64,000 bases of DNA from Bdellovibrionales bacterium Ga0074137. Lineage in GTDB: Bacteria > Bdellovibrionota > Bdellovibrionia > Bdellovibrionales > JAMPXM01. The DNA lies in contig LNDT01000018.1 in the NCBI GenBank assembly GCA_001464715.1, positions 19,625 to 83,624 of the forward strand, read 5' to 3'. Of the stretch, positions 1-64,000 are shown in pieces. The position numbers and the translations under genes were made by a program. Each line of letters begins with the position of its first letter. Position 1 is the stretch's first letter. The notes beneath the pieces are model-generated. The model was not told where the DNA came from. It saw only the letters and a program-made list of their open reading frames with translations, and did no database searches.

Positions 1-32
1 TGTGTGGTATCGAACGGCACCAGCTTCAGGCT

Positions 33-293
33 TTGAAAAGTGGAGTTGGCGATAGCCGCCAAATTAGTTCAGTTCTTGATCGGGTGGACGAACTGGCGCG
101 TATGATTGTTGGCGCGGATCCTCGCTTGGCAGCGATCGAGCGATGGTGGAGCACCGAAAAAGTAAGAATGGCGCCGGCTTCAAAAGAGAATTTGATTGAA
201 ATGAACAATGTGCTCAACGACCGCTTGAACTCGGTCCTTCAAGGCATGAACCAAATCGAGGAACAACGTGACGGACATCAGCTGGACATCTGA
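33..293 (+). CDS. hypothetical protein (possibly 5'-truncated by the window edge)
   Basis: The frame is open from nt 3 to 293 with no in-frame stop before the TTG at 33, so the gene may start upstream of the window. No recognisable motif. It overlaps the next ORF by 26 nt. Confidence 0.35.
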   Translation: MKSGVGDSRQISSVLDRVDELARMIVGADPRLAAIERWWSTEKVRMAPASKENLIEMNNVLNDRLNSVLQGMNQIEEQRDGHQLDI

Positions 294-897
294 TCAAATA
301 GCTACGGAATTTACAGATTGCGCCACAGTGGGAGAGGTCATTCATCGACTGGAGTCGATCATCGCGGCGAAGGGTGAAGTTATCTGCGAAATTCGCGTCA
401 ACGGACAAGTCATCGACGAGCAAGCCGAACTCGGTTTGTCCGATGATCCCCAAAAACTGAACCCGCGAACAGAGATTCAGTCGTTATCGATTCGATGTGA
501 TCGGCCCGAACATCTCATCGGACAAGCCCTGCGCTCGACGTTAAGTTTTATACCACTTTTGACGGCGGCGAGTGTCGACACAGCAACTCGCTTTCGCGAT
601 GGCGATATTCACGTTGGAAGCGAACAACTGAACGAAGCTCTGGAGGGTTGTCAGTGGTTTGTTGAAACAATCCACCACGCTCGTGGTGCGGCTTCGGGAA
701 TCGGAGCTAGCGTTGGTCAACCCGAGCGTTGGCACGAGGCTGAGAAGATGTTGTTCCAAGTTATCACCGAGCTGACCGCGACTTTCGACCGGAAGGACTA
801 TGTTCTGGCGGCCGACCTTCTCGAATACGAGCTCACAGCGGCACTTGAAATGTGGATTCCTGTCTTAAGACTCGAGGCGGAGCGCCGTCCTGTTTGA
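268..897 (+). CDS. hypothetical protein, possibly an Hpt-like phosphotransfer protein
   Basis: 209-aa ORF. The segment IHHARGAASGIGA resembles the HxxKGxxxxxG phosphohistidine motif of Hpt domains. It lies directly upstream of a histidine kinase and receiver pair. Confidence 0.5.
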   Translation: MTDISWTSDQIATEFTDCATVGEVIHRLESIIAAKGEVICEIRVNGQVIDEQAELGLSDDPQKLNPRTEIQSLSIRCDRPEHLIGQALRSTLSFIPLLTAASVDTATRFRDGDIHVGSEQLNEALEGCQWFVETIHHARGAASGIGASVGQPERWHEAEKMLFQVITELTATFDRKDYVLAADLLEYELTAALEMWIPVLRLEAERRPV

Positions 898-928
898 CGG
901 ATTGAACGGTTCTTAAGAGACTTGTGAG

Positions 929-2974
929 GTGAATAGCGACATCACCCCTACGCCTCTTTCATCGGTTTTTTACGAAGGTATAGATTCCGACGGTATTGTG
1001 CGCGAGGGAGCGTTCCGCGCACGTGTCAGCGTCTTGAAGCAAGAACCAAAAGAAGGCCAATCATTCATCGCGATCCTTGTCGCCTCAAATGTCACAGACC
1101 TAGAAAAGCGCGTTGCTGATTTACGCGACCGTCACCGCGATGTGCCCCTTTGGATTATTGGCGATGTTTCCGTTTCTCCCGACCACCTTCAACAGATGAT
1201 CAATACACATCGACTGAGGCGCTGGATTCCGCGTTCTTTTGAGGCTGTAGAAAAAGCAGTGCGCGAAAGTGTCAGTGAAATCGAAGCTCGTTCAACGTAT
1301 CAGAAAAGTCGCCGCGAGCTGGGCACAAGAAACCGTCAGCTGCACGATCTGCAAGAGAACCTTGAAAAAATCGTGACCGAACGAACATCTTATCTATCGG
1401 ATGCCGAGCGCGAGCTTCATAGCCGCACACAGGCCACGCGCGATCTTGTGCGCTTTATCAAAGAGCTCAGTCAAACTGAATCGATCGAAGAACTTCTCGT
1501 GCTTCTCAATCAAGAGATACGAAGCTTTCACGAAGTCCGCTCGCCCATTCTTGGTGTTGTTTCTCCTGAGTTCGGAGCACGTCTTCACTTTCAGCAGGCC
1601 CGAGCCGCCGGCGGCGGAAAGCACGCGGCGCGAGCTCTTGAAAAAGGCTGGGGATCAAAGTCAGTAAAAAAAGTGTGGACCCATCGTGTGACGATTCGGG
1701 TGGGTGATGCCGATGATCAGACCTACCTGGCTGATGAGCTCGGGCGCCCCGTCGCACGAACCATTTCGATTCCATTGGGACGCGAGTTTGGTGTTCCTGT
1801 CCGCGCCGTTCCACTTTTGTTTTTCGAACACAGTTTTGATGAGGCGAAATCCGAGCGCTTCAAACGATTTTTAATCCCGCGAATTGAACCCCTCTCAACC
1901 GCGCTGGATCGAATAATCATCAATCGTGAAATGCATGCGGCCTCGCGACTATGGGAGGCGACGTTTGACGGTATTGCGGATCCGATCGCGGTCATTACAA
2001 GTGGGTTTGAAGTTCTGCGCATGAACGAGGCTTTTTCTAGGTTTCCTGAAGCTGGAAAAAAGCTTTGTTACCAAGTGTTCGCAGATCGATCGTCACCGTG
2101 TGACGGCTGTGGCTTGAACGAAGTCGTCGCAAGCCGAGCCCCGGTTCACTGGCAAGCCCGGCGTTCGACCGATGTTTACGATGTGAATGGTTATCCGATC
2201 GAATTTGAAGACCAAGAAAGCCCGGTTCGCACCGTGATCCATCATTACTCGGACGTGACGAAATCTCTTGAGCTTAAGGGGCATGCTTTTCAAGGGGAAA
2301 AGATGGCAGCCATTGGTCTCATGGCTGGCAATATCGCCCACGAACTCAACAATCCATTGGCGGGCCTTCGTTCGCTGGCGCAGGTTCTTGCCTCCGACGA
2401 AAGTTATCCTGAGACCGTTCGCAATGATATGCGTGAAATTGAAAAAGCGGCCGAGCGGTCAAGCGCCATCATCAGAGACCTCTTAGACTTTTCGAAAGCC
2501 GACGATCGTATTCGCGAAAAAGTCTCTCTCAATGAAATCGCTGAACGGTCCTTGAATATGATCAAAACTGCTCTTCACGAGCACCGCGTAGAAACTGACT
2601 GGGCATCTCCTGAATCTGTGATGGTGGAGGTGGATCCTCATCTTCTTCAGCATGTTATTTTTAATATCGTCAACAATGCTTGTCAGGCGATGCGTGACCC
2701 AGGAGAAATTGCGATTCGAACGCGGCGCCTTCATGACCGCGTCGAAATCGAAATTGCCGACACAGGTCCTGGAATTCCCCCCGAGATTCAAAGTCGAATT
2801 TTTGAACCGTTTTTTACGACGAAAGAAGCGGGCCAGGGTACGGGACTTGGGCTCAGTATGAGTCGCTGGGTTGTCGAAAATTCCGGTGGCGTCATTGAAG
2901 TTGAAAACCGAAAAGACCAAGCCGGCACTGTCTTTCGTGTGCGACTTCCGGTCGCTCCGGAAGGATCCTCTTGA
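929..2974 (+). CDS. sensor histidine kinase (PAS-like + HisKA + HATPase_c)
   Basis: H-box IAHELNNPLAGLRSL. N-box VNNACQAM. G-boxes DTGPGIPPEI and GQGTGLGLSMS. PAS-like WEATFDGIADPIAVI. GTG start. Confidence 0.9.
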   Translation: MNSDITPTPLSSVFYEGIDSDGIVREGAFRARVSVLKQEPKEGQSFIAILVASNVTDLEKRVADLRDRHRDVPLWIIGDVSVSPDHLQQMINTHRLRRWIPRSFEAVEKAVRESVSEIEARSTYQKSRRELGTRNRQLHDLQENLEKIVTERTSYLSDAERELHSRTQATRDLVRFIKELSQTESIEELLVLLNQEIRSFHEVRSPILGVVSPEFGARLHFQQARAAGGGKHAARALEKGWGSKSVKKVWTHRVTIRVGDADDQTYLADELGRPVARTISIPLGREFGVPVRAVPLLFFEHSFDEAKSERFKRFLIPRIEPLSTALDRIIINREMHAASRLWEATFDGIADPIAVITSGFEVLRMNEAFSRFPEAGKKLCYQVFADRSSPCDGCGLNEVVASRAPVHWQARRSTDVYDVNGYPIEFEDQESPVRTVIHHYSDVTKSLELKGHAFQGEKMAAIGLMAGNIAHELNNPLAGLRSLAQVLASDESYPETVRNDMREIEKAAERSSAIIRDLLDFSKADDRIREKVSLNEIAERSLNMIKTALHEHRVETDWASPESVMVEVDPHLLQHVIFNIVNNACQAMRDPGEIAIRTRRLHDRVEIEIADTGPGIPPEIQSRIFEPFFTTKEAGQGTGLGLSMSRWVVENSGGVIEVENRKDQAGTVFRVRLPVAPEGSS

Positions 2975-3381
2975 GGACTTCGAGTTTTTCTTTTTTAGTC
3001 ATCGATGACGAGCCGCTGGTGCGACGATCTTTGGCGCGCGCGCTGCGGGCTCGCGGACATCAAACAGTCGAAGCGGTCGACGGGCACGAAGGACTCAAAG
3101 CTTGGAAGGAGACGCACTTCGACGCTGTTTTTGTCGATGTTCTGATGCCGGGTCTCAGCGGCCCGGATGTCGTTCGCCAAGCGCTGCAGGCAGGATCCGA
3201 CGCTCCCAACCAAAATCGTCCCGTGGTCGCACTCATTTCGGCCTTTTCAGGTGAAGATAGTGAAAAACTGGCTCTCGAATGTGGAGCAGATTGCTTTATC
3301 CCAAAGCCTTTTGAGGATATATTCGTCGTTGTAGACAGCGTAGCCGCAAGAGTCATGGACAAGATGCGATCGAGAGAGTGA
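2971..3381 (+). CDS. single-domain response regulator (CheY-like receiver)
   Basis: FLVIDDEPLVRRSL ... AVFVDVLMPGLSG ... KPF receiver signature. The TTG start overlaps the kinase stop (TTGA), suggesting translational coupling. Confidence 0.9.
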   Translation: MRTSSFSFLVIDDEPLVRRSLARALRARGHQTVEAVDGHEGLKAWKETHFDAVFVDVLMPGLSGPDVVRQALQAGSDAPNQNRPVVALISAFSGEDSEKLALECGADCFIPKPFEDIFVVVDSVAARVMDKMRSRE

Positions 3382-3780
3382 ATGGCCGAGAGTTCAAATG
3401 TAAGACGTGTAAAGCCGTATCCGTTCAAAGGTCAGCTCAAAGATGTCCGCGGAGCTTATCCCGGGCAGATTTTGAAATTGACCTTGCAGGGCTTGATGAT
3501 CGAAGTCGGTGGCTCTTCGGTGCAGCCCGGTGACAAAGTTGAAGTTTCTTTCACAACTCCCGTTTTGAACGGCGCTGTTATTTTGGCGGGCGTGGTTGTG
3601 AAAATTTACAACCAGCTCACTGGCGGCTCACAAGCCGTGACCGCGGGCGGTGCTGTCGGCAGTGTTGGGGGCGGATCCACCATTCACTTGATAGAAGTTC
3701 ATTACAAATCAGTTCCTCCCGATTCGATGTCGCGAATCGCGCATTTTTTGGAAAGCACCGGACAGGCAAAGCGAGGCTGA
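3382..3780 (+). CDS. small beta-rich protein, possibly PilZ-like
   Basis: 132 aa. N-terminal RRVKPYP and a central LTLQGLMIEVGG stretch loosely resemble the PilZ RxxxR / DxSxxG layout, but the motifs are degenerate. Same operon as the HK/RR. Confidence 0.45.
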   Translation: MAESSNVRRVKPYPFKGQLKDVRGAYPGQILKLTLQGLMIEVGGSSVQPGDKVEVSFTTPVLNGAVILAGVVVKIYNQLTGGSQAVTAGGAVGSVGGGSTIHLIEVHYKSVPPDSMSRIAHFLESTGQAKRG

Positions 3781-4349
3781 TGAGAATCATCTCCGGTAAA
3801 TTCAAAGGTCGGCGTTTGGTTTCGTTTAAAGCCGATCATATTCGACCCACCACGGACCGAGTTAAAGAGAGTGTGTTCAATAAACTTCAAGGCGACTGGG
3901 ATGGCGCTGAAGTCCTCGATCTTTTTGCAGGAACGGGAAACATTGGCCTTGAAGCCATTTCTCGAGGCGCCTTGTCTGTGACGGCGGTCGAACTCTCGTC
4001 GAAGTCGATCGATATCATTCGACGAAACGTCATCGAACTAAAGGTCGGTAAAGAACATCGCATCGTCAAAGACGACGTTTTAAAGTGGATCGCTCGCTAT
4101 AAGGGTGAGGCTTTTGATATCATCATGGCGGACCCTCCCTTCACCGAAAGTCTTGCGCATGCGACGCTCGAACTTTTGGCATCGTCCTCAGCCGTCGGTA
4201 CGAAGACGACTGTTGTTGTCGAGGCGTCGTCTCACGAACGGGTGGACGAGTCTTATCCTAACCTTGTTTGTTGGGATCAACGCGATTATGGAGATAAGAA
4301 AATCAGCTTTTGGTCTCGCCCCCAACCAGAACCCTCCGAAGGGAGTTAG
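3780..4349 (+). CDS. rsmD: 16S rRNA (guanine966-N2)-methyltransferase RsmD
   Basis: MRIISGKFKGRRL, RPTTDRVKESVFN, SAM motif DLFAGTGNIGLEAISRG, and the DPPF catalytic motif. Confidence 0.85.
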   Translation: MRIISGKFKGRRLVSFKADHIRPTTDRVKESVFNKLQGDWDGAEVLDLFAGTGNIGLEAISRGALSVTAVELSSKSIDIIRRNVIELKVGKEHRIVKDDVLKWIARYKGEAFDIIMADPPFTESLAHATLELLASSSAVGTKTTVVVEASSHERVDESYPNLVCWDQRDYGDKKISFWSRPQPEPSEGS

Positions 4350-4352
4350 CCG

Positions 4353-4865
4353 ATGGAAAAAGCTCGAAGAGTCGCTGTTTACCCCGGAAGTTTTGATCCG
4401 ATCACTCTTGGTCATCGCGACATTCTCACGCGCCTGGCGCCCTCGTTTGATCGTGTGGTTTTGCTCATTTCTAGCAATCGGCAGAAAGATGGACTTTTCA
4501 CTCCTGAGGAGCGAGCCGATATGGCCCGCGAAGCTTTGAAAGACATTCCGGGTGTTGAAGTGGCGATTCACGATGGCCTGACGGTCGATTATGTGAAGAA
4601 AATCGGCGCCGGAGTGATTCTACGGGGCCTACGCGCCGTCACGGACTTCGAATACGAACTCGTCATGGCCAATATGAATAAGAAGCTCGCTCCACAAATT
4701 GAGACGATGATTGTCTTTGCGAGCCCAGAGTTTTATTACGTATCCAGCAAAACCGTAAAAGAAGTGGCGCTCCACGGCGGCAAAGTTTCCGACCTGGTTC
4801 CGGCCGTCGTTGAGAAAGCGCTTCTGAAGAAGTTTCGCCAAAAAAGCGAAACGCAGCAAAGTTAG
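4353..4865 (+). CDS. coaD: phosphopantetheine adenylyltransferase
   Basis: VAVYPGSFDPITLGHRDI (the T/HxGH nucleotidyltransferase motif), about 160-aa size, conserved RGLRAVTDFEYE. Confidence 0.95.
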   Translation: MEKARRVAVYPGSFDPITLGHRDILTRLAPSFDRVVLLISSNRQKDGLFTPEERADMAREALKDIPGVEVAIHDGLTVDYVKKIGAGVILRGLRAVTDFEYELVMANMNKKLAPQIETMIVFASPEFYYVSSKTVKEVALHGGKVSDLVPAVVEKALLKKFRQKSETQQS

Positions 4866-4882
4866 AACAAGAGGAAAAGCGT

Positions 4883-6124
4883 ATGACATCATCAAAAGAA
4901 TCAACGGCCGGCGCGAACCCAGCGGCTATTTCGCTGGCGAAGCGCGCGCAACTTCTAAAGCCATCGCCGATCCTGATGTTGGCCGCTCGTGCCGGTGAAA
5001 TGAAGGCCGCAGGAAAAGATGTGATTTCACTTTCGATTGGTGAACCGGATTGGGGAACTTTCGACCGCATCAAAGAAGCGGCGATCGCCTCGATTCGAAA
5101 AGGTCAGACCAAGTACACGCCGTCTTCTGGCATCCCAGAACTTCGCAAAGCCGTTGCGGCTCAGGCCTCGGCCGATCTGGATATGAAATTCGATTTCACA
5201 GAAGTGACAGTTTCGTCGGGCGCAAAATTCGTTTTGTTTGCAGCACTGCAAGCCATGGTTGATCCAGGTGACGAAGTCATTCTTGTTGCACCTTTTTGGG
5301 CGAGTTATACGACCATGGTGGAATTGGCCGATGGAGTGCCTCGCATCGCGATCTGCGATGAAGATACGAACTTCAAGCTCACACCGGCGATCCTTGAAAA
5401 AGCGATCACACCAAAGACCAAAGTTCTACTTCTCAATTCGCCGTCCAACCCGACGGGTCTCATCTACACGCGTGAGGAATTGGCTGCGATTGCAGAAGTC
5501 CTTCGAAAGTATCCAAAGATTGCTGTGATCAGCGACGACATTTATAATCGCCTTTGTTTCACCGACAAGTTGGCGCCGCATCTTTTGCACGTCGCTCCTG
5601 ATTTACGTTCGCGCGTTGTCATACTTAATGGCGCTTCTAAAACTTACTCGATGACCGGATGGCGAATTGGCTGGGCGATCGGTCCGAAAGCGGTCATCAC
5701 GGCGATGTCGAATTACCAGTCGCAATCGGTCAGTTGTGCCTCGGCATCGGGACAGTACGGAGCTTTAGAGGGTGTTTTGAACTGCGATGATGATGTCGCA
5801 CGAACTGTGACTGTGCTGAAAGACAAGCGCGACTTCTTGGTCGCAGAACTTTCGAAAGTTCCCGGTCTGAAAACGGTTGTTCCTGAAGGTGCTTTTTATC
5901 TTTGGGTCGGCATCAAACCGTACTTGGGGAAAAAGTATAAAGGCGAAGTGATTCACGGTAGTGCGGATCTTTGCCAGCGCCTTCTTGAAGACAAGCTTGT
6001 CGCTGCGGTTCCTGGTGTTGAATTTGGTCTCGAGGGTTACTTGCGACTCAGCTACGCGCTTGAAAAAGAAAAAGGTCAGGAAGCCATCCGTCGGCTCGGA
6101 GCGCTGGTCGCCGAGTTTACTTAG
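4883..6124 (+). CDS. class I/II PLP-dependent aminotransferase (aspartate aminotransferase-like)
   Basis: LNSPSNPTG, and the PLP-lysine context NGASKTYSMTGWRIGW. Length 413 aa. Confidence 0.9.
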   Translation: MTSSKESTAGANPAAISLAKRAQLLKPSPILMLAARAGEMKAAGKDVISLSIGEPDWGTFDRIKEAAIASIRKGQTKYTPSSGIPELRKAVAAQASADLDMKFDFTEVTVSSGAKFVLFAALQAMVDPGDEVILVAPFWASYTTMVELADGVPRIAICDEDTNFKLTPAILEKAITPKTKVLLLNSPSNPTGLIYTREELAAIAEVLRKYPKIAVISDDIYNRLCFTDKLAPHLLHVAPDLRSRVVILNGASKTYSMTGWRIGWAIGPKAVITAMSNYQSQSVSCASASGQYGALEGVLNCDDDVARTVTVLKDKRDFLVAELSKVPGLKTVVPEGAFYLWVGIKPYLGKKYKGEVIHGSADLCQRLLEDKLVAAVPGVEFGLEGYLRLSYALEKEKGQEAIRRLGALVAEFT

Positions 6125-6266
6125 GCCCCTCGGCGCTCGGCTTTGGTCGAGTTTGTCTTGGCGAAACCGGGTCATTCCGACAATTTGTCGCTGTTCAGGT
6201 CTTACGTCCGTCGACGAAAAGTCAGGTCCCCGTCACACTAAGAGAAGTGAGAAGGGGGCCTGAAAA

Positions 6267-7388
6267 GTGTCTTTCACTCTATTTCTACAAATTTTCGCCA
6301 ATGTGTTTTTCGCGGTTTGCATCTTCGTTATTTTTGCGCGTCTAAGAAGGCCCGCAAAAGATGACCCAAGACTTTCAAAAGGCCTTCAACTTCTTTCGAG
6401 CAAAATCGCCGTGCTTGAAGATTTGAGTGACCGAACTGAAACACAAGTGCAGCAAATGCTTTTGCTGCTTGATCAAAAGTCGAAAGAGCTTCAATCAAAA
6501 ATCGCTCTCGCGGAACAACAAGTTTTAGCCGTGCGACAGTCGATGGATCAGAGTTTGGAAGTCGCTCAGATCTTTCAAGACAAAATTCCTCATAGCGAAA
6601 TCATCGAACGCCAGAATTCCGTCAAGTACATCAAAGCCGCGCGAATGGCCCACGCGGGGGTATCGGTCACCGACATCGCCCGAGAGGTCGATCTCCCGAT
6701 GGGCGAGATCGAGTTCATCGCGAAGGTAAATCAGGACAGCTTGTCTTTCCGCGAGGAAGACTTGCCGGCCTGGGCGCGCGACCCACGTGCTGTGACTTCG
6801 CAAGAGGCTTCGCCCACAATCGATCCGATACCCGGATTTTCGGATGCTTCCGACAGCTCGGGTTTGGTTCAGAAGCTGAGTAAACTTCAGTTTGAAATGA
6901 AAAATCTTGATCTCGAGCTCGCTCACCGAGCGCAAAGAAATGTCGTTCCCGATATGACTCAGGCCTTCGAATCGCCACGCGCGGACTCGACAAGTCTTGA
7001 ACGCTTGGGTGAAGAGTTCCGCCGCGCCGTCGAGCAGGCCGAGCGCGATGCTCAACCGACACCGCACTTTATGATGACACCTGAATCGCCAGCTATCGAG
7101 CATTATGCAGTAGGCCCGGGCCCCACGGTGTCCGCAGAAACTGTTCCGTCGCAAGCTACGCCGGCCAATCCAACAGCGGCGGTCGCAAAAGCAACGGCCG
7201 TCGCCGGCAGATCACCGGCGACAACTGAAAAGTCAGCGGCTTATACCGCACCGACTAAATCTCTAGCTCGTGAAGTTTCAATTCCTGAACTCGAAGCCGC
7301 TCGCGCGGCCGCGGCGGCCCTTCGCGCGAGCGAACCAACTCCACCCGCACCCAAGAATATTCGGCGTGTCGAGTTCCCTAGAATTTAA
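6267..7388 (+). CDS. membrane-anchored coiled-coil protein, unknown function
   Basis: GTG start preceded by GGGGG. N-terminal TM helix (FANVFFAVCIFVIFA), a long heptad-like region, and an Ala/Pro/Thr-rich C-terminal half. Confidence 0.6.
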   Translation: MSFTLFLQIFANVFFAVCIFVIFARLRRPAKDDPRLSKGLQLLSSKIAVLEDLSDRTETQVQQMLLLLDQKSKELQSKIALAEQQVLAVRQSMDQSLEVAQIFQDKIPHSEIIERQNSVKYIKAARMAHAGVSVTDIAREVDLPMGEIEFIAKVNQDSLSFREEDLPAWARDPRAVTSQEASPTIDPIPGFSDASDSSGLVQKLSKLQFEMKNLDLELAHRAQRNVVPDMTQAFESPRADSTSLERLGEEFRRAVEQAERDAQPTPHFMMTPESPAIEHYAVGPGPTVSAETVPSQATPANPTAAVAKATAVAGRSPATTEKSAAYTAPTKSLAREVSIPELEAARAAAAALRASEPTPPAPKNIRRVEFPRI

Positions 7389-7441
7389 ACGGCAATGAGT
7401 GAGGATCCACGACGATGAGGCGTGTCTGGCAAAGGGGAGAA

Positions 7442-7678
7442 ATGCTTGAGGCCGCGATCGTCGAAATGATCGACGAGATCGATTTCATCGTCCGCTTCGG
7501 CGGTGGCCCTGACGAGCCCGACTCACAACTCCTGCGCGTCTCAAACCAAACCCATCAGCACTTAAAAGTCGGCGGCATCGTTCGCCTGCGCGTGATGGAA
7601 GTTCAACCGCTAAAATTCCAATACGTAGAACCCACCACCGAGCAACGCCGAAAAGGCCGCATCGACATCTCAATCTGA
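7442..7678 (+). CDS. small hypothetical protein
   Basis: The ATG at 7442 is preceded by GGGGAGAA. The ORF track starts at 7415. No recognisable motif. Confidence 0.35.
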   Translation: MLEAAIVEMIDEIDFIVRFGGGPDEPDSQLLRVSNQTHQHLKVGGIVRLRVMEVQPLKFQYVEPTTEQRRKGRIDISI

Positions 7679-7792
7679 CACTGCCGTGGCTCGACGAACG
7701 CACTGAATACCCCATTGTGAACAGCGAAACGAGGCCGGTGCTTTAAATAATTTTGAATGTCGTTTAACATATCCAAACGGAGGCAATTCTAA

Positions 7793-8278
7793 ATGAAATA
7801 TATTTTCCTTTCCTTTCTCTTTTTCTGGATTTCCGTAAAAGCCGATGCGCTCACTCTTCGACCCGGCGATCAAATCACTATGACTCAAACCGGCACCGAA
7901 GCTTCAAACTGGGAAATAAAAAGTCGTCTCGTGGGAAAGGCCAACGGCGAACATTTCGATCTTATATTGGGCGATGTCGGGCCGGATGGTCAGAATGACT
8001 TGGCCTATGCCACGCAAGTGACGGACACGACTTTGATCTCGAGTTACCTAGCGGCGGGTCAAACCGTGACACTCAGTGAGCCAGTGACGACTGTTGTGCT
8101 TTCGAACACCGCGAAGAGTCTCCGTGCAAAACTCAAGACAGACGCGAAGGCGGCAGCCATCTATGCCGAAAAACTCGAAGCACAATACTATGGTTCGAAG
8201 AGTTTGTTGGGCGACTGCTACCGCAATAAACGTAAACTAGATGAAAAGAGCCCACCGGCGTCCGAGATTAGGCGATAG
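7793..8278 (+). CDS. secreted hypothetical protein
   Basis: GGAGG lies 9 nt upstream of the ATG. N-terminal signal-like MKYIFLSFLFFWISVKA. Confidence 0.6.
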   Translation: MKYIFLSFLFFWISVKADALTLRPGDQITMTQTGTEASNWEIKSRLVGKANGEHFDLILGDVGPDGQNDLAYATQVTDTTLISSYLAAGQTVTLSEPVTTVVLSNTAKSLRAKLKTDAKAAAIYAEKLEAQYYGSKSLLGDCYRNKRKLDEKSPPASEIRR

Positions 8279-8330
8279 TCACCACTCGCAATTACGGTTG
8301 CACGAACCTGTTAGGGCGGAACACAAAAAA

Positions 8331-8374
8331 TCAGTTCGAGTTCGAACTCAAATCTCAGTTCGAACCCGAACTAG
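8331..8374. repeat. GTTCGAAC-containing low-complexity array (2 palindromes)
   Basis: tCAGTTCGAGTTCGAACtcaaatctcaGTTCGAACccgaactag. GTTCGAAC occurs at 8340 and 8358. The same 16-mer is found at 21401, 23202 and 24413. Confidence 0.7.
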
Positions 8375-8427
8375 AAATTTACCCCGGAATCTGACAATAA
8401 GAAGAAACTGAACAATCAGTATTGAGG

Positions 8428-8561
8428 CCGCGGGATTTTACCTTTTTCCGCGACCTCCGAATCGGGAAGGTCGCGTATGCCGCGACCCGAGGCCAGGAAG
8501 GCCGAGCCGATGCGGCAGAGGGTACGACGCCCGTGTCGCGGAAAAAGGTAAAATCCCGCGG
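8428..8561 (-). repeat. structured inverted-repeat element, copy A (possible ncRNA or MITE-like element)
   Basis: The arm at 8428-8454 (CCGCGGGATTTTACCTTTTTCCGCGAC) is the exact reverse complement of 8535-8561. The 80-nt core, once reverse-complemented, aligns along its whole length with the core of copy B at 21125-21203. Confidence 0.8.
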
Positions 8562-8587
8562 ACACAAAATCGTCGTTCAATTTATGA

Positions 8588-9211
8588 CTATTTTGCGCTC
8601 TCGCGGACAAAGCGAGTGAGATAATACCGAACGAGGTAATCAGTCTTGATCGCCTGTTCGCGGTAGGTCCAATTGAGATCGCCGAAGGCGCCCCAGCGAG
8701 CGATCAAGAGATCTTCTTCACCGACATGGCTTGATACGGAAACTCCGCCGGGAGCTGCCGAAGCGCCGGCAGGTTGGAATCCCGCGCCGACGTAATGGAA
8801 GCGCACAGAAACTGCGCCGGGCTCTTTCAAAGAGAAAATTAGCTTAAAGCCGTTTCGGAACAGCATGAAGTCGGCGTGAGTGTTGGCGATGCCATAAATT
8901 TTCACTCGGCCAAGAGACGAACCTTTGAGTTGATTGAAGGCCGAAGCCGCATCGACAAAAGCCGTTTTGAGTTCGTTCATGAATGCGACCGATTCACCAA
9001 CAAGAATTTGAGCAGGATCGAAGGCCGGACCGAATTCGATGACTCCGGACTCTTCCATGCGCTGCTCGGCGCGAACCAGATCTTTGATCCAACCAAGACG
9101 GTCTGAGCGTAGGCCCTGCGAATTCGTGTTTGTTCCCGGTCGACTGCCTAAGATTTCCATTCCGTCCATGGAAGAACCCCCCTGAAAAATAGAGCTAATC
9201 GCTCCTCTCAT
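8588..9211 (-). CDS. hypothetical protein
   Basis: 207-aa ORF downstream of ssb on the same strand. No recognisable motif. The opposite-strand ORF is shorter and Arg-rich. Confidence 0.6.
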   Translation of the reverse strand: MRGAISSIFQGGSSMDGMEILGSRPGTNTNSQGLRSDRLGWIKDLVRAEQRMEESGVIEFGPAFDPAQILVGESVAFMNELKTAFVDAASAFNQLKGSSLGRVKIYGIANTHADFMLFRNGFKLIFSLKEPGAVSVRFHYVGAGFQPAGASAAPGGVSVSSHVGEEDLLIARWGAFGDLNWTYREQAIKTDYLVRYYLTRFVRESAK

Positions 9212-9240
9212 AACTTTCCGCGTTGCCGCAATAAGAAGTC

Positions 9241-9261
9241 AAGAGCCATCCGGTGGCTCTT
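9241..9261 (-). terminator. weak hairpin downstream of ssb
   Basis: AAGAGCCAtccggTGGCTCTT is an 8-bp stem. On the minus strand it is followed by gacttcttatt, only a partial U-tract. Confidence 0.3.
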
Positions 9262-9280
9262 GCGAAGGGTCCTCGGCGCT

Positions 9281-9712
9281 TCAATTCAGAGCCAGCGCGC
9301 TTTCATCGCTACTTCTAAGAGGAGCGAGGCTTGAAATGGATAAAATAGATTCGAATTCGCCGCGCTCTGAGGACAAGGCCATCTTGGAGCCCGGGATGAA
9401 CTGAATCTGATCGGCGACGATGTTTATTTGCGTCTGACTTCGGCCGTTCTCTTCGCGCACGTAGGTGGCAAGGTGGCCTTCAACGTAAAGGGGCGAGCCC
9501 TTTTCGCAGTAGGTCGAGCAGAGCTCGGCGTTCTTCCCCCAGATCATGACCTTGTGCCACTGGGTATCGCGCTTAGCATTTCCGTCGGCATCCTTGAAGC
9601 GCTTGTGGGTGGCGAGGCTTAGGCTCACGTAGGGTTTTCCACCCCGCGATGTTTTAAGCTCCGGCTGCTGGCCGATGACTCCCAAAATCATAACTCGATT
9701 GATTGAACCCAT
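9281..9712 (-). CDS. ssb: single-stranded DNA-binding protein
   Basis: OB-fold N-terminus INRVMILGVIGQQPELK ... TQWHKVMIWGKNAE ... LYVEGHL parallels E. coli SSB. The C-terminus lacks the usual acidic D-D-D-I-P-F tip. Confidence 0.9.
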   Translation of the reverse strand: MGSINRVMILGVIGQQPELKTSRGGKPYVSLSLATHKRFKDADGNAKRDTQWHKVMIWGKNAELCSTYCEKGSPLYVEGHLATYVREENGRSQTQINIVADQIQFIPGSKMALSSERGEFESILSISSLAPLRSSDESALALN

Positions 9713-9821
9713 AGAAAAGAACTCCCATCTTCCAAAGAAGAAAATCGGCGGCGGTGAATTCCGCGCCGAAGTGAGAGCTCAAGCGAAAACGGGACCGAAT
9801 TCGGTCCCGCTTCTGGAGACA

Positions 9822-12800
9822 TCAGAGAGCGATCGAGATGATGGGGTAGGCGCCGTTCGGATTGGCTCGTTTGTCGAAGCCCCAGTGGTAGCCCAGAATG
9901 AACTGAACCGGCAGATGATAAAACAGCGTCGTGTCGATGCGAGCTTCAGCGCCAATGGTGCCAAACATATTGCCGATGCCGCTCGAGCGATAGTTATCGA
10001 TCTCAAAGTCGAAGAACGCACCTTCGATCGTCACGAGATCGGCAAAGACGGCTCCATGCCAGCGTTTGATGAACGCAGGGTTGGTTCCGAATCCGTGATA
10101 CGAACTTGAAAGGGGAAATCGATGTTCGAGCGAGCCACGCACAAATTTTCGCGCAAGAAAAGTTCCCGAAGGATAGCCGCGCATGACGAAGCTTGTGCTT
10201 GAAGCGCCAAGTGCTACGGTTTCCACGGGAAGACTGACGCTGGAAGGACCCAAAAGCAGGCGATCGAGCCCGGGAAGCCAGCTAGCTGTCAGCGACGCAT
10301 TGAAGACGTGGCGCTCGGGAAGCCATCCGAAAAGTTTCGCTCCGAAAACATCAGGCGTCGATACTCGCGACAAATATGACGAGATCGAAACGTCCGTTTT
10401 GTCGTAAACAAGATTCCCCAGCTCCGGAAGAAAGCGTGCGTGCGTGAGTCGCCAGTGCCCGCCTTTTTCAGGAGAGATCTCAAAACCTTTTTGTTCAAGA
10501 TCTTGCCACAAAACTCCAACGCGCGGGCCACCGCGGATGCGGACGTCAGAACCGCCAGCGGTGAGGGGAATTTCCGTTCGCTGGTGACTGAGCCCAAGCT
10601 CACCTCGCCACGAATTGGACAGCGCGGGAATAAAAAACGTTCCCGAAAGATCGCCCGTCGACGAGCGTCGATCAAAACCCGACGATGAAAGTCGCTGCCA
10701 GAAATCATCGACCATCAACGTCGTGCGAACCCGTGTCGTCGCGTTTGAATAGGCCGCAAAAAAGTTCGGCTTACCGATACGCGTATCGGTGGAAATAGAC
10801 GTCGCCAAAAGATGGCGTCCCATCGGATCTCCTGACGACGTTGATGCCGACAAAAACGCACCGCCAGGAACAAAGGCCGCATAAGGCATCCAGTAGCGCG
10901 GAAGCAGGTAAGGCCAAACTGAAAAGTCCTCGCCCGCCAATGCTGATTCGGGAATCGCCGCATCGGGAACAATGTGCGGCGCTTCGGTCCGTTCAATCAA
11001 AAGCGGAATTTTGATCAGCCGATTTTCTCGCACCGTTTGGTTTTGTCCACGATCGCTGGCGGTCAGGCGACGAAGCCGCGAGCCATTGCCATCGAGTCGC
11101 GAGTAAATCAAAGTTTCGTTCGAGAGATCATAGTCGGCGCTCCATGCGCGCGTGACCGAGTTGGTAAGAGGACGAATATTTTCAAGAGCAAAGCTTCGCG
11201 AAGTTTCTTGACTCACGTCGCGCAAAAGATCGGCGATGTAAATATTCGAAACACCGGTTCTGTTCGAAGTGAAAAGCAAATTGCGGCGCCCGGTTCTCGC
11301 ATCCAAAACAAGGCGCGGAAACGTGACAGATCCGCCGCTGTTGACAAGGCGAGGCGCTGCGGCACTGGGGGCTATGACCGACGTGCCGGTTCGCAAATCG
11401 AGCACTTTCAAAACTTCTTTCGCATCGGGGCTTCGCTCGACAAAGACCAGTGTTCGGGGCCCCGTGAACGTCGGCCACGAGACACGGTGATCCTTTTCAG
11501 GCGCGTACAAAACGGCCGGAGGTCCAAGCTCCATTTTGCCCGAAGCGTTCGGTGCAAGATCGGCGATTGCAATGTGAGTTTGTCCGGGGCGCAGCTGTAC
11601 GAACGCGACTTTTTTTCCGTCAAGACTGACATCGGGTTCGCGCGCACGAAGTCCTTTTGAGAGGCGAATTTTCTTTTTGTCGCTCCGCCGGTAAAGCCAA
11701 AGATCGCTTCGCTCTTCATAGCGGCCAAAGCTGTCGATGCCGTCGTGGATCAATTCCTGGCCGCCGGGGAGCCAGGCAATCCGGTGCGCGCTTGTCGGTT
11801 CAGCGGCGCGTTTTGCGTTGGCGAAATCAAAACCACCGTCGAGCGAATCCGCGGCTCTCTCGACGATCATCACAACAGAATCGTGATTGTGCTCTCGTGT
11901 CAGGAACGCCAAAGCTTGTTTTTCAAAAGGAAGTGCATGCGTGATCACGGGCGCTCGCGAGAAAAATCCTGCCTCACCAAGTTTTGCTCCCTCAAGGCAG
12001 CCGTTCTCACAAAGCAGTTCAATCTGCCCAACCGCTCGCTGTTCGATCTCTGTGTAAGTGGACTCAAGATAGCTTTGCCAATTTTTCCCGGTCCGCTCTT
12101 CAAGAGGAGTGTCGATGAAAAATGGCATACGACGAGCGTAGTGATCGTTCAGATCACCAACGATCGAGGGGCTCTCTTTAATTAATTTTTGCCAGATGAA
12201 ACCACCAAGAAGATAAGGCCTCGCACCGCCAGGCCAATCAGGAATCGACGTTTCGCCAACGCGTGCGATATCTTCCTGACGCAAAATATTGTCTTGCACC
12301 ATCGCGCGTGGGATCGCTGTAAAATCTGGAGATCTGAGGCGCCCGCCCGAGGGTGAAAATCGCGTTTCAATTTCAACCGCCAATCCCTCGAGGTACCAGC
12401 GCGGAAGCAAGAGATTCGGTCGCACGATGGTTCCGAAAATATTGCGAAGTGTGTGGAAAATTCCGTGGGCTGGTTGAAAGTTCAGCACGTGAGCGTACTC
12501 GTGAGTCATCAGCTCGAGTCCCCAGGGCCCCGTGTCGCCAATGGTCTCTCCCGGCGAAGGTGAAGCGGGGTACAGGTGAATCTGTGGATAGGGAAGTCCG
12601 GTCGCCATCCCATTGGCTTCATCGCCACTATCATCGATCAGAACGACAGTTTTATCCGGCCAAGTTCGAAAAATAGGCACAAGCGTAGTCCATGCAGTCT
12701 CCGCGTGGCGAGCGAAGTCCTTTGCCAGCTGGTGATGCCTCGAGTCATACACGATCTCGAAATGTTCAGTTTCGATTTTTTTCCATTCGACGCTGGGATC

Positions 12801-12986
12801 TGCGCCGAAACTCTTCTGAGCTGCTGCAAAAAACAAAATCACAAAAAGAAACAGCGGGAGAATCGCTGTGAGCGGGCGTTTCCCGTGGCGTGCGATCTGT
12901 TTAAGATTTTTTTTCGCTAGGATATGCATCATTCTGTGCGGCCCTCTTAGAATATTAAGGCGTGGATGACTGCGGCACTCGCCCAT
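9822..12986 (-). CDS. large envelope protein: HExxH metallopeptidase-like N-domain, beta-propeller-like repeats, C-terminal beta-rich region
   Basis: Signal/TM LTAILPLFLFVILFFAAAQ. Zinc motif MTHEYAHVLN. Central repeats resembling TolB/PD40 propeller blades (DGKKVAFV, GRRNLLFTSNRTG). The C-terminal 300 aa have an alternating beta-strand pattern. The start could be Met19 (12932). Confidence 0.8.
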   Translation of the reverse strand: MGECRSHPRLNILRGPHRMMHILAKKNLKQIARHGKRPLTAILPLFLFVILFFAAAQKSFGADPSVEWKKIETEHFEIVYDSRHHQLAKDFARHAETAWTTLVPIFRTWPDKTVVLIDDSGDEANGMATGLPYPQIHLYPASPSPGETIGDTGPWGLELMTHEYAHVLNFQPAHGIFHTLRNIFGTIVRPNLLLPRWYLEGLAVEIETRFSPSGGRLRSPDFTAIPRAMVQDNILRQEDIARVGETSIPDWPGGARPYLLGGFIWQKLIKESPSIVGDLNDHYARRMPFFIDTPLEERTGKNWQSYLESTYTEIEQRAVGQIELLCENGCLEGAKLGEAGFFSRAPVITHALPFEKQALAFLTREHNHDSVVMIVERAADSLDGGFDFANAKRAAEPTSAHRIAWLPGGQELIHDGIDSFGRYEERSDLWLYRRSDKKKIRLSKGLRAREPDVSLDGKKVAFVQLRPGQTHIAIADLAPNASGKMELGPPAVLYAPEKDHRVSWPTFTGPRTLVFVERSPDAKEVLKVLDLRTGTSVIAPSAAAPRLVNSGGSVTFPRLVLDARTGRRNLLFTSNRTGVSNIYIADLLRDVSQETSRSFALENIRPLTNSVTRAWSADYDLSNETLIYSRLDGNGSRLRRLTASDRGQNQTVRENRLIKIPLLIERTEAPHIVPDAAIPESALAGEDFSVWPYLLPRYWMPYAAFVPGGAFLSASTSSGDPMGRHLLATSISTDTRIGKPNFFAAYSNATTRVRTTLMVDDFWQRLSSSGFDRRSSTGDLSGTFFIPALSNSWRGELGLSHQRTEIPLTAGGSDVRIRGGPRVGVLWQDLEQKGFEISPEKGGHWRLTHARFLPELGNLVYDKTDVSISSYLSRVSTPDVFGAKLFGWLPERHVFNASLTASWLPGLDRLLLGPSSVSLPVETVALGASSTSFVMRGYPSGTFLARKFVRGSLEHRFPLSSSYHGFGTNPAFIKRWHGAVFADLVTIEGAFFDFEIDNYRSSGIGNMFGTIGAEARIDTTLFYHLPVQFILGYHWGFDKRANPNGAYPIISIAL

Positions 12987-13047
12987 TGACCTTTGACAAA
13001 GCCCAAGCCCTTTTCAACAATGTTCACTCATGAAGGAGAACTACGCC

Positions 13048-13599
13048 ATGCAAAAAAATCTTGTTCTTTCGGTCGCCTCGTCTCGCAAATCTGTTTTCAT
13101 CGCAATGTGCTTGATGTTGGTTCTCACTGTCGCATCCTGCACGAAGCCAAAACGTGCCGATGGGGAAGGTGGAGCTGAAGGTGCTGGAATGAGCGAGTCC
13201 GCTTCGCCAATGCTCGCCGATAAAGATATCGGTCTCGATGCGCAAGGTTCCGATTCTGGAAACATCAGCGGCCTAGAGACGATTTTTTTCGATTATGATA
13301 AAGCCGCTCTGACATCAGCTGCAAAAGCAACGCTCCGGTCCAATGCCGACTGGATGAAAGCAAATGCAAAGCTCACGCTTCAGATCGAGGGTCACACGGA
13401 TTCTCGCGGTTCGACCGAGTACAATCTTTCGCTGGGTGAACGCCGCGCGAAGTCTGTTCGCACTTACCTCGAAGGCTTGGGCATCGAGAGCCGTCGCCTC
13501 ACGGTCCTCAGCTACGGCGAGGAAAAACCGTTGGCCCAGGGCGATTCGGAAACAGCGTATTCGAAAAACCGCCGTGCGAACTTTGTTCCGCTTCAGTAA
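13048..13599 (+). CDS. pal: peptidoglycan-associated lipoprotein Pal (OmpA family)
   Basis: AAGGAG precedes the ATG at 13048. Lipobox LTVASC. OmpA-like core IFFDYDKAAL ... IEGHTDSRGSTEYNLSLGERRA ... NRRANF. Confidence 0.9.
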   Translation: MQKNLVLSVASSRKSVFIAMCLMLVLTVASCTKPKRADGEGGAEGAGMSESASPMLADKDIGLDAQGSDSGNISGLETIFFDYDKAALTSAAKATLRSNADWMKANAKLTLQIEGHTDSRGSTEYNLSLGERRAKSVRTYLEGLGIESRRLTVLSYGEEKPLAQGDSETAYSKNRRANFVPLQ

Positions 13600-13900
13600 G
13601 AGTTTTTGTCTCTCGATTTTAGCCCTCACGTTCAGTGGGGGCTGCGTTTCTTTTATTCCTGTTGATGATTATACGATTGCTCGGGCTGCAATGGACGGTG
13701 CGCGTGAGTCCGAAGCTCCGAGGTTTGCTCCTGCGCTTTGGTATCGAGCCGAGCAGGCTTACCGAGAAGGCGAAACTTTTTTCCGTGAACGCGACTACGA
13801 AAATTCGGCCAAGCGTTTTGCACAGGCCCGCACTCTCGCCGAGCAGGCCGAGAATGCGGCGCGCCTCTCACGATTTGAATCTGGGGAACTCGCACCCTAA
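13574..13900 (+). CDS. DUF4398-like lipoprotein
   Basis: Lipobox LTFSGGC, followed by ARAAMDGARESEA ... WYRAEQAYREGE ... YENSAKRFAQARTLAEQAE. The tracked ORF start (13364) overlaps pal in another frame, so I chose the GTG at 13574 (TTG at 13583 is an alternative). Confidence 0.5.
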   Translation: MRTLFRFSKSFCLSILALTFSGGCVSFIPVDDYTIARAAMDGARESEAPRFAPALWYRAEQAYREGETFFRERDYENSAKRFAQARTLAEQAENAARLSRFESGELAP

Positions 13901-13921
13901 AGTGCGAAGGACGGGGTAACT

Positions 13922-14707
13922 ATGACCACTGCAAAGTTTCATGCGAAGACAAAAATACCTGTAACGAAATCTTCTCGTTGGTGGCGCACCCGCCGGTGGA
14001 GAGCGATCGCCGCGACAGCCTTTCTGCTGGCCGGATTAACCGGCTGTCTTGAGACCCGCACGGGTGCGAAAGAGCACGAAGAGAAGCAAGTTCTTCGAAA
14101 ACAGGTGACGACGCTGCAGCAGTCGACGGCCGACGTCTCTTCAAAATTTAGCGAGATCGACGATGAGCTGCGAAAGAACAGCGGTCGCACCGAAGCTCTT
14201 GATGCACGTATGACTCAGATCAAGGACCGCGCAGAAAAGAATGATTTTGCGCTTGAGAATAAACTTAAAGAGCAGGATGCGAAGTTTGTCGCATTTCGTG
14301 AAGAAATATCGAAGCTGCAAACAGAGCTGAACGAAGTTAAAGCGACGAATCAAGCGCTTCAAAATGCTATTCAGGCCGGTGCTTCGGGCGGGGGTGCGGC
14401 GAACAGTGGCTCTGCCGCCAGCACTGACAAAAATCCATTTGAACGAGGCGAAGCGAAGTTCGAAGCAAAGGCTTGGCGCGACGCTATTTTTGCCTACGAG
14501 GAATATCGAAAGGCTTACCCAAAAGGGAAAAGCTTCAACGCCGCGACCTACAAGATCGGTGTCTCTTTCCAAGAACTTGGAATGAACGAGGATGCGAAGC
14601 TTTTTTATGAAGAAGTCATTTCACGCGCTTCGAAATCAAAAGAGGCCGATCGCGCTCGCTCTCGTTTGAAGGCCCTAACGAAGTCGGCGACTTCGAAAAA
14701 GAAGTAG
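13922..14707 (+). CDS. cpoB: Tol-Pal system protein CpoB/YbgF-like (coiled coil + TPR)
   Basis: Signal/TM, a long coiled coil, and a C-terminal TPR-like AWRDAIFAYEEYRKAYPKGKSFNAATYKIGVSFQELGMNEDA. Located after pal. Confidence 0.7.
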   Translation: MTTAKFHAKTKIPVTKSSRWWRTRRWRAIAATAFLLAGLTGCLETRTGAKEHEEKQVLRKQVTTLQQSTADVSSKFSEIDDELRKNSGRTEALDARMTQIKDRAEKNDFALENKLKEQDAKFVAFREEISKLQTELNEVKATNQALQNAIQAGASGGGAANSGSAASTDKNPFERGEAKFEAKAWRDAIFAYEEYRKAYPKGKSFNAATYKIGVSFQELGMNEDAKLFYEEVISRASKSKEADRARSRLKALTKSATSKKK

Positions 14708-14709
14708 AA

Positions 14710-15816
14710 ATGATCCGGCGTGTACTCGCTGTCGAGACGAGTTGCGATGATACGTCGGTCGCTGTTGTTGAGGCCGATGGGCGTGTGCTCGCATGCCTTA
14801 TGGCCGGTCAAGATCTTCATCACGCAAGATTTGGCGGAATCGTTCCCGAAATAGCATCTCGAAATCACACCCATCATTTGCTTCCTCTGATCGAAGAAAC
14901 ACTGGCCCGTGCGGGAATGACTCTTGCGGATGTCGACGGTTTTGCAGTGACTTCAAGACCAGGCCTCATCGGTGCGCTGCTTGTTGGGTTGGTCACAGTA
15001 AAGACGTTAAGTCTAACAACTGGAAAACCATTTATTGGAGTCAATCATCTCGAAGGCCATCTCATGGCTCCGTTTCTTAAAGACGAAAACTACTCGGCAC
15101 CACAGGGCTTCGATTTTCCCTATGTGGCGTTGGCCGTCAGCGGAGGGCACACGACACTGTACCGAGTCGATGGATTTGGAAAGTACCGGATTTTAGGGCG
15201 CACTTTGGACGACGCCGCCGGCGAGGCGTTTGATAAATTCGCCAAACGTGCGGGCCTTGGTTTTCCGGGCGGTGCTCGCGTGGATCGACTCTCGACGGTC
15301 GGAGATTCGAAGAGATTTGATTTCCCAAGAGCTATGCTCCGGGATGAGCGAGACGATATGAGTTTTTCGGGTCTAAAGACTTCCGGCGCACGACTGATTG
15401 AAGAACTGATGCCGCACGACCGCGATGAATTGAAAAAACAAGCCGACGAGTTTTTGGCTCGTGGTTCGAAAGACCCTGTTCCGGGCCTGCTCGCGGATCT
15501 TTGTGCAAGTTTCCAGGAAGCCGTTGTCGATGTTCTCTGCGCCCGACTTTTTCGAGCGGCCTTAAGAGAAAACGTCTCGCGTGTTGTTCTAACAGGTGGG
15601 GTTGCGGCCAATTCTCGCCTTCGGGCTCGCGTCGAGACATGGAGTCGCCAGAATGCAATTATTCCCGCGATTCCTCCACTTCGATTTTGCACTGACAATG
15701 CGGCCATGATCGGATTTGCGGGTATTCAAAGACTGAACATGGGCGAGATTTCGCCGCAAGCCTTGCGCCCCGAACCCAAAGCCCCACTCGACAAAGAACG
15801 GACCGGTGGGGTTTGA
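14710..15816 (+). CDS. tsaD: tRNA N6-adenosine threonylcarbamoyltransferase TsaD
   Basis: VLAVETSCDDTSVAVV, GVNHLEGH, ALAVSGGHT, TGGVAANSRLR. Confidence 0.95.
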   Translation: MIRRVLAVETSCDDTSVAVVEADGRVLACLMAGQDLHHARFGGIVPEIASRNHTHHLLPLIEETLARAGMTLADVDGFAVTSRPGLIGALLVGLVTVKTLSLTTGKPFIGVNHLEGHLMAPFLKDENYSAPQGFDFPYVALAVSGGHTTLYRVDGFGKYRILGRTLDDAAGEAFDKFAKRAGLGFPGGARVDRLSTVGDSKRFDFPRAMLRDERDDMSFSGLKTSGARLIEELMPHDRDELKKQADEFLARGSKDPVPGLLADLCASFQEAVVDVLCARLFRAALRENVSRVVLTGGVAANSRLRARVETWSRQNAIIPAIPPLRFCTDNAAMIGFAGIQRLNMGEISPQALRPEPKAPLDKERTGGV

Positions 15817-16673
15817 GTCGGCGCGAGCGCCTTCTTGAAAAAATTCGAGCCACAGGGCAGGGGCCAAAAAGATCTCTTGGACAGAACTTTTTGATTTCAG
15901 ATCACGTGATTGATCGCATTTTAAGTCATGCGACGAACGAACCATGGCCGGCCTCGCTGATTGAAATCGGTCCCGGCCTCGGCGCGCTGACCGAGGGCCT
16001 CATTGAGTTTGCGAGTGCGAAAAAAATTTCTTTTCAAGTGATCGAACTCGACAGTGCGTTCTCTGCGAATTGGCGTGAAGCCGGACTTAAGGTTATTGAA
16101 ACCGATGCCCTTCAATTGAATTGGTCCGATTTGAATTTACCACCTGGAAGTCGCCTGGTTTCGAACCTTCCCTATCAAATTTCGTCGAGTCTTGTCATCG
16201 ATCGCTCGGTTGATCCGGCTGGGATTACTTCGATGATTCTGATGTTTCAAAAAGAAGTTGCTCGCCGGATTGCGGCTCGCGCTGGGACGGAAGACTTCGG
16301 CCTTTTGACAGTGATTGCGCAAAATGGGTGGACGGTCGATACCGTTTGCGATGCCAGTGGGCAGGACTTTTTTCCTCCGCCACGAGTCTCAAGCCGAGTT
16401 TTGAGGTTTCGCCGGCGCGCGGATGCGCCTGAAAAGAAGGAATTCGCAGATTTTTTGAAATTTGCGAAAATGGCGTACTCGCATCGAAGAAAGCTTTTGG
16501 CGAGCAATCTTTCCGGCCTCAATTGGTCACGTTCGATCGAAACCGCGATGTTGGCTCCGCTCGACCGTGGACGACTTGAAGAAGTTATTGAGGCGATGGG
16601 TTTTACCAAGACAGCCCGGGCCGAGGAGTTCTCACCCGAGCAGCTTCTTGAGCTGTCGCGGCGCCTGCGCTAA
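15813..16673 (+). CDS. rsmA: 16S rRNA (adenine1518/1519-N6)-dimethyltransferase RsmA/KsgA
   Basis: LGQNFLISDHVIDRI, EIGPGLGALT, SNLPYQISS. 4-nt overlap with tsaD. Confidence 0.9.
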   Translation: MSRRERLLEKIRATGQGPKRSLGQNFLISDHVIDRILSHATNEPWPASLIEIGPGLGALTEGLIEFASAKKISFQVIELDSAFSANWREAGLKVIETDALQLNWSDLNLPPGSRLVSNLPYQISSSLVIDRSVDPAGITSMILMFQKEVARRIAARAGTEDFGLLTVIAQNGWTVDTVCDASGQDFFPPPRVSSRVLRFRRRADAPEKKEFADFLKFAKMAYSHRRKLLASNLSGLNWSRSIETAMLAPLDRGRLEEVIEAMGFTKTARAEEFSPEQLLELSRRLR

Positions 16674-16682
16674 GACTGACCT

Positions 16683-17222
16683 ATGGCTGGCGATAAGACG
16701 TCCGGAAATAAATCAGGTCGAAACCCAAAAGCGGGCAGTGCCAAGGGCGGAAAGCCGCAGGACCTTCGCGTTCTTTTGGTCGCCGAAAATCGCAAGGCTC
16801 GTTTCGATTATATTATCGTCGATACGATTGAAGCCGGTGTCGCTCTTCGCGGAAGTGAAGTGAAGTCGCTTCGCGAAAATGGAATTCAGCTGAAAGACTC
16901 TTACGTCGTCATCAATAAAGGCGAAGCTTTTTTACAAGGAGCTCACATCGGTCCTTACCGCGCGTCGAGCTACCTCAATCACGAGCCCGAGCGACTGAGG
17001 AAGCTACTTTTGTCTTCGGCGCAGATCGACCGTTTGGACCGTTCGATGAGCGAGAAAGGTCTAACGTGCGTCCCGTTGAAATTGTATTTCAAAGGGCGGT
17101 GGGCCAAAATTGAGCTTGGGGTCGCCAAGGGAAAAAATTCTGGCGACAAGCGTGAATCGATGAAAAGCCGCGATGTCGATCGAGAGATTCGACAAGCCAA
17201 AGCCCCACGCACGAGAAAATGA
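16683..17222 (+). CDS. smpB: SsrA-binding protein SmpB
   Basis: ENRKARFDYIIVDTIEAGVALRGSEVKSLR ... LLLSSAQIDRL ... GLTCVPLKLYF. It has a basic N-terminal extension of about 27 aa. Confidence 0.9.
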   Translation: MAGDKTSGNKSGRNPKAGSAKGGKPQDLRVLLVAENRKARFDYIIVDTIEAGVALRGSEVKSLRENGIQLKDSYVVINKGEAFLQGAHIGPYRASSYLNHEPERLRKLLLSSAQIDRLDRSMSEKGLTCVPLKLYFKGRWAKIELGVAKGKNSGDKRESMKSRDVDREIRQAKAPRTRK

Positions 17223-17240
17223 TCGATAGGAGTCTTAAAA

Positions 17241-18176
17241 ATGCCGCAACGAAATGCTCTCATAATGGCCGCAATTTTACTGACGACCGCTCAACTTCTG
17301 ACGGGCTGTGCAACGTCTAAAAAATCTACGGACAATGAAGCTCCCTCGCCAATCCTTTTAGATGCCAAGGGTGACACGGTCGATGAGATTAGCCTTCGTG
17401 CCGACCGGTCGGAACTCGACAAACTTCGCGGCGAAGTTCCCGAAGAAGTAAAAAAACAAAATGACGAAATCGCAATGCTTATGTCGTTTGTCGTTCGAGA
17501 GTCCGAGGAGGATCCTGGGCGACTTCGCGACCGATTCAGTACAGCTCTTCGAAAAAAGCGAGAAGCTGTGAATAAGAAGGTTCGCACTGCCCGCGAGCAG
17601 TTTTCTCGAAAAGAAAAAGCGGACCGCGCGCAGTTTCTAAAAGAGAGTAAAGAGCAAAGAGACTCATTTGTTGGAGGGCGAAAGCGATCGTCCGACGACA
17701 GAAAAGATTTTTTTGCAGAACAAGACGACAAGCGCCGTTCGTTTTTTGCGGATCAACAAGAAAAACGAAAAGACTTCGAACTTCAGGTCCAAGACGAGCG
17801 TAAGTCTGTCGAAGACTCGATGAGAGAGGCGCAAAACACTTTCAATCAAGAGCTTCGTGCCTACCAAGTTCGGTACACCGAACGTCGCAAGCAGCAGGAT
17901 CTAAAGAAAAAGATGGAAGAAAAAGCCCGACGGCTTGAGCGAAACGGCCAACCGACTTCGCCCGTGACGCCGCGAGCGGACGCTTCTGGAGACGCCTCTC
18001 AGGGCGTTTCCGGTAATGTTTCTGGCTCTAGCTTTTCAAGTACGCCGTCGGCCGCGCCGAACTCTCCGGCGAAGGCATCGTCTCCGACGCTTTCTCCGAA
18101 AGATCCTTTGGCAGAATTCGAAAATATTCCGGCCGGGCCGGGAATCCCACTGGCGCCGGGTAAAACCGGCCCCTAA
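17241..18176 (+). CDS. lipoprotein, highly charged and low complexity
   Basis: AGGAG RBS. Lipobox LLTGCATS. Lys/Arg/Glu/Asp-rich middle and a Ser/Pro-rich tail. Confidence 0.6.
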   Translation: MPQRNALIMAAILLTTAQLLTGCATSKKSTDNEAPSPILLDAKGDTVDEISLRADRSELDKLRGEVPEEVKKQNDEIAMLMSFVVRESEEDPGRLRDRFSTALRKKREAVNKKVRTAREQFSRKEKADRAQFLKESKEQRDSFVGGRKRSSDDRKDFFAEQDDKRRSFFADQQEKRKDFELQVQDERKSVEDSMREAQNTFNQELRAYQVRYTERRKQQDLKKKMEEKARRLERNGQPTSPVTPRADASGDASQGVSGNVSGSSFSSTPSAAPNSPAKASSPTLSPKDPLAEFENIPAGPGIPLAPGKTGP

Positions 18177-18189
18177 TTATCTGCCTAAA

Positions 18190-19206
18190 TTACTTGGAAG
18201 TACGTCGTGACGCCGCTTGAGGGCGACCCGAAACTTGTTTCAGACCCGATGGCTTCGATGTCTTAATTCCGCGGCGAGAGGACTCATCGCGGGCCAATGC
18301 TTTTGCCGACTTAGGTCGTCGTCCGTCGCGGTCCGCGTTTTTGAACGATCTCTTTTTGGGCGGTAACGTTCCATCCATGCGAGGCTGAGGTCGGTTTCGG
18401 CCTTCAAAACTTTCCGCATCAGCAGCGAAGATTTTTTCGACTTCTTCTTCCGACAGCATCGCCCACTCACCGCGAGCGAGACCGCCCATTTTGAGTTTGC
18501 CGATGGCGATTCGCTGAAGCTTCATCACGTCAAAACCGATCTTTTCGAACATGCGCCGGATCTGACGATTTTTACCCTCGCCGATCACGATTTTAAACCA
18601 ATCGTATTTGTCGGAGGCAGTTCCGCGAAGGCGTTCCACCTCACGAGCGGCGACGCGACCTCCGATGATCGTGACTCCCGTTCGAAGCTTGCGCAAATGC
18701 TCTTCGGTGGGCTGTCCATCGACTTTCACGAGGTAGGTTTTAAAAACTTCGTGTTTTGGATGGGTCACGCGCTGGGCGAATTCCCCATCATTGGTCATCA
18801 ATAGAAGGCCTTCACTGTCGTAATCCAAGCGGCCCACGGGGTAGACGCGCGATTCGAGTTTGGTAAAGTACTCGGCAATGCAGGGACGACCCTCGGGGTC
18901 CTCCATCGTCGTCATCACACCTTTTGGTTTGTTGAAGAGGATATAGAGTTTCCGTTTGTCAGGGGTGACGGGCTTCCCGTTCACGACGACGCGGTCATCT
19001 TTCAAATTTACTTTGATGCCGAGTTCGTAAACTTTTTTTCCGTTCACGGTGACGAGACCTTCAGTGATCATATCATCGGCTCCGCGGCGACTTGCGACGC
19101 CACTTTCAGCCAAGAAACGATTCAGGCGCATCTCTTCGGGATTGGATGGTTTTATCGAACGAGTTGGGCTTTTGGGTTTAGATTGACCGGAGCGATTGTT
19201 TCGCAT
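18190..19206 (-). CDS. rluB: 23S rRNA pseudouridine synthase, RluB/RsuA family (S4 domain + catalytic domain)
   Basis: S4 motif MRLNRFLAESGVASRR. Catalytic GRLDYDSEGLLLMTNDGE. Basic C-terminal tail. The start at 19206 (AAGAGG RBS) overlaps the upstream gene by 55 nt, and an alternative ATG lies at 19131. Confidence 0.85.
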   Translation of the reverse strand: MRNNRSGQSKPKSPTRSIKPSNPEEMRLNRFLAESGVASRRGADDMITEGLVTVNGKKVYELGIKVNLKDDRVVVNGKPVTPDKRKLYILFNKPKGVMTTMEDPEGRPCIAEYFTKLESRVYPVGRLDYDSEGLLLMTNDGEFAQRVTHPKHEVFKTYLVKVDGQPTEEHLRKLRTGVTIIGGRVAAREVERLRGTASDKYDWFKIVIGEGKNRQIRRMFEKIGFDVMKLQRIAIGKLKMGGLARGEWAMLSEEEVEKIFAADAESFEGRNRPQPRMDGTLPPKKRSFKNADRDGRRPKSAKALARDESSRRGIKTSKPSGLKQVSGRPQAASRRTSK

Positions 19207-20408
19207 GCTTCTGCCTCTTGAAATCTGGTTTCTTGAAGTTCAACCAGGTCGGGCCCGATCGGCTCGATAAACTCTTCGCCGGGTTTCAGTCGTAGACCTA
19301 AATGACTGCCCACCTTATCGCCCACTTGTTGTGCAATATCAACGTTCAAAGGTGGCAAATTAGCGAGATCTCCCAAGGGAGAGGCCGCCGATGAACCAGC
19401 GACGGGTGGGTCCGAGAACGGCCGCTTCTCAAGCAGCAGGGCTCGCTCCAAATTTTCAAGAAGGAGGCGCAAAAGGCGATCTTCAACAAAAACTTGCTCG
19501 AAGGCGAGCCGCCCGCGCTCCATCGCAGCTTCGGCAAAACGAAGACTTTCGGGGTGCTTTTGTGAAAGAAGATCGGAAGCTTTTTCAAGAAGGCCCGTCA
19601 GTTCGATGTACATCGGGTCCGTGCTCCGATTGACGAAAAACTGCTCGATGCGCTTGAGCGGATAGAACAGCGTCGGATGTCGGTGAAGTTCGCCACCCTC
19701 AAAGACCGAGGCCTTTTGATAAGTGAAACCGCGAACCGCGATCCCACGAAGGCCAGAAGCCGCGGCCGCGTCGTTTCGAAAGCGCGCCACTGTATGGCGG
19801 GCGATCTCGATCTGACTAATTCTGTTGGAATCAATCAAAAGCTCGGGCGTGTAATGGACAGCCATATCGTCAGCGAGCGGCGCAAGCTGACCGTCACTGA
19901 GCGCTAGCCATCGATCAAAAACGTAAACCGAAAGTGACCGATCAATGGCGAGTCGGCAGACGATGAGTTTTTCTTCATGGTCTCGTAAGACTTTAATTTG
20001 ATCTGTCGGGCTTTGATGCTGGTGGATCCAGTTCTCAACCACGCGTTCAAGAGTTCGAAAGCTCTCGGCACGCACAACTTGCAGATCACTGGGCGTCGCA
20101 AAAGGTGGCAGCGGCAGAGCTTCGCCGGTTTGATTGGAAAAGTGCTGAAGACTGCTTGCGACCTCATTGAACAGAGCGGTTTTGTTTTCCACCCAGTGCG
20201 AGTGGGTCATGCTTCGACGAAAGAAACGATCCAGAGTTGCCGTCGAAAGAGGCTCCCCGGGTTCGCACATGTTTTTTAGAAAATGATAGAACGCGAGCCG
20301 AGCGGCATCGACTTTCGGGATTGCTCCACCCGATGAACTAGAGGCCTCCGTTGCGGGAGGCTGCAGCAAACTTAAAAGATGACTTGCGAGGCCGGTGACA
20401 GTTGCCAT
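19152..20408 (-). CDS. hypothetical protein
   Basis: 418-aa uninterrupted ORF. No motif recognised. Confidence 0.6.
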   Translation of the reverse strand: MATVTGLASHLLSLLQPPATEASSSSGGAIPKVDAARLAFYHFLKNMCEPGEPLSTATLDRFFRRSMTHSHWVENKTALFNEVASSLQHFSNQTGEALPLPPFATPSDLQVVRAESFRTLERVVENWIHQHQSPTDQIKVLRDHEEKLIVCRLAIDRSLSVYVFDRWLALSDGQLAPLADDMAVHYTPELLIDSNRISQIEIARHTVARFRNDAAAASGLRGIAVRGFTYQKASVFEGGELHRHPTLFYPLKRIEQFFVNRSTDPMYIELTGLLEKASDLLSQKHPESLRFAEAAMERGRLAFEQVFVEDRLLRLLLENLERALLLEKRPFSDPPVAGSSAASPLGDLANLPPLNVDIAQQVGDKVGSHLGLRLKPGEEFIEPIGPDLVELQETRFQEAEACETIAPVNLNPKAQLVR

Positions 20409-20474
20409 GCTATGACCTTAGGAAGATTTGAATTTTTCGTCCAGCGAATTTAGAGTTGTGTCGAGGGGGCCCGA

Positions 20475-21074
20475 ATGAACACAGATCACACCAACAACCC
20501 ATCGCCACACACTGCCAATGTGACTCGCGAGCTCGATCCTGGGCTCTTCGGAGGGTCCACGTCGACACCGGCGCAGGGACACGGTTCGACGCCCACCCAT
20601 GGACTTCATCCCGGTATCGCTCCGCCAACGACGCAGCCAGGACGTGCGATTCCTTATCCACCGATTGATATGCGAGTGCTTGAAGCGCAGGTTCTGCAAA
20701 TCAAAGCTGTGCTTTCGCAGTTCGATCGTCGTCTTGATCAGATGGCGGCCCAAATCAACGAAACGAACCGCGACAATCAAGGTCGTCTCGACCGCTACGG
20801 GCAACAGCTTTTGCGACTCGAAGATGGAATTCAGCGACTGACGTCCGACACCAGCAATCGTCTCGCCTCGCTTGCAGGCCGTGTGAACGAACGAAAAGTC
20901 AGCGACAGTAAGCTTCAAGATTTGATCGATCGCCATAATCTTTTGGTCCGCAATTTCGAAAACCGGCTCTCGTCGTTGCAAAAACTTGCGGGCGATCAAG
21001 AGCAGGCACTTTTGAGCGCGTTCGCGGCTCTTGAAGATGCTCGCGCGGATTTGGCGCGCCTAAAAAGAATGTAA
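20475..21074 (+). CDS. hypothetical coiled-coil protein with Pro/Thr/His-rich N-terminus
   Basis: 199 aa. The C-terminal 140 aa are heptad-like (LEAQVLQIKAVLSQFDRRLDQM...). The antisense ORF 20418-20999 looks like Arg-rich noise. Confidence 0.55.
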   Translation: MNTDHTNNPSPHTANVTRELDPGLFGGSTSTPAQGHGSTPTHGLHPGIAPPTTQPGRAIPYPPIDMRVLEAQVLQIKAVLSQFDRRLDQMAAQINETNRDNQGRLDRYGQQLLRLEDGIQRLTSDTSNRLASLAGRVNERKVSDSKLQDLIDRHNLLVRNFENRLSSLQKLAGDQEQALLSAFAALEDARADLARLKRM

Positions 21075-21093
21075 AAAAGCTGTTCTTCGACGT

Positions 21094-21234
21094 GGGATCG
21101 CTTCGGCCTCTCTCTTTCCGCGACACGGGCCTCCGTGCCCTCGCTGCGACGGCTCGGCCTTCCTGGCCTCGGCCCGCGTTTACGCGGACTTCCCATCGCA
21201 GAGGTCGCGGAAAGAGAGAGGCCGAAGCGATCCC
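21094..21234 (+). repeat. structured inverted-repeat element, copy B (possible ncRNA or MITE-like element)
   Basis: The arm at 21094-21124 (GGGATCGCTTCGGCCTCTCTCTTTCCGCGAC) is the exact reverse complement of 21204-21234. The 79-nt core is homologous to copy A and shares an identical 23-nt block, CGGCTCGGCCTTCCTGGCCTCGG. Confidence 0.8.
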
Positions 21235-21285
21235 TGATTCGTGCTTTGTTTGCTTTTTTATTTTTTTGGGGATGGGAGTTGGGCT

Positions 21286-21420
21286 CGGGTTGTGGTTCGA
21301 ACTGCGGGTTCTGTTCGAGTTTAGATTCGGTTTGAGTTCGCACTCGAGTCTGAGTTCGAGTTCGAACTGCGGGTTCGGAGTTTGGTTCGAGCTTGTGTTT
21401 CAGTTCGAGTTCGAACTGCT
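21286..21420. repeat. GTTCGAAC / GTTCGAG low-complexity array (3 palindromes)
   Basis: GTTCGAAC occurs at 21295, 21360 and 21409. The internal duplication GGTTCGAACTGCGGGTTC appears twice. AGTTCGAGTTCGAAC occurs at 21353 and 21402. Confidence 0.7.
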
Positions 21421-21522
21421 GGAATTCGTGGCCGCTTGCATATTGAAGCGGCCTGCCTCGTTGATTGAACGACCTTAGTTTATTTTTTCGACTTCTTGGT
21501 ATTCTTCGGAAAAATATATATT

Positions 21523-22461
21523 TTAAATTGGAAGAAGGCGATAGCGCCACTGGTTTAGCTCTGAGGCGATGTTGGCTTTTGCGTTGGCTTCATACTTTTC
21601 CTGCATTTGCGAAATCCTAAAAATTCGGCCTCTCATTAATTTTTTTAGTAGGCGCTTCCTGCCAGCGTAAAAAACGACCGACGGAATCATTTTGTACTCC
21701 TCTCTCACGTCGTTCGCGTAGGTCTCATACAAGAAACGGCAGGCACCCAGGACTGAAAGATCAATATCGAGAAACAAATTAGTATCCACATCGCCCCTAA
21801 GATCATCTCTGGCATCGCCCCTCACATCACTTTCGTGCTTGGACGCCAGGATCATCAATTCCACTGCCGGAAGCGATATATCTGACTTAAAAGTGCCAAG
21901 ATCTTGGTGTAGTCTTCTGGCGCTGTTTTCTTCATTTTTCTTCGAAGCGGGGACGTAGACCAAATCGTGGTACCAGATCGCAAGTTCAATTTTTTCCTTG
22001 TCGACATAGCCGTCGGTTGAAGTGTCCAGCTCATACAAACATTGGTTGATGTGGGTGAGCGAATGGTAGGCCCTTGCGCCATCGTCGTAGGTTTCGATAA
22101 TTGACTTCGACAGTGACTCGGACTGCTTAGTCTCCATCGAAAAGTGCCGGCGAAAAAAACCATCAAGACGTGCGAGAAGCTCGGTCTTTCGAGAAGTCGT
22201 AACGATAAGTTCGGGGTGCTTCGTCCAAATGAGAAAGAAAGCATTGTCTGTGCTGAACTGCGAAAGCGTAAGACTTTCTAGATCGATACTTGGCAGCGAC
22301 TTCACCCAGTCCATGGAAACCTGGGAAGCCGGAAGTCTCCAGCTTCTTTTGACTCCGTAAATTCGATAGAACCTATCTTCAACAAAGGGCCCGCGGTTTG
22401 TGGTTTCCACAAACACAAAGTCGATCTCGCTGGCGGTCAGTTTCTCTATTTCATTGTTCAT
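21523..22461 (-). CDS. HD-superfamily phosphohydrolase-like protein (COG4339-like C-domain) with an unknown N-terminal domain
   Basis: ARAYHSLTHINQCL ... LAIWYHDLVYVP ... NEENSA matches the H...HD pattern of the small HD family. The first 120 aa or so are unassigned. Confidence 0.6.
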   Translation of the reverse strand: MNNEIEKLTASEIDFVFVETTNRGPFVEDRFYRIYGVKRSWRLPASQVSMDWVKSLPSIDLESLTLSQFSTDNAFFLIWTKHPELIVTTSRKTELLARLDGFFRRHFSMETKQSESLSKSIIETYDDGARAYHSLTHINQCLYELDTSTDGYVDKEKIELAIWYHDLVYVPASKKNEENSARRLHQDLGTFKSDISLPAVELMILASKHESDVRGDARDDLRGDVDTNLFLDIDLSVLGACRFLYETYANDVREEYKMIPSVVFYAGRKRLLKKLMRGRIFRISQMQEKYEANAKANIASELNQWRYRLLPI

Positions 22462-22567
22462 TCAGAGAGTCCTCCTTATCAAGTGCTCCGCAGACGTTCC
22501 TCATCAAGTTAGGTTCTTCAGGCACAAAGCTATTGTCGGCGCCATAGATTGGTCCTACAACCAATCT

Positions 22568-23119
22568 ATGGGGCGTAAAAGCGAAAGAGAAAATCGAAGG
22601 CGAGAGATTATCGCGGCCTTTGGTCGGGTTCTGGCCGATCACGGTTTTGCCGGCGCCACAATGACGGCCGTGGCAGAAAATGCCGGCTTGTCGCCGGGGC
22701 TACTCCACCATCACTTTAAAGACAAAAATGAAATGTTAGAGGAGCTGTTGACCAGTTTGATTGGTGGATTCAAAAAGCGATTCTCTGACTTTTGCAAAGA
22801 TCAGCCGGCCGAGCAGAAATTAGAATGTTACATCGATGCCGCTTTAAAACTTGATCAGCATTCCGATTCAATTTCAGCGAAGTGCTGGGTGGGGCTTCTG
22901 GCTGAAGCGCTACGTAATCCGGTGCTTTTTAATCGAGTGAAACGGCACTTAGAAAATGAAGTAAAGATAGTTTCCGAAATCTCTGGAAATAAATTAAGCG
23001 AGCAGAAGAGCAGCGCAGTTATCTCATTCATATTTGGTGCTCTCGTTTTTGGAGCCTTCGCACCCCGCAAAGCCGCAGGATTTGCGGCACCTGCTGCAAA
23101 ACGCCTAGCGAAGAGCTAA
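22568..23119 (+). CDS. TetR-family transcriptional regulator
   Basis: RRREIIAAFGRVLADHGFAGATMTAVAENAGLSPGLLHHHFKDKNEML is a typical TetR HTH. I chose the ATG at 22568 rather than the tracked 22400 start. Confidence 0.85.
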   Translation: MGRKSERENRRREIIAAFGRVLADHGFAGATMTAVAENAGLSPGLLHHHFKDKNEMLEELLTSLIGGFKKRFSDFCKDQPAEQKLECYIDAALKLDQHSDSISAKCWVGLLAEALRNPVLFNRVKRHLENEVKIVSEISGNKLSEQKSSAVISFIFGALVFGAFAPRKAAGFAAPAAKRLAKS

Positions 23120-23180
23120 TGTTGCGGCTATTTGAAAATCGCGGTGAAAATTTGTATCGATTGGTTGATTGCCTGGTTGA

Positions 23181-23228
23181 TTCAAGTTCGAACCTGAAAT
23201 TCAGTTCGAGTTCGAACCTGAACTTGAA
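23181..23228. repeat. GTTCGAAC array (2 palindromes)
   Basis: ttcaaGTTCGAACctgaaattCAGTTCGAGTTCGAACctgaacttgaac. Located in the 470-nt gap after tetR. Confidence 0.65.
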
Positions 23229-23591
23229 CTGGCGTCAGTTGCAGCCGCTTGCTTTTTGTTACCTGCTTCGATTTCTGAGATTCGGCCTTGCAGGATTCTT
23301 CCAGGGCTCAGTGGTTATTATCTTCGAGTTTTGACGCATCATCGTCGGTTCGATAAATTTCCAAAAATAAAAATTGACGGTGTTTTCAGCCGCCATTTGA
23401 AAATATTTTTCCGCGTATCAACATGGCTCTCGAGCCAACTTCAAAAGCGCATATCGGCTCATGGTTCAGCGGCTGGTGGTGAATTCACGAAGCGGCTCGA
23501 GTTAAAAATTTTGGCCCTCTGGTGAGACTTCTAACGCAAAAAATCTCATTTAAAAAACCGATGGTAGGGTTTTTTCGGAGGAGAAACCAAT

Positions 23592-24719
23592 ATGAATCTC
23601 AAAATCCTATCGGACGAAACTTTGACTGAAAAACTTCGCGATCTTTCAAAGCGTGATCTGGCGCTCACGGCAGAGATCGTCTCGCACATTCATGAGTTTA
23701 TGGTGCGACGATTGTACCTCGATCACGGGTGCACCAGTATTTTCGGATATCTCACAGATCACCTTGGCTATCCGCGTGCCACCGCCCAAAACCGAATCGA
23801 TGCGGCTCGGTTGTTGGACGCTGTTCCGGAAATTAAAGAAGAGCTCGCCAATGGAAAGATTAGTCTTGGGCAAATCACTTTGATCTCGATGGGTGTTCGG
23901 CAGGCCGAGAAAGAAAATCCTGGGATGAAAGTGTCCGTCGATCAAAAGCGACATTTGGTCGAGAAGATCGCAAATCGCGGGAACGCTGAGACGGGCAGTG
24001 GATGCCTTTATGGCGAGCATGCCGAAAGTGGTGAAAAAACTGCGAAAAGCGGTAACGGTGGGTCGGTTAGGTCCGAACATGCATCTGCTCAAATCATAGC
24101 GCAGGAACTCGATATCAAAATCATTCCCGTTGAAAGAGTTCGTGTGCATCAAGACGGTTCGGTCACTATCGAAGTCCACCTTTCCAAAGAAGAATTCGAA
24201 AACCTAAAACGGGTCCGCGATCTAAACACGCACAAAAACCACAACGCAAAACTCGGCGAAACTGTCGCTGAGGCGGCGAAGTTCTTTTTAGAAAAAAAGG
24301 ATCCACGAAAATTAAAAACCAAAATTGACCTGCAGCAGGCGAAAACCGATTCGATTTCAGAAACTGGTTCGGATTCGAACTTGGAGGTAGGCTCGGGACC
24401 GAACCAAAATTTCAGTTCGAGTTCGAACTCGAAAGATGATTTGCCAAAAACCAGTACGGTCGCCTTGAGGCCGAGCGCCCAACTTCCAAAACGCATCCAG
24501 CGTAACTATATTAGTGTGCACGTTGTTCGCGCCCTTCATCAGCGAGACAAATCATGTCGGTGGCGGGACTCAACGGGCCACTTTTGCGGATCGACGTACC
24601 AGCTGCAAATCGATCACATCAGAGGACTTGCCGATGGTGGCGCCGACGCGATCGAAAATCTTGAGCTAAAATGCTCAATACACAACCGACGGAAGTTCGA
24701 ACTCGAACAACGTCAGTGA
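23592..24719 (+). CDS. HNH endonuclease (DUF222-like N-domain + C-terminal HNH)
   Basis: C-terminal LQIDHIRGLADGGADAIENLELKCSIHNRRK is an H-N-H motif. The N-terminus (LLDAVPEIKEELANGKISLGQ) resembles the DUF222/13E12-type family. GGAGGAG RBS. Confidence 0.85.
   Translation: MNLKILSDETLTEKLRDLSKRDLALTAEIVSHIHEFMVRRLYLDHGCTSIFGYLTDHLGYPRATAQNRIDAARLLDAVPEIKEELANGKISLGQITLISMGVRQAEKENPGMKVSVDQKRHLVEKIANRGNAETGSGCLYGEHAESGEKTAKSGNGGSVRSEHASAQIIAQELDIKIIPVERVRVHQDGSVTIEVHLSKEEFENLKRVRDLNTHKNHNAKLGETVAEAAKFFLEKKDPRKLKTKIDLQQAKTDSISETGSDSNLEVGSGPNQNFSSSSNSKDDLPKTSTVALRPSAQLPKRIQRNYISVHVVRALHQRDKSCRWRDSTGHFCGSTYQLQIDHIRGLADGGADAIENLELKCSIHNRRKFELEQRQ
24366..24432. repeat. GTTCGA-type repeat embedded in frame in the HNH gene linker
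   Basis: ggttcggATTCGAACttggaggtaggctcgggaccgaaccaaaatttCAGTTCGAGTTCGAACtcg, translated as GSDSNLEVGSGPNQNFSSSSNS. Confidence 0.6.
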
Positions 24720-24722
24720 CCA

Positions 24723-25718
24723 TCACTTGTTCTGTTTCGCTATTTCCTTCTGCACAAAGTTATTTGGGACGCATACTTTTTGATACCAGTCGGCGGTGCG
24801 GTCAAAACTAGAATCTCGAGTCTTCCAAAGGCAAAATTCTGTCGAGGCAGAGATGGAGCTCATGAATAGCATTGTCGCGACGAGCGTACCTGACATCGAT
24901 TTGTACATGAAATCAATATTTCTCAGCTGACTTTGGCTATATCGACCGGCTGCATGTTCTGCTTGGATATAGGCGGCTCGATCGAGCGACGCATTCTGCA
25001 GGGCGCGGATCATGAATGCTTTCACGGATTTTCTCAGCTTCGGATCCGCTTCGATTGCCGCAATGGTCTGTTGACGAATTTCAACCGGAATAGACTGAAG
25101 CATATTCCACTCGGCTCGCATCGCCGCAAGCTCGTCATTGAATCGAATGCGATTCCAACCGAACTGGTGTGTTGAAGCAATTCCTGGTCGTCCGTAAATT
25201 GTGCGGTGAGTTTGATCTATCAGAGCATGTTCAAATTCGTGAGCGCGTATGCCGAGGCCTTCAATGTTTCTCACGTACCGGTCCGGGCCTATAATTCGAA
25301 TGGTTTGAGTCCAGGGGTTGTAGTGACTTCCCATCAAGCCCTTCTCGGTGACAACCAATCTTTCTTTGAGCAGCCGACGTAAAGGTTGGGCGATTTCTTC
25401 GCCGACATCTCTCAATCGTGCATCGACGTAAATCGCGAATGCCTGGTCAACAGCTTCGGCGCCAGGTATTTGCGGATTTCGCAATATGTCTTCAATCTTA
25501 GCGATGTCACTGGCGACAAAAATTTCGCGATCAATTTCTCGCGCCATCCTGGCGAAGTGTTCAATACAAAGCTTTTTGGCAAACCCATCAACCGGATAGG
25601 TTAGGAGAACGGAGACGGCTAAAGCGATAATGAAACGGCAGACACGCTTTAGATAAAATCCCATGTTATTGAGATCGGAATAAGTCGCCGTTTGAAAGAG
25701 TCCGAGACTAACGTCCAT
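24723..25718 (-). CDS. secreted or membrane-anchored protein with an HExxH motif (putative zinc metallopeptidase)
   Basis: IRAHEFEHALID motif. A hydrophobic signal-like segment FIIALAVSVLLTYPVDGFA follows Met19 (alternative start 25664). Confidence 0.6.
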   Translation of the reverse strand: MDVSLGLFQTATYSDLNNMGFYLKRVCRFIIALAVSVLLTYPVDGFAKKLCIEHFARMAREIDREIFVASDIAKIEDILRNPQIPGAEAVDQAFAIYVDARLRDVGEEIAQPLRRLLKERLVVTEKGLMGSHYNPWTQTIRIIGPDRYVRNIEGLGIRAHEFEHALIDQTHRTIYGRPGIASTHQFGWNRIRFNDELAAMRAEWNMLQSIPVEIRQQTIAAIEADPKLRKSVKAFMIRALQNASLDRAAYIQAEHAAGRYSQSQLRNIDFMYKSMSGTLVATMLFMSSISASTEFCLWKTRDSSFDRTADWYQKVCVPNNFVQKEIAKQNK

Positions 25719-25733
25719 GTAAGAATCGAAGAT

Positions 25734-26720
25734 TTAGTTCGGCTTTTCGCTGTCAGCGATTTTTTCCAGGGCGCGAAGCATTTCTTGGAATTCCTCGGGG
25801 TCTTTTGTGTTTCGGTAAACGGATTCGAAGATGTAGGCCGTGCCTTCGGAGGTGTTTTGCCAACGCTCGACCATGTACGGGGCGCTAATTTCGTCGACAC
25901 TTTCGGGGATGGTGCCGTTTTCGATGGCGCGCCGGAAGGCTCGGTAGAAAGCCATTCCATCGCTGAACTTCTCGTCGACCTTTTTCATCACTCGGCGCGT
26001 TTCGCGATAGACACCGCGAAGCTCTGGGTCGGTCAGCACGCGAGTTTCGATGGGAACTTGGATGTAGGCGGCGTCATGCGGATCTGTGGCACGATCTTCT
26101 GCGCGGTTTTTTACAACGGTGCGTTCGTCGATGGGAAGGCCACGAGACTTTAATTGTTTGATTCCGTAATCGAGGTTCTCTGCGCCGCCGGGATATGTTC
26201 CGGATGAATTATCGATAAGCATGGTTCGTCCGTTGCGACGAACGATTTCGCCGGTGGCCAAAAACTGCGAATCTTTGCCGAATTCATTTTGCAGAACCCG
26301 CATGAGGCCCGAGTGAGACCCCAGAAACTGCGGGCTCGGATTTCGACCATTGGGATTCAAGTTTCGGTTGAGGATCACCACGTGGCCGCGGCTATCGATG
26401 CCCCAAACGTAAATTCCGTCCTCCAGCTGAACCAACGCGTCTGCGTGATTCGTATTTGATGTTGAAAGCACTCGTGTGGATTTTCGTAGCCTCGAAAGAT
26501 CAGTGACTTTTGCGGCCTGCGCTTTTTTTGCAGCGACTGATTGTTTGGGTCGTCGCCATTTAAGTGCTGCGGGCTTTTGTTCGGGAACAAGTTTTTGAAA
26601 GGCGAGATTGCACGGACCTTCGGTGCCCGCCGTCGGGCTTGCGGCTGAGATTTTGTAAGGGAACAAAACCCCTGCGAAAGCAGACAACACGATTGCGAGC
26701 GCCCCGAATTTTAAATTCAT
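25734..26720 (-). CDS. secreted hypothetical protein
   Basis: Signal peptide MNLKFGALAIVLSAFAGVLFPYKISAA. No recognised catalytic motif. Immediately upstream of, and co-oriented with, the HExxH protein (15-nt gap). Confidence 0.6.
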   Translation of the reverse strand: MNLKFGALAIVLSAFAGVLFPYKISAASPTAGTEGPCNLAFQKLVPEQKPAALKWRRPKQSVAAKKAQAAKVTDLSRLRKSTRVLSTSNTNHADALVQLEDGIYVWGIDSRGHVVILNRNLNPNGRNPSPQFLGSHSGLMRVLQNEFGKDSQFLATGEIVRRNGRTMLIDNSSGTYPGGAENLDYGIKQLKSRGLPIDERTVVKNRAEDRATDPHDAAYIQVPIETRVLTDPELRGVYRETRRVMKKVDEKFSDGMAFYRAFRRAIENGTIPESVDEISAPYMVERWQNTSEGTAYIFESVYRNTKDPEEFQEMLRALEKIADSEKPN

Positions 26721-26738
26721 CGCTGGCGCCGATCGCTA

Positions 26739-28601
26739 TTAATTGGCTTCACTTGCTGCCGAGCGCGGCACTGGTTCAGCGGCTTTATTCATGAGATCCA
26801 AGAAGGCAGGTGCCTCCATAAATCCAGTCACCGTGAGATCCGTGCGAAGCTGACCATTGCGATCATAGAACACCATCGTGGGAAGTCCCATAACGCTGTA
26901 CTTTTTCTTGAGGCGATCGATTTCGGGAGAATCGTTGGTCGCATCGATTTTAAATAAGACGAATTTTTTCGACAGTTCTTGGATGCGAGCATCCGGAAAA
27001 GTTTTTTCCTCGAGCTCGTGGCAAGCTCCGCACCAGTCCGCCCAGAAGTCGAGAAGTACGGGCGTATTTGAATCAATGGCCGCTTGAAGAGCTTGATCCG
27101 AGTACGGCTGCCACTCAAGCTTTGCGACCGAAGTTTTCTGCGCTCCGCCGCCGGTCGACGCGATCTGAAATCCAGTTTTCTCAAGGGTCGAAGCCATCAT
27201 CAGTGCGATACCGATACAAAACGCAGCGACGGCGGCTCCTTTTTTAACTTGGGCGCCGCCGGTGGTGGCCGGAGCGAAAACTCCGTACGCGCTGGCGATG
27301 AGAATCATCGCAAGACCAATTAGCGCGCGAACAGCCCAGTCAGGATAAACGGGGGCGACATAATAGATCGCCATGCCCACCATCGTGGTCCCGAAGACAA
27401 ATTTGACTCCATCCATCCATGCGCCCGCCCTCGGAACTTTTCCAAGAAGTGAAGACGATGTGCCAAGAGCCACAAAGAGAACGCCCATTCCCATGGCGAA
27501 ACTGAACAGTAGAATAAAGCCCAGCATTTTGTCTTGAGTCTGCGCGATGTACGCGAGGACACTGACAAGAACAGGTCCGATACAGGGACTTGCAACAATA
27601 CCGGCAGCAAGGCCCGTTAAGTACGAACCAGCGAATCCAGTTTCAGTCTTACCTTGTCCCATACGGTCGCGAATAAACGCAGGCGCCTGGATTTCAAAGA
27701 GCCCATACATCGAAAGGCCCATGACTACAAAAAGCAGAGCGAGGCCCGAGACGACGTAAATATTGGAGAGTGCCGAACCAAAAAGTGCGCCGGTGCTGGC
27801 GGCAGTCACTCCAAGAATCGAGTACGTGGTTGCGATTCCAAGCACATAAATGATCGAGATTAAAAAGCTGCGAGCCTTCGACTGGTTCTTCGCGCGGGCA
27901 CCGAGGATGGCGAGAGTGATCGGAATCATCGGATAAATGCAAGGCGTGAGAGACGTCAAAAATCCAGCGACCAACATAAAAAGAACCGCGGACAATAATC
28001 CGCCGCTGATGGCCTTTTCGAATTCTCCGGATCCACCACCGACACTTGTTTCGCTGACGACTGGATCCGCTTGAGCGGGGCGGCGATCGCCCTTTACAGA
28101 ATCAGTCTTCGCGACCGAATTGGTCACGACAACAGCGGGCGCCAGCGAGATATGTTTTGGGAAAAGACAGTGCTCTGTCGTGCACGCTTGATACGTGAGC
28201 TTTAATTTCACTGATTTAGGATCGGGCGTCGGAAGAGTCAGCTTTGCCGACATTGTTCCGGTCTTCTGAATTCCGTCCTTCATTTTTTTACTGAAGGTAT
28301 CCATAAACTGAACAAGCGGAGTCAGCTGAATAGCTTCAAGTTTCGCTCCGGGGGGCTCTTCAACGACGAGTTTAAATTTGTCGGCGTAAGCTTTGTAAGG
28401 AGCGTCCAATTGGATGTCGATAAAGACATTTCCGGTTTTCGATTCTTTTGAACCAAGTTCGATCCGTGCGGTTGCTTTTAGTGGGGCGTCATTAACGTCT
28501 TCAGAAGCGGCCACGGGCGCAGAGAATGACAAAGCTCCGACAAAGGTCGCCATTAATCCGACGATGAAACTCAAACGATGTGTCGACATTTTTAACCTCA
28601 C
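26739..28601 (-). CDS. dsbD: thiol:disulfide interchange protein DsbD
   Basis: N-terminal periplasmic domain, a polytopic core with LTPCIYPMIP and ASPCIGP Cys motifs, and a C-terminal thioredoxin fold LLDFWADWCGACHELE. Confidence 0.9.
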   Translation of the reverse strand: MRLKMSTHRLSFIVGLMATFVGALSFSAPVAASEDVNDAPLKATARIELGSKESKTGNVFIDIQLDAPYKAYADKFKLVVEEPPGAKLEAIQLTPLVQFMDTFSKKMKDGIQKTGTMSAKLTLPTPDPKSVKLKLTYQACTTEHCLFPKHISLAPAVVVTNSVAKTDSVKGDRRPAQADPVVSETSVGGGSGEFEKAISGGLLSAVLFMLVAGFLTSLTPCIYPMIPITLAILGARAKNQSKARSFLISIIYVLGIATTYSILGVTAASTGALFGSALSNIYVVSGLALLFVVMGLSMYGLFEIQAPAFIRDRMGQGKTETGFAGSYLTGLAAGIVASPCIGPVLVSVLAYIAQTQDKMLGFILLFSFAMGMGVLFVALGTSSSLLGKVPRAGAWMDGVKFVFGTTMVGMAIYYVAPVYPDWAVRALIGLAMILIASAYGVFAPATTGGAQVKKGAAVAAFCIGIALMMASTLEKTGFQIASTGGGAQKTSVAKLEWQPYSDQALQAAIDSNTPVLLDFWADWCGACHELEEKTFPDARIQELSKKFVLFKIDATNDSPEIDRLKKKYSVMGLPTMVFYDRNGQLRTDLTVTGFMEAPAFLDLMNKAAEPVPRSAASEAN

Positions 28602-28734
28602 CCGAAGCCTTTCGGCGACTCAGCCCGATATCTAAATATAGCACGTCTCAACACGATGCAATTGTGTGGATTTTCCGATAGTTTAATTATTTGCGTCTGA
28701 AACTTCGACAGGGCTTAGGCCGTGCCTCAAGTGA

Positions 28735-29616
28735 TCAACGCACCACCGTCGCGACATCATCGCAAAGTCGGCCAAATTCTTGCCTTGCTGCGACTCGCTC
28801 CTGGCGCGATGCCACGATGGAAAAATAGCCCATTTGCCCGAAGTGATCGAGGCGATAGGGTCCGTGGGCTCGACCCCAGTTCTGGCTTCCGATCGGAATG
28901 AAGCCATCGCTGGGTGCAAAGACATCGCTCGAAGTCAGGAGCCCGCGTATCATTTCGAGACGCCCGACGCCGTGGAGGCGGGGATAGAACCCAAGGAAAT
29001 AGCGAGAGACCAACCGCAATGGAACCGCACAAATAAACGCGTGTTCGGCGGAGGCGTTTCCTATGGGGTATTTCAAATTAAAAGTATCGAGGCTCTGCGG
29101 ACTGTAGTGCCGAAATGTTTCCGAATTTTCAGCGACGTCATAGCCGACTGAAGCCAGGAGACGCGCGAGAGTCGGGTTCTTTTCAGTAAAGTCGACGGCG
29201 AAGTTCGCAGCGAGGGTGCCACGATGAGGCGTGCCGATCGAGATAATGTTTTTCACAAGAAGGTTCGAGGGATTCGACTTTAAATCTGTCGATAAGCGAT
29301 GGGCAACGACGCGCGCAACAAGACCGCCCATCGATTGTCCCAAGAGATGAACTGCAGTTCCCGGAGTGAAGCCCGGAATCGTCAAAATTTTTTTAGACAG
29401 CTGCTGAAGCGCCAGATCGGCCTGAGCCTCCGGCGACCCAAGTCCAAGACCGTCGATAGAAATAAAGCTGAAACCGCGGCTTTCAAAAGCCGACTGTAAG
29501 TGAAGATCCATGCGGCCCAGCGTGACTGGACCTAAGTGCAGCAGGTCGTCGCCAAAAGTATTAAGGCCATGAAAGAACACGACGATTGGATTTGAGCTCA
29601 TAGAATTTGGCCTCAC
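28735..29616 (-). CDS. alpha/beta-hydrolase, lipase/esterase-like
   Basis: VVFFHGLN oxyanion region and the nucleophile elbow HLLGQSMGGLV (GxSxG). Confidence 0.8.
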   Translation of the reverse strand: MRPNSMSSNPIVVFFHGLNTFGDDLLHLGPVTLGRMDLHLQSAFESRGFSFISIDGLGLGSPEAQADLALQQLSKKILTIPGFTPGTAVHLLGQSMGGLVARVVAHRLSTDLKSNPSNLLVKNIISIGTPHRGTLAANFAVDFTEKNPTLARLLASVGYDVAENSETFRHYSPQSLDTFNLKYPIGNASAEHAFICAVPLRLVSRYFLGFYPRLHGVGRLEMIRGLLTSSDVFAPSDGFIPIGSQNWGRAHGPYRLDHFGQMGYFSIVASRQERVAARQEFGRLCDDVATVVR

Positions 29617-29650
29617 AACGAGACTGAAGTCTCAAAAACCTCATCGCTTA

Positions 29651-29678
29651 TCAACACGTTTCTCAAAAGAGCCGAAAG
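29651..29678 (+). promoter_or_regulatory. weak sigma-28 (FliA)-like promoter candidate upstream of motA
   Basis: TCAA-N16-GCCGAAAG compared with the consensus TAAA-N15-GCCGATAA. Only a partial match. Confidence 0.2.
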
Positions 29679-29696
29679 AACAGATGAGGTGTTTTC

Positions 29697-30557
29697 ATGG
29701 GTATAGTTGGCGCGGTCATGGTGTTCGTCTGTGTGTTTGGAGCCTACGTGGCCCACGGCGGACATTTGTACATTTTATGGCAACCACTCGAATTGGTCAT
29801 CATCGGCGGAGCCGCTCTGGGCGGATACGTCATCGGAAATCCGATTTCGACGATGAAGATGGGTCTCAAAAAAGCAATGCACGGGTGGATTGGAAAAGGC
29901 CCTTCGAAGTCAGATTATCTGGAGCTTCTGCAGCTGCTCTTTCAGCTTTTTCAGATCTTTCGAAAAGATGGACCTCAGGCTGTTGAACGTCACATTGAAG
30001 AGCCCGAGAAGTCTGAGATATTCAAAGCGTATCCATCGTTTCTAAAAAATCACCACGCCGTCGATTTCTTGTGCGACACAATGAAGATCACTCTTTCGGC
30101 AGATCTTTCGCAGTATGATGTCGACGATCTTTTGACCAATGATATTAAAGCCGCTCACGTCGAAGAGCACCAAGCGTCACATGCCGTGAATCAAATTGCG
30201 GAAGCTCTGCCTGGTCTTGGAATCGTCGCGGCCGTTTTGGGTATCGTTCATACAATGGGTCTTCTTGATCAGGGTACCGAGGTTATTGGTAACTCAGTGG
30301 GTGTCGCCCTCGTCGGAACGTTCCTTGGAGTTTTGATGTGCTACGGCTTCGTCGGACCCACGGTCACAAAGATGAACAACGATATCGAGGCCGAAGGCCG
30401 CTATCTTGAAGTTATCAAATCAGCTCTGATCGCTCTTCAGCGTGGATCTCCTCCACTGGTTTGTGTGGAGTTCGCCCGAAGAACGATTCTTCCCAACGAA
30501 CGTCCGACATTCTCGGAAGTCGATGCAGCATCTAAGGGAGCAAAGAAGGCCGCCTAA
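29697..30557 (+). CDS. motA: flagellar motor stator protein MotA
   Basis: The N-terminus GAYVAHGGHLYILWQPLELVIIGGAALGGYVIGNP parallels E. coli MotA. 4-TM layout. Canonical length of 286 aa. Confidence 0.9.
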   Translation: MGIVGAVMVFVCVFGAYVAHGGHLYILWQPLELVIIGGAALGGYVIGNPISTMKMGLKKAMHGWIGKGPSKSDYLELLQLLFQLFQIFRKDGPQAVERHIEEPEKSEIFKAYPSFLKNHHAVDFLCDTMKITLSADLSQYDVDDLLTNDIKAAHVEEHQASHAVNQIAEALPGLGIVAAVLGIVHTMGLLDQGTEVIGNSVGVALVGTFLGVLMCYGFVGPTVTKMNNDIEAEGRYLEVIKSALIALQRGSPPLVCVEFARRTILPNERPTFSEVDAASKGAKKAA

Positions 30558-30576
30558 TCGCAGTCTTTAGAAAACT

Positions 30577-31482
30577 ATGGCAGAAAAAAAAGCGACCATC
30601 GTCATTAAAAAAATCACAGTCGTCGGGGGCGGAGCCCACGGCGGAGCATGGAAAGTTGCATTTGCAGATTTCATGACGGCGATGATGGCGTTCTTTCTCG
30701 TCATGTGGCTTCTCGCGACACAAAGTGAACAGTCAAAGAAAGCTGTCGCCGACTATTTCTCGACACCCTCCGTGATCGAATACGAATTCAACAACTACGG
30801 TGTCGAACTCACTCTTGAAAAGCTCTTCATGGATCTCGTGAACGAGCCTCTGAAAGTGTTCCAAGCCTTTGTTAATCCCATGGATCGTACGCCCAACGTG
30901 ATGGCGATGGGTATGAAGAAGGTTGTCGCAGCTCACTTGATGTCTCAGCTGGGAGAAGTGGCCACAAACATCAACGTGACTCCCGACACGATTGTTTTTG
31001 AAATCCCAGATCTCTTTTTGTTTAAACCCGGTACGACAATGCCTTCGGCCCAGTTTGTCGCGGTGATGGATAAGGTCAAAGGAATCACGACGGGTCTTCA
31101 AGACGCCGACATTCAAATTACGTCGGTTGTTTTTACAGAATCTGTCTACGGCGGTGATGCTCGAGTCGCACAAAATGTCGCCGAAGAACGTCTTGCTGTT
31201 GTTGAACTTCAAGTGAAGGGTTCGCTCGAGCACGAGTCTGTCGGCGTCTCGGGCACGGCCGTTCAGCAGCCGGACTCTCGCGGCGCGGGAGAAAATCAGG
31301 CCGGCGGTGGACTGCTTCGAATCGAAATCCGTCAGCGCCCCGAAACCTCGACCGGAAAAAAACCGCGCGCACTGGAAGAAGGCGTGTTCGGGGCCAAAAG
31401 TCCCGAGCAAAAAACCTACAGTGAGTACGTTAAAAAACTTTCCGAGAAAAAATCTGTTCGCCGACCTGCCCGCAAAGAGTAA
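30577..31482 (+). CDS. motB: flagellar motor stator protein MotB (divergent C-terminal domain)
   Basis: [25 protein letters not shown] contains the conserved plug/TM region with the essential Asp. The OmpA-like motifs are degenerate: there is no GHTD and no SNWELSxxRA. Confidence 0.8.
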
Positions 31483-31500
31483 TCACCAAAGGAGGCGTGC

Positions 31501-31896
31501 ATGAATTTCTATTCGGCATTTTTCTTTCGTGGTGTGCTTTTGACGGTGGTGCTCACGGTGGCACCGTGGGCCCTTGCCAATCCTTCGAGTTCGATTCCCA
31601 AGGCCCAGTTTCGTCAGCAGTTTGAAGTCAATTTGCTAAAAGGATTCTGCGAGGAATCTAAGTTTGCGAGCGAATGCTTCGATATGGACACCCAAACGTG
31701 CAAGGCCAACGTAAAGTCGTCTCTCGTCAAGTGCTTTAGTCAAAATCCAAGTCTCGAAAATATCCCCCAAGATAAAGCCGCGGACTACGGAATTAAATTG
31801 GGCCGATGTGTTGGCAAAAACTTTGAGATGCGAAACAAGTCGAAGCTTCGCAAAACAAACGAGTGCCAGAATCCACTAGAATGGTTGGGAAAATGA
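31501..31896 (+). CDS. secreted Cys-rich hypothetical protein
   Basis: Signal peptide ending APWALA, multiple Cys. Begins 18 nt after motB. Confidence 0.55.
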   Translation: MNFYSAFFFRGVLLTVVLTVAPWALANPSSSIPKAQFRQQFEVNLLKGFCEESKFASECFDMDTQTCKANVKSSLVKCFSQNPSLENIPQDKAADYGIKLGRCVGKNFEMRNKSKLRKTNECQNPLEWLGK

Positions 31897-33740
31897 AACT
31901 TATCAGTGTGACATCAGTGATCGTCATAATGAGCATGATGCCAGCCGCTGCATCTGCCAACTGCGCTAGCGACGCCAATTGGTCCAAAACATCCCGGCAG
32001 ATTGATGAACTCGCTCAAATTGCTCAGTGCGGAAAAACATTTTCGCAGAGCGAATGTCGATCAAATCTGGCATTGACGGCCGGTGGTGTGGCCGCAACCC
32101 TTGGAGCCTCGGTCGGTGCGAGCGCCGCCTACCGAATACGCCGTAGGCCGAAGCTTTGTGGAATCCGCGGATTTTCGGGATCTGATTTTGAGACGTCGAC
32201 GAAACCATTCACAGTTTTTTTGTTGGAAAAGTTTGCTTCAACGGCTCACGCAGCGACCTGTGCCGATCCTGCTCAAGAGATGGCTCGTCACGTACGGAAC
32301 CACTTTGGACAGGCGGCGGATGAAATTGAAGACTCCGTTCGTAAAGCGGGCCGTGCGAAGCTGGCTGCAGAACATCCAAGACTCACTCAAATCGCCGATG
32401 AACAGATTAGTATCCAGCGAACAATCGCAAGTGCAAAGCCCGATGTGAAGGCGCGAGATGCAGATTCGAGACGAGCTTGGCTGGAAGCGGACAACAAGCG
32501 TTACAGAGCTCTTCAAGATGAAGCCGATCAGCTGATGGGCCGACTTAAAATCACAAATGAAAACGGTCGCGTCGTTCGCACAACAATTCCTTCCTTTAAT
32601 AACCCAGAAGTAGCAAAAATGAATGCTATCTTCGATGACTTGATTCGGTCTCGAGACGGCGCTCTTGATCCCAATGGAACCGAGCGCAAGCATGTCGTCA
32701 AAAGTTTTGTCTCTCGCTATCCCAACGAATTTTCAAAGTCGGCCACATCGCTCAAAGAACTTTCCGTTTTGCAAACAGAGATCAATACGAAGTCTGTATC
32801 TCCAGAGCGACTGGCTGCAATGCTAGATTCGCTAGCGGAAAAAGTGCCGTCACATCAGCTGGCTCGGCTGGCTTATCTGCGCACGGAGCTCACTCAGCGT
32901 TTTCCAAAAATTCCCGGCGCAGGTGCGGCCAGTCGGATGGCGCGGGAAGGGTTCAAACTTCTCGGTAAAGCCGGTGGCGGTGCCTTCGCTCTTGCTACTG
33001 GAGCCGCTGCCTATGCGTCGGACCGCGATTCAAGCCGTTCTTTGGGAGACCGCGTCCTCACAGACTTCGTCGGAGCGAGCTCGGTTGGATGTGCGCAGGT
33101 CGATTCGGAATGGGCGACCGTCGAAGGTGATGGTGATTGCAGCTACCGTCCGCGTTGGAACGCGAAAACGACGGACTTCGCTCTTCAACCAGAAGAGGTT
33201 CAGCGACGAGAGCTGACACGGCATCCAAAGATGTGTGACGTCATCGCAAAAGTGCACGCTGAGCTTTTGTCATCGTCGATCGAAGTGAGCTGCAAAGACG
33301 GCGGGGCGTTGATTCGCGATAACCGACGACGGTTTTCGATGGATGTTTCGTACGATTCAAAGGGTCTTGTGAAGCGCGCTGTGGTGACCGGTGCTGGAAG
33401 AAGGCACGAAGAGTACGATATGAGGTTTGATGGTGATCAACTGGAACTCGTTCGTTTTCCAGAGACGTCAGCCTTCGGCAATGCCGGTCGGTCTGTGGAT
33501 TTCGACGATCCGAAATTTAAGACGTCTGAAATCCGAAGAGGTGTCGCCAGCACCAAAGACTCTCCCACCGCACTTTTAGAGAATGCCGAAGAGCATTTTG
33601 CGATGATGCAGCCGCAAGTACATCATGCTCAAGCGTGCTGCAGTGGAGGACTTGATTCTTCGGACACGAGGTGTGCGAATCTTTCCAAAGGGTCTTCGAC
33701 GGGAAAAAATCCCGCCAGTGGCTCCGGCACAAATCGCTAA
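31893..33740 (+). CDS. secreted hypothetical protein (615 aa)
   Basis: The ATG at 31893 overlaps the upstream stop (ATGA). Signal MKLISVTSVIVIMSMMPAAASA. Two Gly/Ala-rich hydrophobic stretches. No recognised domain. Confidence 0.6.
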   Translation: MKLISVTSVIVIMSMMPAAASANCASDANWSKTSRQIDELAQIAQCGKTFSQSECRSNLALTAGGVAATLGASVGASAAYRIRRRPKLCGIRGFSGSDFETSTKPFTVFLLEKFASTAHAATCADPAQEMARHVRNHFGQAADEIEDSVRKAGRAKLAAEHPRLTQIADEQISIQRTIASAKPDVKARDADSRRAWLEADNKRYRALQDEADQLMGRLKITNENGRVVRTTIPSFNNPEVAKMNAIFDDLIRSRDGALDPNGTERKHVVKSFVSRYPNEFSKSATSLKELSVLQTEINTKSVSPERLAAMLDSLAEKVPSHQLARLAYLRTELTQRFPKIPGAGAASRMAREGFKLLGKAGGGAFALATGAAAYASDRDSSRSLGDRVLTDFVGASSVGCAQVDSEWATVEGDGDCSYRPRWNAKTTDFALQPEEVQRRELTRHPKMCDVIAKVHAELLSSSIEVSCKDGGALIRDNRRRFSMDVSYDSKGLVKRAVVTGAGRRHEEYDMRFDGDQLELVRFPETSAFGNAGRSVDFDDPKFKTSEIRRGVASTKDSPTALLENAEEHFAMMQPQVHHAQACCSGGLDSSDTRCANLSKGSSTGKNPASGSGTNR

Positions 33741-33745
33741 GGCGT

Positions 33746-35206
33746 CTACTTTTTGAGGATAGCCTTTGGCAGTAAGCCGTCGGTGTAGCCACCACGGCGA
33801 AGCTCGCGGGGATGTTTGTAATTTACGAAACGTCCTTCATCGACCAAGAATTCACCCTGGAACGACTTCTCTGGAAGATCGTAAAGATTTGCTTCCGCGC
33901 GAACAATTGTGGCTGTGAGTTTGTCAGCGGTGACAGTTTTCTTAAATGTGACGGCCGAAGGCATCGAATCAACTTCATATGTTCCGGTTTCGATAACTGA
34001 AGAGTCATCTGCTAAGCGAAGGATCTGTTTTGGTCGCGAGCTCGAGTTCGGTTTTTCGACGCGGACTTCATCTTTCGTCAGAATCCACTCAAAGATCTCT
34101 GGTGACGAAGCGGTTTTGTAGCGAGTGAGCGCTGAATCACCCAAGGACTCTTTTGCGTAAACTTTTATGACTCGAGTCCCAGCGGGAAGAAGGTCTTGAA
34201 GAAACGCAATGGCGCGGTTTTCAACGCGTGTGCAGCCAAAACTGCGCGGGTCCGAATAGAACTGAGCCAGCTGAGATTTAGAAAGTTGAATGAAAGAGTC
34301 TTTGTCGGCGCCCCAACCAAGTGTTCCATGAGTCCACTGAGCATCGGCATTAGGTCCGATCTTAGCGGTGTACCATCCGAAAGCTCCACGCACGAGACCT
34401 TTGGATTTGTCGCTTGGGTTTGGCATCAGATATTTTTGAGTCCAGGCTTCAAGTCCCGCGCCCGGCATTGGGACCGACGCAAGCTTCGCATCGTACCAAG
34501 ATGGAAAAAGTCCCTGCGAATCCTGGTAGAATTTGATCCACTTTTCAATCTTGTAACTGCCAAGAGACGTGCGGCGTGTTTTCGCAGGATCATTTTCTCC
34601 TGCAATCATATCTGTTTCAAAAATCAAGCGATGAGGCGCGCCAGGTGACGTGGCGACCTCGTAAACACGCAGTTTTTCGGTCGCGATATTTTGGATCATA
34701 ATGTAGCGGTCCGCATTTGATTGTTCCGCCGTGATAGCGACGGGCGTCTTCTTCAAGTACTTAAGCGGTACGTAAGCCTGTTTGACTTTCGCTGGTGTTT
34801 TCTTAGGAACCTGGGCCGCCTTGGGCGCAGGTGTCTGGGCCACTCGTGGCGGTACAGGAGCCGAGTTGTCGTTAAACTCCACACGCACGACCTGATCTGG
34901 TCCGACGGGTGCCGGATCGACGATGCGAACGGGTTCATTTCTTTCAAGAACCTCTGTTGTGAGCTCTGGATTTTCATCGGGAGTGGTTCGTGTTCTCAAC
35001 CGGTCGGGAGCTACGTACGCGGTATCGCCAACTTCAGCGTCGCCGGGCCGAATGTCGCCAACAACTGTTTCAACGGCAACGTCGCCCGTGTTGGGAGCCT
35101 GAACTTCGCGCCATTCCGATTGTCCGCAAGCGCCAAGTACTAGAGCCAAGGCAGAGCCAATGAGACCCGAAGTCATATTTGTCATTTTCATCTTTTTCAT
35201 TTTCAT
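33746..35206 (-). CDS. L,D-transpeptidase-like lipoprotein (YkuD-type catalytic motif)
   Basis: Lipobox LVLGACGQ. WTHGT ... SFGCTRVEN resembles the YkuD H...S-x-G-C-x-R-x-x-N motif, although the His-Cys spacing is longer than usual. Confidence 0.7.
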   Translation of the reverse strand: MKMKKMKMTNMTSGLIGSALALVLGACGQSEWREVQAPNTGDVAVETVVGDIRPGDAEVGDTAYVAPDRLRTRTTPDENPELTTEVLERNEPVRIVDPAPVGPDQVVRVEFNDNSAPVPPRVAQTPAPKAAQVPKKTPAKVKQAYVPLKYLKKTPVAITAEQSNADRYIMIQNIATEKLRVYEVATSPGAPHRLIFETDMIAGENDPAKTRRTSLGSYKIEKWIKFYQDSQGLFPSWYDAKLASVPMPGAGLEAWTQKYLMPNPSDKSKGLVRGAFGWYTAKIGPNADAQWTHGTLGWGADKDSFIQLSKSQLAQFYSDPRSFGCTRVENRAIAFLQDLLPAGTRVIKVYAKESLGDSALTRYKTASSPEIFEWILTKDEVRVEKPNSSSRPKQILRLADDSSVIETGTYEVDSMPSAVTFKKTVTADKLTATIVRAEANLYDLPEKSFQGEFLVDEGRFVNYKHPRELRRGGYTDGLLPKAILKK

Positions 35207-35412
35207 TCCGCCTCTGGAGGCAAACTATTCAAAAATAGGGCCCACTGCCGCGAATTTCGGCTGAAAGCCTAGTGGTTTTAGCGAGCCCTGGATCGTGCCG
35301 TATGGACACTCTTTGTCACTTCGTCGTGCCTTCAGTGCCGCGTTTGCGCCGAGGCCAATTTCCCATTTGCAAACCTCTTGATCTTGATGACCGGCTCCCT
35401 TACTTTCGATCC

Positions 35413-35970
35413 ATGTCGACAACAAGTGCTGCCAGTGAAAATTGTGTTTGTGGAAGTGGTCTTGAGTTTTCGAAATGTTGTGAGCCTTATCTTTCTGGCG
35501 ATAAAAATCCGCCGACGGCCGAAGCTCTTATGCGGTCTCGTTACGTCGCCTATGTGCAGGCAAACATCAGCTACATAAAAAGCACTTTAGCGCCTGAAAA
35601 ACGCAAAGAGTTCGATGAAGCCGGTGCTCGCGAATGGGCCACTAAATCGAAGTGGCTTGGACTTGAAATTATGAGCACCAAGCAAGGGCAGGCCGGCGAT
35701 AAAAAAGGCGTTGTTGAATTTACGGCCATTTACAAATTTAACGGTAAAAAAATTGGACATCACGAAGTCGCAGAATTTCGCCGCGATGAAAAAGACGATC
35801 GTTGGTACTTTGTCGATGCAGAGTCTCACGAGCACGCCGACGGCCAGGGGCATCACCATCACCATGCGCCGACGGCTCCCGTCGTTCGCGACCAACCCAA
35901 AGTTGGCCGCAACGATCCATGCACTTGTGGAAGTGGCCTGAAGTACAAAAAGTGTCATGGCGCCGCCTGA
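35413..35970 (+). CDS. ychJ: YchJ-family protein (SEC-C motifs flanking a UPF0225 domain)
   Basis: [13 protein letters not shown] ... [10 protein letters not shown] at the N-terminus and [16 protein letters not shown] at the C-terminus. I chose the ATG at 35413. Confidence 0.85.
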
Positions 35971-36838
35971 TCTGAGTTCTATGAATCTCACCGAACGAAC
36001 TTGGACAGAGGCTTCTTGGGTTTCATTTGATACTGAAACCAGCGGACGTTACCCGATAGAGAGCGAAATCTGTGAGATTGCGGCCGTCAAGTGGCAGGGG
36101 GGACGAGAGGTTGATTCCTTTTCGTCTCTCGTGAAGCCGACACGCCAAATGTCTGAGCAAGTGATCCGCATTCACGGCATCACCAATGAAATGGTAGCGA
36201 CGGCTCCGAGTCTAAAAGAAGTCCTCCCAAAATTTTTAGAGTTTATTCGAGGCTCTGTTCTACTCGCTCACCACAGTCAGTTTGATCTTGGCTTTGTGGC
36301 GGCCGCACTTGAAGACTGTGGGCTGGAACTTCCCGAAGAGCCTACGATCTGCACGTCACTTTTGGCGCAAGCAACTGTGCCTGAGACCGTGAATCACAAG
36401 CTTCAAACATTAGTTCCTTTTTTTAATGTGGATCCCGGACAAGCGCACCGAGCGCTGGATGATGCTCGCGCCTGTTTGAATGTTGCACTTCGCATTTTTG
36501 AACGATTGCAGAATCAATCAGCGACGCCGCTCACGGTGATGGACATTTCAAACCGGATGCTTCGACGGAACACGACCGATCAAGGTCCGATGTATTTCTC
36601 GAGATTTTCGATTTCAGAGTTGCGGAAGGATCCATCGATCGAAAAGTTTATAGCTGCGATTCGAAGTGGTCAGCCTGTGCAGCTCACTTACGCAGGCGGG
36701 AGTCGCCCCGGTCAGCCGCGCCAGATTCAACCGGTGGGTCTTATACGGCAGCTAGATGGCGACGCTTTGGTCGCCGTCGAAGACGGCGATATTATTGCCA
36801 AAAGATATTGGCTTAAGAGCGTTCAGTCGATCGTTTGA
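35957..36838 (+). CDS. DEDDh 3'-5' exonuclease (DnaQ/epsilon-like) with an extra C-terminal domain
   Basis: Exo [10 protein letters not shown]. Exo [14 protein letters not shown]. Exo [12 protein letters not shown]. The C-terminal 100 aa or so (PVQLTYAGG...RQIQPVGL...KRYWLKSV) resemble a WYL-type beta domain. Confidence 0.85.
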
Positions 36839-37841
36839 GTGGCCTGACATTCGAACCCGAACTTGGGTTCGTCGGTTCGATCGTCGGGGGATTGGGCGAA
36901 ACAGGTTCTTCGGTAACAACGACAACTTCTGTGAGTGTCTGTTTTAATATTTGATTTTCAATCACTTGCTGGCTCAAACGTGCGGCGATATTTTCGAGAT
37001 GTTTAAACTCATCGCCAGCGCGAAGCTTGAGCGTCCGCGGTTTTCCTGCCGCCAAATCATCGAGGAATTTTTCAAAAGCATACAGCGGACCTGCGATGCG
37101 ACTCGATAGAACACGACCCACCAAAAAGAGGACTGCGGCAAATGCGACACTCACAATGGCAAACGTCATGACGAACGGAGCGAGGTAGTGATCGAGGAGC
37201 TTTTGGTTGTTTCCCACCAAATCGATGATTGTGACTCTCAAAAAAGTGTACGAGAAAACGCCGGCAATCAAAGCAAAACCAAGTCCAACACCTGTCAAGA
37301 TGAAGCAGTACCGAAGCTGAAAGCGGACATTGATCCACATTCTTTTTCGAGTGTTGTCGGCGGGCCACAATATTTCTGACTCTCGCACAAGAGCAATCGC
37401 GATCATCGCATAGCCAACCCACTGTAATGCATCAGCGAGGTTGAAGGCCGGTGTTGCATTTTGCGGGGATCCGATGAGTAAAAAGTCGATCACGTAGCCG
37501 TTGATGATCCGGTCCGTAACGTTCCCAAGAATTCCGCCCAACAAAACGCTCATTCCGGAGCGAAGCAAAAGTGACTTGATCGGAAGGAGGTACTGAATAA
37601 TGGCGAACGAAAATATGAGAAACGCGCCACCTGTCGAAAGCGTCACGATGCGAAGAACGGCGGGAAGGTCACTAAAAAGTCCAAGCATGGCGCCGTGGTT
37701 GTGATGAAGCACGAAGCCAAAAGGTCCAAAAAACTGAAGACCACGAATGCCCTCAGCAAAATTTTTCGTAACCTGGTCGATACCCCAAGTAAAAAACAAT
37801 GGGAATAGAACTATCAACCAATCCAATCGACGTAGCTGCAT
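36813..37841 (-). CDS. signal peptidase II (LspA) paralog fused to 2 TM helices and a HAMP-like domain
   Basis: LspA motifs IDQVTKNF, GNVTDRIINGYVIDFL and PAFNLADA, with both catalytic Asp present. Two further TM helices follow, then RIAGPLYAFEKFLDDLAAGK...GDEFKHLENIAARLSQQV, which fits a HAMP pattern. Confidence 0.75.
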   Translation of the reverse strand: MQLRRLDWLIVLFPLFFTWGIDQVTKNFAEGIRGLQFFGPFGFVLHHNHGAMLGLFSDLPAVLRIVTLSTGGAFLIFSFAIIQYLLPIKSLLLRSGMSVLLGGILGNVTDRIINGYVIDFLLIGSPQNATPAFNLADALQWVGYAMIAIALVRESEILWPADNTRKRMWINVRFQLRYCFILTGVGLGFALIAGVFSYTFLRVTIIDLVGNNQKLLDHYLAPFVMTFAIVSVAFAAVLFLVGRVLSSRIAGPLYAFEKFLDDLAAGKPRTLKLRAGDEFKHLENIAARLSQQVIENQILKQTLTEVVVVTEEPVSPNPPTIEPTNPSSGSNVRPLKRSTERS

Positions 37842-37942
37842 CGAAACACCCCAGTTCGTCTGAACTTATCGGCAACTCATCGAACCGAGTGAATCGATTT
37901 CGAATCTAGATCTAGCGTCCGGTCGGTGTCATTTTTTGGATG

Positions 37943-39475
37943 CTATTTTTTCTGGACCTTCGTCAATGACGTGAAATCCCCGTTCTTTGATGGTGCGTAG
38001 TCTTGTACGCGTGAGCTGGCGACGGCGACCTCAAAGTCGTACCAGAGCGGGATCATTGGAAGCTCCTGATAAACGACACGCTGAACTTTTTTGTAGTGTG
38101 TGATTCGCCGGCGAACATCCTCAATCGCTCGGCCCGTATCGACCAGTTTATCAATTTCAGGATTCGAATATGAACCGCGATTTCGTCCCTTGGGAGGTAC
38201 TTCTTGCGAATGAAACGCAGTTTTATAAATGTCAGGATCCGTCGTTCCAACCCATTTCATAGTGGCCAGTTGGAAATTTCCTTGGTCCATGTCTTTATAA
38301 AACGTGGCCCATTCAAAACTTTGAAGTTTCACATTGAGACCCGCGGCTGTCAGCTGATTGGCCAAGACCTTCCCATTTTCTACAGCTTGAGTAGAATTGG
38401 ATGTCTTTAAAATGACCTCTTTCCCTTTAAGGCCGCTGGCTTCGATAAGCAGTTTGGCCTTCTCAAGATCGAACGAGGGCGGAGTGAGTGAAACGTCGTG
38501 ATAGGGATTGATGGGGGATAGAATACTTGTCGCAGCTTGCGCCAAGCCTTCGAGTTTAAACCGAATAATTTCATCGCGATTAATGGCTAGCGACAGGGCC
38601 TGCCGCGATTCAAGCCTCTTAAACGTCGGATCTTTGAGATTCACCAACATGTAAGTCATAGAGAGACCTGGATACTTAAAGACTTGAAATCCGCCCTTGG
38701 CCTCGATTTCTGTTACTTTCGCAGGAGGTAGCTCTTGTTGGACAAGGTCGAGTTCGCCCTTCATCAATTTTAAAAACCGCGTGTTGTCTTCGCGCACGAT
38801 TTTGAAAACAAGATTTTTCATTTTCGGCGGCGAGTAAGTGTTGAGCGGATTGAGCCGCAGACGAATTTCATTGGCATCCGAAGAGACGAAAGAAAAAGGA
38901 CCTGTTCCGATTGGAAGATTTCTAAAATCGTCGCCTTTTTCTTTGACGATTTTTGCGGGCATTAATTTGACAGGTGTCAGGTCTGTAAGGAGTGTCGCTG
39001 AGTACTGCTTCAATTTAATTGTCAGTTTGCCACCGGCGGGTCCGTACTCAACTTGATAAGACTCGATCGCCTCCAGTGAGCTAGCAAATCGCCCGGATTT
39101 TCGGAAGGACTCTAGAGAAAACTCGAAATCTTCTTTCGTTACCGGTAGCCCTTCTGGCGAGCCGTCATCAAACTTTAGTCCAGGTCGCAGAGTGAACGTG
39201 TAGACCAAATTTTTATACGACCACTGAGTCGCCGCTTCGCCGATGATTTCAAGATCCGGTCCCAGACGCACGATGGAAGAGAAAAGTAGGTTCGTGATTC
39301 GCATTCCGCCAGCGTCCATCGCATTGCGAGGATCTAAAGTCGACGGTGCAGCCGACAGACCAACGTAGAGAGTCGAATCGTCGTTTTTAGACTTTTTTGT
39401 GCAGCTCACCAAAGTCACGAGGGCGAGCATTGTCAGGATGGCTTTAAGGAATGAGCGCGTCTTGTTTGTCGTCAT
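37943..39475 (-). CDS. ABC transporter substrate-binding lipoprotein, family 5 (peptide/nickel, OppA/DppA-like)
   Basis: Lipobox LVSCTK. LYVGLSAAPSTLDPRNA ... TFTLRPGLKFDDGSP is typical of SBP_bac_5. Confidence 0.85.
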   Translation of the reverse strand: MTTNKTRSFLKAILTMLALVTLVSCTKKSKNDDSTLYVGLSAAPSTLDPRNAMDAGGMRITNLLFSSIVRLGPDLEIIGEAATQWSYKNLVYTFTLRPGLKFDDGSPEGLPVTKEDFEFSLESFRKSGRFASSLEAIESYQVEYGPAGGKLTIKLKQYSATLLTDLTPVKLMPAKIVKEKGDDFRNLPIGTGPFSFVSSDANEIRLRLNPLNTYSPPKMKNLVFKIVREDNTRFLKLMKGELDLVQQELPPAKVTEIEAKGGFQVFKYPGLSMTYMLVNLKDPTFKRLESRQALSLAINRDEIIRFKLEGLAQAATSILSPINPYHDVSLTPPSFDLEKAKLLIEASGLKGKEVILKTSNSTQAVENGKVLANQLTAAGLNVKLQSFEWATFYKDMDQGNFQLATMKWVGTTDPDIYKTAFHSQEVPPKGRNRGSYSNPEIDKLVDTGRAIEDVRRRITHYKKVQRVVYQELPMIPLWYDFEVAVASSRVQDYAPSKNGDFTSLTKVQKK

Positions 39476-39539
39476 GTCTTAAACTTCCCACTCGGTTCTG
39501 TTCGACGCAAGCTCTGGTACTCGTTACACTTTGAGAACG

Positions 39540-40997
39540 ATGAAGATTCTTTTGTTTGTGGCAGCCCTATTTTTTCCAATGCTCATTGCGCCAGCATCTA
39601 ATGGCCAGACGCCACTCGGATCGCGCCTCGAGAAACAATTCAAAGACGCAAAGTTCAAGTCGGGTGAGATCAGCGTCTGGATTGCTGAAGGAGAAACACC
39701 CATCTTCTCAATGGAAAGCAAAAAGCTTTTTATCCCAGCCTCCACTTCAAAGATACCGACAGCCGCGGCGGTCCTGGGGCTTTTACCGCCGGGTCACAAG
39801 TTCAAAACGGTCTTTGCTGTCGATGGGGACACGCCGAACCTTTTGGGCAATCAAACTTTTAAAGGTGGCACTTTAAAAGGGTCCCTCTATCTCATTGGCG
39901 GTGGTGATCCGTCGTTCGTGTCTGAAAGTCTTTGGTTTCTAGTCAACGAACTGCAGCGCTCGGGGTTGACGGAAGTGGATGGAGATCTTGTCGTCGATGA
40001 CTCGCGATTTGATAATGTGCGGTTTGGAGAAGACCGCCAAGACCAGCGTGTCGATCGAGCGTATGATGCACCTCTGGGAGCTATGTCGCTCAATTGGAAT
40101 TCGGTCACGGCTTGGATTCGACCCGGTGGAAAGACGGGAGATCCAGCGGAAGTGTCATTGGATGTCATGAGTCCCTTTCTCCAGCTCCAAAACAGAACGA
40201 AAACTCAAGGTGGCAGCGCTAACTCGGCGCAAGTCGAACGGCTGAATACAAAGACGCCGAAGTCTGCAGAAGTCTTTCTCGCCAGCGGAACTGTCGGGCA
40301 AACGGCCGCGGAGAAAGCAATTTACAAAAGTATTCGCGAGCCCGCTCTTTGGTCTGGTCATGCCGCCGTTCAATTTCTCGCTCAACGCGGCATTCGCGTG
40401 AAGGGAAGTGTCAGAGAGGGTGTCGCGCCAGCGGGAGCTAAAATTCTTGCGACCGCCGAAAGTAAACCTCTCGCTCATATTGTCTCGGATATGATGAAGT
40501 GGTCGAATAATTACGTCGCAGATATGCTGGTTAAAAATCTTTCGGCCGAAGCTGGCGATCGACCCGCAACCACCGCAAAAGGAATCTTGAGGGTTCGAAA
40601 TTACATCGAAAAAACTGCGGGACTCAAACCCGGAACCTATGAATTTCTAAATGGCGCAGGGTTTACGCGCGAAAACAAAATGTCGGCCGAACAACTCGGT
40701 CTCGTTTTAACAGCGATGAGAAGAGATTTTAGAATTTTTCCTGAGTTTTTAACGTCACTCCCGATTTCGGGAATCGACGGGACTTTGCGGAGCCGCTTTC
40801 AAGGCCTCGAGTCTGTCGGTTGGGTTCGTGCAAAATCAGGCTTACTCAACGGCGTCATCGGTCTTGCTGGATACACGGGTGACGAGCATGGAAAGATTCT
40901 GACCTTCGTATTTTTGTTCAACGGAGCGGCCGGTCGGGAAGATGCAGCAAGGCGACTTTTTGACCGCATGGCAAACACACTGGTGATTAACCACTGA
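39540..40997 (+). CDS. dacB: D-alanyl-D-alanine carboxypeptidase/endopeptidase (PBP4, peptidase S13)
   Basis: SxxK as PASTSKIPT. SxN as WSNNYVADM. KTG-like AKSGLLNGV. Signal peptide from the ATG at 39540. Confidence 0.85.
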   Translation: MKILLFVAALFFPMLIAPASNGQTPLGSRLEKQFKDAKFKSGEISVWIAEGETPIFSMESKKLFIPASTSKIPTAAAVLGLLPPGHKFKTVFAVDGDTPNLLGNQTFKGGTLKGSLYLIGGGDPSFVSESLWFLVNELQRSGLTEVDGDLVVDDSRFDNVRFGEDRQDQRVDRAYDAPLGAMSLNWNSVTAWIRPGGKTGDPAEVSLDVMSPFLQLQNRTKTQGGSANSAQVERLNTKTPKSAEVFLASGTVGQTAAEKAIYKSIREPALWSGHAAVQFLAQRGIRVKGSVREGVAPAGAKILATAESKPLAHIVSDMMKWSNNYVADMLVKNLSAEAGDRPATTAKGILRVRNYIEKTAGLKPGTYEFLNGAGFTRENKMSAEQLGLVLTAMRRDFRIFPEFLTSLPISGIDGTLRSRFQGLESVGWVRAKSGLLNGVIGLAGYTGDEHGKILTFVFLFNGAAGREDAARRLFDRMANTLVINH

Positions 40998-42694
40998 TGG
41001 CGAAGGTACAGCAGCCCGGCTTGCGGGGCTTCATTCTAATTGTGATTTTCGAAGTTGCGCTCATGGGCGTCAGTGCATTTCTCATCTCCGGAACGCCATC
41101 GAGAGCCGACGAGTTTGGTGCTGACGGTGGTCCCGAAGTAGCGGCACCAGATGCTGGTTCGGCCGAATTTGGACAACCTCAAGTTTTGTCTGAGGAAGAG
41201 GCCGCGACCGATCCGGAACTTTTCGAAAAGAATTTAGAAATTCTCCCCGAGCGCTACTTGATTCGTTCCACACCGTGGCGTGCTCCGAACTATTCGGGCC
41301 AAGACGGGGCCCTGGGATGGGAGCCCGATCTATTTAAAATTCCCCAGTCCCTTAAGATCAGAGTCGAATTTTGGAAAGGCATCTACTCGAAGTACACAAC
41401 CGACCAAGGTGTTCTCCACGACATCGATGACCTTGGAATCGTGTACGAGGCTTTGGATTTTCAATCCATCATGAGTGACTCGCAGATGTCTTTAAGGTCA
41501 AAGGCTCGTGCTCGAACAAAGCTTGTCGACTCGCGGCGGGCCGACATTTCAAAACGACTGGAACGGCTTTCTCGAATTAAATCTGAAAAAGATTTGAAAG
41601 ACGACATCGACAAAAAACTTTTTTCTCAGTTCGCCCCAGAAAAAGCACAGTACTACTTCCAAAAAAACCGGACGAAGGAGTTAAAGGCTTTGCGATCGAA
41701 GCTTCAAACATCCGCTCGCAGGAAAAAGATCCGATTTCAGCTTGGGCAAAAAGATAAATTCATCCTCGGAATCTACTACTCCGGTCGGTATCTGCGAGAG
41801 ATGGAAAAACACTTTCGAGCCGAACGTCTTCCGATCGAGCTGACCCGACTGCCGTTTGTCGAGAGCAGTTTCAATATTCAAGCGCGCTCACGCGTCGGAG
41901 CGAGTGGTGTATGGCAATTCATGCCGCGAACAGCGAAGCCATGGATGATGGTTAATAAAGATGTCGATGAGCGAAACGATCCCATGGCATCAACGGTCGC
42001 GGCCGCTCGGTTGATGCGGGCTAATTTCGATCGTCTCAAGACCTGGCCGCTGGCACTGACGGCCTACAATCACGGTGCGACCGGCGTCGCTCGCGCCGTT
42101 CGAAAGACCGGAACCAGAGACCTTGCTGTTATCATCGACAATTATTCGACGCGACGGTTTGGATTTGCGTCGAGTAATTTCTATGCCTGCTTTTTAGCGG
42201 CGCTCGCCGTCGAAAGAGAGGCTCGAACTCTTTTGGGTGACGTGAAATGGAGCCTCGAGTTTAACGGAGCAGAAGTTGATATTTCAAAGCCGGCGCGCTG
42301 GAAAACTTTGGTTGATCTTTATGACGGCGAAGCGCCGTTGGCCGAGCTTCAGAATCCACATTTAACTCAGCAAATTAAGAAGCAGAATCGAGAAATTCCG
42401 CGCGGTACATTCGTGCGTGTTCCGGCCTCACGCGCTGAACTGATGCGAGACTTTACAATGGGAAAAATTGCGGAAGTCGAACTGCAGCGTAGAATCGCCG
42501 TGACGCCGATACCGAGGATGGCTGCGGGACCTGGTGGAGAAGAAAGTTTACGCGACAAGATCGGCATTATCAGCGAGGCGGCGAAATCACTTTTGCCACT
42601 CTTGTCTCCGAGTACGGCAGAATCATCGACAAATTCAAGCCCCAGCAGCGATTCCTCTGTCAGTCCGGACGGTGGTGAAGGGTTTCCAGAATGA
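40997..42694 (+). CDS. lytic murein transglycosylase (SLT domain, MltD-like)
   Basis: PFVESSFNIQARSRVGASGVWQFMPRTA contains the catalytic Glu-Ser and the GxWQFM motif, followed by AYNHG. The start overlaps the dacB stop by 1 nt (TGATG). Confidence 0.85.
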   Translation: MAKVQQPGLRGFILIVIFEVALMGVSAFLISGTPSRADEFGADGGPEVAAPDAGSAEFGQPQVLSEEEAATDPELFEKNLEILPERYLIRSTPWRAPNYSGQDGALGWEPDLFKIPQSLKIRVEFWKGIYSKYTTDQGVLHDIDDLGIVYEALDFQSIMSDSQMSLRSKARARTKLVDSRRADISKRLERLSRIKSEKDLKDDIDKKLFSQFAPEKAQYYFQKNRTKELKALRSKLQTSARRKKIRFQLGQKDKFILGIYYSGRYLREMEKHFRAERLPIELTRLPFVESSFNIQARSRVGASGVWQFMPRTAKPWMMVNKDVDERNDPMASTVAAARLMRANFDRLKTWPLALTAYNHGATGVARAVRKTGTRDLAVIIDNYSTRRFGFASSNFYACFLAALAVEREARTLLGDVKWSLEFNGAEVDISKPARWKTLVDLYDGEAPLAELQNPHLTQQIKKQNREIPRGTFVRVPASRAELMRDFTMGKIAEVELQRRIAVTPIPRMAAGPGGEESLRDKIGIISEAAKSLLPLLSPSTAESSTNSSPSSDSSVSPDGGEGFPE

Positions 42695-43884
42695 TCAATT
42701 CAAAGAACTTCTACTCAGAGATGAAGGCGTTTCATCGGTTTTCGGAGCTGACGGAAGCTTCCAATTACAAACGGGCTCCCGACGACTGGTGGATTCTTAT
42801 TACCGACGTCAAAGGTTCTACGCGGGCGATCGAAAACAATCGCTACAAGGACGTAAATCTTCTTGGCGCTTCATCGATTATTGCCATTCTCAATATTCTT
42901 AAAGGCCAACAAGTTCCCTTCGTCTTCGGTGGGGATGGCGCGACTTTGCTTGTTCACGAATCTGATGTCGAGCGAGTGAAGCCGGCACTTTTGGGAACTC
43001 AGCGCCTTGCAAAAGACGTCTTCGGATTCGAACTTCGTATCGGATTGGTTCCTGTTGCGATGCTTACTCAAAGTGGTGCTGTTGTTGAGGTTGGGAAATT
43101 TGCTATCTCCGAGAAGTCGACAATTGCAACTCTTCGCGGTGGCGGTCTGAGCTTAGCTGAGAAAATGGTGAAGGACCCACGGCCTGAAAATTCGAAGTAT
43201 CGCCTCGACTTCGATGGATCAATCGCCGCCGACGTAACAAGTTTCGAAGGTCTGTCGTGCCGTTGGAATCCCATCAAAGCAAAACCAGGCTGTGAATTCA
43301 TCAGTCTCTTGGTTGTAGCCATCGATCTCAGTACATCTGAAACTGTTTATCGACGAATCATAAAAAAGATTGAAGGCATTCTCGATGAAAAAGGGAGTTG
43401 CCCGATTTCTCCAGAAAAGCTGGACCGCGGCTTAAACATCGCAAGCCTCATTAAAGAAATGCGAATTCATACCATCGGACGGTCGTTCCTCGCGAAGGCG
43501 GGACGTCTCTTTAAGATCTTCTTTGAAGTCGGCGTTATGAGAATCTTCATGGCGACCGGAGCGAAAACCAAAGACTTCTCGGCTGAAAAGTACATCCAAG
43601 AAATGTCCGACAACACCGACTTTCAAAAATTCGACGACATGATTCGAATGGTCCGCGACTGCACGACTCAACAGCGCGAACAAATTCTGAGTCTTTTGAG
43701 AGCCGAAAGAGACGCAGGCCACATCGCCTACGGGCTCCACACCTCAAACGAAGCGCTCCTCACGTGCCTGGTCTTCCAACTAGACAACCACATCCACTTC
43801 GTCGACGGAAGCAACGGTGGCTACGCCCTCGCCGCTAAACAGCTCAAAGAGCAATTGAAGATGCCTCTCACCGCAGAATACTGA
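42691..43884 (+). CDS. DUF3095-like protein (nucleotide-cyclase-like fold suspected)
   Basis: N-terminal pattern PDDWWILITDVKGSTRAIENNRYKDVNLLGASSIIAILN...PFVFGGDGATLLV, as I recall it for DUF3095. ATGA overlap with the upstream gene. Confidence 0.65.
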   Translation: MINSKNFYSEMKAFHRFSELTEASNYKRAPDDWWILITDVKGSTRAIENNRYKDVNLLGASSIIAILNILKGQQVPFVFGGDGATLLVHESDVERVKPALLGTQRLAKDVFGFELRIGLVPVAMLTQSGAVVEVGKFAISEKSTIATLRGGGLSLAEKMVKDPRPENSKYRLDFDGSIAADVTSFEGLSCRWNPIKAKPGCEFISLLVVAIDLSTSETVYRRIIKKIEGILDEKGSCPISPEKLDRGLNIASLIKEMRIHTIGRSFLAKAGRLFKIFFEVGVMRIFMATGAKTKDFSAEKYIQEMSDNTDFQKFDDMIRMVRDCTTQQREQILSLLRAERDAGHIAYGLHTSNEALLTCLVFQLDNHIHFVDGSNGGYALAAKQLKEQLKMPLTAEY

Positions 43885-43933
43885 TCGCAAACTGACGCCG
43901 CGATCTCAGTTTCAGTCGTCAGTTTGTGATCAG
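43881..43933. terminator. 17-bp inverted repeat spanning the stop codons of two convergent genes (possible bidirectional terminator)
   Basis: CTGATCGCAAACTGACG (43881-43897) pairs with CGTCAGTTTGTGATCAG (43917-43933) with one G-U pair. The loop is 19 nt. There is no U-tract. Confidence 0.35.
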
Positions 43934-46900
43934 TATTTCAGTGGTGCGAAGATCACTCTGTCTTCGCACATGAAGACGATCTGGGACGCGGTTGTTTGCG
44001 TTGCTTCGACTGTGTCGCCCATGGTTTGGCAGCCTTTGGGGGCGGCCATCCGTAATCGTGCGGGTCTTGCGAACGAGATCAGACGGCCGCCTTCATAGCG
44101 GGGAGTGAGGATCTCGAAGGAATCGGATCCTGTTAGTCCGTCGATGACGTAGATCATCGGGAGTCGGTCTGCGTTTGCGTTTCGAACATCGCCCAGCACC
44201 GGGAAGAAAAGCTGTGCAAAGAAGAATTCTGGCATAAAGCTAAAACGCTTCAGTGACGTCGACACGCGGTCGCCCGTATTCAGATCCTCGTACTGCATTT
44301 CATAAATCGTCTGTGCAATGAGCGACTTCTCTTTTGTCCCCGTGAAGGTTCCGATGATCGCCCCGACGCCGTCTACTTTCGCCATCGGCTCGACAACTTT
44401 ATCGAAGACAACTCCCTTGTCGTATTTGAAGGCCGTCACTCGGTTGGCCGAGCGATAGCTTTTGCTGAAGAAGCCTGATCCCACGATGTCGCCGGCGTTA
44501 GATAGGCCAGGCGAGCTTGCGTCAAACAGAGGCGCCATTTTCGTAACTCGAACTTGGCGATAACCACCCAAATCCATCGGTCTCATGTCCGACAACTTCA
44601 TATCTTCAAGCCGGGAAAGCTCGTAGACGGCATCAGTGCCTTTGCCGGAAATCCACATCACTTGTCGCTCACCCGTGCGCATTTGTTCACGCGACGCTGT
44701 CAGAAATGCGATTGGCGTGCGCTCATCGTCGCGAACCAATCTCACACCCTTCGGCCCCCACACATAGATTCTAAAATCAGGAAGATCCGCAGGGGTCGGA
44801 TTCCACGGATCATACGGAGCTTTTTCGAGCTCTGGAGTCGTGCCTCGGTTGATCCACGCTGGAACTTTCCTTTGACCCAAAGAGATCCACTGGAAATTCT
44901 CATCCATGACCGAGAATTCATTCTTGAAAATGATTTCTGAGGCCGTGGTCCCATCGAATTCGAGCGGTTTTGGATTCAATGATGAATCAAAAAATCGGAA
45001 TAAAAAGTCCGGCGTCATTTTACCAGACGGGGGCTTTTGTTGCCATACAAGAACGTAGTCCGGCGATCCGTCACCATCGAGGTCGACACGGTGACGGGCT
45101 TGAAGAATACCGTCCGTCGCCGGAAGAATTGCGGTGTGACGGACACCAAATTGAGTTTTCTCCTCGGTCGCAAGAATCAACTGTAGTCCTACGTCGGTCG
45201 TCTTTATGCCGATGAAGTCTCTCTCGGTCCGACCATCGCGGCTGACGACGCTTCCGATGTCTGAATCACCGAAGGCGGAGATCAGTTTCGAGTCGCCGCG
45301 CAAAGGACGGGTGAGAAGCTCGGGGTCCGACGCCGTCGGTGTCGATCTTGTTTCAATCGCCACGAGTCGCTTTTCCGTTTTCCGCGCACCCGTTGCCGCA
45401 TCGGTCGATGTGATAATGAGTTCTGCTTGAATCTCACTTTCAAATCGATCGGACAGAACTTCGAGATATACAGCGAATTCGCGTTTTTCAAGAGACTTCC
45501 ACTGAGTGGCTGTCAGTGTGCTCGGGTAAGCTCGCACGTCTCGACCGTCAACGCCGTCGAATTGAATTTTTATTGAGACTTCAGAAGCTTCGCGCCAAAG
45601 GTTTTCGAATTTGATTTTCAGCGGAATTCGATTTGACTGCCGATCCCACGAAGCCGCGATAGCACGTTTCTCGCTTGGAAAGATGAGCGGTTGTGGTTTA
45701 ACGGCAAACGCTTTTCCAAGATCAGCATTTCCTGATTGAACCTTTGCCTGGCGATTTGGAGGCGCCCTTGGGTTCGGCGCGGCGGGGCGTGCGCCAAGAA
45801 GAAGTCGTGCGCGAGCTTCCGTCGGTGAATAGCCAGCGTTCAGCAATCTTGCCAAGAGCCCAGCGACCAGCGGACTCGATGCGCTCGTTCCGTTTTTCAA
45901 CTCGTAACCGACTCGCTCGTTAAAAACCCTTGATCGTAAGTTAAGAGGAAATGCACTTAACAGACTCAATCCCGGCGCTGCAATGTCAACGCCCGGACCG
46001 TGGTTTGAGAAGTGAGATATCGCGCCATCGGGATCATGCGATCCGACGCAGATGACACCTTGAAAAATGCAAGGACGGATCAGCAGATCGGTCCCGTCAT
46101 TGCCGGAAGCTGCAACGACAAGTATTCCTCGTGACGTGGCAAGATCGATCATCTGCTGCATCAAATTTGAATCGATAGCTGCAGGCCAGCCAAGGGACAT
46201 ATTTATGACATTGGCACCCGAGCGAATCGCGTAAAGCATTCCACGAGCGGCAAGATCTGCAAGACCTCTTTCAGCGTTCGGATCTTTCTCGATGGGTGTG
46301 GGTAAATTTGTAAGATCGATATCTCGCGGGCCACCAAGACTTGGGCTGTTTTGAGGCCGAATCGGTTCGGTGGTTCCTCCGCGCATGACCTTCACGGGAA
46401 TAATACGAGTGTTCTGTAGGATGCCCTGAATGCCGTCGCCGTCGTCGGAACGTGCTGCGATCAGTGCTGCGACATGAGTTCCGTGACCTGTGATGTCTGA
46501 GACATCGCCGTCGCCCCAAACTTGGCTGGTCGCGGATGTTTTTGCCGTTAGATTCCAGCCGACACAATCCAGCGGATAACCATTACCGTCGAAGTCTTTT
46601 CCAGCATAAGTACTGTTGCATTTTTCTTTGGCTACGGAAACTTCGCCAGCCTTCAGTTTCTCAGCCTCTTTTGTGCACTTCGAAAATTGCACGACGGCTC
46701 GGCACTCAGCACTGCTTTCGTTCAATCTGTCGCGGAGCTCCGGGTGAGTGATATCAAGGCCGCTATCCATAATTGCGATTTTTATTCGACGGTCTGGATT
46801 CGCGGATTCCGCCGGAGCTTGATCCAAACCCAGATCCTCACCAGGTTTTCCTTTTACAAAAAGACTGGTCAAGTCATCCAGTGCAACGGCCACTTCTTGT

Positions 46901-47331
46901 CCGACATTCTTAAGCGCCCACTGAAGGGTCTGAAAGCTTGAACCAATAACTGGCTTCGGCGCTGTTGTTTGTAGAGCCGTCGGCAATTCGAAGCTAAATT
47001 CAAGCTCAGCAGCTTCAAGCTGAACGCGGTAGCCGCGCTTTCGCACAGTTCTTTGCAATTCAGGAAAGTGTCTCGCCGACGGAAGTCGAAACTTTTTTGA
47101 GGCCGCGAGAAGTTGGCGGCCCGCACTTGAAAGCATTCTGGATTCATCGGGCGAAAATACCGGACTTACTTTTGAGACGTGCGGAAGTCGAGTCACAGCG
47201 GCGATTTCGGCCTCTGTCCCCCCGGGCCGAGCGCTGACAATAACGTCGAAAGCGTTGGCCCGCGAAGTTAGGGACAAGGTCACAGCAAAGAGCAAAAAAT
47301 ATCTAATCAGCGAGGTCGGCGAATGATTCAT
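43930..47331 (-). CDS. secreted subtilisin-like serine protease (peptidase S8) with a long C-terminal extension
   Basis: Signal peptide. Catalytic triad contexts IAIMDSGLD, GHGTHVAALIAA and NGTSASSPLVAG. The C-terminal 600 aa or so include an FG-GAP/VCBS-like DLDGDGSPDYVLV. Confidence 0.9.
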   Translation of the reverse strand: MNHSPTSLIRYFLLFAVTLSLTSRANAFDVIVSARPGGTEAEIAAVTRLPHVSKVSPVFSPDESRMLSSAGRQLLAASKKFRLPSARHFPELQRTVRKRGYRVQLEAAELEFSFELPTALQTTAPKPVIGSSFQTLQWALKNVGQEVAVALDDLTSLFVKGKPGEDLGLDQAPAESANPDRRIKIAIMDSGLDITHPELRDRLNESSAECRAVVQFSKCTKEAEKLKAGEVSVAKEKCNSTYAGKDFDGNGYPLDCVGWNLTAKTSATSQVWGDGDVSDITGHGTHVAALIAARSDDGDGIQGILQNTRIIPVKVMRGGTTEPIRPQNSPSLGGPRDIDLTNLPTPIEKDPNAERGLADLAARGMLYAIRSGANVINMSLGWPAAIDSNLMQQMIDLATSRGILVVAASGNDGTDLLIRPCIFQGVICVGSHDPDGAISHFSNHGPGVDIAAPGLSLLSAFPLNLRSRVFNERVGYELKNGTSASSPLVAGLLARLLNAGYSPTEARARLLLGARPAAPNPRAPPNRQAKVQSGNADLGKAFAVKPQPLIFPSEKRAIAASWDRQSNRIPLKIKFENLWREASEVSIKIQFDGVDGRDVRAYPSTLTATQWKSLEKREFAVYLEVLSDRFESEIQAELIITSTDAATGARKTEKRLVAIETRSTPTASDPELLTRPLRGDSKLISAFGDSDIGSVVSRDGRTERDFIGIKTTDVGLQLILATEEKTQFGVRHTAILPATDGILQARHRVDLDGDGSPDYVLVWQQKPPSGKMTPDFLFRFFDSSLNPKPLEFDGTTASEIIFKNEFSVMDENFQWISLGQRKVPAWINRGTTPELEKAPYDPWNPTPADLPDFRIYVWGPKGVRLVRDDERTPIAFLTASREQMRTGERQVMWISGKGTDAVYELSRLEDMKLSDMRPMDLGGYRQVRVTKMAPLFDASSPGLSNAGDIVGSGFFSKSYRSANRVTAFKYDKGVVFDKVVEPMAKVDGVGAIIGTFTGTKEKSLIAQTIYEMQYEDLNTGDRVSTSLKRFSFMPEFFFAQLFFPVLGDVRNANADRLPMIYVIDGLTGSDSFEILTPRYEGGRLISFARPARLRMAAPKGCQTMGDTVEATQTTASQIVFMCEDRVIFAPLKY

Positions 47332-47332
47332 G

Positions 47333-50300
47333 TTAGTAGCCCTCGCTCAAGTAGCTGGCATTCATTTCCGACGACGTGATTTTGTAATCCGACACAAAGT
47401 CTTTGAAAACTCCGGCTTTGTCTTTTGTGTTGTAGGTGCCGATCGTCGACGAACGATATTCGGCTGTATCCCCATTTTCATCGCGAGTGCGAAAGCCTGA
47501 TATTTTAATTTGGTAGAACAGATTGTCTTTCCCGATCCACGTAACAAGCTTTGCCAAATCAACGTTTCGCTCGAGGTGAGTGATCAATCTTGTGGCCCAC
47601 TTGACGCGCTCTTCTGGATTTGTGGGATACGACCTTCGCAAATCCAAAATGGTCCACATCCACGGAAGTAAGCAGTCATAGGTCACCGCATGGTAGGAGT
47701 CTTTTCGATCTGAACCGCGGTTCCCGTTTTGATTTTTACGGACGTAACATTCGTCGTCGAAACGTTTTTTTCCGTAAAGAGGAATCAGAACTTTTTCGAC
47801 GATCTCGGCATCGCGGCCCGAATACGCATCCCAGCCGACCATGCGTTCGAAAGCATTTCCTTTCGAACCACCTTTAACCAGGAGTTTAGATCGAAGCTTG
47901 TCCATTCCCTCTTGGTAAATGATTAGAGTCGAACGAATTTCGTAGAGCTGAAGTCGACGCATATCATTGAAAGTTTCTCGGTCGATCAGTGGAAGTCCCA
48001 GCTTGAGCCCTTTTACCTTTCGGTCGAGCTCATCAAAAGTTTTGAAGAGATCAGCCTTCGAAAGGTCCCAACCTGCCCAATAATTTTCAACCGTGGTCAC
48101 CGGCGGACTCTGCCGACTTTTCGTCACTTCGGCTTCAGTGCTCACTACGCTCCAACGAGAGTTTCCAAAGAAACTATCTTTGGGATTTGAGCCGCCGCCG
48201 CCCGCAAGAAGACCCGGCTTCCAAAAATCGGAATTCTGCACGAGCCCATCAAGAACGTCCGAAAGGAATGAGTAGTAGTTTTTCCCGCTTCTCTGAAGAA
48301 TTCGGTGACTGAACAAGGTTCGTTCGAATTTTTTCGGATCAAAATCTTGTGCTGGATCTTTGGGTGGTTGAACCTTTACCCGATGCCACTCTTCGATATT
48401 GGTCCATTGCCAGAAAAGAAATTTGCCTTCGCTGATCTCTGACTTGGTACGGTGATTCAGCTGATAGGGATGAAAGTTCTTTTCCAGAATCTCCGAGTTG
48501 TTCGAAGAAAGTATGCCGACCATCGCAAGCACAGTGTTTCGAAGCTTAACTTCGTCGGTTGGCTTTTCATCGAGGTGAAAGGCGCGCGTGCGGGCCTGGC
48601 CCCACTTGTGTTGGTAAGAGAGGCGCATAATATTCATCCAAAAATTCACGTCCAAAGCGACGCCGGCCATCTGCGACTGGATGTTTTGAAGGTATATTTT
48701 GATCAATCCATTTTCGCGAGTGAACGTCGTTCGCCGCAAAACAATTTGATTCGCCGAAGCACCGATGGAAATCGTGGCCGCGTAAGAAACTGGATCAATC
48801 CCGAGAAGGGTTGTCAGCGGAATGGTGAGCGTCGCATTTTGACCAAGAGCCAAAGTATCTGTGATCGTGAATGTTTCGTTCTCTTTGAGTTCATCTAAGA
48901 ATTTCGTGAGTCCGTCGTTTAAGACTTTGAGGCGATTTTCTGGTTTTGGATCAGCCGATGTTTCAAGGATGCCACCGAGGTTTTTCATGAACTTCGGAAC
49001 AAAGAGTTCGCTCCAGCTTTTTTTAGAAGCGGCTTCAAGACTTGGAACTGGTCTTGCGTGTACATAACTACGAATGACCGAGAGATTAGCTCCGAAGCCC
49101 GGAATGACTTTGGGATATCCGTCGACACCCAAGAAGTATCCGACTCGTGCGCCGGCCGAAACTTGATCCACAAGGCTCACACGGAAGTCGCTCGACTCGT
49201 TTCCATAGTAGGACCCTGTGACCAAAGATCGCGACGCGTTTAAGATCACGCCGCCGACAGGTCCGCCCCAAGTAGAAATGGGCTGCACATACGGTTTTGT
49301 TGGTCGAGTTTTGATGTAGTTAAAGAAATCAGTGCGAAGCGCTTCGCTTCTTTTCTGTAAGAGATTGTCCATCGGGAAAAATTCTAATTTTTCAGCCACC
49401 ATGGATGTCATTTGGCGAATGAGACCCGACGTCGCTTCGATCTTTACAAATCGAACGATGTCGTCGGTCTGAAGCGGCGATTCGGGATCGCCGTGGGTGA
49501 AGCGAAGGGCGTAGCCTTCATATCGCTCCTGTGTGACTTTTCCTTCGCGGACGGAACCGATAGTTAGCCCCAAGTTATACGGGAAGTCCGCCTCGGAACC
49601 TCCCGACTTTACTCCGGTAATGGCAACGAGCTTATTTCTACGGGCCAGGGTTTTTTGAAGAATGATCGCTTCGATATCGGGTGGATATTTTCCTTCCGCT
49701 ACGACTTCGCGAAAATCCTCGCGAGAAAGTTTGCCGATGCGTTCTGAAATCCAGCGAACGTCATCAAGAGTCGTTTCTTCAAAAGCCGTCGCGTACTTAT
49801 GAGTGAAGACCAGATTTTCGCTGAGAACCTGAGCCGGTTCCCACGAGAACATGTTCACACTCTCGGGGACATCCAACAGGGTTGTTGGAACCAGCAGTGC
49901 GCGTGTGGCGCGACGACCTTTGATTAAAACGTCGCTGACGACGCCGTAGTTAAAAGTTGTCGGGAAAATTATTGTCGCCGGCTCCAACATGACATCTTGA
50001 AGCTGGATTTCGTTGAGTTCGGCGTTGTCTTTTAGAACCCACCGAGTGTTGTCCGCCAATGTTCGAAGCGAGAGCTGCGTGACAAAATTCTTTCGATCCT
50101 CGGAATTTGAAAATCGGATCCGTGAATTTTTGTACCACTTCGGAGATTGAGCCGAATAGCCGAGCTTTCTCAAGAGGGCTGCGCGCATCAGGGCTTGGTG
50201 GGTATTGAGGCTTAAGACCAATCGGTAGACACGAGTTTGTCCGTCGGACCCCACGCTTTGCACTTGAACGCGGTACCAACCTTCCGGGTTAAGAGGCATG

Positions 50301-50662
50301 ATCGAAACGAAATCCAGCGGAGTGCCGTCGGTTGGAAATGCCGACGTCTCGGCGTCGCTCGCAGAAAGTTTTGTGTCGGACCAAATATCGTTCGGAGTCG
50401 GATTGAGGAGACTGAGATCTGTTCCGTCTTTTCGAAGATCGGCGGCACGATCTGCATCGAGTGGTTGGCCGTTGAGCGAGAGATCGACTGCAGGATCTTG
50501 TTTGTTGCCGAGTTCAACGGCGGTGGTCGGAATCGCTTTACTTTGTGCGACGGCGATTTGCGGTGCGACGGTTAGAAAAACCAAAGTGGCGAGAAGTGCT
50601 AAAGTGGGTGACGAAGTCGCGCGGTTTTCTGAGAACTTTGGTGCCTGAAAAATCCCGTTCAC
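47333..50662 (-). CDS. giant secreted or outer-membrane hypothetical protein (1109 aa)
   Basis: GTG start preceded by GGAGGG. Signal LALLATLVFLTVAPQIAVAQ. No recognised domain. Its stop lies 1 nt before the S8 protease ATG. Confidence 0.7.
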   Translation of the reverse strand: MNGIFQAPKFSENRATSSPTLALLATLVFLTVAPQIAVAQSKAIPTTAVELGNKQDPAVDLSLNGQPLDADRAADLRKDGTDLSLLNPTPNDIWSDTKLSASDAETSAFPTDGTPLDFVSIMPLNPEGWYRVQVQSVGSDGQTRVYRLVLSLNTHQALMRAALLRKLGYSAQSPKWYKNSRIRFSNSEDRKNFVTQLSLRTLADNTRWVLKDNAELNEIQLQDVMLEPATIIFPTTFNYGVVSDVLIKGRRATRALLVPTTLLDVPESVNMFSWEPAQVLSENLVFTHKYATAFEETTLDDVRWISERIGKLSREDFREVVAEGKYPPDIEAIILQKTLARRNKLVAITGVKSGGSEADFPYNLGLTIGSVREGKVTQERYEGYALRFTHGDPESPLQTDDIVRFVKIEATSGLIRQMTSMVAEKLEFFPMDNLLQKRSEALRTDFFNYIKTRPTKPYVQPISTWGGPVGGVILNASRSLVTGSYYGNESSDFRVSLVDQVSAGARVGYFLGVDGYPKVIPGFGANLSVIRSYVHARPVPSLEAASKKSWSELFVPKFMKNLGGILETSADPKPENRLKVLNDGLTKFLDELKENETFTITDTLALGQNATLTIPLTTLLGIDPVSYAATISIGASANQIVLRRTTFTRENGLIKIYLQNIQSQMAGVALDVNFWMNIMRLSYQHKWGQARTRAFHLDEKPTDEVKLRNTVLAMVGILSSNNSEILEKNFHPYQLNHRTKSEISEGKFLFWQWTNIEEWHRVKVQPPKDPAQDFDPKKFERTLFSHRILQRSGKNYYSFLSDVLDGLVQNSDFWKPGLLAGGGGSNPKDSFFGNSRWSVVSTEAEVTKSRQSPPVTTVENYWAGWDLSKADLFKTFDELDRKVKGLKLGLPLIDRETFNDMRRLQLYEIRSTLIIYQEGMDKLRSKLLVKGGSKGNAFERMVGWDAYSGRDAEIVEKVLIPLYGKKRFDDECYVRKNQNGNRGSDRKDSYHAVTYDCLLPWMWTILDLRRSYPTNPEERVKWATRLITHLERNVDLAKLVTWIGKDNLFYQIKISGFRTRDENGDTAEYRSSTIGTYNTKDKAGVFKDFVSDYKITSSEMNASYLSEGY

Positions 50663-50808
50663 TCACCCTCCGATAACGGCGCAGAAATGCGCTGTCTAAG
50701 GAGGCGAATTTAGTCCTAATTAACGCAAATAGCCATTTTCTATAACGTATTGAAACAAGTGGAAAAATTTTGGAAGAGCTTTCACTTTTTAAAGGCCGTT
50801 TTGGAAAC

Positions 50809-50837
50809 AAAAAAGCCCCGCAAGTTGCGGGGCTTTT
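50809..50837 (-). terminator. Rho-independent terminator (bidirectional shape)
   Basis: AAAAAA-GCCCCGC-AAGTT-GCGGGGC-TTTT. On the minus strand the stem is followed by TTTTTTGTTT. It lies about 70 nt downstream of the 50905-51657 gene. Confidence 0.8.
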
Positions 50838-50904
50838 ACACTCATTCGAGATGAGATTCTAAGTGGCCCAAGCGTCGATGAGAATCGTCGCTGAAAGCCG
50901 TCTC

Positions 50905-51657
50905 TTAGAGAAGCTGACCAGCTTCTTTTCCGTACCAAGTCTTGATGATCGTTTTCACGTTCTCAGGAGTTGTCGACCATGTTGTCGCGAGCTCTTGAAC
51001 CATACCGTTGACGGGAGCTTTATTACCCTTCATAGATTCGCCCAAAGCAGCCTTGATTTCATTCAAGTCTTGTCCGTACAGACGCTGACTGAAATCAGCA
51101 AAATCGGCCTCTGTGCGTGCGCGAGACTTTCCGATTTGGTTGTAATCATGAGTCACAGTCGCGATCGACATAGCGACTTGTGGTTCAAGGTCGTACTTAT
51201 TAGCTAGGTGATCAGCCGCAGTTCGAACAATGTTCTGCTCAAGCTGAGCCACATCGCCTGCGAGATCTCGGCCTGTGCCGCTGTCGTCGTTCAAAGCATC
51301 GCCGTAGTAGTCATATAGGATTCCGTTGGGCGAAAGCCATGCGAAGCCTTCGTAGCTCGCAGAGAATCCGTAAGAATCGACGTAATTATACTTTGCGTAC
51401 TCAAGAGCGTAGAACGAGTTGAAGTAGGGATCTTCGATGTCACCGATCTTGAAGCCGTTTGCGTAGAAGTTGCAACCAGGCGATGGGCCACCAGTTCCGC
51501 AACGGAAACCGTAAACGTCGTACCAAGCCTGATAGCCCGGATCGAAAATGATGCCGCCGCCGCCACTGCCGCTTCCGCCGCCGCCACCGCCACACGCTGA
51601 CACTAGAACTGCTGCTGCAAGTGCCGCTACGACACTACCTATCGACTTTTTAAACAT
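50905..51657 (-). CDS. lipoprotein with a poly-Gly linker, unknown function
   Basis: Lipobox LVSACGGGGGGSGSGGGG. Tyr/Gly/Asp-rich N-terminal half. Confidence 0.65.
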   Translation of the reverse strand: MFKKSIGSVVAALAAAVLVSACGGGGGGSGSGGGGIIFDPGYQAWYDVYGFRCGTGGPSPGCNFYANGFKIGDIEDPYFNSFYALEYAKYNYVDSYGFSASYEGFAWLSPNGILYDYYGDALNDDSGTGRDLAGDVAQLEQNIVRTAADHLANKYDLEPQVAMSIATVTHDYNQIGKSRARTEADFADFSQRLYGQDLNEIKAALGESMKGNKAPVNGMVQELATTWSTTPENVKTIIKTWYGKEAGQLL

Positions 51658-51886
51658 GAAGCCCCCTTAATTGGTTTCACTCTGGTTTTGATGAACTCTC
51701 CGCACCCGTTTGAGCAACGACTGTACCAGCTAGAACGGAGACATTCCGCCCCTGGCCCATCGAAAAACGGATCAAGAGATCCTCAGTCCGAGGTGTCTCA
51801 GGTGTGACGTGGGATATCAATTTGAAGGGAGCGTGCAGAAAAACCAACACATCGACCTATGAAGGATCTGTCAGGCAGGTGTAATT

Positions 51887-52705
51887 TTACTTAATTTTTT
51901 GCTTGGAGCGAAGCGAGAAGCAACTGAAGTAGGGTTGAGCCATTGAAACGCGGTCCGGAAACATCGCGTTTAAGCAGTCTTTCCATTCCTTTGCTTCGTT
52001 GAGTGCACCAATCTCGTCGCCCTCTGCCAGCTTCTGTTGAGCTCCATAAAAGGAAGCCCAGCAGCTGCGATCCATTGAAACGAGAGGCACTGTATCTGGC
52101 ATCGATCCGGCTGCGAAAGTGCCGATGCGCTCGCGGAACTGGACGCGCCTTTCAGCATCAATAGCCGGTGGGGTTTTTTCGGACGACGTCCCAGAAACAC
52201 TTCCGGAAATGCCCCCACCCGCATTTTGAGTTGTTGCAGCATTTGTCGTGGGCGTTTCTGCGGTCGCGGACGGCGAAGTTGGAGCCACTGTTGGCGAGGT
52301 GTTCGTCGAGTTGCTTGATGGAGTGGTCGATGGATTCGTAAGAGCCGTCGGCAGTTCGATTTCACTCGCAAGTTCGTTTTCAGTGTCGAGCGTAATTTTC
52401 GCAAGCACCGCCAGACGATCTAAACGGTTCATTGGCGTCGGACTGTCGCAGCCTTCAAAGCCGCCAGGCGTGCTGCCAGAGGTACTGGCCGGTTTCTTCG
52501 ATCCTGCCCCAGAGGGTGATGCCGACGGCGAAGGAGAGGGGGCTGGCGAAGGCGACGGCGTTGCCGATACAGATGGTACCGGTGATGGAGATACGGTTTT
52601 CGAGGCGGCGAACCCAGCGCAGGAAACGAGAAGTGTGAGGCTTGCGCCAAGAGCACTGATTCGGTGGAAGGACGACTTCATTTCTGTGGCGTTTCGTGAC
52701 TTCAT
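51887..52705 (-). CDS. lipoprotein, Ser/Pro/Thr-rich, unknown function
   Basis: Lipobox LLVSCAG. PSPSP/TPS low-complexity region. 4-nt overlap with the upstream SLT gene. Confidence 0.6.
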   Translation of the reverse strand: MKSRNATEMKSSFHRISALGASLTLLVSCAGFAASKTVSPSPVPSVSATPSPSPAPSPSPSASPSGAGSKKPASTSGSTPGGFEGCDSPTPMNRLDRLAVLAKITLDTENELASEIELPTALTNPSTTPSSNSTNTSPTVAPTSPSATAETPTTNAATTQNAGGGISGSVSGTSSEKTPPAIDAERRVQFRERIGTFAAGSMPDTVPLVSMDRSCWASFYGAQQKLAEGDEIGALNEAKEWKDCLNAMFPDRVSMAQPYFSCFSLRSKQKIK

Positions 52706-54108
52706 TTTTTCACCGGCGCGGCCTTTGCCGCAGGTTTCGTTGTCGTTTTAGGAGCCGATTTTGCCGCCGGCTTCGCTGCGGGCTTTGCGGCGGGCTTTGC
52801 GGCGGGCTTTGCGGCGGGCTTTGCGGCGGCTTTCGCTGGGGTTCCAGAAGCTCCTGCTTTCGGAGCCGCCTTTTTCGCTGGCGCCGACCTCTTCAGTGTC
52901 GCCGATTTTACGCCGCTCCGATACTCCCTTGGTAAAGGATTCGCACCGCTTATCGTGGTGCGTTTCCCGTCGGGACTTCGGTCCTCACAATTGTAGTTCG
53001 GACTTCCGATCGGGCCGACCCAGGGGTTTTCATCTTTCTTACCGGGGGCACGAATGCAGTTTTGAATTGAGAGAACATGTGCGGCCGTTTCTTCATTGGA
53101 TTTTGCCAGGGCCTCGACCCACTTTTTGCGGTTGGGCGGTTCGATGGGGCCGAGAATTTTCTGTGCAGCTCCATAACCCATATTATAAGCGCCGGCCGCC
53201 GCAAGAGTCAGGTAGTAGTTCGGATCGTTGTCGTCGTTTTGATCAATGCGCAAACTTTGATCGAGTGTCTTTTTGAAATGATAGATAATCATTCGCATGT
53301 ACATGGCCGTTGCGCCGATGGCGATTTTCGGATCCTTGATCGTCGCGACATTCACTACACGCGGAACGCCGCCTCGATGTAATTTTGCTTCCTCGAGGTT
53401 TTCAAAGTAGGACTCCCATCCCATTCGATGCTCGCGGTCCTCAAGCTTCGTTCTGGCATAACGAAGACTTTTTCTTGCCTCGCCCGCTGTCCGCTTTTTT
53501 GCAGCCATTTGCTCTTCGATGGACATCTTTGAGATTTCTAAAAGATCAGCAGTGAGTTTCGGATTTCCCGGTTTTAAAATATTTGAGATGTGGGTCATTG
53601 TTCCTCGAAGATGTTGACCAAGTCCGATGGCGCCGGCCGACGACTTTGCGTTAATATCGAAACGGCTTTCTCGGAAAATGAGACACGCTAATAATGTCTC
53701 CGGAATATCGAACGAGGCGGCGGCTGTTTTAATTAGAGGGAGATACGATTTTTCAACAACGTTCCAACGCCCCGGTTCGACCAAGTAGCACTCAAGGTAC
53801 TGCCTGAGATCACCCTCGGATTTGAACTCGTCTTTTCCGCCGCTGAACGCAGCAGGGATAAACCTTTGCATTGTCTGCGTGGTTTTTGGAACAGTCGATT
53901 TTGTCACCGCTTCGGGCGGATCGTCAGCGCAAATTTTTTCTTTCACGCCGTTGAGTGCATCGATGATCCCGAAGAAGCGTTTACCTTCGTCGGCCCGCGC
54001 ATTTTCAGGGGTGAAGACTAAACCGCCAAACATGGTTACGGTCAGCACCCCAGAAAAGGCCACGGACCGGAGCATCGACAAATTTCGTCGTACGAACGTG
54101 CAAGACAT
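52702..54108 (-). CDS. lytic transglycosylase (SLT domain) with a C-terminal (AAKP)n tail
   Basis: LIFRESRFDINAKSSAGAIGLGQ contains the catalytic Glu and a GLGQ motif, followed by AGAYNMG. C-terminal AAKPAAKPAAKPAAKPAAKPAAKS. Confidence 0.8.
   Translation of the reverse strand: MSCTFVRRNLSMLRSVAFSGVLTVTMFGGLVFTPENARADEGKRFFGIIDALNGVKEKICADDPPEAVTKSTVPKTTQTMQRFIPAAFSGGKDEFKSEGDLRQYLECYLVEPGRWNVVEKSYLPLIKTAAASFDIPETLLACLIFRESRFDINAKSSAGAIGLGQHLRGTMTHISNILKPGNPKLTADLLEISKMSIEEQMAAKKRTAGEARKSLRYARTKLEDREHRMGWESYFENLEEAKLHRGGVPRVVNVATIKDPKIAIGATAMYMRMIIYHFKKTLDQSLRIDQNDDNDPNYYLTLAAAGAYNMGYGAAQKILGPIEPPNRKKWVEALAKSNEETAAHVLSIQNCIRAPGKKDENPWVGPIGSPNYNCEDRSPDGKRTTISGANPLPREYRSGVKSATLKRSAPAKKAAPKAGASGTPAKAAAKPAAKPAAKPAAKPAAKPAAKSAPKTTTKPAAKAAPVKK
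52781..52828. repeat. 4 perfect tandem copies of a 12-bp unit (GGCTTTGCGGCG) inside the SLT gene
   Basis: Read directly from the sequence. Degenerate copies flank the run. It encodes the AAKP repeats on the minus strand. Confidence 0.85.
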
Positions 54109-54220
54109 CGTTTAGGTATCGGTTGATCAACGTGCAACCTTGCGGAAGAACAAACGATCTTTACAAAATGAATCAAAGTTTTCGGAGGTAGGTCCAGGTC
54201 GGTGTCTCCAATTGGGACAC

Positions 54221-55015
54221 CTAGGGCTGATGCGCCTCAGGCCGGAGGGTCCTTCGGAGCTGAAAAGCGCCGAAAAACAAAAGCACGAAACTCATAGCCA
54301 TTGAAATCGTCAGTGGTCCGAAGGCTGGTCCGCGCGGGTCAGCACGCAGAAGCTCCATTGCGATGCGACCCACGCCGTGAAGTGAAATCCATGTGAAAAA
54401 AACCACGCCCGGTTGACGTCGCGACTTTTCTTGCCGGAGGAGCCAAAGGCCTACTGAAAGCTCCCACAAAACCGCGAATCCTTGTGTTGGAAACCGAAAG
54501 GCCAATGGCCAGTCGCAAACCGCGCCAAAGCAGCAACCCGTCAGCACACACGCCATCCGTCCGCCGGCATAGCCAAACGCTGCGACTGGCGAAAAAAAAT
54601 CGAGCCACTTGAGGATCAGAGATTTGTCGGCCTTTTTCCACCGAAGCATCGCCAAGATGGTGGCGACGCCTCCGGCCGCTCCACCCATCCAAACAAATCC
54701 ACCGCTGGCGACATCGAACACGCGCCACAGATCCTCGGCGTAGTACCGGGGTTCTTCCCAGACGATATGAAGAAGGCGGGCACCGAGGAAGCCACCGATC
54801 ATTGCACCGATAAAAAGGTCGAGGGCACTACTTGTGCTGAGACCATTTTTTTGGAAGATCGGACGCTCAGATCTTTTAAAAATAAAAAAAGCGCAAAGCG
54901 ACAAGACCAGACTAACGACAACGAAGTAGCTCTGTAAGCGAAAGTCGCCAATTTCGATCCAGGGAAGAAATCCTGACGTCGAGTGAACGTGCGATTCGAT
55001 ACGCGCCCCGCTCAC
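54221..55015 (-). CDS. lgt: prolipoprotein diacylglyceryl transferase
   Basis: Polytopic protein. GGFLGARL and GRMACVLTGCCFG motifs. Positioned after lspA with a 4-nt overlap. Confidence 0.9.
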   Translation of the reverse strand: MSGARIESHVHSTSGFLPWIEIGDFRLQSYFVVVSLVLSLCAFFIFKRSERPIFQKNGLSTSSALDLFIGAMIGGFLGARLLHIVWEEPRYYAEDLWRVFDVASGGFVWMGGAAGGVATILAMLRWKKADKSLILKWLDFFSPVAAFGYAGGRMACVLTGCCFGAVCDWPLAFRFPTQGFAVLWELSVGLWLLRQEKSRRQPGVVFFTWISLHGVGRIAMELLRADPRGPAFGPLTISMAMSFVLLFFGAFQLRRTLRPEAHQP

Positions 55016-55527
55016 GTCGCCTTAGATTCTTCAGTCGCGTCAGGAGCGCGCTTGGTCCGCGTCAGCTCGATGTAAAGTAAAACGGCGACGCCGACGACAA
55101 TGGCACTATCGGCAATGTTGAACGCGGGCCAAGTGTAGGATTTCTGAATGTGAAAATCTAAAAAATCGATCACATAACGAAAGCGAATGCGGTCGATGTA
55201 ATTTCCAATTGCTCCGCCGAAAACCATCGACAGTGAGACGACGCTCCATCGATCGGACTCCGCCACCGAACGGAAGATTGCCAAAATAATCAAAAGTGCG
55301 ATGGGAGGCATGGAAAGAAAAAAGATCTCTCGAAATGAGGGGTGGCTGTCGGCCAAGAAACCAAAAGCAGCGCCGTAGTTTCGAACATACGTCAGATTAA
55401 AAAAGCCTTGGATCACGTCGATGGACTCGTGAAGCTGGAAGTGAGTGTGAACGTACATCTTAGTCGCCTGATCGAAGGTCACGATAGCGCCGGCGATGGC
55501 TGCGAGGATGAGATACTTCAGTTTCAC
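55012..55527 (-). CDS. lspA: lipoprotein signal peptidase II (canonical copy)
   Basis: FDQATK, NYGAAFGFL, GGAIGNYIDRIRFRYVIDFLDF and WPAFNIADSAIVVG. The GTG at 55527 overlaps the ileS stop (GTGA). The tracked start is 55560. Confidence 0.9.
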   Translation of the reverse strand: MKLKYLILAAIAGAIVTFDQATKMYVHTHFQLHESIDVIQGFFNLTYVRNYGAAFGFLADSHPSFREIFFLSMPPIALLIILAIFRSVAESDRWSVVSLSMVFGGAIGNYIDRIRFRYVIDFLDFHIQKSYTWPAFNIADSAIVVGVAVLLYIELTRTKRAPDATEESKAT

Positions 55528-58379
55528 AAGTCGTCCTTTTCCGTAAGCGCCGTCGAACACTTTCCACAGACGGTCGGGTGCTTTTTATCAGCACCGATTT
55601 CCTCACTCCAGTACCAGCAGCGCTCGCACTTTTCGCCCACAGCGTGTTCGGCGTTAATACCAAACTGTCCCACGTGAAGTTGAACTTGTGAAACAATAAA
55701 GAACTCGGGCAGCAAGGCTTCGTACTTTTTCAGCGCGGCCGCTTTTTCTCCGTCGGCCGTGATTTTGATGAGAGCATCAAGGCCCGACCCGATTGTTTTG
55801 GTCTGGCGCAGCTCCTCAAGTTTCTTAGTTACATCCGAGCGAACTGAAAAAAGCTCGCTCATTTCTCGGTCGAGAGCCTCATTGTCCCATTTGGAATCAG
55901 GCTTTGGGAACTCGCGCAGAAAAACGCTCTCGGACTTCGAACCGGGGAGGTAGCTGTAAGTTTCCTCGGCCAAAAACGAAGTGATGGGCGCCATGACACG
56001 AGTCAGGGTTTCTGCAATCGTGTAAAGGGCGGTTTGCGCCGAGCGACGTTCAATGCCGTCCCTCTTGAAGGTGTAAAGACGGTCTTTCAGCATATCCAGG
56101 TAACCCGCCGAAAGTGCGACGGTGAAGTACTGGGTCAGCGCGTGATAGACCTTGTAGAACTCGTAGCTATCAAAGGCCGTCGTCGCTTCACGGATCAGGC
56201 CGTTCAGACGACCCAATGCCCACTGATCAAGGAGAGTCATCTTCTCGAACGGGACAGAGTCTTTCACCGGATCGAAATCAGAAATATTGCCAAGGAAAAA
56301 CCGCATCGTATTTCTAAAGCGACGATACGTCTCGGTGACGCGGTCGAAACTTTCTTGGCCCGACGCCATGTCTTGACCGAAGTCGACATAGGAACACCAA
56401 AGCCTCAGAATTTCAGCGCCAGATTTTTTTGTCATCTCGACCGGATCGAGAGCGTTCCCCAGCGACTTTGACATTTTTCGCCCCTGGGCATCGTTGACGA
56501 AACCGTGGGTGACGAGCGCCTTGAATGGAGCTCGTCCTTCGGTCGCCATCGAAGCAAGAAGTGACGTCTGAAACCATCCGCGGTGCTGATCGCTGCCTTC
56601 AAGATAGATATCGGCTGGGTACTCCATTCCGTCGCGCCGCTTTTGAACTGCAGACCATGCGACACCGGAATCGAACCAAACATCTAAGATATCTTTTCCG
56701 CGCGTAAACTCGGTGCCGCCGCACTTCGAGCAGGGCAGAGGTTTCCCGTCTTTCGACTTCATGAAGTCAGATTCGGGATGCGCGTGGTAGGCCTCGATGC
56801 CGCCTTCTTTTTCGATCGCATCGGCCACACGGTCCATGACTTCGGCATCAGCCATAATGTGCTTGCAGGGCTTTCCAGCGACAACAGCGTTACATTCAAA
56901 AACGGGAATCGGAACACCCCAGATGCGTTGGCGCGATAAGCACCAGTCCGGACGATTCTCGATCATCGCGCGGAGACGCGCTTCCCCCCAAGCGGGGACG
57001 AATTTGATTTTTTCTATTTCTTTAAGAGCTCGGGCTCGCATTTGAGCGGCCTCTTTTGAAATCGTACGACCGCTATCGTCTTTTGCTCCTTCGACGAGGT
57101 CCATTCCAAGAAACCACTGCGGCGTCGCCCGGAAGATCAACGGAGTTTTAGAGCGCCAGTTGTGCGGGTACTGATGAACGAACTCTGTGAAGGAAAGAAG
57201 CGATTTATTGTCGCGCAAGCGCTGAACCACTAACGGGTTCGCGTCCCAAATTTTTGTGCCTAAATATTCGGGAACTTCTTCGGTGTATTTTCCTGCAGCA
57301 TCCACCGGTGACAAAACTTTAAGTCCGTACTGAAGGCCCACCCGGTAATCGTCTTGTCCGTGGCCGGGAGCCGTGTGAACCGCGCCCGTTCCTGCTTCCA
57401 TGGTCACGTGGGATCCGAGAACAATCAGCGAATCGCGATCATAAAAGGGGTGTCGCGCGTTCATTTTTTCAAACGCAGAACCCTTCGCAGTGACTCCTGT
57501 TGGAGTCAGCGTGAGGCCGGTGTTTTTCTCGACAGCTTCCTTGAGGCCTACGGCCAAAATTAAGATCCGGTCACCGGCATCAAAAAATCCGTAATCAAAA
57601 TCGGCATTCAGCGCCAATCCTAAGTTTGCAGGTAATGTCCAAGGTGTTGTCGTCCAGACCGCAAATCCCACGGGCTTTGATCCAAACTTTTCGGCGTCTT
57701 TGGCGAAAGCCGTCTTATGAGCCGCCGTAAATGCCGCCGTAAAATCCATGGTGAAGTAAATCGATGGCGACTTGTGTTCGTGGTACTCGACTTCAGCTTC
57801 AGCGAGCGCCGTCTGCAAAGTCGGGCACCAGTAAACGGGCTTCTCGCCACGGTACAATGTTCCTTTTCGCAACGCGCGCGCTAAGACGCGCACTTCTTCC
57901 GCCTCGTAGGCCGGATCCATTGTCAGGTAGGGATTGGACCAGTCGGCCATAACTCCGAGGCGACGAAATTGCTCACCTTGGTGCGAGACCCACTTCGCCG
58001 CTTCCGCGCGGCACATCGACCGAATTTCTGAATCCGATTTTTCTTTACGTTTTGCGCCCAGCGCTTTTGTGACATTCATCTCGATCGGAAGACCGTGACA
58101 ATCCCAACCCGGAATGAACGTCGCCGAAAACCCAGCCATGTTTTTGTATTTGACCGTGAAATCTTTGAGGCACTTGTTCAGAACGTGGCCCGTGTGAATG
58201 CTCCCGTTGGCGTAAGGTGGGCCGTCGGGCATCGTGAATGGCGTTCGGCCTTTGTTTTTGGCCATGAGCTTTTGATAAATCTGCTTCTTATCCCAATCCG
58301 CAATCATCAGCGGCTCGCGCTCGGGCAAATTCGCTTTCATCGGAAAGTCTGTTTTCGGAAGCTGGATAGTTTCTTTCAT
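55524..58379 (-). CDS. ileS: isoleucine--tRNA ligase
   Basis: PPYANGSIHTGH (HIGH motif), KMSKSLGN (KMSKS motif), and a C-terminal zinc motif CERCW...CGKC. The ATG at 58379 has an AAGAGG RBS. The tracked GTG start is 58409. Confidence 0.95.
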   Translation of the reverse strand: MKETIQLPKTDFPMKANLPEREPLMIADWDKKQIYQKLMAKNKGRTPFTMPDGPPYANGSIHTGHVLNKCLKDFTVKYKNMAGFSATFIPGWDCHGLPIEMNVTKALGAKRKEKSDSEIRSMCRAEAAKWVSHQGEQFRRLGVMADWSNPYLTMDPAYEAEEVRVLARALRKGTLYRGEKPVYWCPTLQTALAEAEVEYHEHKSPSIYFTMDFTAAFTAAHKTAFAKDAEKFGSKPVGFAVWTTTPWTLPANLGLALNADFDYGFFDAGDRILILAVGLKEAVEKNTGLTLTPTGVTAKGSAFEKMNARHPFYDRDSLIVLGSHVTMEAGTGAVHTAPGHGQDDYRVGLQYGLKVLSPVDAAGKYTEEVPEYLGTKIWDANPLVVQRLRDNKSLLSFTEFVHQYPHNWRSKTPLIFRATPQWFLGMDLVEGAKDDSGRTISKEAAQMRARALKEIEKIKFVPAWGEARLRAMIENRPDWCLSRQRIWGVPIPVFECNAVVAGKPCKHIMADAEVMDRVADAIEKEGGIEAYHAHPESDFMKSKDGKPLPCSKCGGTEFTRGKDILDVWFDSGVAWSAVQKRRDGMEYPADIYLEGSDQHRGWFQTSLLASMATEGRAPFKALVTHGFVNDAQGRKMSKSLGNALDPVEMTKKSGAEILRLWCSYVDFGQDMASGQESFDRVTETYRRFRNTMRFFLGNISDFDPVKDSVPFEKMTLLDQWALGRLNGLIREATTAFDSYEFYKVYHALTQYFTVALSAGYLDMLKDRLYTFKRDGIERRSAQTALYTIAETLTRVMAPITSFLAEETYSYLPGSKSESVFLREFPKPDSKWDNEALDREMSELFSVRSDVTKKLEELRQTKTIGSGLDALIKITADGEKAAALKKYEALLPEFFIVSQVQLHVGQFGINAEHAVGEKCERCWYWSEEIGADKKHPTVCGKCSTALTEKDDL

Positions 58380-58448
58380 CGGCCAAGCACCTCTTGATAA
58401 GGTACCCACGCTAGCATACGGCGAATTGATTCGTAAGAGCTGTTCGGA

Positions 58449-59135
58449 TCAAGTTAAGAGGGGCTTCAGACTTTTATACCCGATCGCGACCAGAGCGTTG
58501 ATAGCCTCAGCGTCGCTTGAAAGATTCAGTTTCTCTCGGACTTCGCTAATGATAGCGGCCGTCGTCGGAAGATTTGCCTGTGGGTTCACCTGTAGACTCG
58601 CCTGGGGATTCGCCGACGGATTCGTCCAGGCATTCGCGCTTGCGCCGGTGTTAAGGCCCATCGTCGAAACCTTTGATTGAGTTTTCACTTCGCCGTGAGC
58701 CGCCGACTGTGACAAAGCGCTGGCCATCGAAGCTGACATTGTGTGACCGGAACCACTTCCGGAACTGATCGCCGAACCATGACCCACCGGGCGATCGAAC
58801 TGACGCATTGCCTCATTGATCTGACGGAGATCCGAGAGAAAGTTTTGGCTACTGACGGGAGCTTCGGTTTCCATTCGGGGCGATTCCGGAACGCTTGGTT
58901 CCGGGCGAGCCATTTCGGGGCGGCCGCTCGATCGATAATAAAGCGTCATCAATCGGTCGGGATCCGAAGCCTGTTTGCGAATATGTTCGGGTTGATTAAC
59001 GAGCCAGTTGAACGCCGCTTGAAGATCGCCACGACCATAAGTGGCTGACGAAATGCCAGAAGAGACGCCAGAAGAAACGCCAGAAGACATGCCAGAAGAT
59101 GAGTTTGGGTGCGGCGGAAAACCTGAGGTCGACAT
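58449..59135 (-). CDS. hypothetical Ser/Gly-rich protein
   Basis: 228-aa ORF downstream of the sigma-54 activator. The N-terminal SSGMSSGVSSGVSSGISS is encoded by four 12-nt tandem units at 59053-59100. No recognised domain. Confidence 0.55.
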   Translation of the reverse strand: MSTSGFPPHPNSSSGMSSGVSSGVSSGISSATYGRGDLQAAFNWLVNQPEHIRKQASDPDRLMTLYYRSSGRPEMARPEPSVPESPRMETEAPVSSQNFLSDLRQINEAMRQFDRPVGHGSAISSGSGSGHTMSASMASALSQSAAHGEVKTQSKVSTMGLNTGASANAWTNPSANPQASLQVNPQANLPTTAAIISEVREKLNLSSDAEAINALVAIGYKSLKPLLT

Positions 59136-59262
59136 AAGGGAGCGACGTTAACGACGCGCCTACGTTTCACTCAAGAAAAAACAAGCTTTGATCAAGTTTT
59201 AAGCACCGCAATCAGCGTCAAATTCTCAACCGCAACCACCGCCGATTTGGTGGCCGTGATTT

Positions 59263-60852
59263 CTATTTTGGATCAGCGTAGTCGCGCGCAATGATGCCGT
59301 ACTTTTCGATTTTTCGAAGAAGTGTCTTCTTCGGAATGTTGGCGTGAAGCGCGGTTTGGTTGATCCGACCTTTGAAAGTCTTCAGAGCTTTGACGATGAA
59401 TTCACGCTCGAAAGCTTCTTTGTGTTTATTGAAATCAAGTGTGTCGCCACCGATGGAAACGCTCGGAATAGATTCATCGATATCGCTCGAGTCGATGGCG
59501 TCTCCGCCATTCAAAGAACCAAGGGACGATTCGTCATCGCAGTCTTCATCCTCTGTCCCGCGAGCCAACCCAGTGTCCGAGTGGGCCGTCAATCTCTGAG
59601 TCGCCATTGGCGAACTCATCGCAGCCATCTCGTTGGAAGTTTGGATCAGCGCTTCGAGTCCCGCGCCGTTCAATTGAACGCCGACGGCATTCAAAACATT
59701 TTCTGGAATCGAAGTGAGCGAAAGTGTGTTGGAGCTTTCAAGAATAAAGCAGTGCTCGATCACATTCTCGAGCTCTCGAATATTTCCGGGCCAGCTGTAG
59801 CGCTTTAATACAACCATCGCGTCCGGAGCGACATTCGTGATGCGCTTACTGTGCGCCAAGTTGAACTTTTTGATGAAGCCCGAAACAAGATTTTCGAGAT
59901 CGTTTTTACGCTCGCTCAGAGCCGGCAAATAAATTGGCACAACGTTGAGACGGTAATAGAGGTCTTCCCGGAATTTACCCTCGGCGATCATTGTCTCAAG
60001 GTTCCGATTGGTCGCAGCGATCACGCGAACATTGGATTCGATCTCGCGATTCGAACCAACGGGCGTGAAGACCTTTTCTTGAAGAACTCGAAGAAGCTTA
60101 ACCTGCATCGTGATCGGCATTTCGCCAAGCTCATCAAGAAAAAGCGTTCCACCTTCGGCATATTGAAACCGCCCGATTTTTCTTTCGTGGGCACCTGTGA
60201 AAGAGCCTTTTTCGTGACCGAAAAGTTCACTTTCAAAAAGATTCTCAGGAATCGCAGAGCAGTTGATGGCGACGAACTTGCCGTCTTTTCTTGAGCTATT
60301 AAAATGAACAGCGCGGGCGACGAGTTCTTTTCCAGTTCCAGAAGCGCCGCGAATCAAAACCGGAGTGTCGACTTTTGAGAGCCGGTTGATGATGTTAAAG
60401 ACCTTCTGCATTTCGTTCGAAGAGCCAATAATTTTCCGACCGGCTTCAGTCAAAATCGGGGCACTTGCAGCGATACTTGAAATCAGCGACTGAGCCTTAA
60501 GTGCTCGCTCGGTCATGCTGAGTAGGTCTTCCGAAGCGACGGGTTTTGACAAATAGTTGTAGGCGCCCTCTTTTACGACGGCGACAGCATCATCAATGTT
60601 GGCGTAGGCGGTCATAATAATGACCTGAATAGAGGGATCGAATTCTTTAATGAGTTTCAGAGCTTCCAGACCAGATAGGCGAGGCATGTCGACATCAAGA
60701 ACCACAAGATCAAAGCGACCTGCGCGAACCTTTTCGACGGCTTCTAGGCCGTCATGAGCCTCATGGACATCGTAGCTTTTGACAGAAGCGAGAGCTTCTC
60801 TGACCGAGAATCGAAGTCCAGCATCATCATCGGCAACGAGAATTCGAAGCAC
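59263..60852 (-). CDS. sigma-54-dependent response regulator (REC + AAA+ + Fis-type HTH, NtrC family)
   Basis: Receiver LVVLDVDMPRLSG. Walker A GASGTGKE. ESELFGHEKGSFTGA (the GAFTGA loop). C-terminal HTH NQTALHANIPKKTLLRKIEKYGI. An acidic insert precedes the HTH. Confidence 0.9.
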   Translation of the reverse strand: MLRILVADDDAGLRFSVREALASVKSYDVHEAHDGLEAVEKVRAGRFDLVVLDVDMPRLSGLEALKLIKEFDPSIQVIIMTAYANIDDAVAVVKEGAYNYLSKPVASEDLLSMTERALKAQSLISSIAASAPILTEAGRKIIGSSNEMQKVFNIINRLSKVDTPVLIRGASGTGKELVARAVHFNSSRKDGKFVAINCSAIPENLFESELFGHEKGSFTGAHERKIGRFQYAEGGTLFLDELGEMPITMQVKLLRVLQEKVFTPVGSNREIESNVRVIAATNRNLETMIAEGKFREDLYYRLNVVPIYLPALSERKNDLENLVSGFIKKFNLAHSKRITNVAPDAMVVLKRYSWPGNIRELENVIEHCFILESSNTLSLTSIPENVLNAVGVQLNGAGLEALIQTSNEMAAMSSPMATQRLTAHSDTGLARGTEDEDCDDESSLGSLNGGDAIDSSDIDESIPSVSIGGDTLDFNKHKEAFEREFIVKALKTFKGRINQTALHANIPKKTLLRKIEKYGIIARDYADPK

Positions 60853-60861
60853 TTGATCCCC

Positions 60862-62727
60862 TTAGATAGTTGGTAATTCAACAGTGAACGTAGACCCTTG
60901 CCCCTCGGTCGAATCCACACTGATCCGGCCTTTATGCAATTCCACGAAGTATTTAGCAAGATAGAGACCGAGACCGGAACCTTTAATGGCGGATCCTTTG
61001 GCGTTTCGACTGCGATAAAATTTCATAAAGATGCGAGGAAGTTCATCCTCAGGAATGCCAGGGCCCTGATCAGCGACCTGAACGACAATCCAGCCGTCGC
61101 GCTCTTCGGTCGTCACGAGGATCGAACTATTTTCAGGGCTGTACTTGATGGCGTTTTCTACCAGGTTCGAGAGCACTTGTTTCATGAGGTCCACATCGAA
61201 ACGAATGCTGAAAAGGGTCTCAAGCTCGGTTCTAATCTCGATTTGCTTCGACCGAGCGAGGTAATCCAGTTTGGCAACAACGTCGCGGACCACGCTATTG
61301 ACGTCTTTTGAATGAAAGTGCAGCTGGATCGCCTTGGATTCGATCCGCCCAAGATTCAGAACTCCGGTGATAAATTCTAAAAGCTCGTCGCTGGAGCGCC
61401 TTAATGTGTCGACCGCCTCTTTCTGACGTGGCGACAATGGGTTTGGATCCGACTTCACGACGTCGGCCATACCTTGGATGCGAGCAATCGGAGTTTTCAG
61501 ATCGTGCGACATCATCGAGAGAAAATTGGTTTTCAGTTCTTCGACCTGAGTGAGCAATTTGTTTTTCTGGTAATACTCCCAGCTTCGCCGATTCTCGAGA
61601 ATGAGGCGGTAGGGAATAAAAAAGTAGTAGCAGATGAAGATGGCCAAAAACGGATGAGCCATGTCGATCCACGTTTGACCGATCCAAAGCGTGAGTAAGG
61701 CCACGACAAAGTAGCCAAAAATGGTGGAACCTAACGTTAAGAGGCCGGTCGTTGGAGTCAGCGTCAGCACGACAATCACTGTCAGGTAAGAGATGAGCCC
61801 GGTGATGAGAATATTCACCCAGCGGGGGGCGCGTGTCGTCGCATCATTGCGAATGACCGTATCGAACATGTTTGCGCTGAGTTCGACAATGGTCATGGCA
61901 ACAATGTCGCGGGAGTAGGGCGTCCGAACGTAGTCTTTTGAGGTTGTCTGAATGTCGCGACCGACGATGACGATCTTACCTTTAAACTTTTTAAGACTTT
62001 CTCGAGATTCCTCGGCAAGCAAACTTGAATAGCTGCTGGGAACGTAAGTTCCGGTGGGGGCGAACTGAATGTAGAGCTGATCGCTTTGCAAATATTCAAA
62101 AACGCCACGAAAAGCGTCGCGCTGGTAACCTTCAGCCGTTTGGAATTTAGACTTTAGATCAGGATTAAATTCGCCGGCAATGATCGGGTGAAGCGTCGGT
62201 AACCCTTGGTAGGCGAGCATCATTCGGCGCGAGACATCGTCTCGGGCAAAAATATTTCGGTCGACCGGAACCGGCGCACTGGCGGCACGCACGTTTTCGA
62301 ATGGAGGTGATAACTGAAGGGCGTTTTTTTCTCCACTTAAGGGAACGTCGTCGACGGCCACATAAAAGTTTGTGAGGCTCGCAGCTGTTTTTGCGAGAGA
62401 TCGCACCTCATCAAGAGACCCGACAGCTTCGTTCGGGTTTACGAGCGAGACGATGCTATGGGCCCCTGCCTCATGAAGTCGTTCAATCAGGACCCGAAAG
62501 TCATTGGCGTTTGGCACCCGCCCAAGATTTTGAATCGTTGCCGCATCGATAACGATAGTTTCGATAAAGCCTGAAGGTGCTGGAGGCGGGCGAAGCCGGA
62601 CGCGAGCGTCGTAGAGAAATGATTCGATATAATCAAAAGGGAACTGTGTGAGGATCGCTGTGATCGCAAAAGCAAACGCAAGTCGCGACAAGTGAACTAA
62701 AATCTTGCGCCAGCGACTTGCGGTCAT
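60862..62727 (-). CDS. sensor histidine kinase with a CHASE2-like periplasmic domain
   Basis: The N-terminal TM plus IVIDAATIQNLGRVP... fits a CHASE2 layout. Three TM helices follow. H-box MSHDLKTPIARIQG. HATPase DQGPGIPE...GSGLGLYLAK. Confidence 0.85.
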   Translation of the reverse strand: MTASRWRKILVHLSRLAFAFAITAILTQFPFDYIESFLYDARVRLRPPPAPSGFIETIVIDAATIQNLGRVPNANDFRVLIERLHEAGAHSIVSLVNPNEAVGSLDEVRSLAKTAASLTNFYVAVDDVPLSGEKNALQLSPPFENVRAASAPVPVDRNIFARDDVSRRMMLAYQGLPTLHPIIAGEFNPDLKSKFQTAEGYQRDAFRGVFEYLQSDQLYIQFAPTGTYVPSSYSSLLAEESRESLKKFKGKIVIVGRDIQTTSKDYVRTPYSRDIVAMTIVELSANMFDTVIRNDATTRAPRWVNILITGLISYLTVIVVLTLTPTTGLLTLGSTIFGYFVVALLTLWIGQTWIDMAHPFLAIFICYYFFIPYRLILENRRSWEYYQKNKLLTQVEELKTNFLSMMSHDLKTPIARIQGMADVVKSDPNPLSPRQKEAVDTLRRSSDELLEFITGVLNLGRIESKAIQLHFHSKDVNSVVRDVVAKLDYLARSKQIEIRTELETLFSIRFDVDLMKQVLSNLVENAIKYSPENSSILVTTEERDGWIVVQVADQGPGIPEDELPRIFMKFYRSRNAKGSAIKGSGLGLYLAKYFVELHKGRISVDSTEGQGSTFTVELPTI

Positions 62728-62748
62728 TTTTCGATAACCACCCTAAAA

Positions 62749-62967
62749 CTAAAGATCGATTCCCGAGACTGGAATACAGCCTCCGCCGGGCCGAGTACCA
62801 GTGCCTGACGCGTGCGACGGCGGCTGAATCTTCGAGTTCTCCATTTGCACAGCGGTCGAATCCGACGCACCAGCAGTGGTGGAGCTTGAATTCTGTCCAG
62901 AAATAGTACCGACGTTCGAACTCGCATTCGACGACGTGTGCTTATTGAGGACTTTAATGAATTTCAC
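62749..62967 (-). CDS. candidate small ORF (72 aa, Ser/Thr/Gly/Asn-rich, single Cys near the C-terminus); speculative peptide substrate
   Basis: The GTG at 62967 is preceded by GGAG-N6 and lies 10 nt before the radical-SAM stop. It ends in ...TRPGGGCIPVSGIDL. It fills the 226-nt gap before the kinase gene. It also contains a GTTCGAAC repeat motif, so it may be non-coding filler. Confidence 0.25.
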   Translation of the reverse strand: MKFIKVLNKHTSSNASSNVGTISGQNSSSTTAGASDSTAVQMENSKIQPPSHASGTGTRPGGGCIPVSGIDL

Positions 62968-64000
62968 TGGCGGCTCCGTTCTGATTCCGGTCTGTGTGAT
63001 ATCTTGCTTCGGCATAACGTTCAATTCCTTTGGCAATGATCGTTCGAGTTCGCTCACAGTAGGCCTGGTCGACCTTGTGTTTATTTCCTGTTTTCACTTT
63101 ATTGACGTGCATACAGCCGCCGCCGCAGATGTGGCGGGCCCAGCACGTGTTGCAACCGCTTTTCTCGACGAGAGGCTCTTGAAATGTCGTGAACTTCGGA
63201 TTTTGTGGAGAAAGATCAAGTGTCGTTCCCTGGCCCAGTATTTCGTCAGCTTGGCCTACGAACCACTGACAAGCCGTGAAGCGGCCATCGGTGTCGAGCT
63301 GCAAGTGATTCTTTCCCGCGAGGCAGTGGTTCTCGACCCGAAGCCCACTATCGAGTGTTTCAAAGAGATGGTTGAAGGTGTGAAGTCTTCGAAGTTCGGT
63401 CTCTCCGCCGCGAAGAAACGCCAACTCGGCCACGTCCACAACGCCTTGAGCGAATCGTCGCGACGCGAATTCATCACCGGCTTCGGCCGCAAAGTCGAAT
63501 TTCATCGAGTCAAACGGAAGCTCGGAGAGAAACTTCCAAGCGGCGACGACATTCAAATTGTGGGAACCAAAAACGGCACCTGCAGTGAGCGATCCCAAAC
63601 GATCTTTCACTTTGATGAGCTCGGCCAATCCCTTTAAAATCATAGCACTTGATCCACGTCCCGATTTTGTGAGGCGCGCGCGGTCATTGTCTTCCGGCGC
63701 ACCGTCGATCGACACAGTGACGTTCGCTTGAAGTTTTGCCAGGAGCTCTGCGATTTCAGGCGTAACGAGAGTTCCGTTGGTCACGATATCGAAACGAAGT
63801 TTGATATCGCGGCCGACAACGAGAAGTTGAGCCTCTCTCGCCAGAGACGAAATTAATTCTGGAACCAAAAGTGGTTCGCCGCCCAAAAACGTGATGGCAA
63901 AGCGTCCGCCCGTGGGCACTTTTTCAAGAAGCATCGCAAGCTGTAAGCGTGTGCGTTCAAGTTCGGGAGTTTTAATTTTCGAACCATAGGTTCCGTCGCC
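62954..64000 (-). CDS. radical SAM protein with a C-terminal SPASM domain (5'-truncated by the window edge)
   Basis: The frame is open to nt 64000. ITFLGGEPLL and IVTNGTL are radical-SAM core strands. SPASM cysteines: C-x20-C (HCLAGK...RFTAC), then CNTCWARHICGGGC, then AYC. The CxxxCxxC cluster would lie outside the window. Confidence 0.85.
   Translation of the reverse strand, partial: GDGTYGSKIKTPELERTRLQLAMLLEKVPTGGRFAITFLGGEPLLVPELISSLAREAQLLVVGRDIKLRFDIVTNGTLVTPEIAELLAKLQANVTVSIDGAPEDNDRARLTKSGRGSSAMILKGLAELIKVKDRLGSLTAGAVFGSHNLNVVAAWKFLSELPFDSMKFDFAAEAGDEFASRRFAQGVVDVAELAFLRGGETELRRLHTFNHLFETLDSGLRVENHCLAGKNHLQLDTDGRFTACQWFVGQADEILGQGTTLDLSPQNPKFTTFQEPLVEKSGCNTCWARHICGGGCMHVNKVKTGNKHKVDQAYCERTRTIIAKGIERYAEARYHTDRNQNGAASEIH

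What the first reader, a model, noticed from the sequence alone, without database searches (positions are those of the whole stretch)
62749..64000. Radical-SAM/SPASM enzyme followed by a small Ser/Thr/Gly-rich ORF and a CHASE2 kinase / sigma-54 activator pair: possible peptide-modification locus
The truncated minus-strand gene at the window edge has a full SPASM cysteine set (C-x20-C, CxxCx5Cx3C, then a trailing C). This is typical of peptide- or protein-modifying radical-SAM maturases such as the anSME and sactipeptide/ranthipeptide-type enzymes. A 72-aa ORF starts 10 nt before the enzyme's stop (GTG at 62967, with GGAG 6 nt upstream) and ends in GGGCIPVSGIDL, which has a single Cys. It exactly fills the gap to the next gene. 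Next in the same direction are a CHASE2 sensor kinase, a sigma-54 enhancer-binding response regulator and a Ser/Gly-rich 228-aa protein. A maturase next to its substrate and a dedicated two-component system would be a coherent and, as far as I can tell, undescribed arrangement. The caveat is that the small ORF contains a GTTCGAAC repeat motif and may just be repeat-derived spacer. The enzyme's upstream partners lie outside the window.
Basis: inference. Interest (0 to 1): 0.6.

Follow-up and report, generated by a model that had tools for sequence, protein, structure and literature searches.

The report
Radical-SAM peptide plus sensor-kinase cassette
The small ORF is a real, conserved gene for a one-cysteine peptide that sits between a radical-SAM peptide-modifying enzyme and a membrane sensor kinase/sigma-54 activator pair in predatory Bdellovibrio-type bacteria, an undescribed cassette arranged like known peptide-pheromone operons.

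Summary
The truncated gene is a radical-SAM/SPASM enzyme. The source contig gives its full 498 aa, with CxxxCxxC and an N-terminal domain that resembles a leader-binding domain. There is no sulfatase nearby.

The 72-aa ORF is a real gene. In about 77 related Bdellovibrionales loci, and in 4 more distant ones, the same position holds a small ORF with three features:
- an N-terminal M-K-[FHY]-I-K-K-V-K-P motif;
- a linker of variable length;
- exactly one Cys, in an invariant C-x-P core (G-x-x-C-[IVL]-P-x-[G/R/K]).

The Cys and Pro codons vary synonymously.

The order enzyme, peptide, CHASE2 kinase, sigma-54 activator is kept wherever contigs are long enough, even when the flanking genes differ. 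A -24/-12 sigma-54 promoter motif precedes the enzyme gene in 69 of 75 loci (0.04 expected per locus).

No NCBIfam or Pfam family covers the enzyme or the peptide, and I found no paper on it.

Best reading: a sigma-54 autoregulated peptide-maturase and two-component cassette that resembles ComQXPA or agr. Most likely the lone Cys is made into a thioether. Whether the kinase senses the peptide is inferred, not shown.

The parts
62954..64000 (-). Radical-SAM/SPASM peptide maturase: the C-terminal 348 codons plus stop. The N-terminal 150 aa, which include CxxxCxxC and the RRE-like domain, lie beyond the window edge. The full gene is L001:8278-9774 (498 aa).
   Evidence: The Radical_SAM Pfam hit and the SPASM TIGR04085 hit (46 bits, cutoff 27) are both present. 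The best curated families all score below their cutoffs. CteB is the closest solved structure.
63056..63325 (-). SPASM auxiliary-cluster region with seven conserved cysteines (C-x17-C ... CxxCx5Cx3C ... x18-C).
   Evidence: translation. One search shows C376, C394, C433, C436, C442, C446 and C465 invariant in 13 homologues. One search shows one Cys in the first loop, as in CteB, where anSME has two.
62974..62977 (-). Shine-Dalgarno GGAG, 6 nt upstream of the peptide's GTG start.
   Evidence: One search shows GGAG at the same offset in most of 27 related loci.
62749..62967 (-). Precursor peptide gene, 72 aa: fM-KFIKVLNKH...RPGGGCIPVSGIDL.
   Evidence: It is conserved in all related loci, with exactly one Cys, an invariant C-x-P and synonymous codon variation.
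62950..62967 (-). N-terminal leader motif M-K-F-I-K-V (family consensus M-K-[FHY]-I-K-K-V-K-P).
   Evidence: I4 and K5 are nearly invariant.
62761..62787 (-). Core motif G-G-G-C-I-P-V-S-G. The Cys codon TGT is at 62776-62778 and the Pro codon CCA at 62770-62772.
   Evidence: (C and P at +2 in 76 of 76 peptides; G at -3 in 52 of 76).
60862..62727 (-). CHASE2 sensor histidine kinase, 621 aa: TM 8-27, extracytoplasmic CHASE2 domain about 28-301, three TM segments 302-378, then HisKA and HATPase_c.
   Evidence: It lies downstream of the enzyme and peptide in every locus with enough sequence.
59263..60852 (-). NtrC-type sigma-54 enhancer-binding response regulator, 529 aa: REC, AAA+ with GSFTGA and Walker A, then HTH_8.
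58449..59135 (-). Ser/Gly-rich 228-aa protein. It is often syntenic, but it probably does not belong to the operon.
   Evidence: One search shows weak homologues (22-46% identity) downstream in many loci. One search shows a terminator between the activator gene and this gene in L030. It is absent next to the cassette in L084-L086, and L083 has a weak homologue.

Best explanation
The locus is a four-gene cassette: a radical-SAM/SPASM maturase, its precursor peptide, a CHASE2 sensor kinase and an NtrC-type sigma-54 activator. It is conserved across Bdellovibrionales.

Shown:
- The enzyme has an rSAM core, a seven-Cys SPASM domain of the CteB type and an N-terminal beta/alpha domain.
- The peptide is a translated, selected gene with a Lys-rich N-terminal motif and a single Cys in an invariant C-x-P core.
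- The four genes stay together even when the neighbouring genes change.
- In most relatives a sigma-54 -24/-12 promoter motif precedes the enzyme gene.
- In B. bacteriovorus a terminator follows the activator gene.

Inferred:
- The N-terminal domain binds the M-K-x-I-K-K leader.
- The enzyme modifies the core at the lone Cys. The most likely product is a thioether cross-link, formed with the Cys thiolate bound at the open site of auxiliary cluster I, as in CteB, PapB and QhpD.
- The activator encoded in the operon drives the operon's own sigma-54 promoter, which would give positive feedback.
- The modified peptide is the signal that the extracytoplasmic CHASE2 domain detects. That would make the cassette a functional analogue of ComQXPA or agrBDCA.
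For: - Enzyme class: searches place it nearest PapB (175 bits), QhpD (155), the nif11 maturase (152) and the SCIFF maturase (127). From established knowledge, at least PapB, QhpD and the SCIFF maturase make Cys thioethers. CteB is the best PDB match by sequence (E=1e-20, or 3e-41 with the profile) and by fold (E=1e-19, 476 aligned columns, N-terminal domain included). CxxxCxxC and seven auxiliary Cys are invariant.
- N-terminal domain: the model shows four strands and two helices at residues 30-94, with pLDDT 80-88.
- Peptide: it is present in about 77 loci plus 4 distant ones. Among 76 distinct peptides, each has one Cys, and C and P(+2) occur in 76 of 76. Cys is encoded by TGC 51 times and TGT 22 times, and Pro uses all four codons. 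The start codon is GTG or ATG in 27 of 27 loci, with a conserved GGAG. Two loci carry tandem copies.
- Linkage: the kinase follows in all loci with enough downstream sequence, and the activator follows in nearly all. The same holds in distant relatives with unrelated flanks.
- Promoter: [TC]GG-N8-TTGC[AT] lies within 400 nt upstream in 69 of 75 loci, against 0.04 expected per locus. In the window's clade it is the only invariant island in the intergenic alignment.
- Operon end: in L030 a strong terminator sits right after the activator gene and none lies inside the four genes.
- Kinase and activator: the kinase has a CHASE2 topology, and the activator has GSFTGA.
- Weak hint of coevolution: peptide-core divergence correlates with CHASE2 divergence after controlling for the other domains (partial r=0.19; 0 of 300 permutations reached it).
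Against: - No exporter or leader peptidase is conserved in or next to the cassette, and the peptide has no signal sequence. How it would reach a periplasmic or extracellular sensor is unexplained.
- No conserved acceptor residue for a thioether is evident. Only C, P(+2) and mostly G(-3) are conserved.
- The C-x-P core also resembles the sulfatase C-x-P-x-R motif.
- In the window's own genome the promoter motif starts with CGG and lies 233 nt upstream of the ATG, outside the window. One distant locus (L085) has no adjacent sigma-54 activator.
- The partial Mantel result is weak, and such tests are inflated by shared phylogeny.
- No expression, mass-spectrometry or binding data exist.
Confidence: 0.6

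Rival explanations
1. A regulated natural product or cofactor, not a pheromone. The enzyme and peptide are a genuine RiPP pair. The CHASE2 kinase senses some other cue, such as prey, envelope state or nutrients, and merely switches the operon on. The modified peptide acts elsewhere, for example as an antimicrobial or predation factor, a metal or redox ligand, or an intracellular effector.
For: This rival draws on the same evidence for the enzyme-peptide pair and the sigma-54 promoter. No exporter lies in the cassette, and the peptide has no signal sequence. No CHASE2 ligand is known (PMC10581220), so there is no precedent for a peptide ligand.
Against: The kinase stays adjacent to the peptide over deep divergence and through changes of neighbourhood. 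The gene order matches ComQXPA and agrBDCA. Peptide-core divergence tracks CHASE2 divergence weakly. A product with a single small core, conserved across a whole order, is atypical for an antimicrobial.
Confidence: 0.3
2. anSME-like chemistry. The enzyme oxidises the lone Cys to C-alpha-formylglycine, as anaerobic sulfatase-maturating enzymes do on C/S-x-P/A-x-R, and so produces an aldehyde-bearing peptide.
For: C-x-P is invariant, and the B. bacteriovorus-type peptides end in C-I-P-V-R, the exact C-x-P-x-R motif, in 11 of 76 peptides. anSME is among the top structural matches (E=8e-15).
Against: The anSME model TIGR03942 scores 55 bits against a cutoff of 349 and ranks behind four Cys-peptide maturase families (PapB, QhpD, nif11, SCIFF). 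This family has seven auxiliary Cys as in CteB, whereas anSME has eight. Position +4 is Gly in 36 of 76 peptides and Arg in only 11. The enzyme has an N-terminal domain that anSME lacks. No sulfatase is nearby.
Confidence: 0.12
3. The small ORF is not the substrate. The enzyme acts on another protein, such as the kinase's CHASE2 domain or the Ser/Gly-rich protein, and the small ORF is a regulatory leader peptide or a chance ORF.
For: No direct evidence exists for translation or modification. Gene callers disagree on the start: they aa, while comparison supports 72 aa.
Against: The C-x-P core and the N-terminal motif are conserved at the amino-acid level with synonymous variation. The start codon and SD are conserved. 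Two loci have tandem duplicates. The enzyme's N-terminal domain resembles the leader-binding domain of CteB. The Ser/Gly-rich protein is not consistently linked.
Confidence: 0.04

Closest known systems
CteB/SCIFF, PapB (ranthipeptide) and QhpD: Cys-thioether-forming radical-SAM/SPASM maturases
   Same: The enzyme has an rSAM core with CxxxCxxC, a seven-Cys SPASM domain with a CteB-like pattern, and an N-terminal domain in the position of the CteB RRE. A short precursor gene lies directly next to the enzyme gene. These families give the best HMM, sequence and fold matches.
   Different: The enzyme scores far below every curated cutoff: 175 vs 340, 127 vs 425 and 155 vs 453. The substrate has one Cys only and no conserved Asp, Glu or Thr acceptor. 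Its invariant C-x-P core is new. The cassette includes a CHASE2 kinase and a sigma-54 activator, which are not features of those systems.
ComQXPA (Bacillus) and agrBDCA (Staphylococcus) peptide quorum-sensing operons (from established knowledge)
   Same: The gene order is identical: modifying enzyme, precursor peptide, membrane histidine kinase, response regulator. The operon probably activates itself through its own regulator. As with ComX, no exporter is encoded in the operon.
   Different: None of the proteins is homologous. The modifying enzyme is a radical-SAM enzyme rather than an isoprenyl transferase or a membrane protease. The sensor is a CHASE2 domain rather than a polytopic membrane sensor. 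The regulator is a sigma-54 AAA+ activator. Secretion and sensing are untested.
Anaerobic sulfatase-maturating enzyme (anSME) with its C/S-x-P/A-x-R substrates
   Same: The fold is SPASM, and the target Cys is followed by x-P. Some peptides end in C-I-P-V-R.
   Different: There is no sulfatase nearby. This family has seven auxiliary Cys, not eight, and an extra N-terminal domain. The HMM scores 55 bits against a cutoff of 349. Arg at +4 occurs in only 11 of 76 peptides.
RaS-RiPPs of streptococci (e.g. streptide) and SCIFF ranthipeptides linked to quorum sensing in clostridia (Chen et al. 2020, cited in PMC13635244)
   Same: Radical-SAM-modified peptides are tied to cell-cell signalling circuits.
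   Different: Those systems are controlled by Rgg/SHP or by unlinked regulators in Firmicutes. Here a two-component system is fused into the operon, and the host is a Gram-negative predator.

Membership tests
Radical-SAM/SPASM peptide maturases (general class) | CxxxCxxC radical-SAM cluster motif | tested here: met
   C140-x3-C144-x2-C147 in the full-length protein from the source contig. The motif lies just outside the window.
Radical-SAM/SPASM peptide maturases (general class) | SPASM domain (TIGR04085) with auxiliary-cluster cysteines | tested here: met
   TIGR04085 scores 46.3 bits against a cutoff of 27. Seven Cys are invariant.
Radical-SAM/SPASM peptide maturases (general class) | Adjacent short precursor peptide with a conserved leader and core | tested here: met
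Radical-SAM/SPASM peptide maturases (general class) | Leader-binding RRE (PqqD-like) domain | tested here: inconclusive
   The AF2 model has four strands and two helices at residues 30-94 with pLDDT 80-88. The Foldseek alignment to CteB spans 476 columns, against about 385 for anSME. No RRE or PqqD HMM hit was obtained, and no binding test was done.
Anaerobic sulfatase-maturating enzyme (TIGR03942) | HMM score above the curated cutoff | tested here: not met
   54.6 bits against a cutoff of 349. It is absent from the full-length protein's hit list at E<=1e-20, which held 11 families.
Anaerobic sulfatase-maturating enzyme (TIGR03942) | Neighbouring sulfatase substrate gene | tested here: not met
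   No sulfatase Pfam hit among the genes within 10 kb on either side in L001 or in L083-L086.
Anaerobic sulfatase-maturating enzyme (TIGR03942) | Eight auxiliary Cys, with both clusters fully ligated | tested here: not met
   Seven are conserved. There is one Cys where anSME has two.
PapB ranthipeptide maturase (NF047865) | HMM score above cutoff, and a substrate with repeated C-x3-D/E motifs | tested here: not met
   175 bits against a cutoff of 340. The peptides have one Cys and no conserved acidic residue.
SCIFF maturase (TIGR03974) | HMM score above cutoff, and a six-Cys-in-45 substrate | tested here: not met
   127 bits against a cutoff of 425. The peptides have a single Cys.
QhpD (TIGR03906) | HMM score above cutoff, and neighbouring quinohemoprotein amine dehydrogenase subunit genes | tested here: not met
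   155 bits against a cutoff of 453. The neighbours are a kinase and an activator.
ComQXPA/agr-type peptide quorum-sensing cassette (functional class) | Gene order: modifying enzyme, precursor, histidine kinase, response regulator in one operon | tested here: met
ComQXPA/agr-type peptide quorum-sensing cassette (functional class) | Autoregulation by the operon's own regulator | tested here: inconclusive
   A sigma-54 promoter motif lies upstream in 69 of 75 loci, and a sigma-54 activator is encoded in the operon. The binding site and the dependence on the activator were not shown.
ComQXPA/agr-type peptide quorum-sensing cassette (functional class) | Peptide secreted and sensed by the kinase | not testable with these tools
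   The only evidence is indirect: persistent linkage, plus a weak partial correlation between peptide-core and CHASE2 divergence.
ComQXPA/agr-type peptide quorum-sensing cassette (functional class) | Homology to ComQ/ComX/ComP/ComA or AgrB/D/C/A | tested here: not met
   The Pfam and NCBIfam hits are rSAM/SPASM, CHASE2-HisKA and NtrC-type only.

The most novel reading that the evidence does not exclude
The cassette is a peptide-pheromone (quorum- or kin-sensing) system found throughout Bdellovibrionales. A radical-SAM-cross-linked C-x-P peptide would be the first identified ligand of a CHASE2 sensor domain, and it would feed back through a sigma-54 activator. That would give predatory Bdellovibrio a previously unrecognised cell-cell signalling circuit.
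Probability: 0.3. Interest if true: 0.85.

Novelty: new variant of a known kind. Interest (0 to 1): 0.68.

Why it matters
Radical-SAM/SPASM peptide maturases are a known class. This enzyme family and its one-Cys C-x-P precursor are in no curated family (NCBIfam release 20, Pfam), and I found no paper that describes them.

The fixed coupling to a CHASE2 kinase and a sigma-54 activator is unusual. It persists across Bdellovibrionales, including B. bacteriovorus strains, a genetically tractable species, and behind a conserved sigma-54 promoter motif. A 2023 paper still describes CHASE2 domains as having unknown ligands (PMC10581220).

If the peptide is the signal, three things follow:
- a first candidate ligand for CHASE2 domains;
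- a new chemotype of Gram-negative peptide pheromone;
- a route into how predatory bacteria coordinate their behaviour.

Even if the peptide is not a signal, the locus defines a new precursor and maturase family whose chemistry can be tested directly.

Tried and rejected
- anSME reading: rejected as the main reading, for the reasons given in the anSME membership rows.
- Repeat-derived spacer: rejected. GTTCGAAC occurs once in the ORF, and the region has no repeat family.
- The 88-aa ATG start used by gene callers (window 63015) and the 102-aa GTG ORF: rejected in favour of GTG 62967. The upstream 'MPKQDI' is the alternate frame of the enzyme's conserved IERYAEARY tail. The position before K-[FHY]-I-K-K is always GTG or ATG, with GGAG 6 nt upstream.
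- A second cluster of sigma-54-like matches about 3.2 kb downstream: this is a coding coincidence in the kinase G2 box (GLGLYLA) and not a promoter.
- Conserved upstream partners: none found. PBP1A, Cpn10 and a 478-aa gene are syntenic in only some loci. The HNH-endonuclease fragments and DUF4440 are specific to the source contig.
- Lipoprotein idea (Cys plus lspA/lgt nearby): rejected. The peptide has no hydrophobic signal region, Leu is at -2 rather than -3, and the distant loci lack ileS-lspA.
- Rfam: no RNA family in 58300-64000.
- Literature: searches for Bdellovibrio with radical SAM, SPASM, CHASE2, ranthipeptide or sigma-54 found nothing on this locus.
- Partial Mantel test of peptide core against CHASE2: a positive but weak result. 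I treat it as a hint only.
Full report
**Observation**

On the minus strand the window ends inside a radical-SAM gene whose stop is at 62954-62956. Its C-terminal part carries C-x17-C, CxxCx5Cx3C and a trailing Cys 18 residues later.

A 72-codon ORF starts at GTG 62967, with GGAG at 62977-62974, 6 nt upstream. It overlaps the enzyme gene by 14 nt and ends at 62749 with ...RPGGGCIPVSGIDL, which holds its only Cys. The kinase ATG follows 21 nt later, at 62727.

Pfam and NCBIfam confirm CHASE2+HisKA+HATPase_c for 60862-62727. They also confirm REC+Sigma54_activat+AAA_lid+HTH_8 for 59263-60852. No Rfam family matches.

**Beyond the window**

An exact look-up of the kinase recovered the source contig, JGI 3300002461 (175 kb), held here as L001, together with a second copy of the locus from another sample. 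The full enzyme is 498 aa (L001:8278-9774), with C140-x3-C144-x2-C147.

The upstream genes are two fragments of an HNH endonuclease, a DUF4440 gene on the other strand, and further away a PBP1A gene. There is no sulfatase, transporter or peptidase. The HNH and DUF4440 genes are specific to this contig.

**What the enzyme is**

The SPASM model TIGR04085 is met (46 bits, cutoff 27). No curated equivalog is met. For the full-length protein the best scores are PapB 175 (cutoff 340), QhpD 155 (453), nif11-type maturase 152 (519) and SCIFF maturase 127 (425). The anSME model scored 55 (349) on the fragment.

The closest solved structure by sequence is the SCIFF thioether synthase CteB (5WGG), with E=1e-20 for the single sequence and 3e-41 for the family profile. 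TigE, anSME, ChlB and SkfB follow.

An AlphaFold2 model built from 13 homologues has pLDDT 75 and pTM 0.76. It shows a confident N-terminal domain of four strands and two helices at residues 30-94. Foldseek puts CteB first (E=1e-19) with 476 aligned columns, so the N-terminal domain is included. anSME aligns over about 385 columns.

Seven auxiliary cysteines are invariant. In the first SPASM loop the family has one Cys, as CteB does, where anSME has two. From what is known of CteB, this pattern leaves an open iron site on auxiliary cluster I that binds the substrate Cys. That favours thioether chemistry, but it is an inference.

**The small ORF is a gene**

I scanned one genome per GTDB species with a profile of the enzyme. 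The scan returned 80 loci, all but one labelled Bdellovibrionales, Bdellovibrionota, Bdellovibrionaceae or Pseudobdellovibrionaceae (the exception is a MAG labelled Bacillota). They include complete B. bacteriovorus genomes.

Every locus with enough downstream sequence has a small same-strand ORF between the enzyme and the kinase. Its N-terminus reads M-K-[FHY]-I-K-K-[VI]-K-P, or M-x(3-8)-H-I-K-K-V-K-P in Bdellovibrio proper. A linker of very variable length follows, and the C-terminus reads G-x-x-C-[IVL]-P-x-[G/R/K/S]. Examples:
- MTKKTHIKKVKPLKPALPNPGIKGGPGTGNGEGCIPVR
- MKTTLQDHIKKVKPSKRIRTSSTGLACIPSGNPPDAAN

Among 76 distinct peptides:
- each has exactly one Cys;
- Cys and Pro(+2) occur in 76 of 76;
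- Gly(-3) occurs in 52 of 76;
- Ile, Val or Leu at +1 occurs in 64 of 76.

The invariant Cys is encoded by TGC 51 times and TGT 22 times, and the invariant Pro uses all four codons (29, 20, 14 and 10). The constraint is therefore on the amino acids, not on the DNA. Two loci (L015, L052) carry two tandem copies.

In 27 of 27 loci of the window's wider clade, the codon before K-[FHY]-I-K-K is GTG (23) or ATG (4), and never another Val codon. GGAG lies 6 nt upstream in most of them. The 88-aa ORF called by gene callers begins in the alternate frame of the enzyme's conserved C-terminal tail.

Databases hold such peptides only as 'hypothetical protein'. NCBIfam and Pfam have no model for them.

**The cassette**

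tblastn with the window's proteins shows the CHASE2 kinase directly downstream in all loci with enough sequence, followed by the sigma-54 activator.

A profile search of 1.8 billion representative proteins shows the enzyme family reaching down to about 230-330 bits before it merges into other SPASM families. I looked up four of these outlying members. They have unrelated flanking genes, for example SodB/SufE/QueF or a 3D-domain protein. All four keep the enzyme, a small ORF ending in ...G-x-G-C-[IR]-P-x-[GR]..., and a CHASE2 kinase. Three of the four also keep the sigma-54 activator. The linkage is therefore functional and not merely frozen synteny with ileS-lspA.

The kinase has a TM segment at residues 8-27, a hydrophilic CHASE2 region at 28-301, and three TM segments at 302-378. 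The activator has GSFTGA and a Walker A motif.

**Regulation**

The motif [TC]GG-N8-TTGC[AT], the sigma-54 -24/-12 consensus, occurs within 400 nt upstream of the enzyme's conserved N-terminus in 69 of 75 eligible loci. The background density across all loci predicts 0.04 per locus. In B. bacteriovorus it reads TGGAACGCTTATTGCA and lies about 25-30 nt before the ATG.

In the window's clade it reads CGG...TTGCT and is the only invariant island in an otherwise unalignable intergenic region. For this genome it lies at L001:8030-8045, about 700 nt beyond the window edge.

A second cluster of matches about 3.2 kb downstream is a coding artefact of the kinase G2 box. In B. bacteriovorus s4 a strong bidirectional terminator follows the activator gene, and none lies within the four genes. 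The cassette is thus most simply a four-gene operon with a sigma-54 promoter that encodes its own sigma-54 activator. The Ser/Gly-rich protein lies outside it.

**How it most likely works**

The chain of shown and inferred steps is set out under the best explanation. In brief, I infer that the N-terminal domain binds the Lys-rich leader. I also infer that the enzyme modifies the C-x-P core, most likely as a thioether, and that the activator feeds back on the operon's promoter. The fourth inference is that the modified peptide is the input of the CHASE2 kinase.

This fourth step rests on three things:
- the persistent adjacency of the genes;
- the identical gene order in ComQXPA and agrBDCA (established knowledge);
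- a weak partial correlation between peptide-core and CHASE2 divergence (partial r=0.19, 0 of 300 permutations; kinase core 0.13; activator and enzyme about 0). This test is known to be liberal.

A 2023 paper still describes CHASE2 ligands as unknown (PMC10581220).

The main gap is export. The peptide has no signal sequence, and no transporter or peptidase is linked to the cassette.

**Rivals**

- The peptide is a regulated product with another role, and the kinase senses something else (0.3).
- The chemistry is formylglycine formation. The Bdellovibrio peptides end in C-I-P-V-R, the sulfatase motif, but Arg(+4) occurs in only 11 of 76 peptides, and the enzyme resembles CteB rather than anSME (0.12).
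- The ORF is not the substrate (0.04).

**Novelty**

The class, a radical-SAM/SPASM maturase with its precursor, is known. Three things appear undescribed:
- this enzyme family;
- the one-Cys C-x-P precursor;
- the hard-wired CHASE2 and sigma-54 two-component partner behind a conserved sigma-54 promoter.

NCBIfam release 20 and Pfam have no model for them. Full-text searches returned nothing on this locus. I rate it a new variant of a known kind, with interest 0.68. It is conserved across an order of predatory bacteria that includes a tractable model organism, and it makes a candidate CHASE2 ligand directly testable.

Noticed in passing
window 8340-8365, 21295-21416, 23186-23217, 24421-24702, 51221, 62914: The palindrome GTTCGAAC occurs 11 times in the window, against 2.4 expected (0 of 100 shuffles reached 11). 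Most copies sit in small clusters far from this locus. Their meaning is unknown.
   Followed up: partly
L001:6922-7326 and 7432-7953 (source contig, beyond the window edge): Two consecutive ORFs look like a split HNH endonuclease (a DUF222-like N-terminal part, then the ...EYDHVTPVSLGG...HN part). They lie between the conserved upstream genes and the enzyme's promoter. They are absent from relatives except for a weak match in L005, so this is probably a decayed mobile insertion.
   Followed up: partly
L029-L069 (Bdellovibrio loci), about 100-110 nt upstream of the sigma-54 promoter motif, e.g. L030 about 6845-6870: A strongly conserved element, approximately GAAATAGTTTCCTTTTGCCCCCA, followed by AAAATACACCACC, sits upstream of the -24/-12 motif. 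It is a candidate enhancer (activator-binding) site or IHF site.
   Followed up: no
L015:8229-8557 and L052:3464-3707: Two tandem copies of the precursor peptide gene lie between the enzyme and the kinase, and their core sequences differ slightly.
   Followed up: partly
L030:4571-6775 (minus strand); also L029, L040, L049: In a few Bdellovibrio genomes a second kinase is transcribed divergently from the cassette's promoter region. It is 734 aa, its CHASE2 hit is borderline (26.1 bits against a cutoff of 26.3), and it may carry a C-terminal receiver-like extension.
   Followed up: partly
window 63013-63015 vs 62965-62967: Public gene calls give the peptide as 88 aa starting at ATG 63015. Comparative evidence supports GTG 62967 (72 aa). 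The upstream 16 codons are the alternate frame of the enzyme's conserved C-terminus.
   Followed up: yes
window 58449-59135: The Ser/Gly-rich 228-aa protein has no Pfam or NCBIfam family. Weak homologues lie downstream of the activator gene in many loci, and also in the distant locus L083. Its function is unknown, and it is probably transcribed separately.
   Followed up: partly
window 60970-60985 (kinase G2 box; = L001:11758): The codons for GLGLYLA in the kinase create a sequence that matches the sigma-54 -24/-12 pattern in many loci. It is a coding coincidence that a naive promoter scan would misread.
   Followed up: yes
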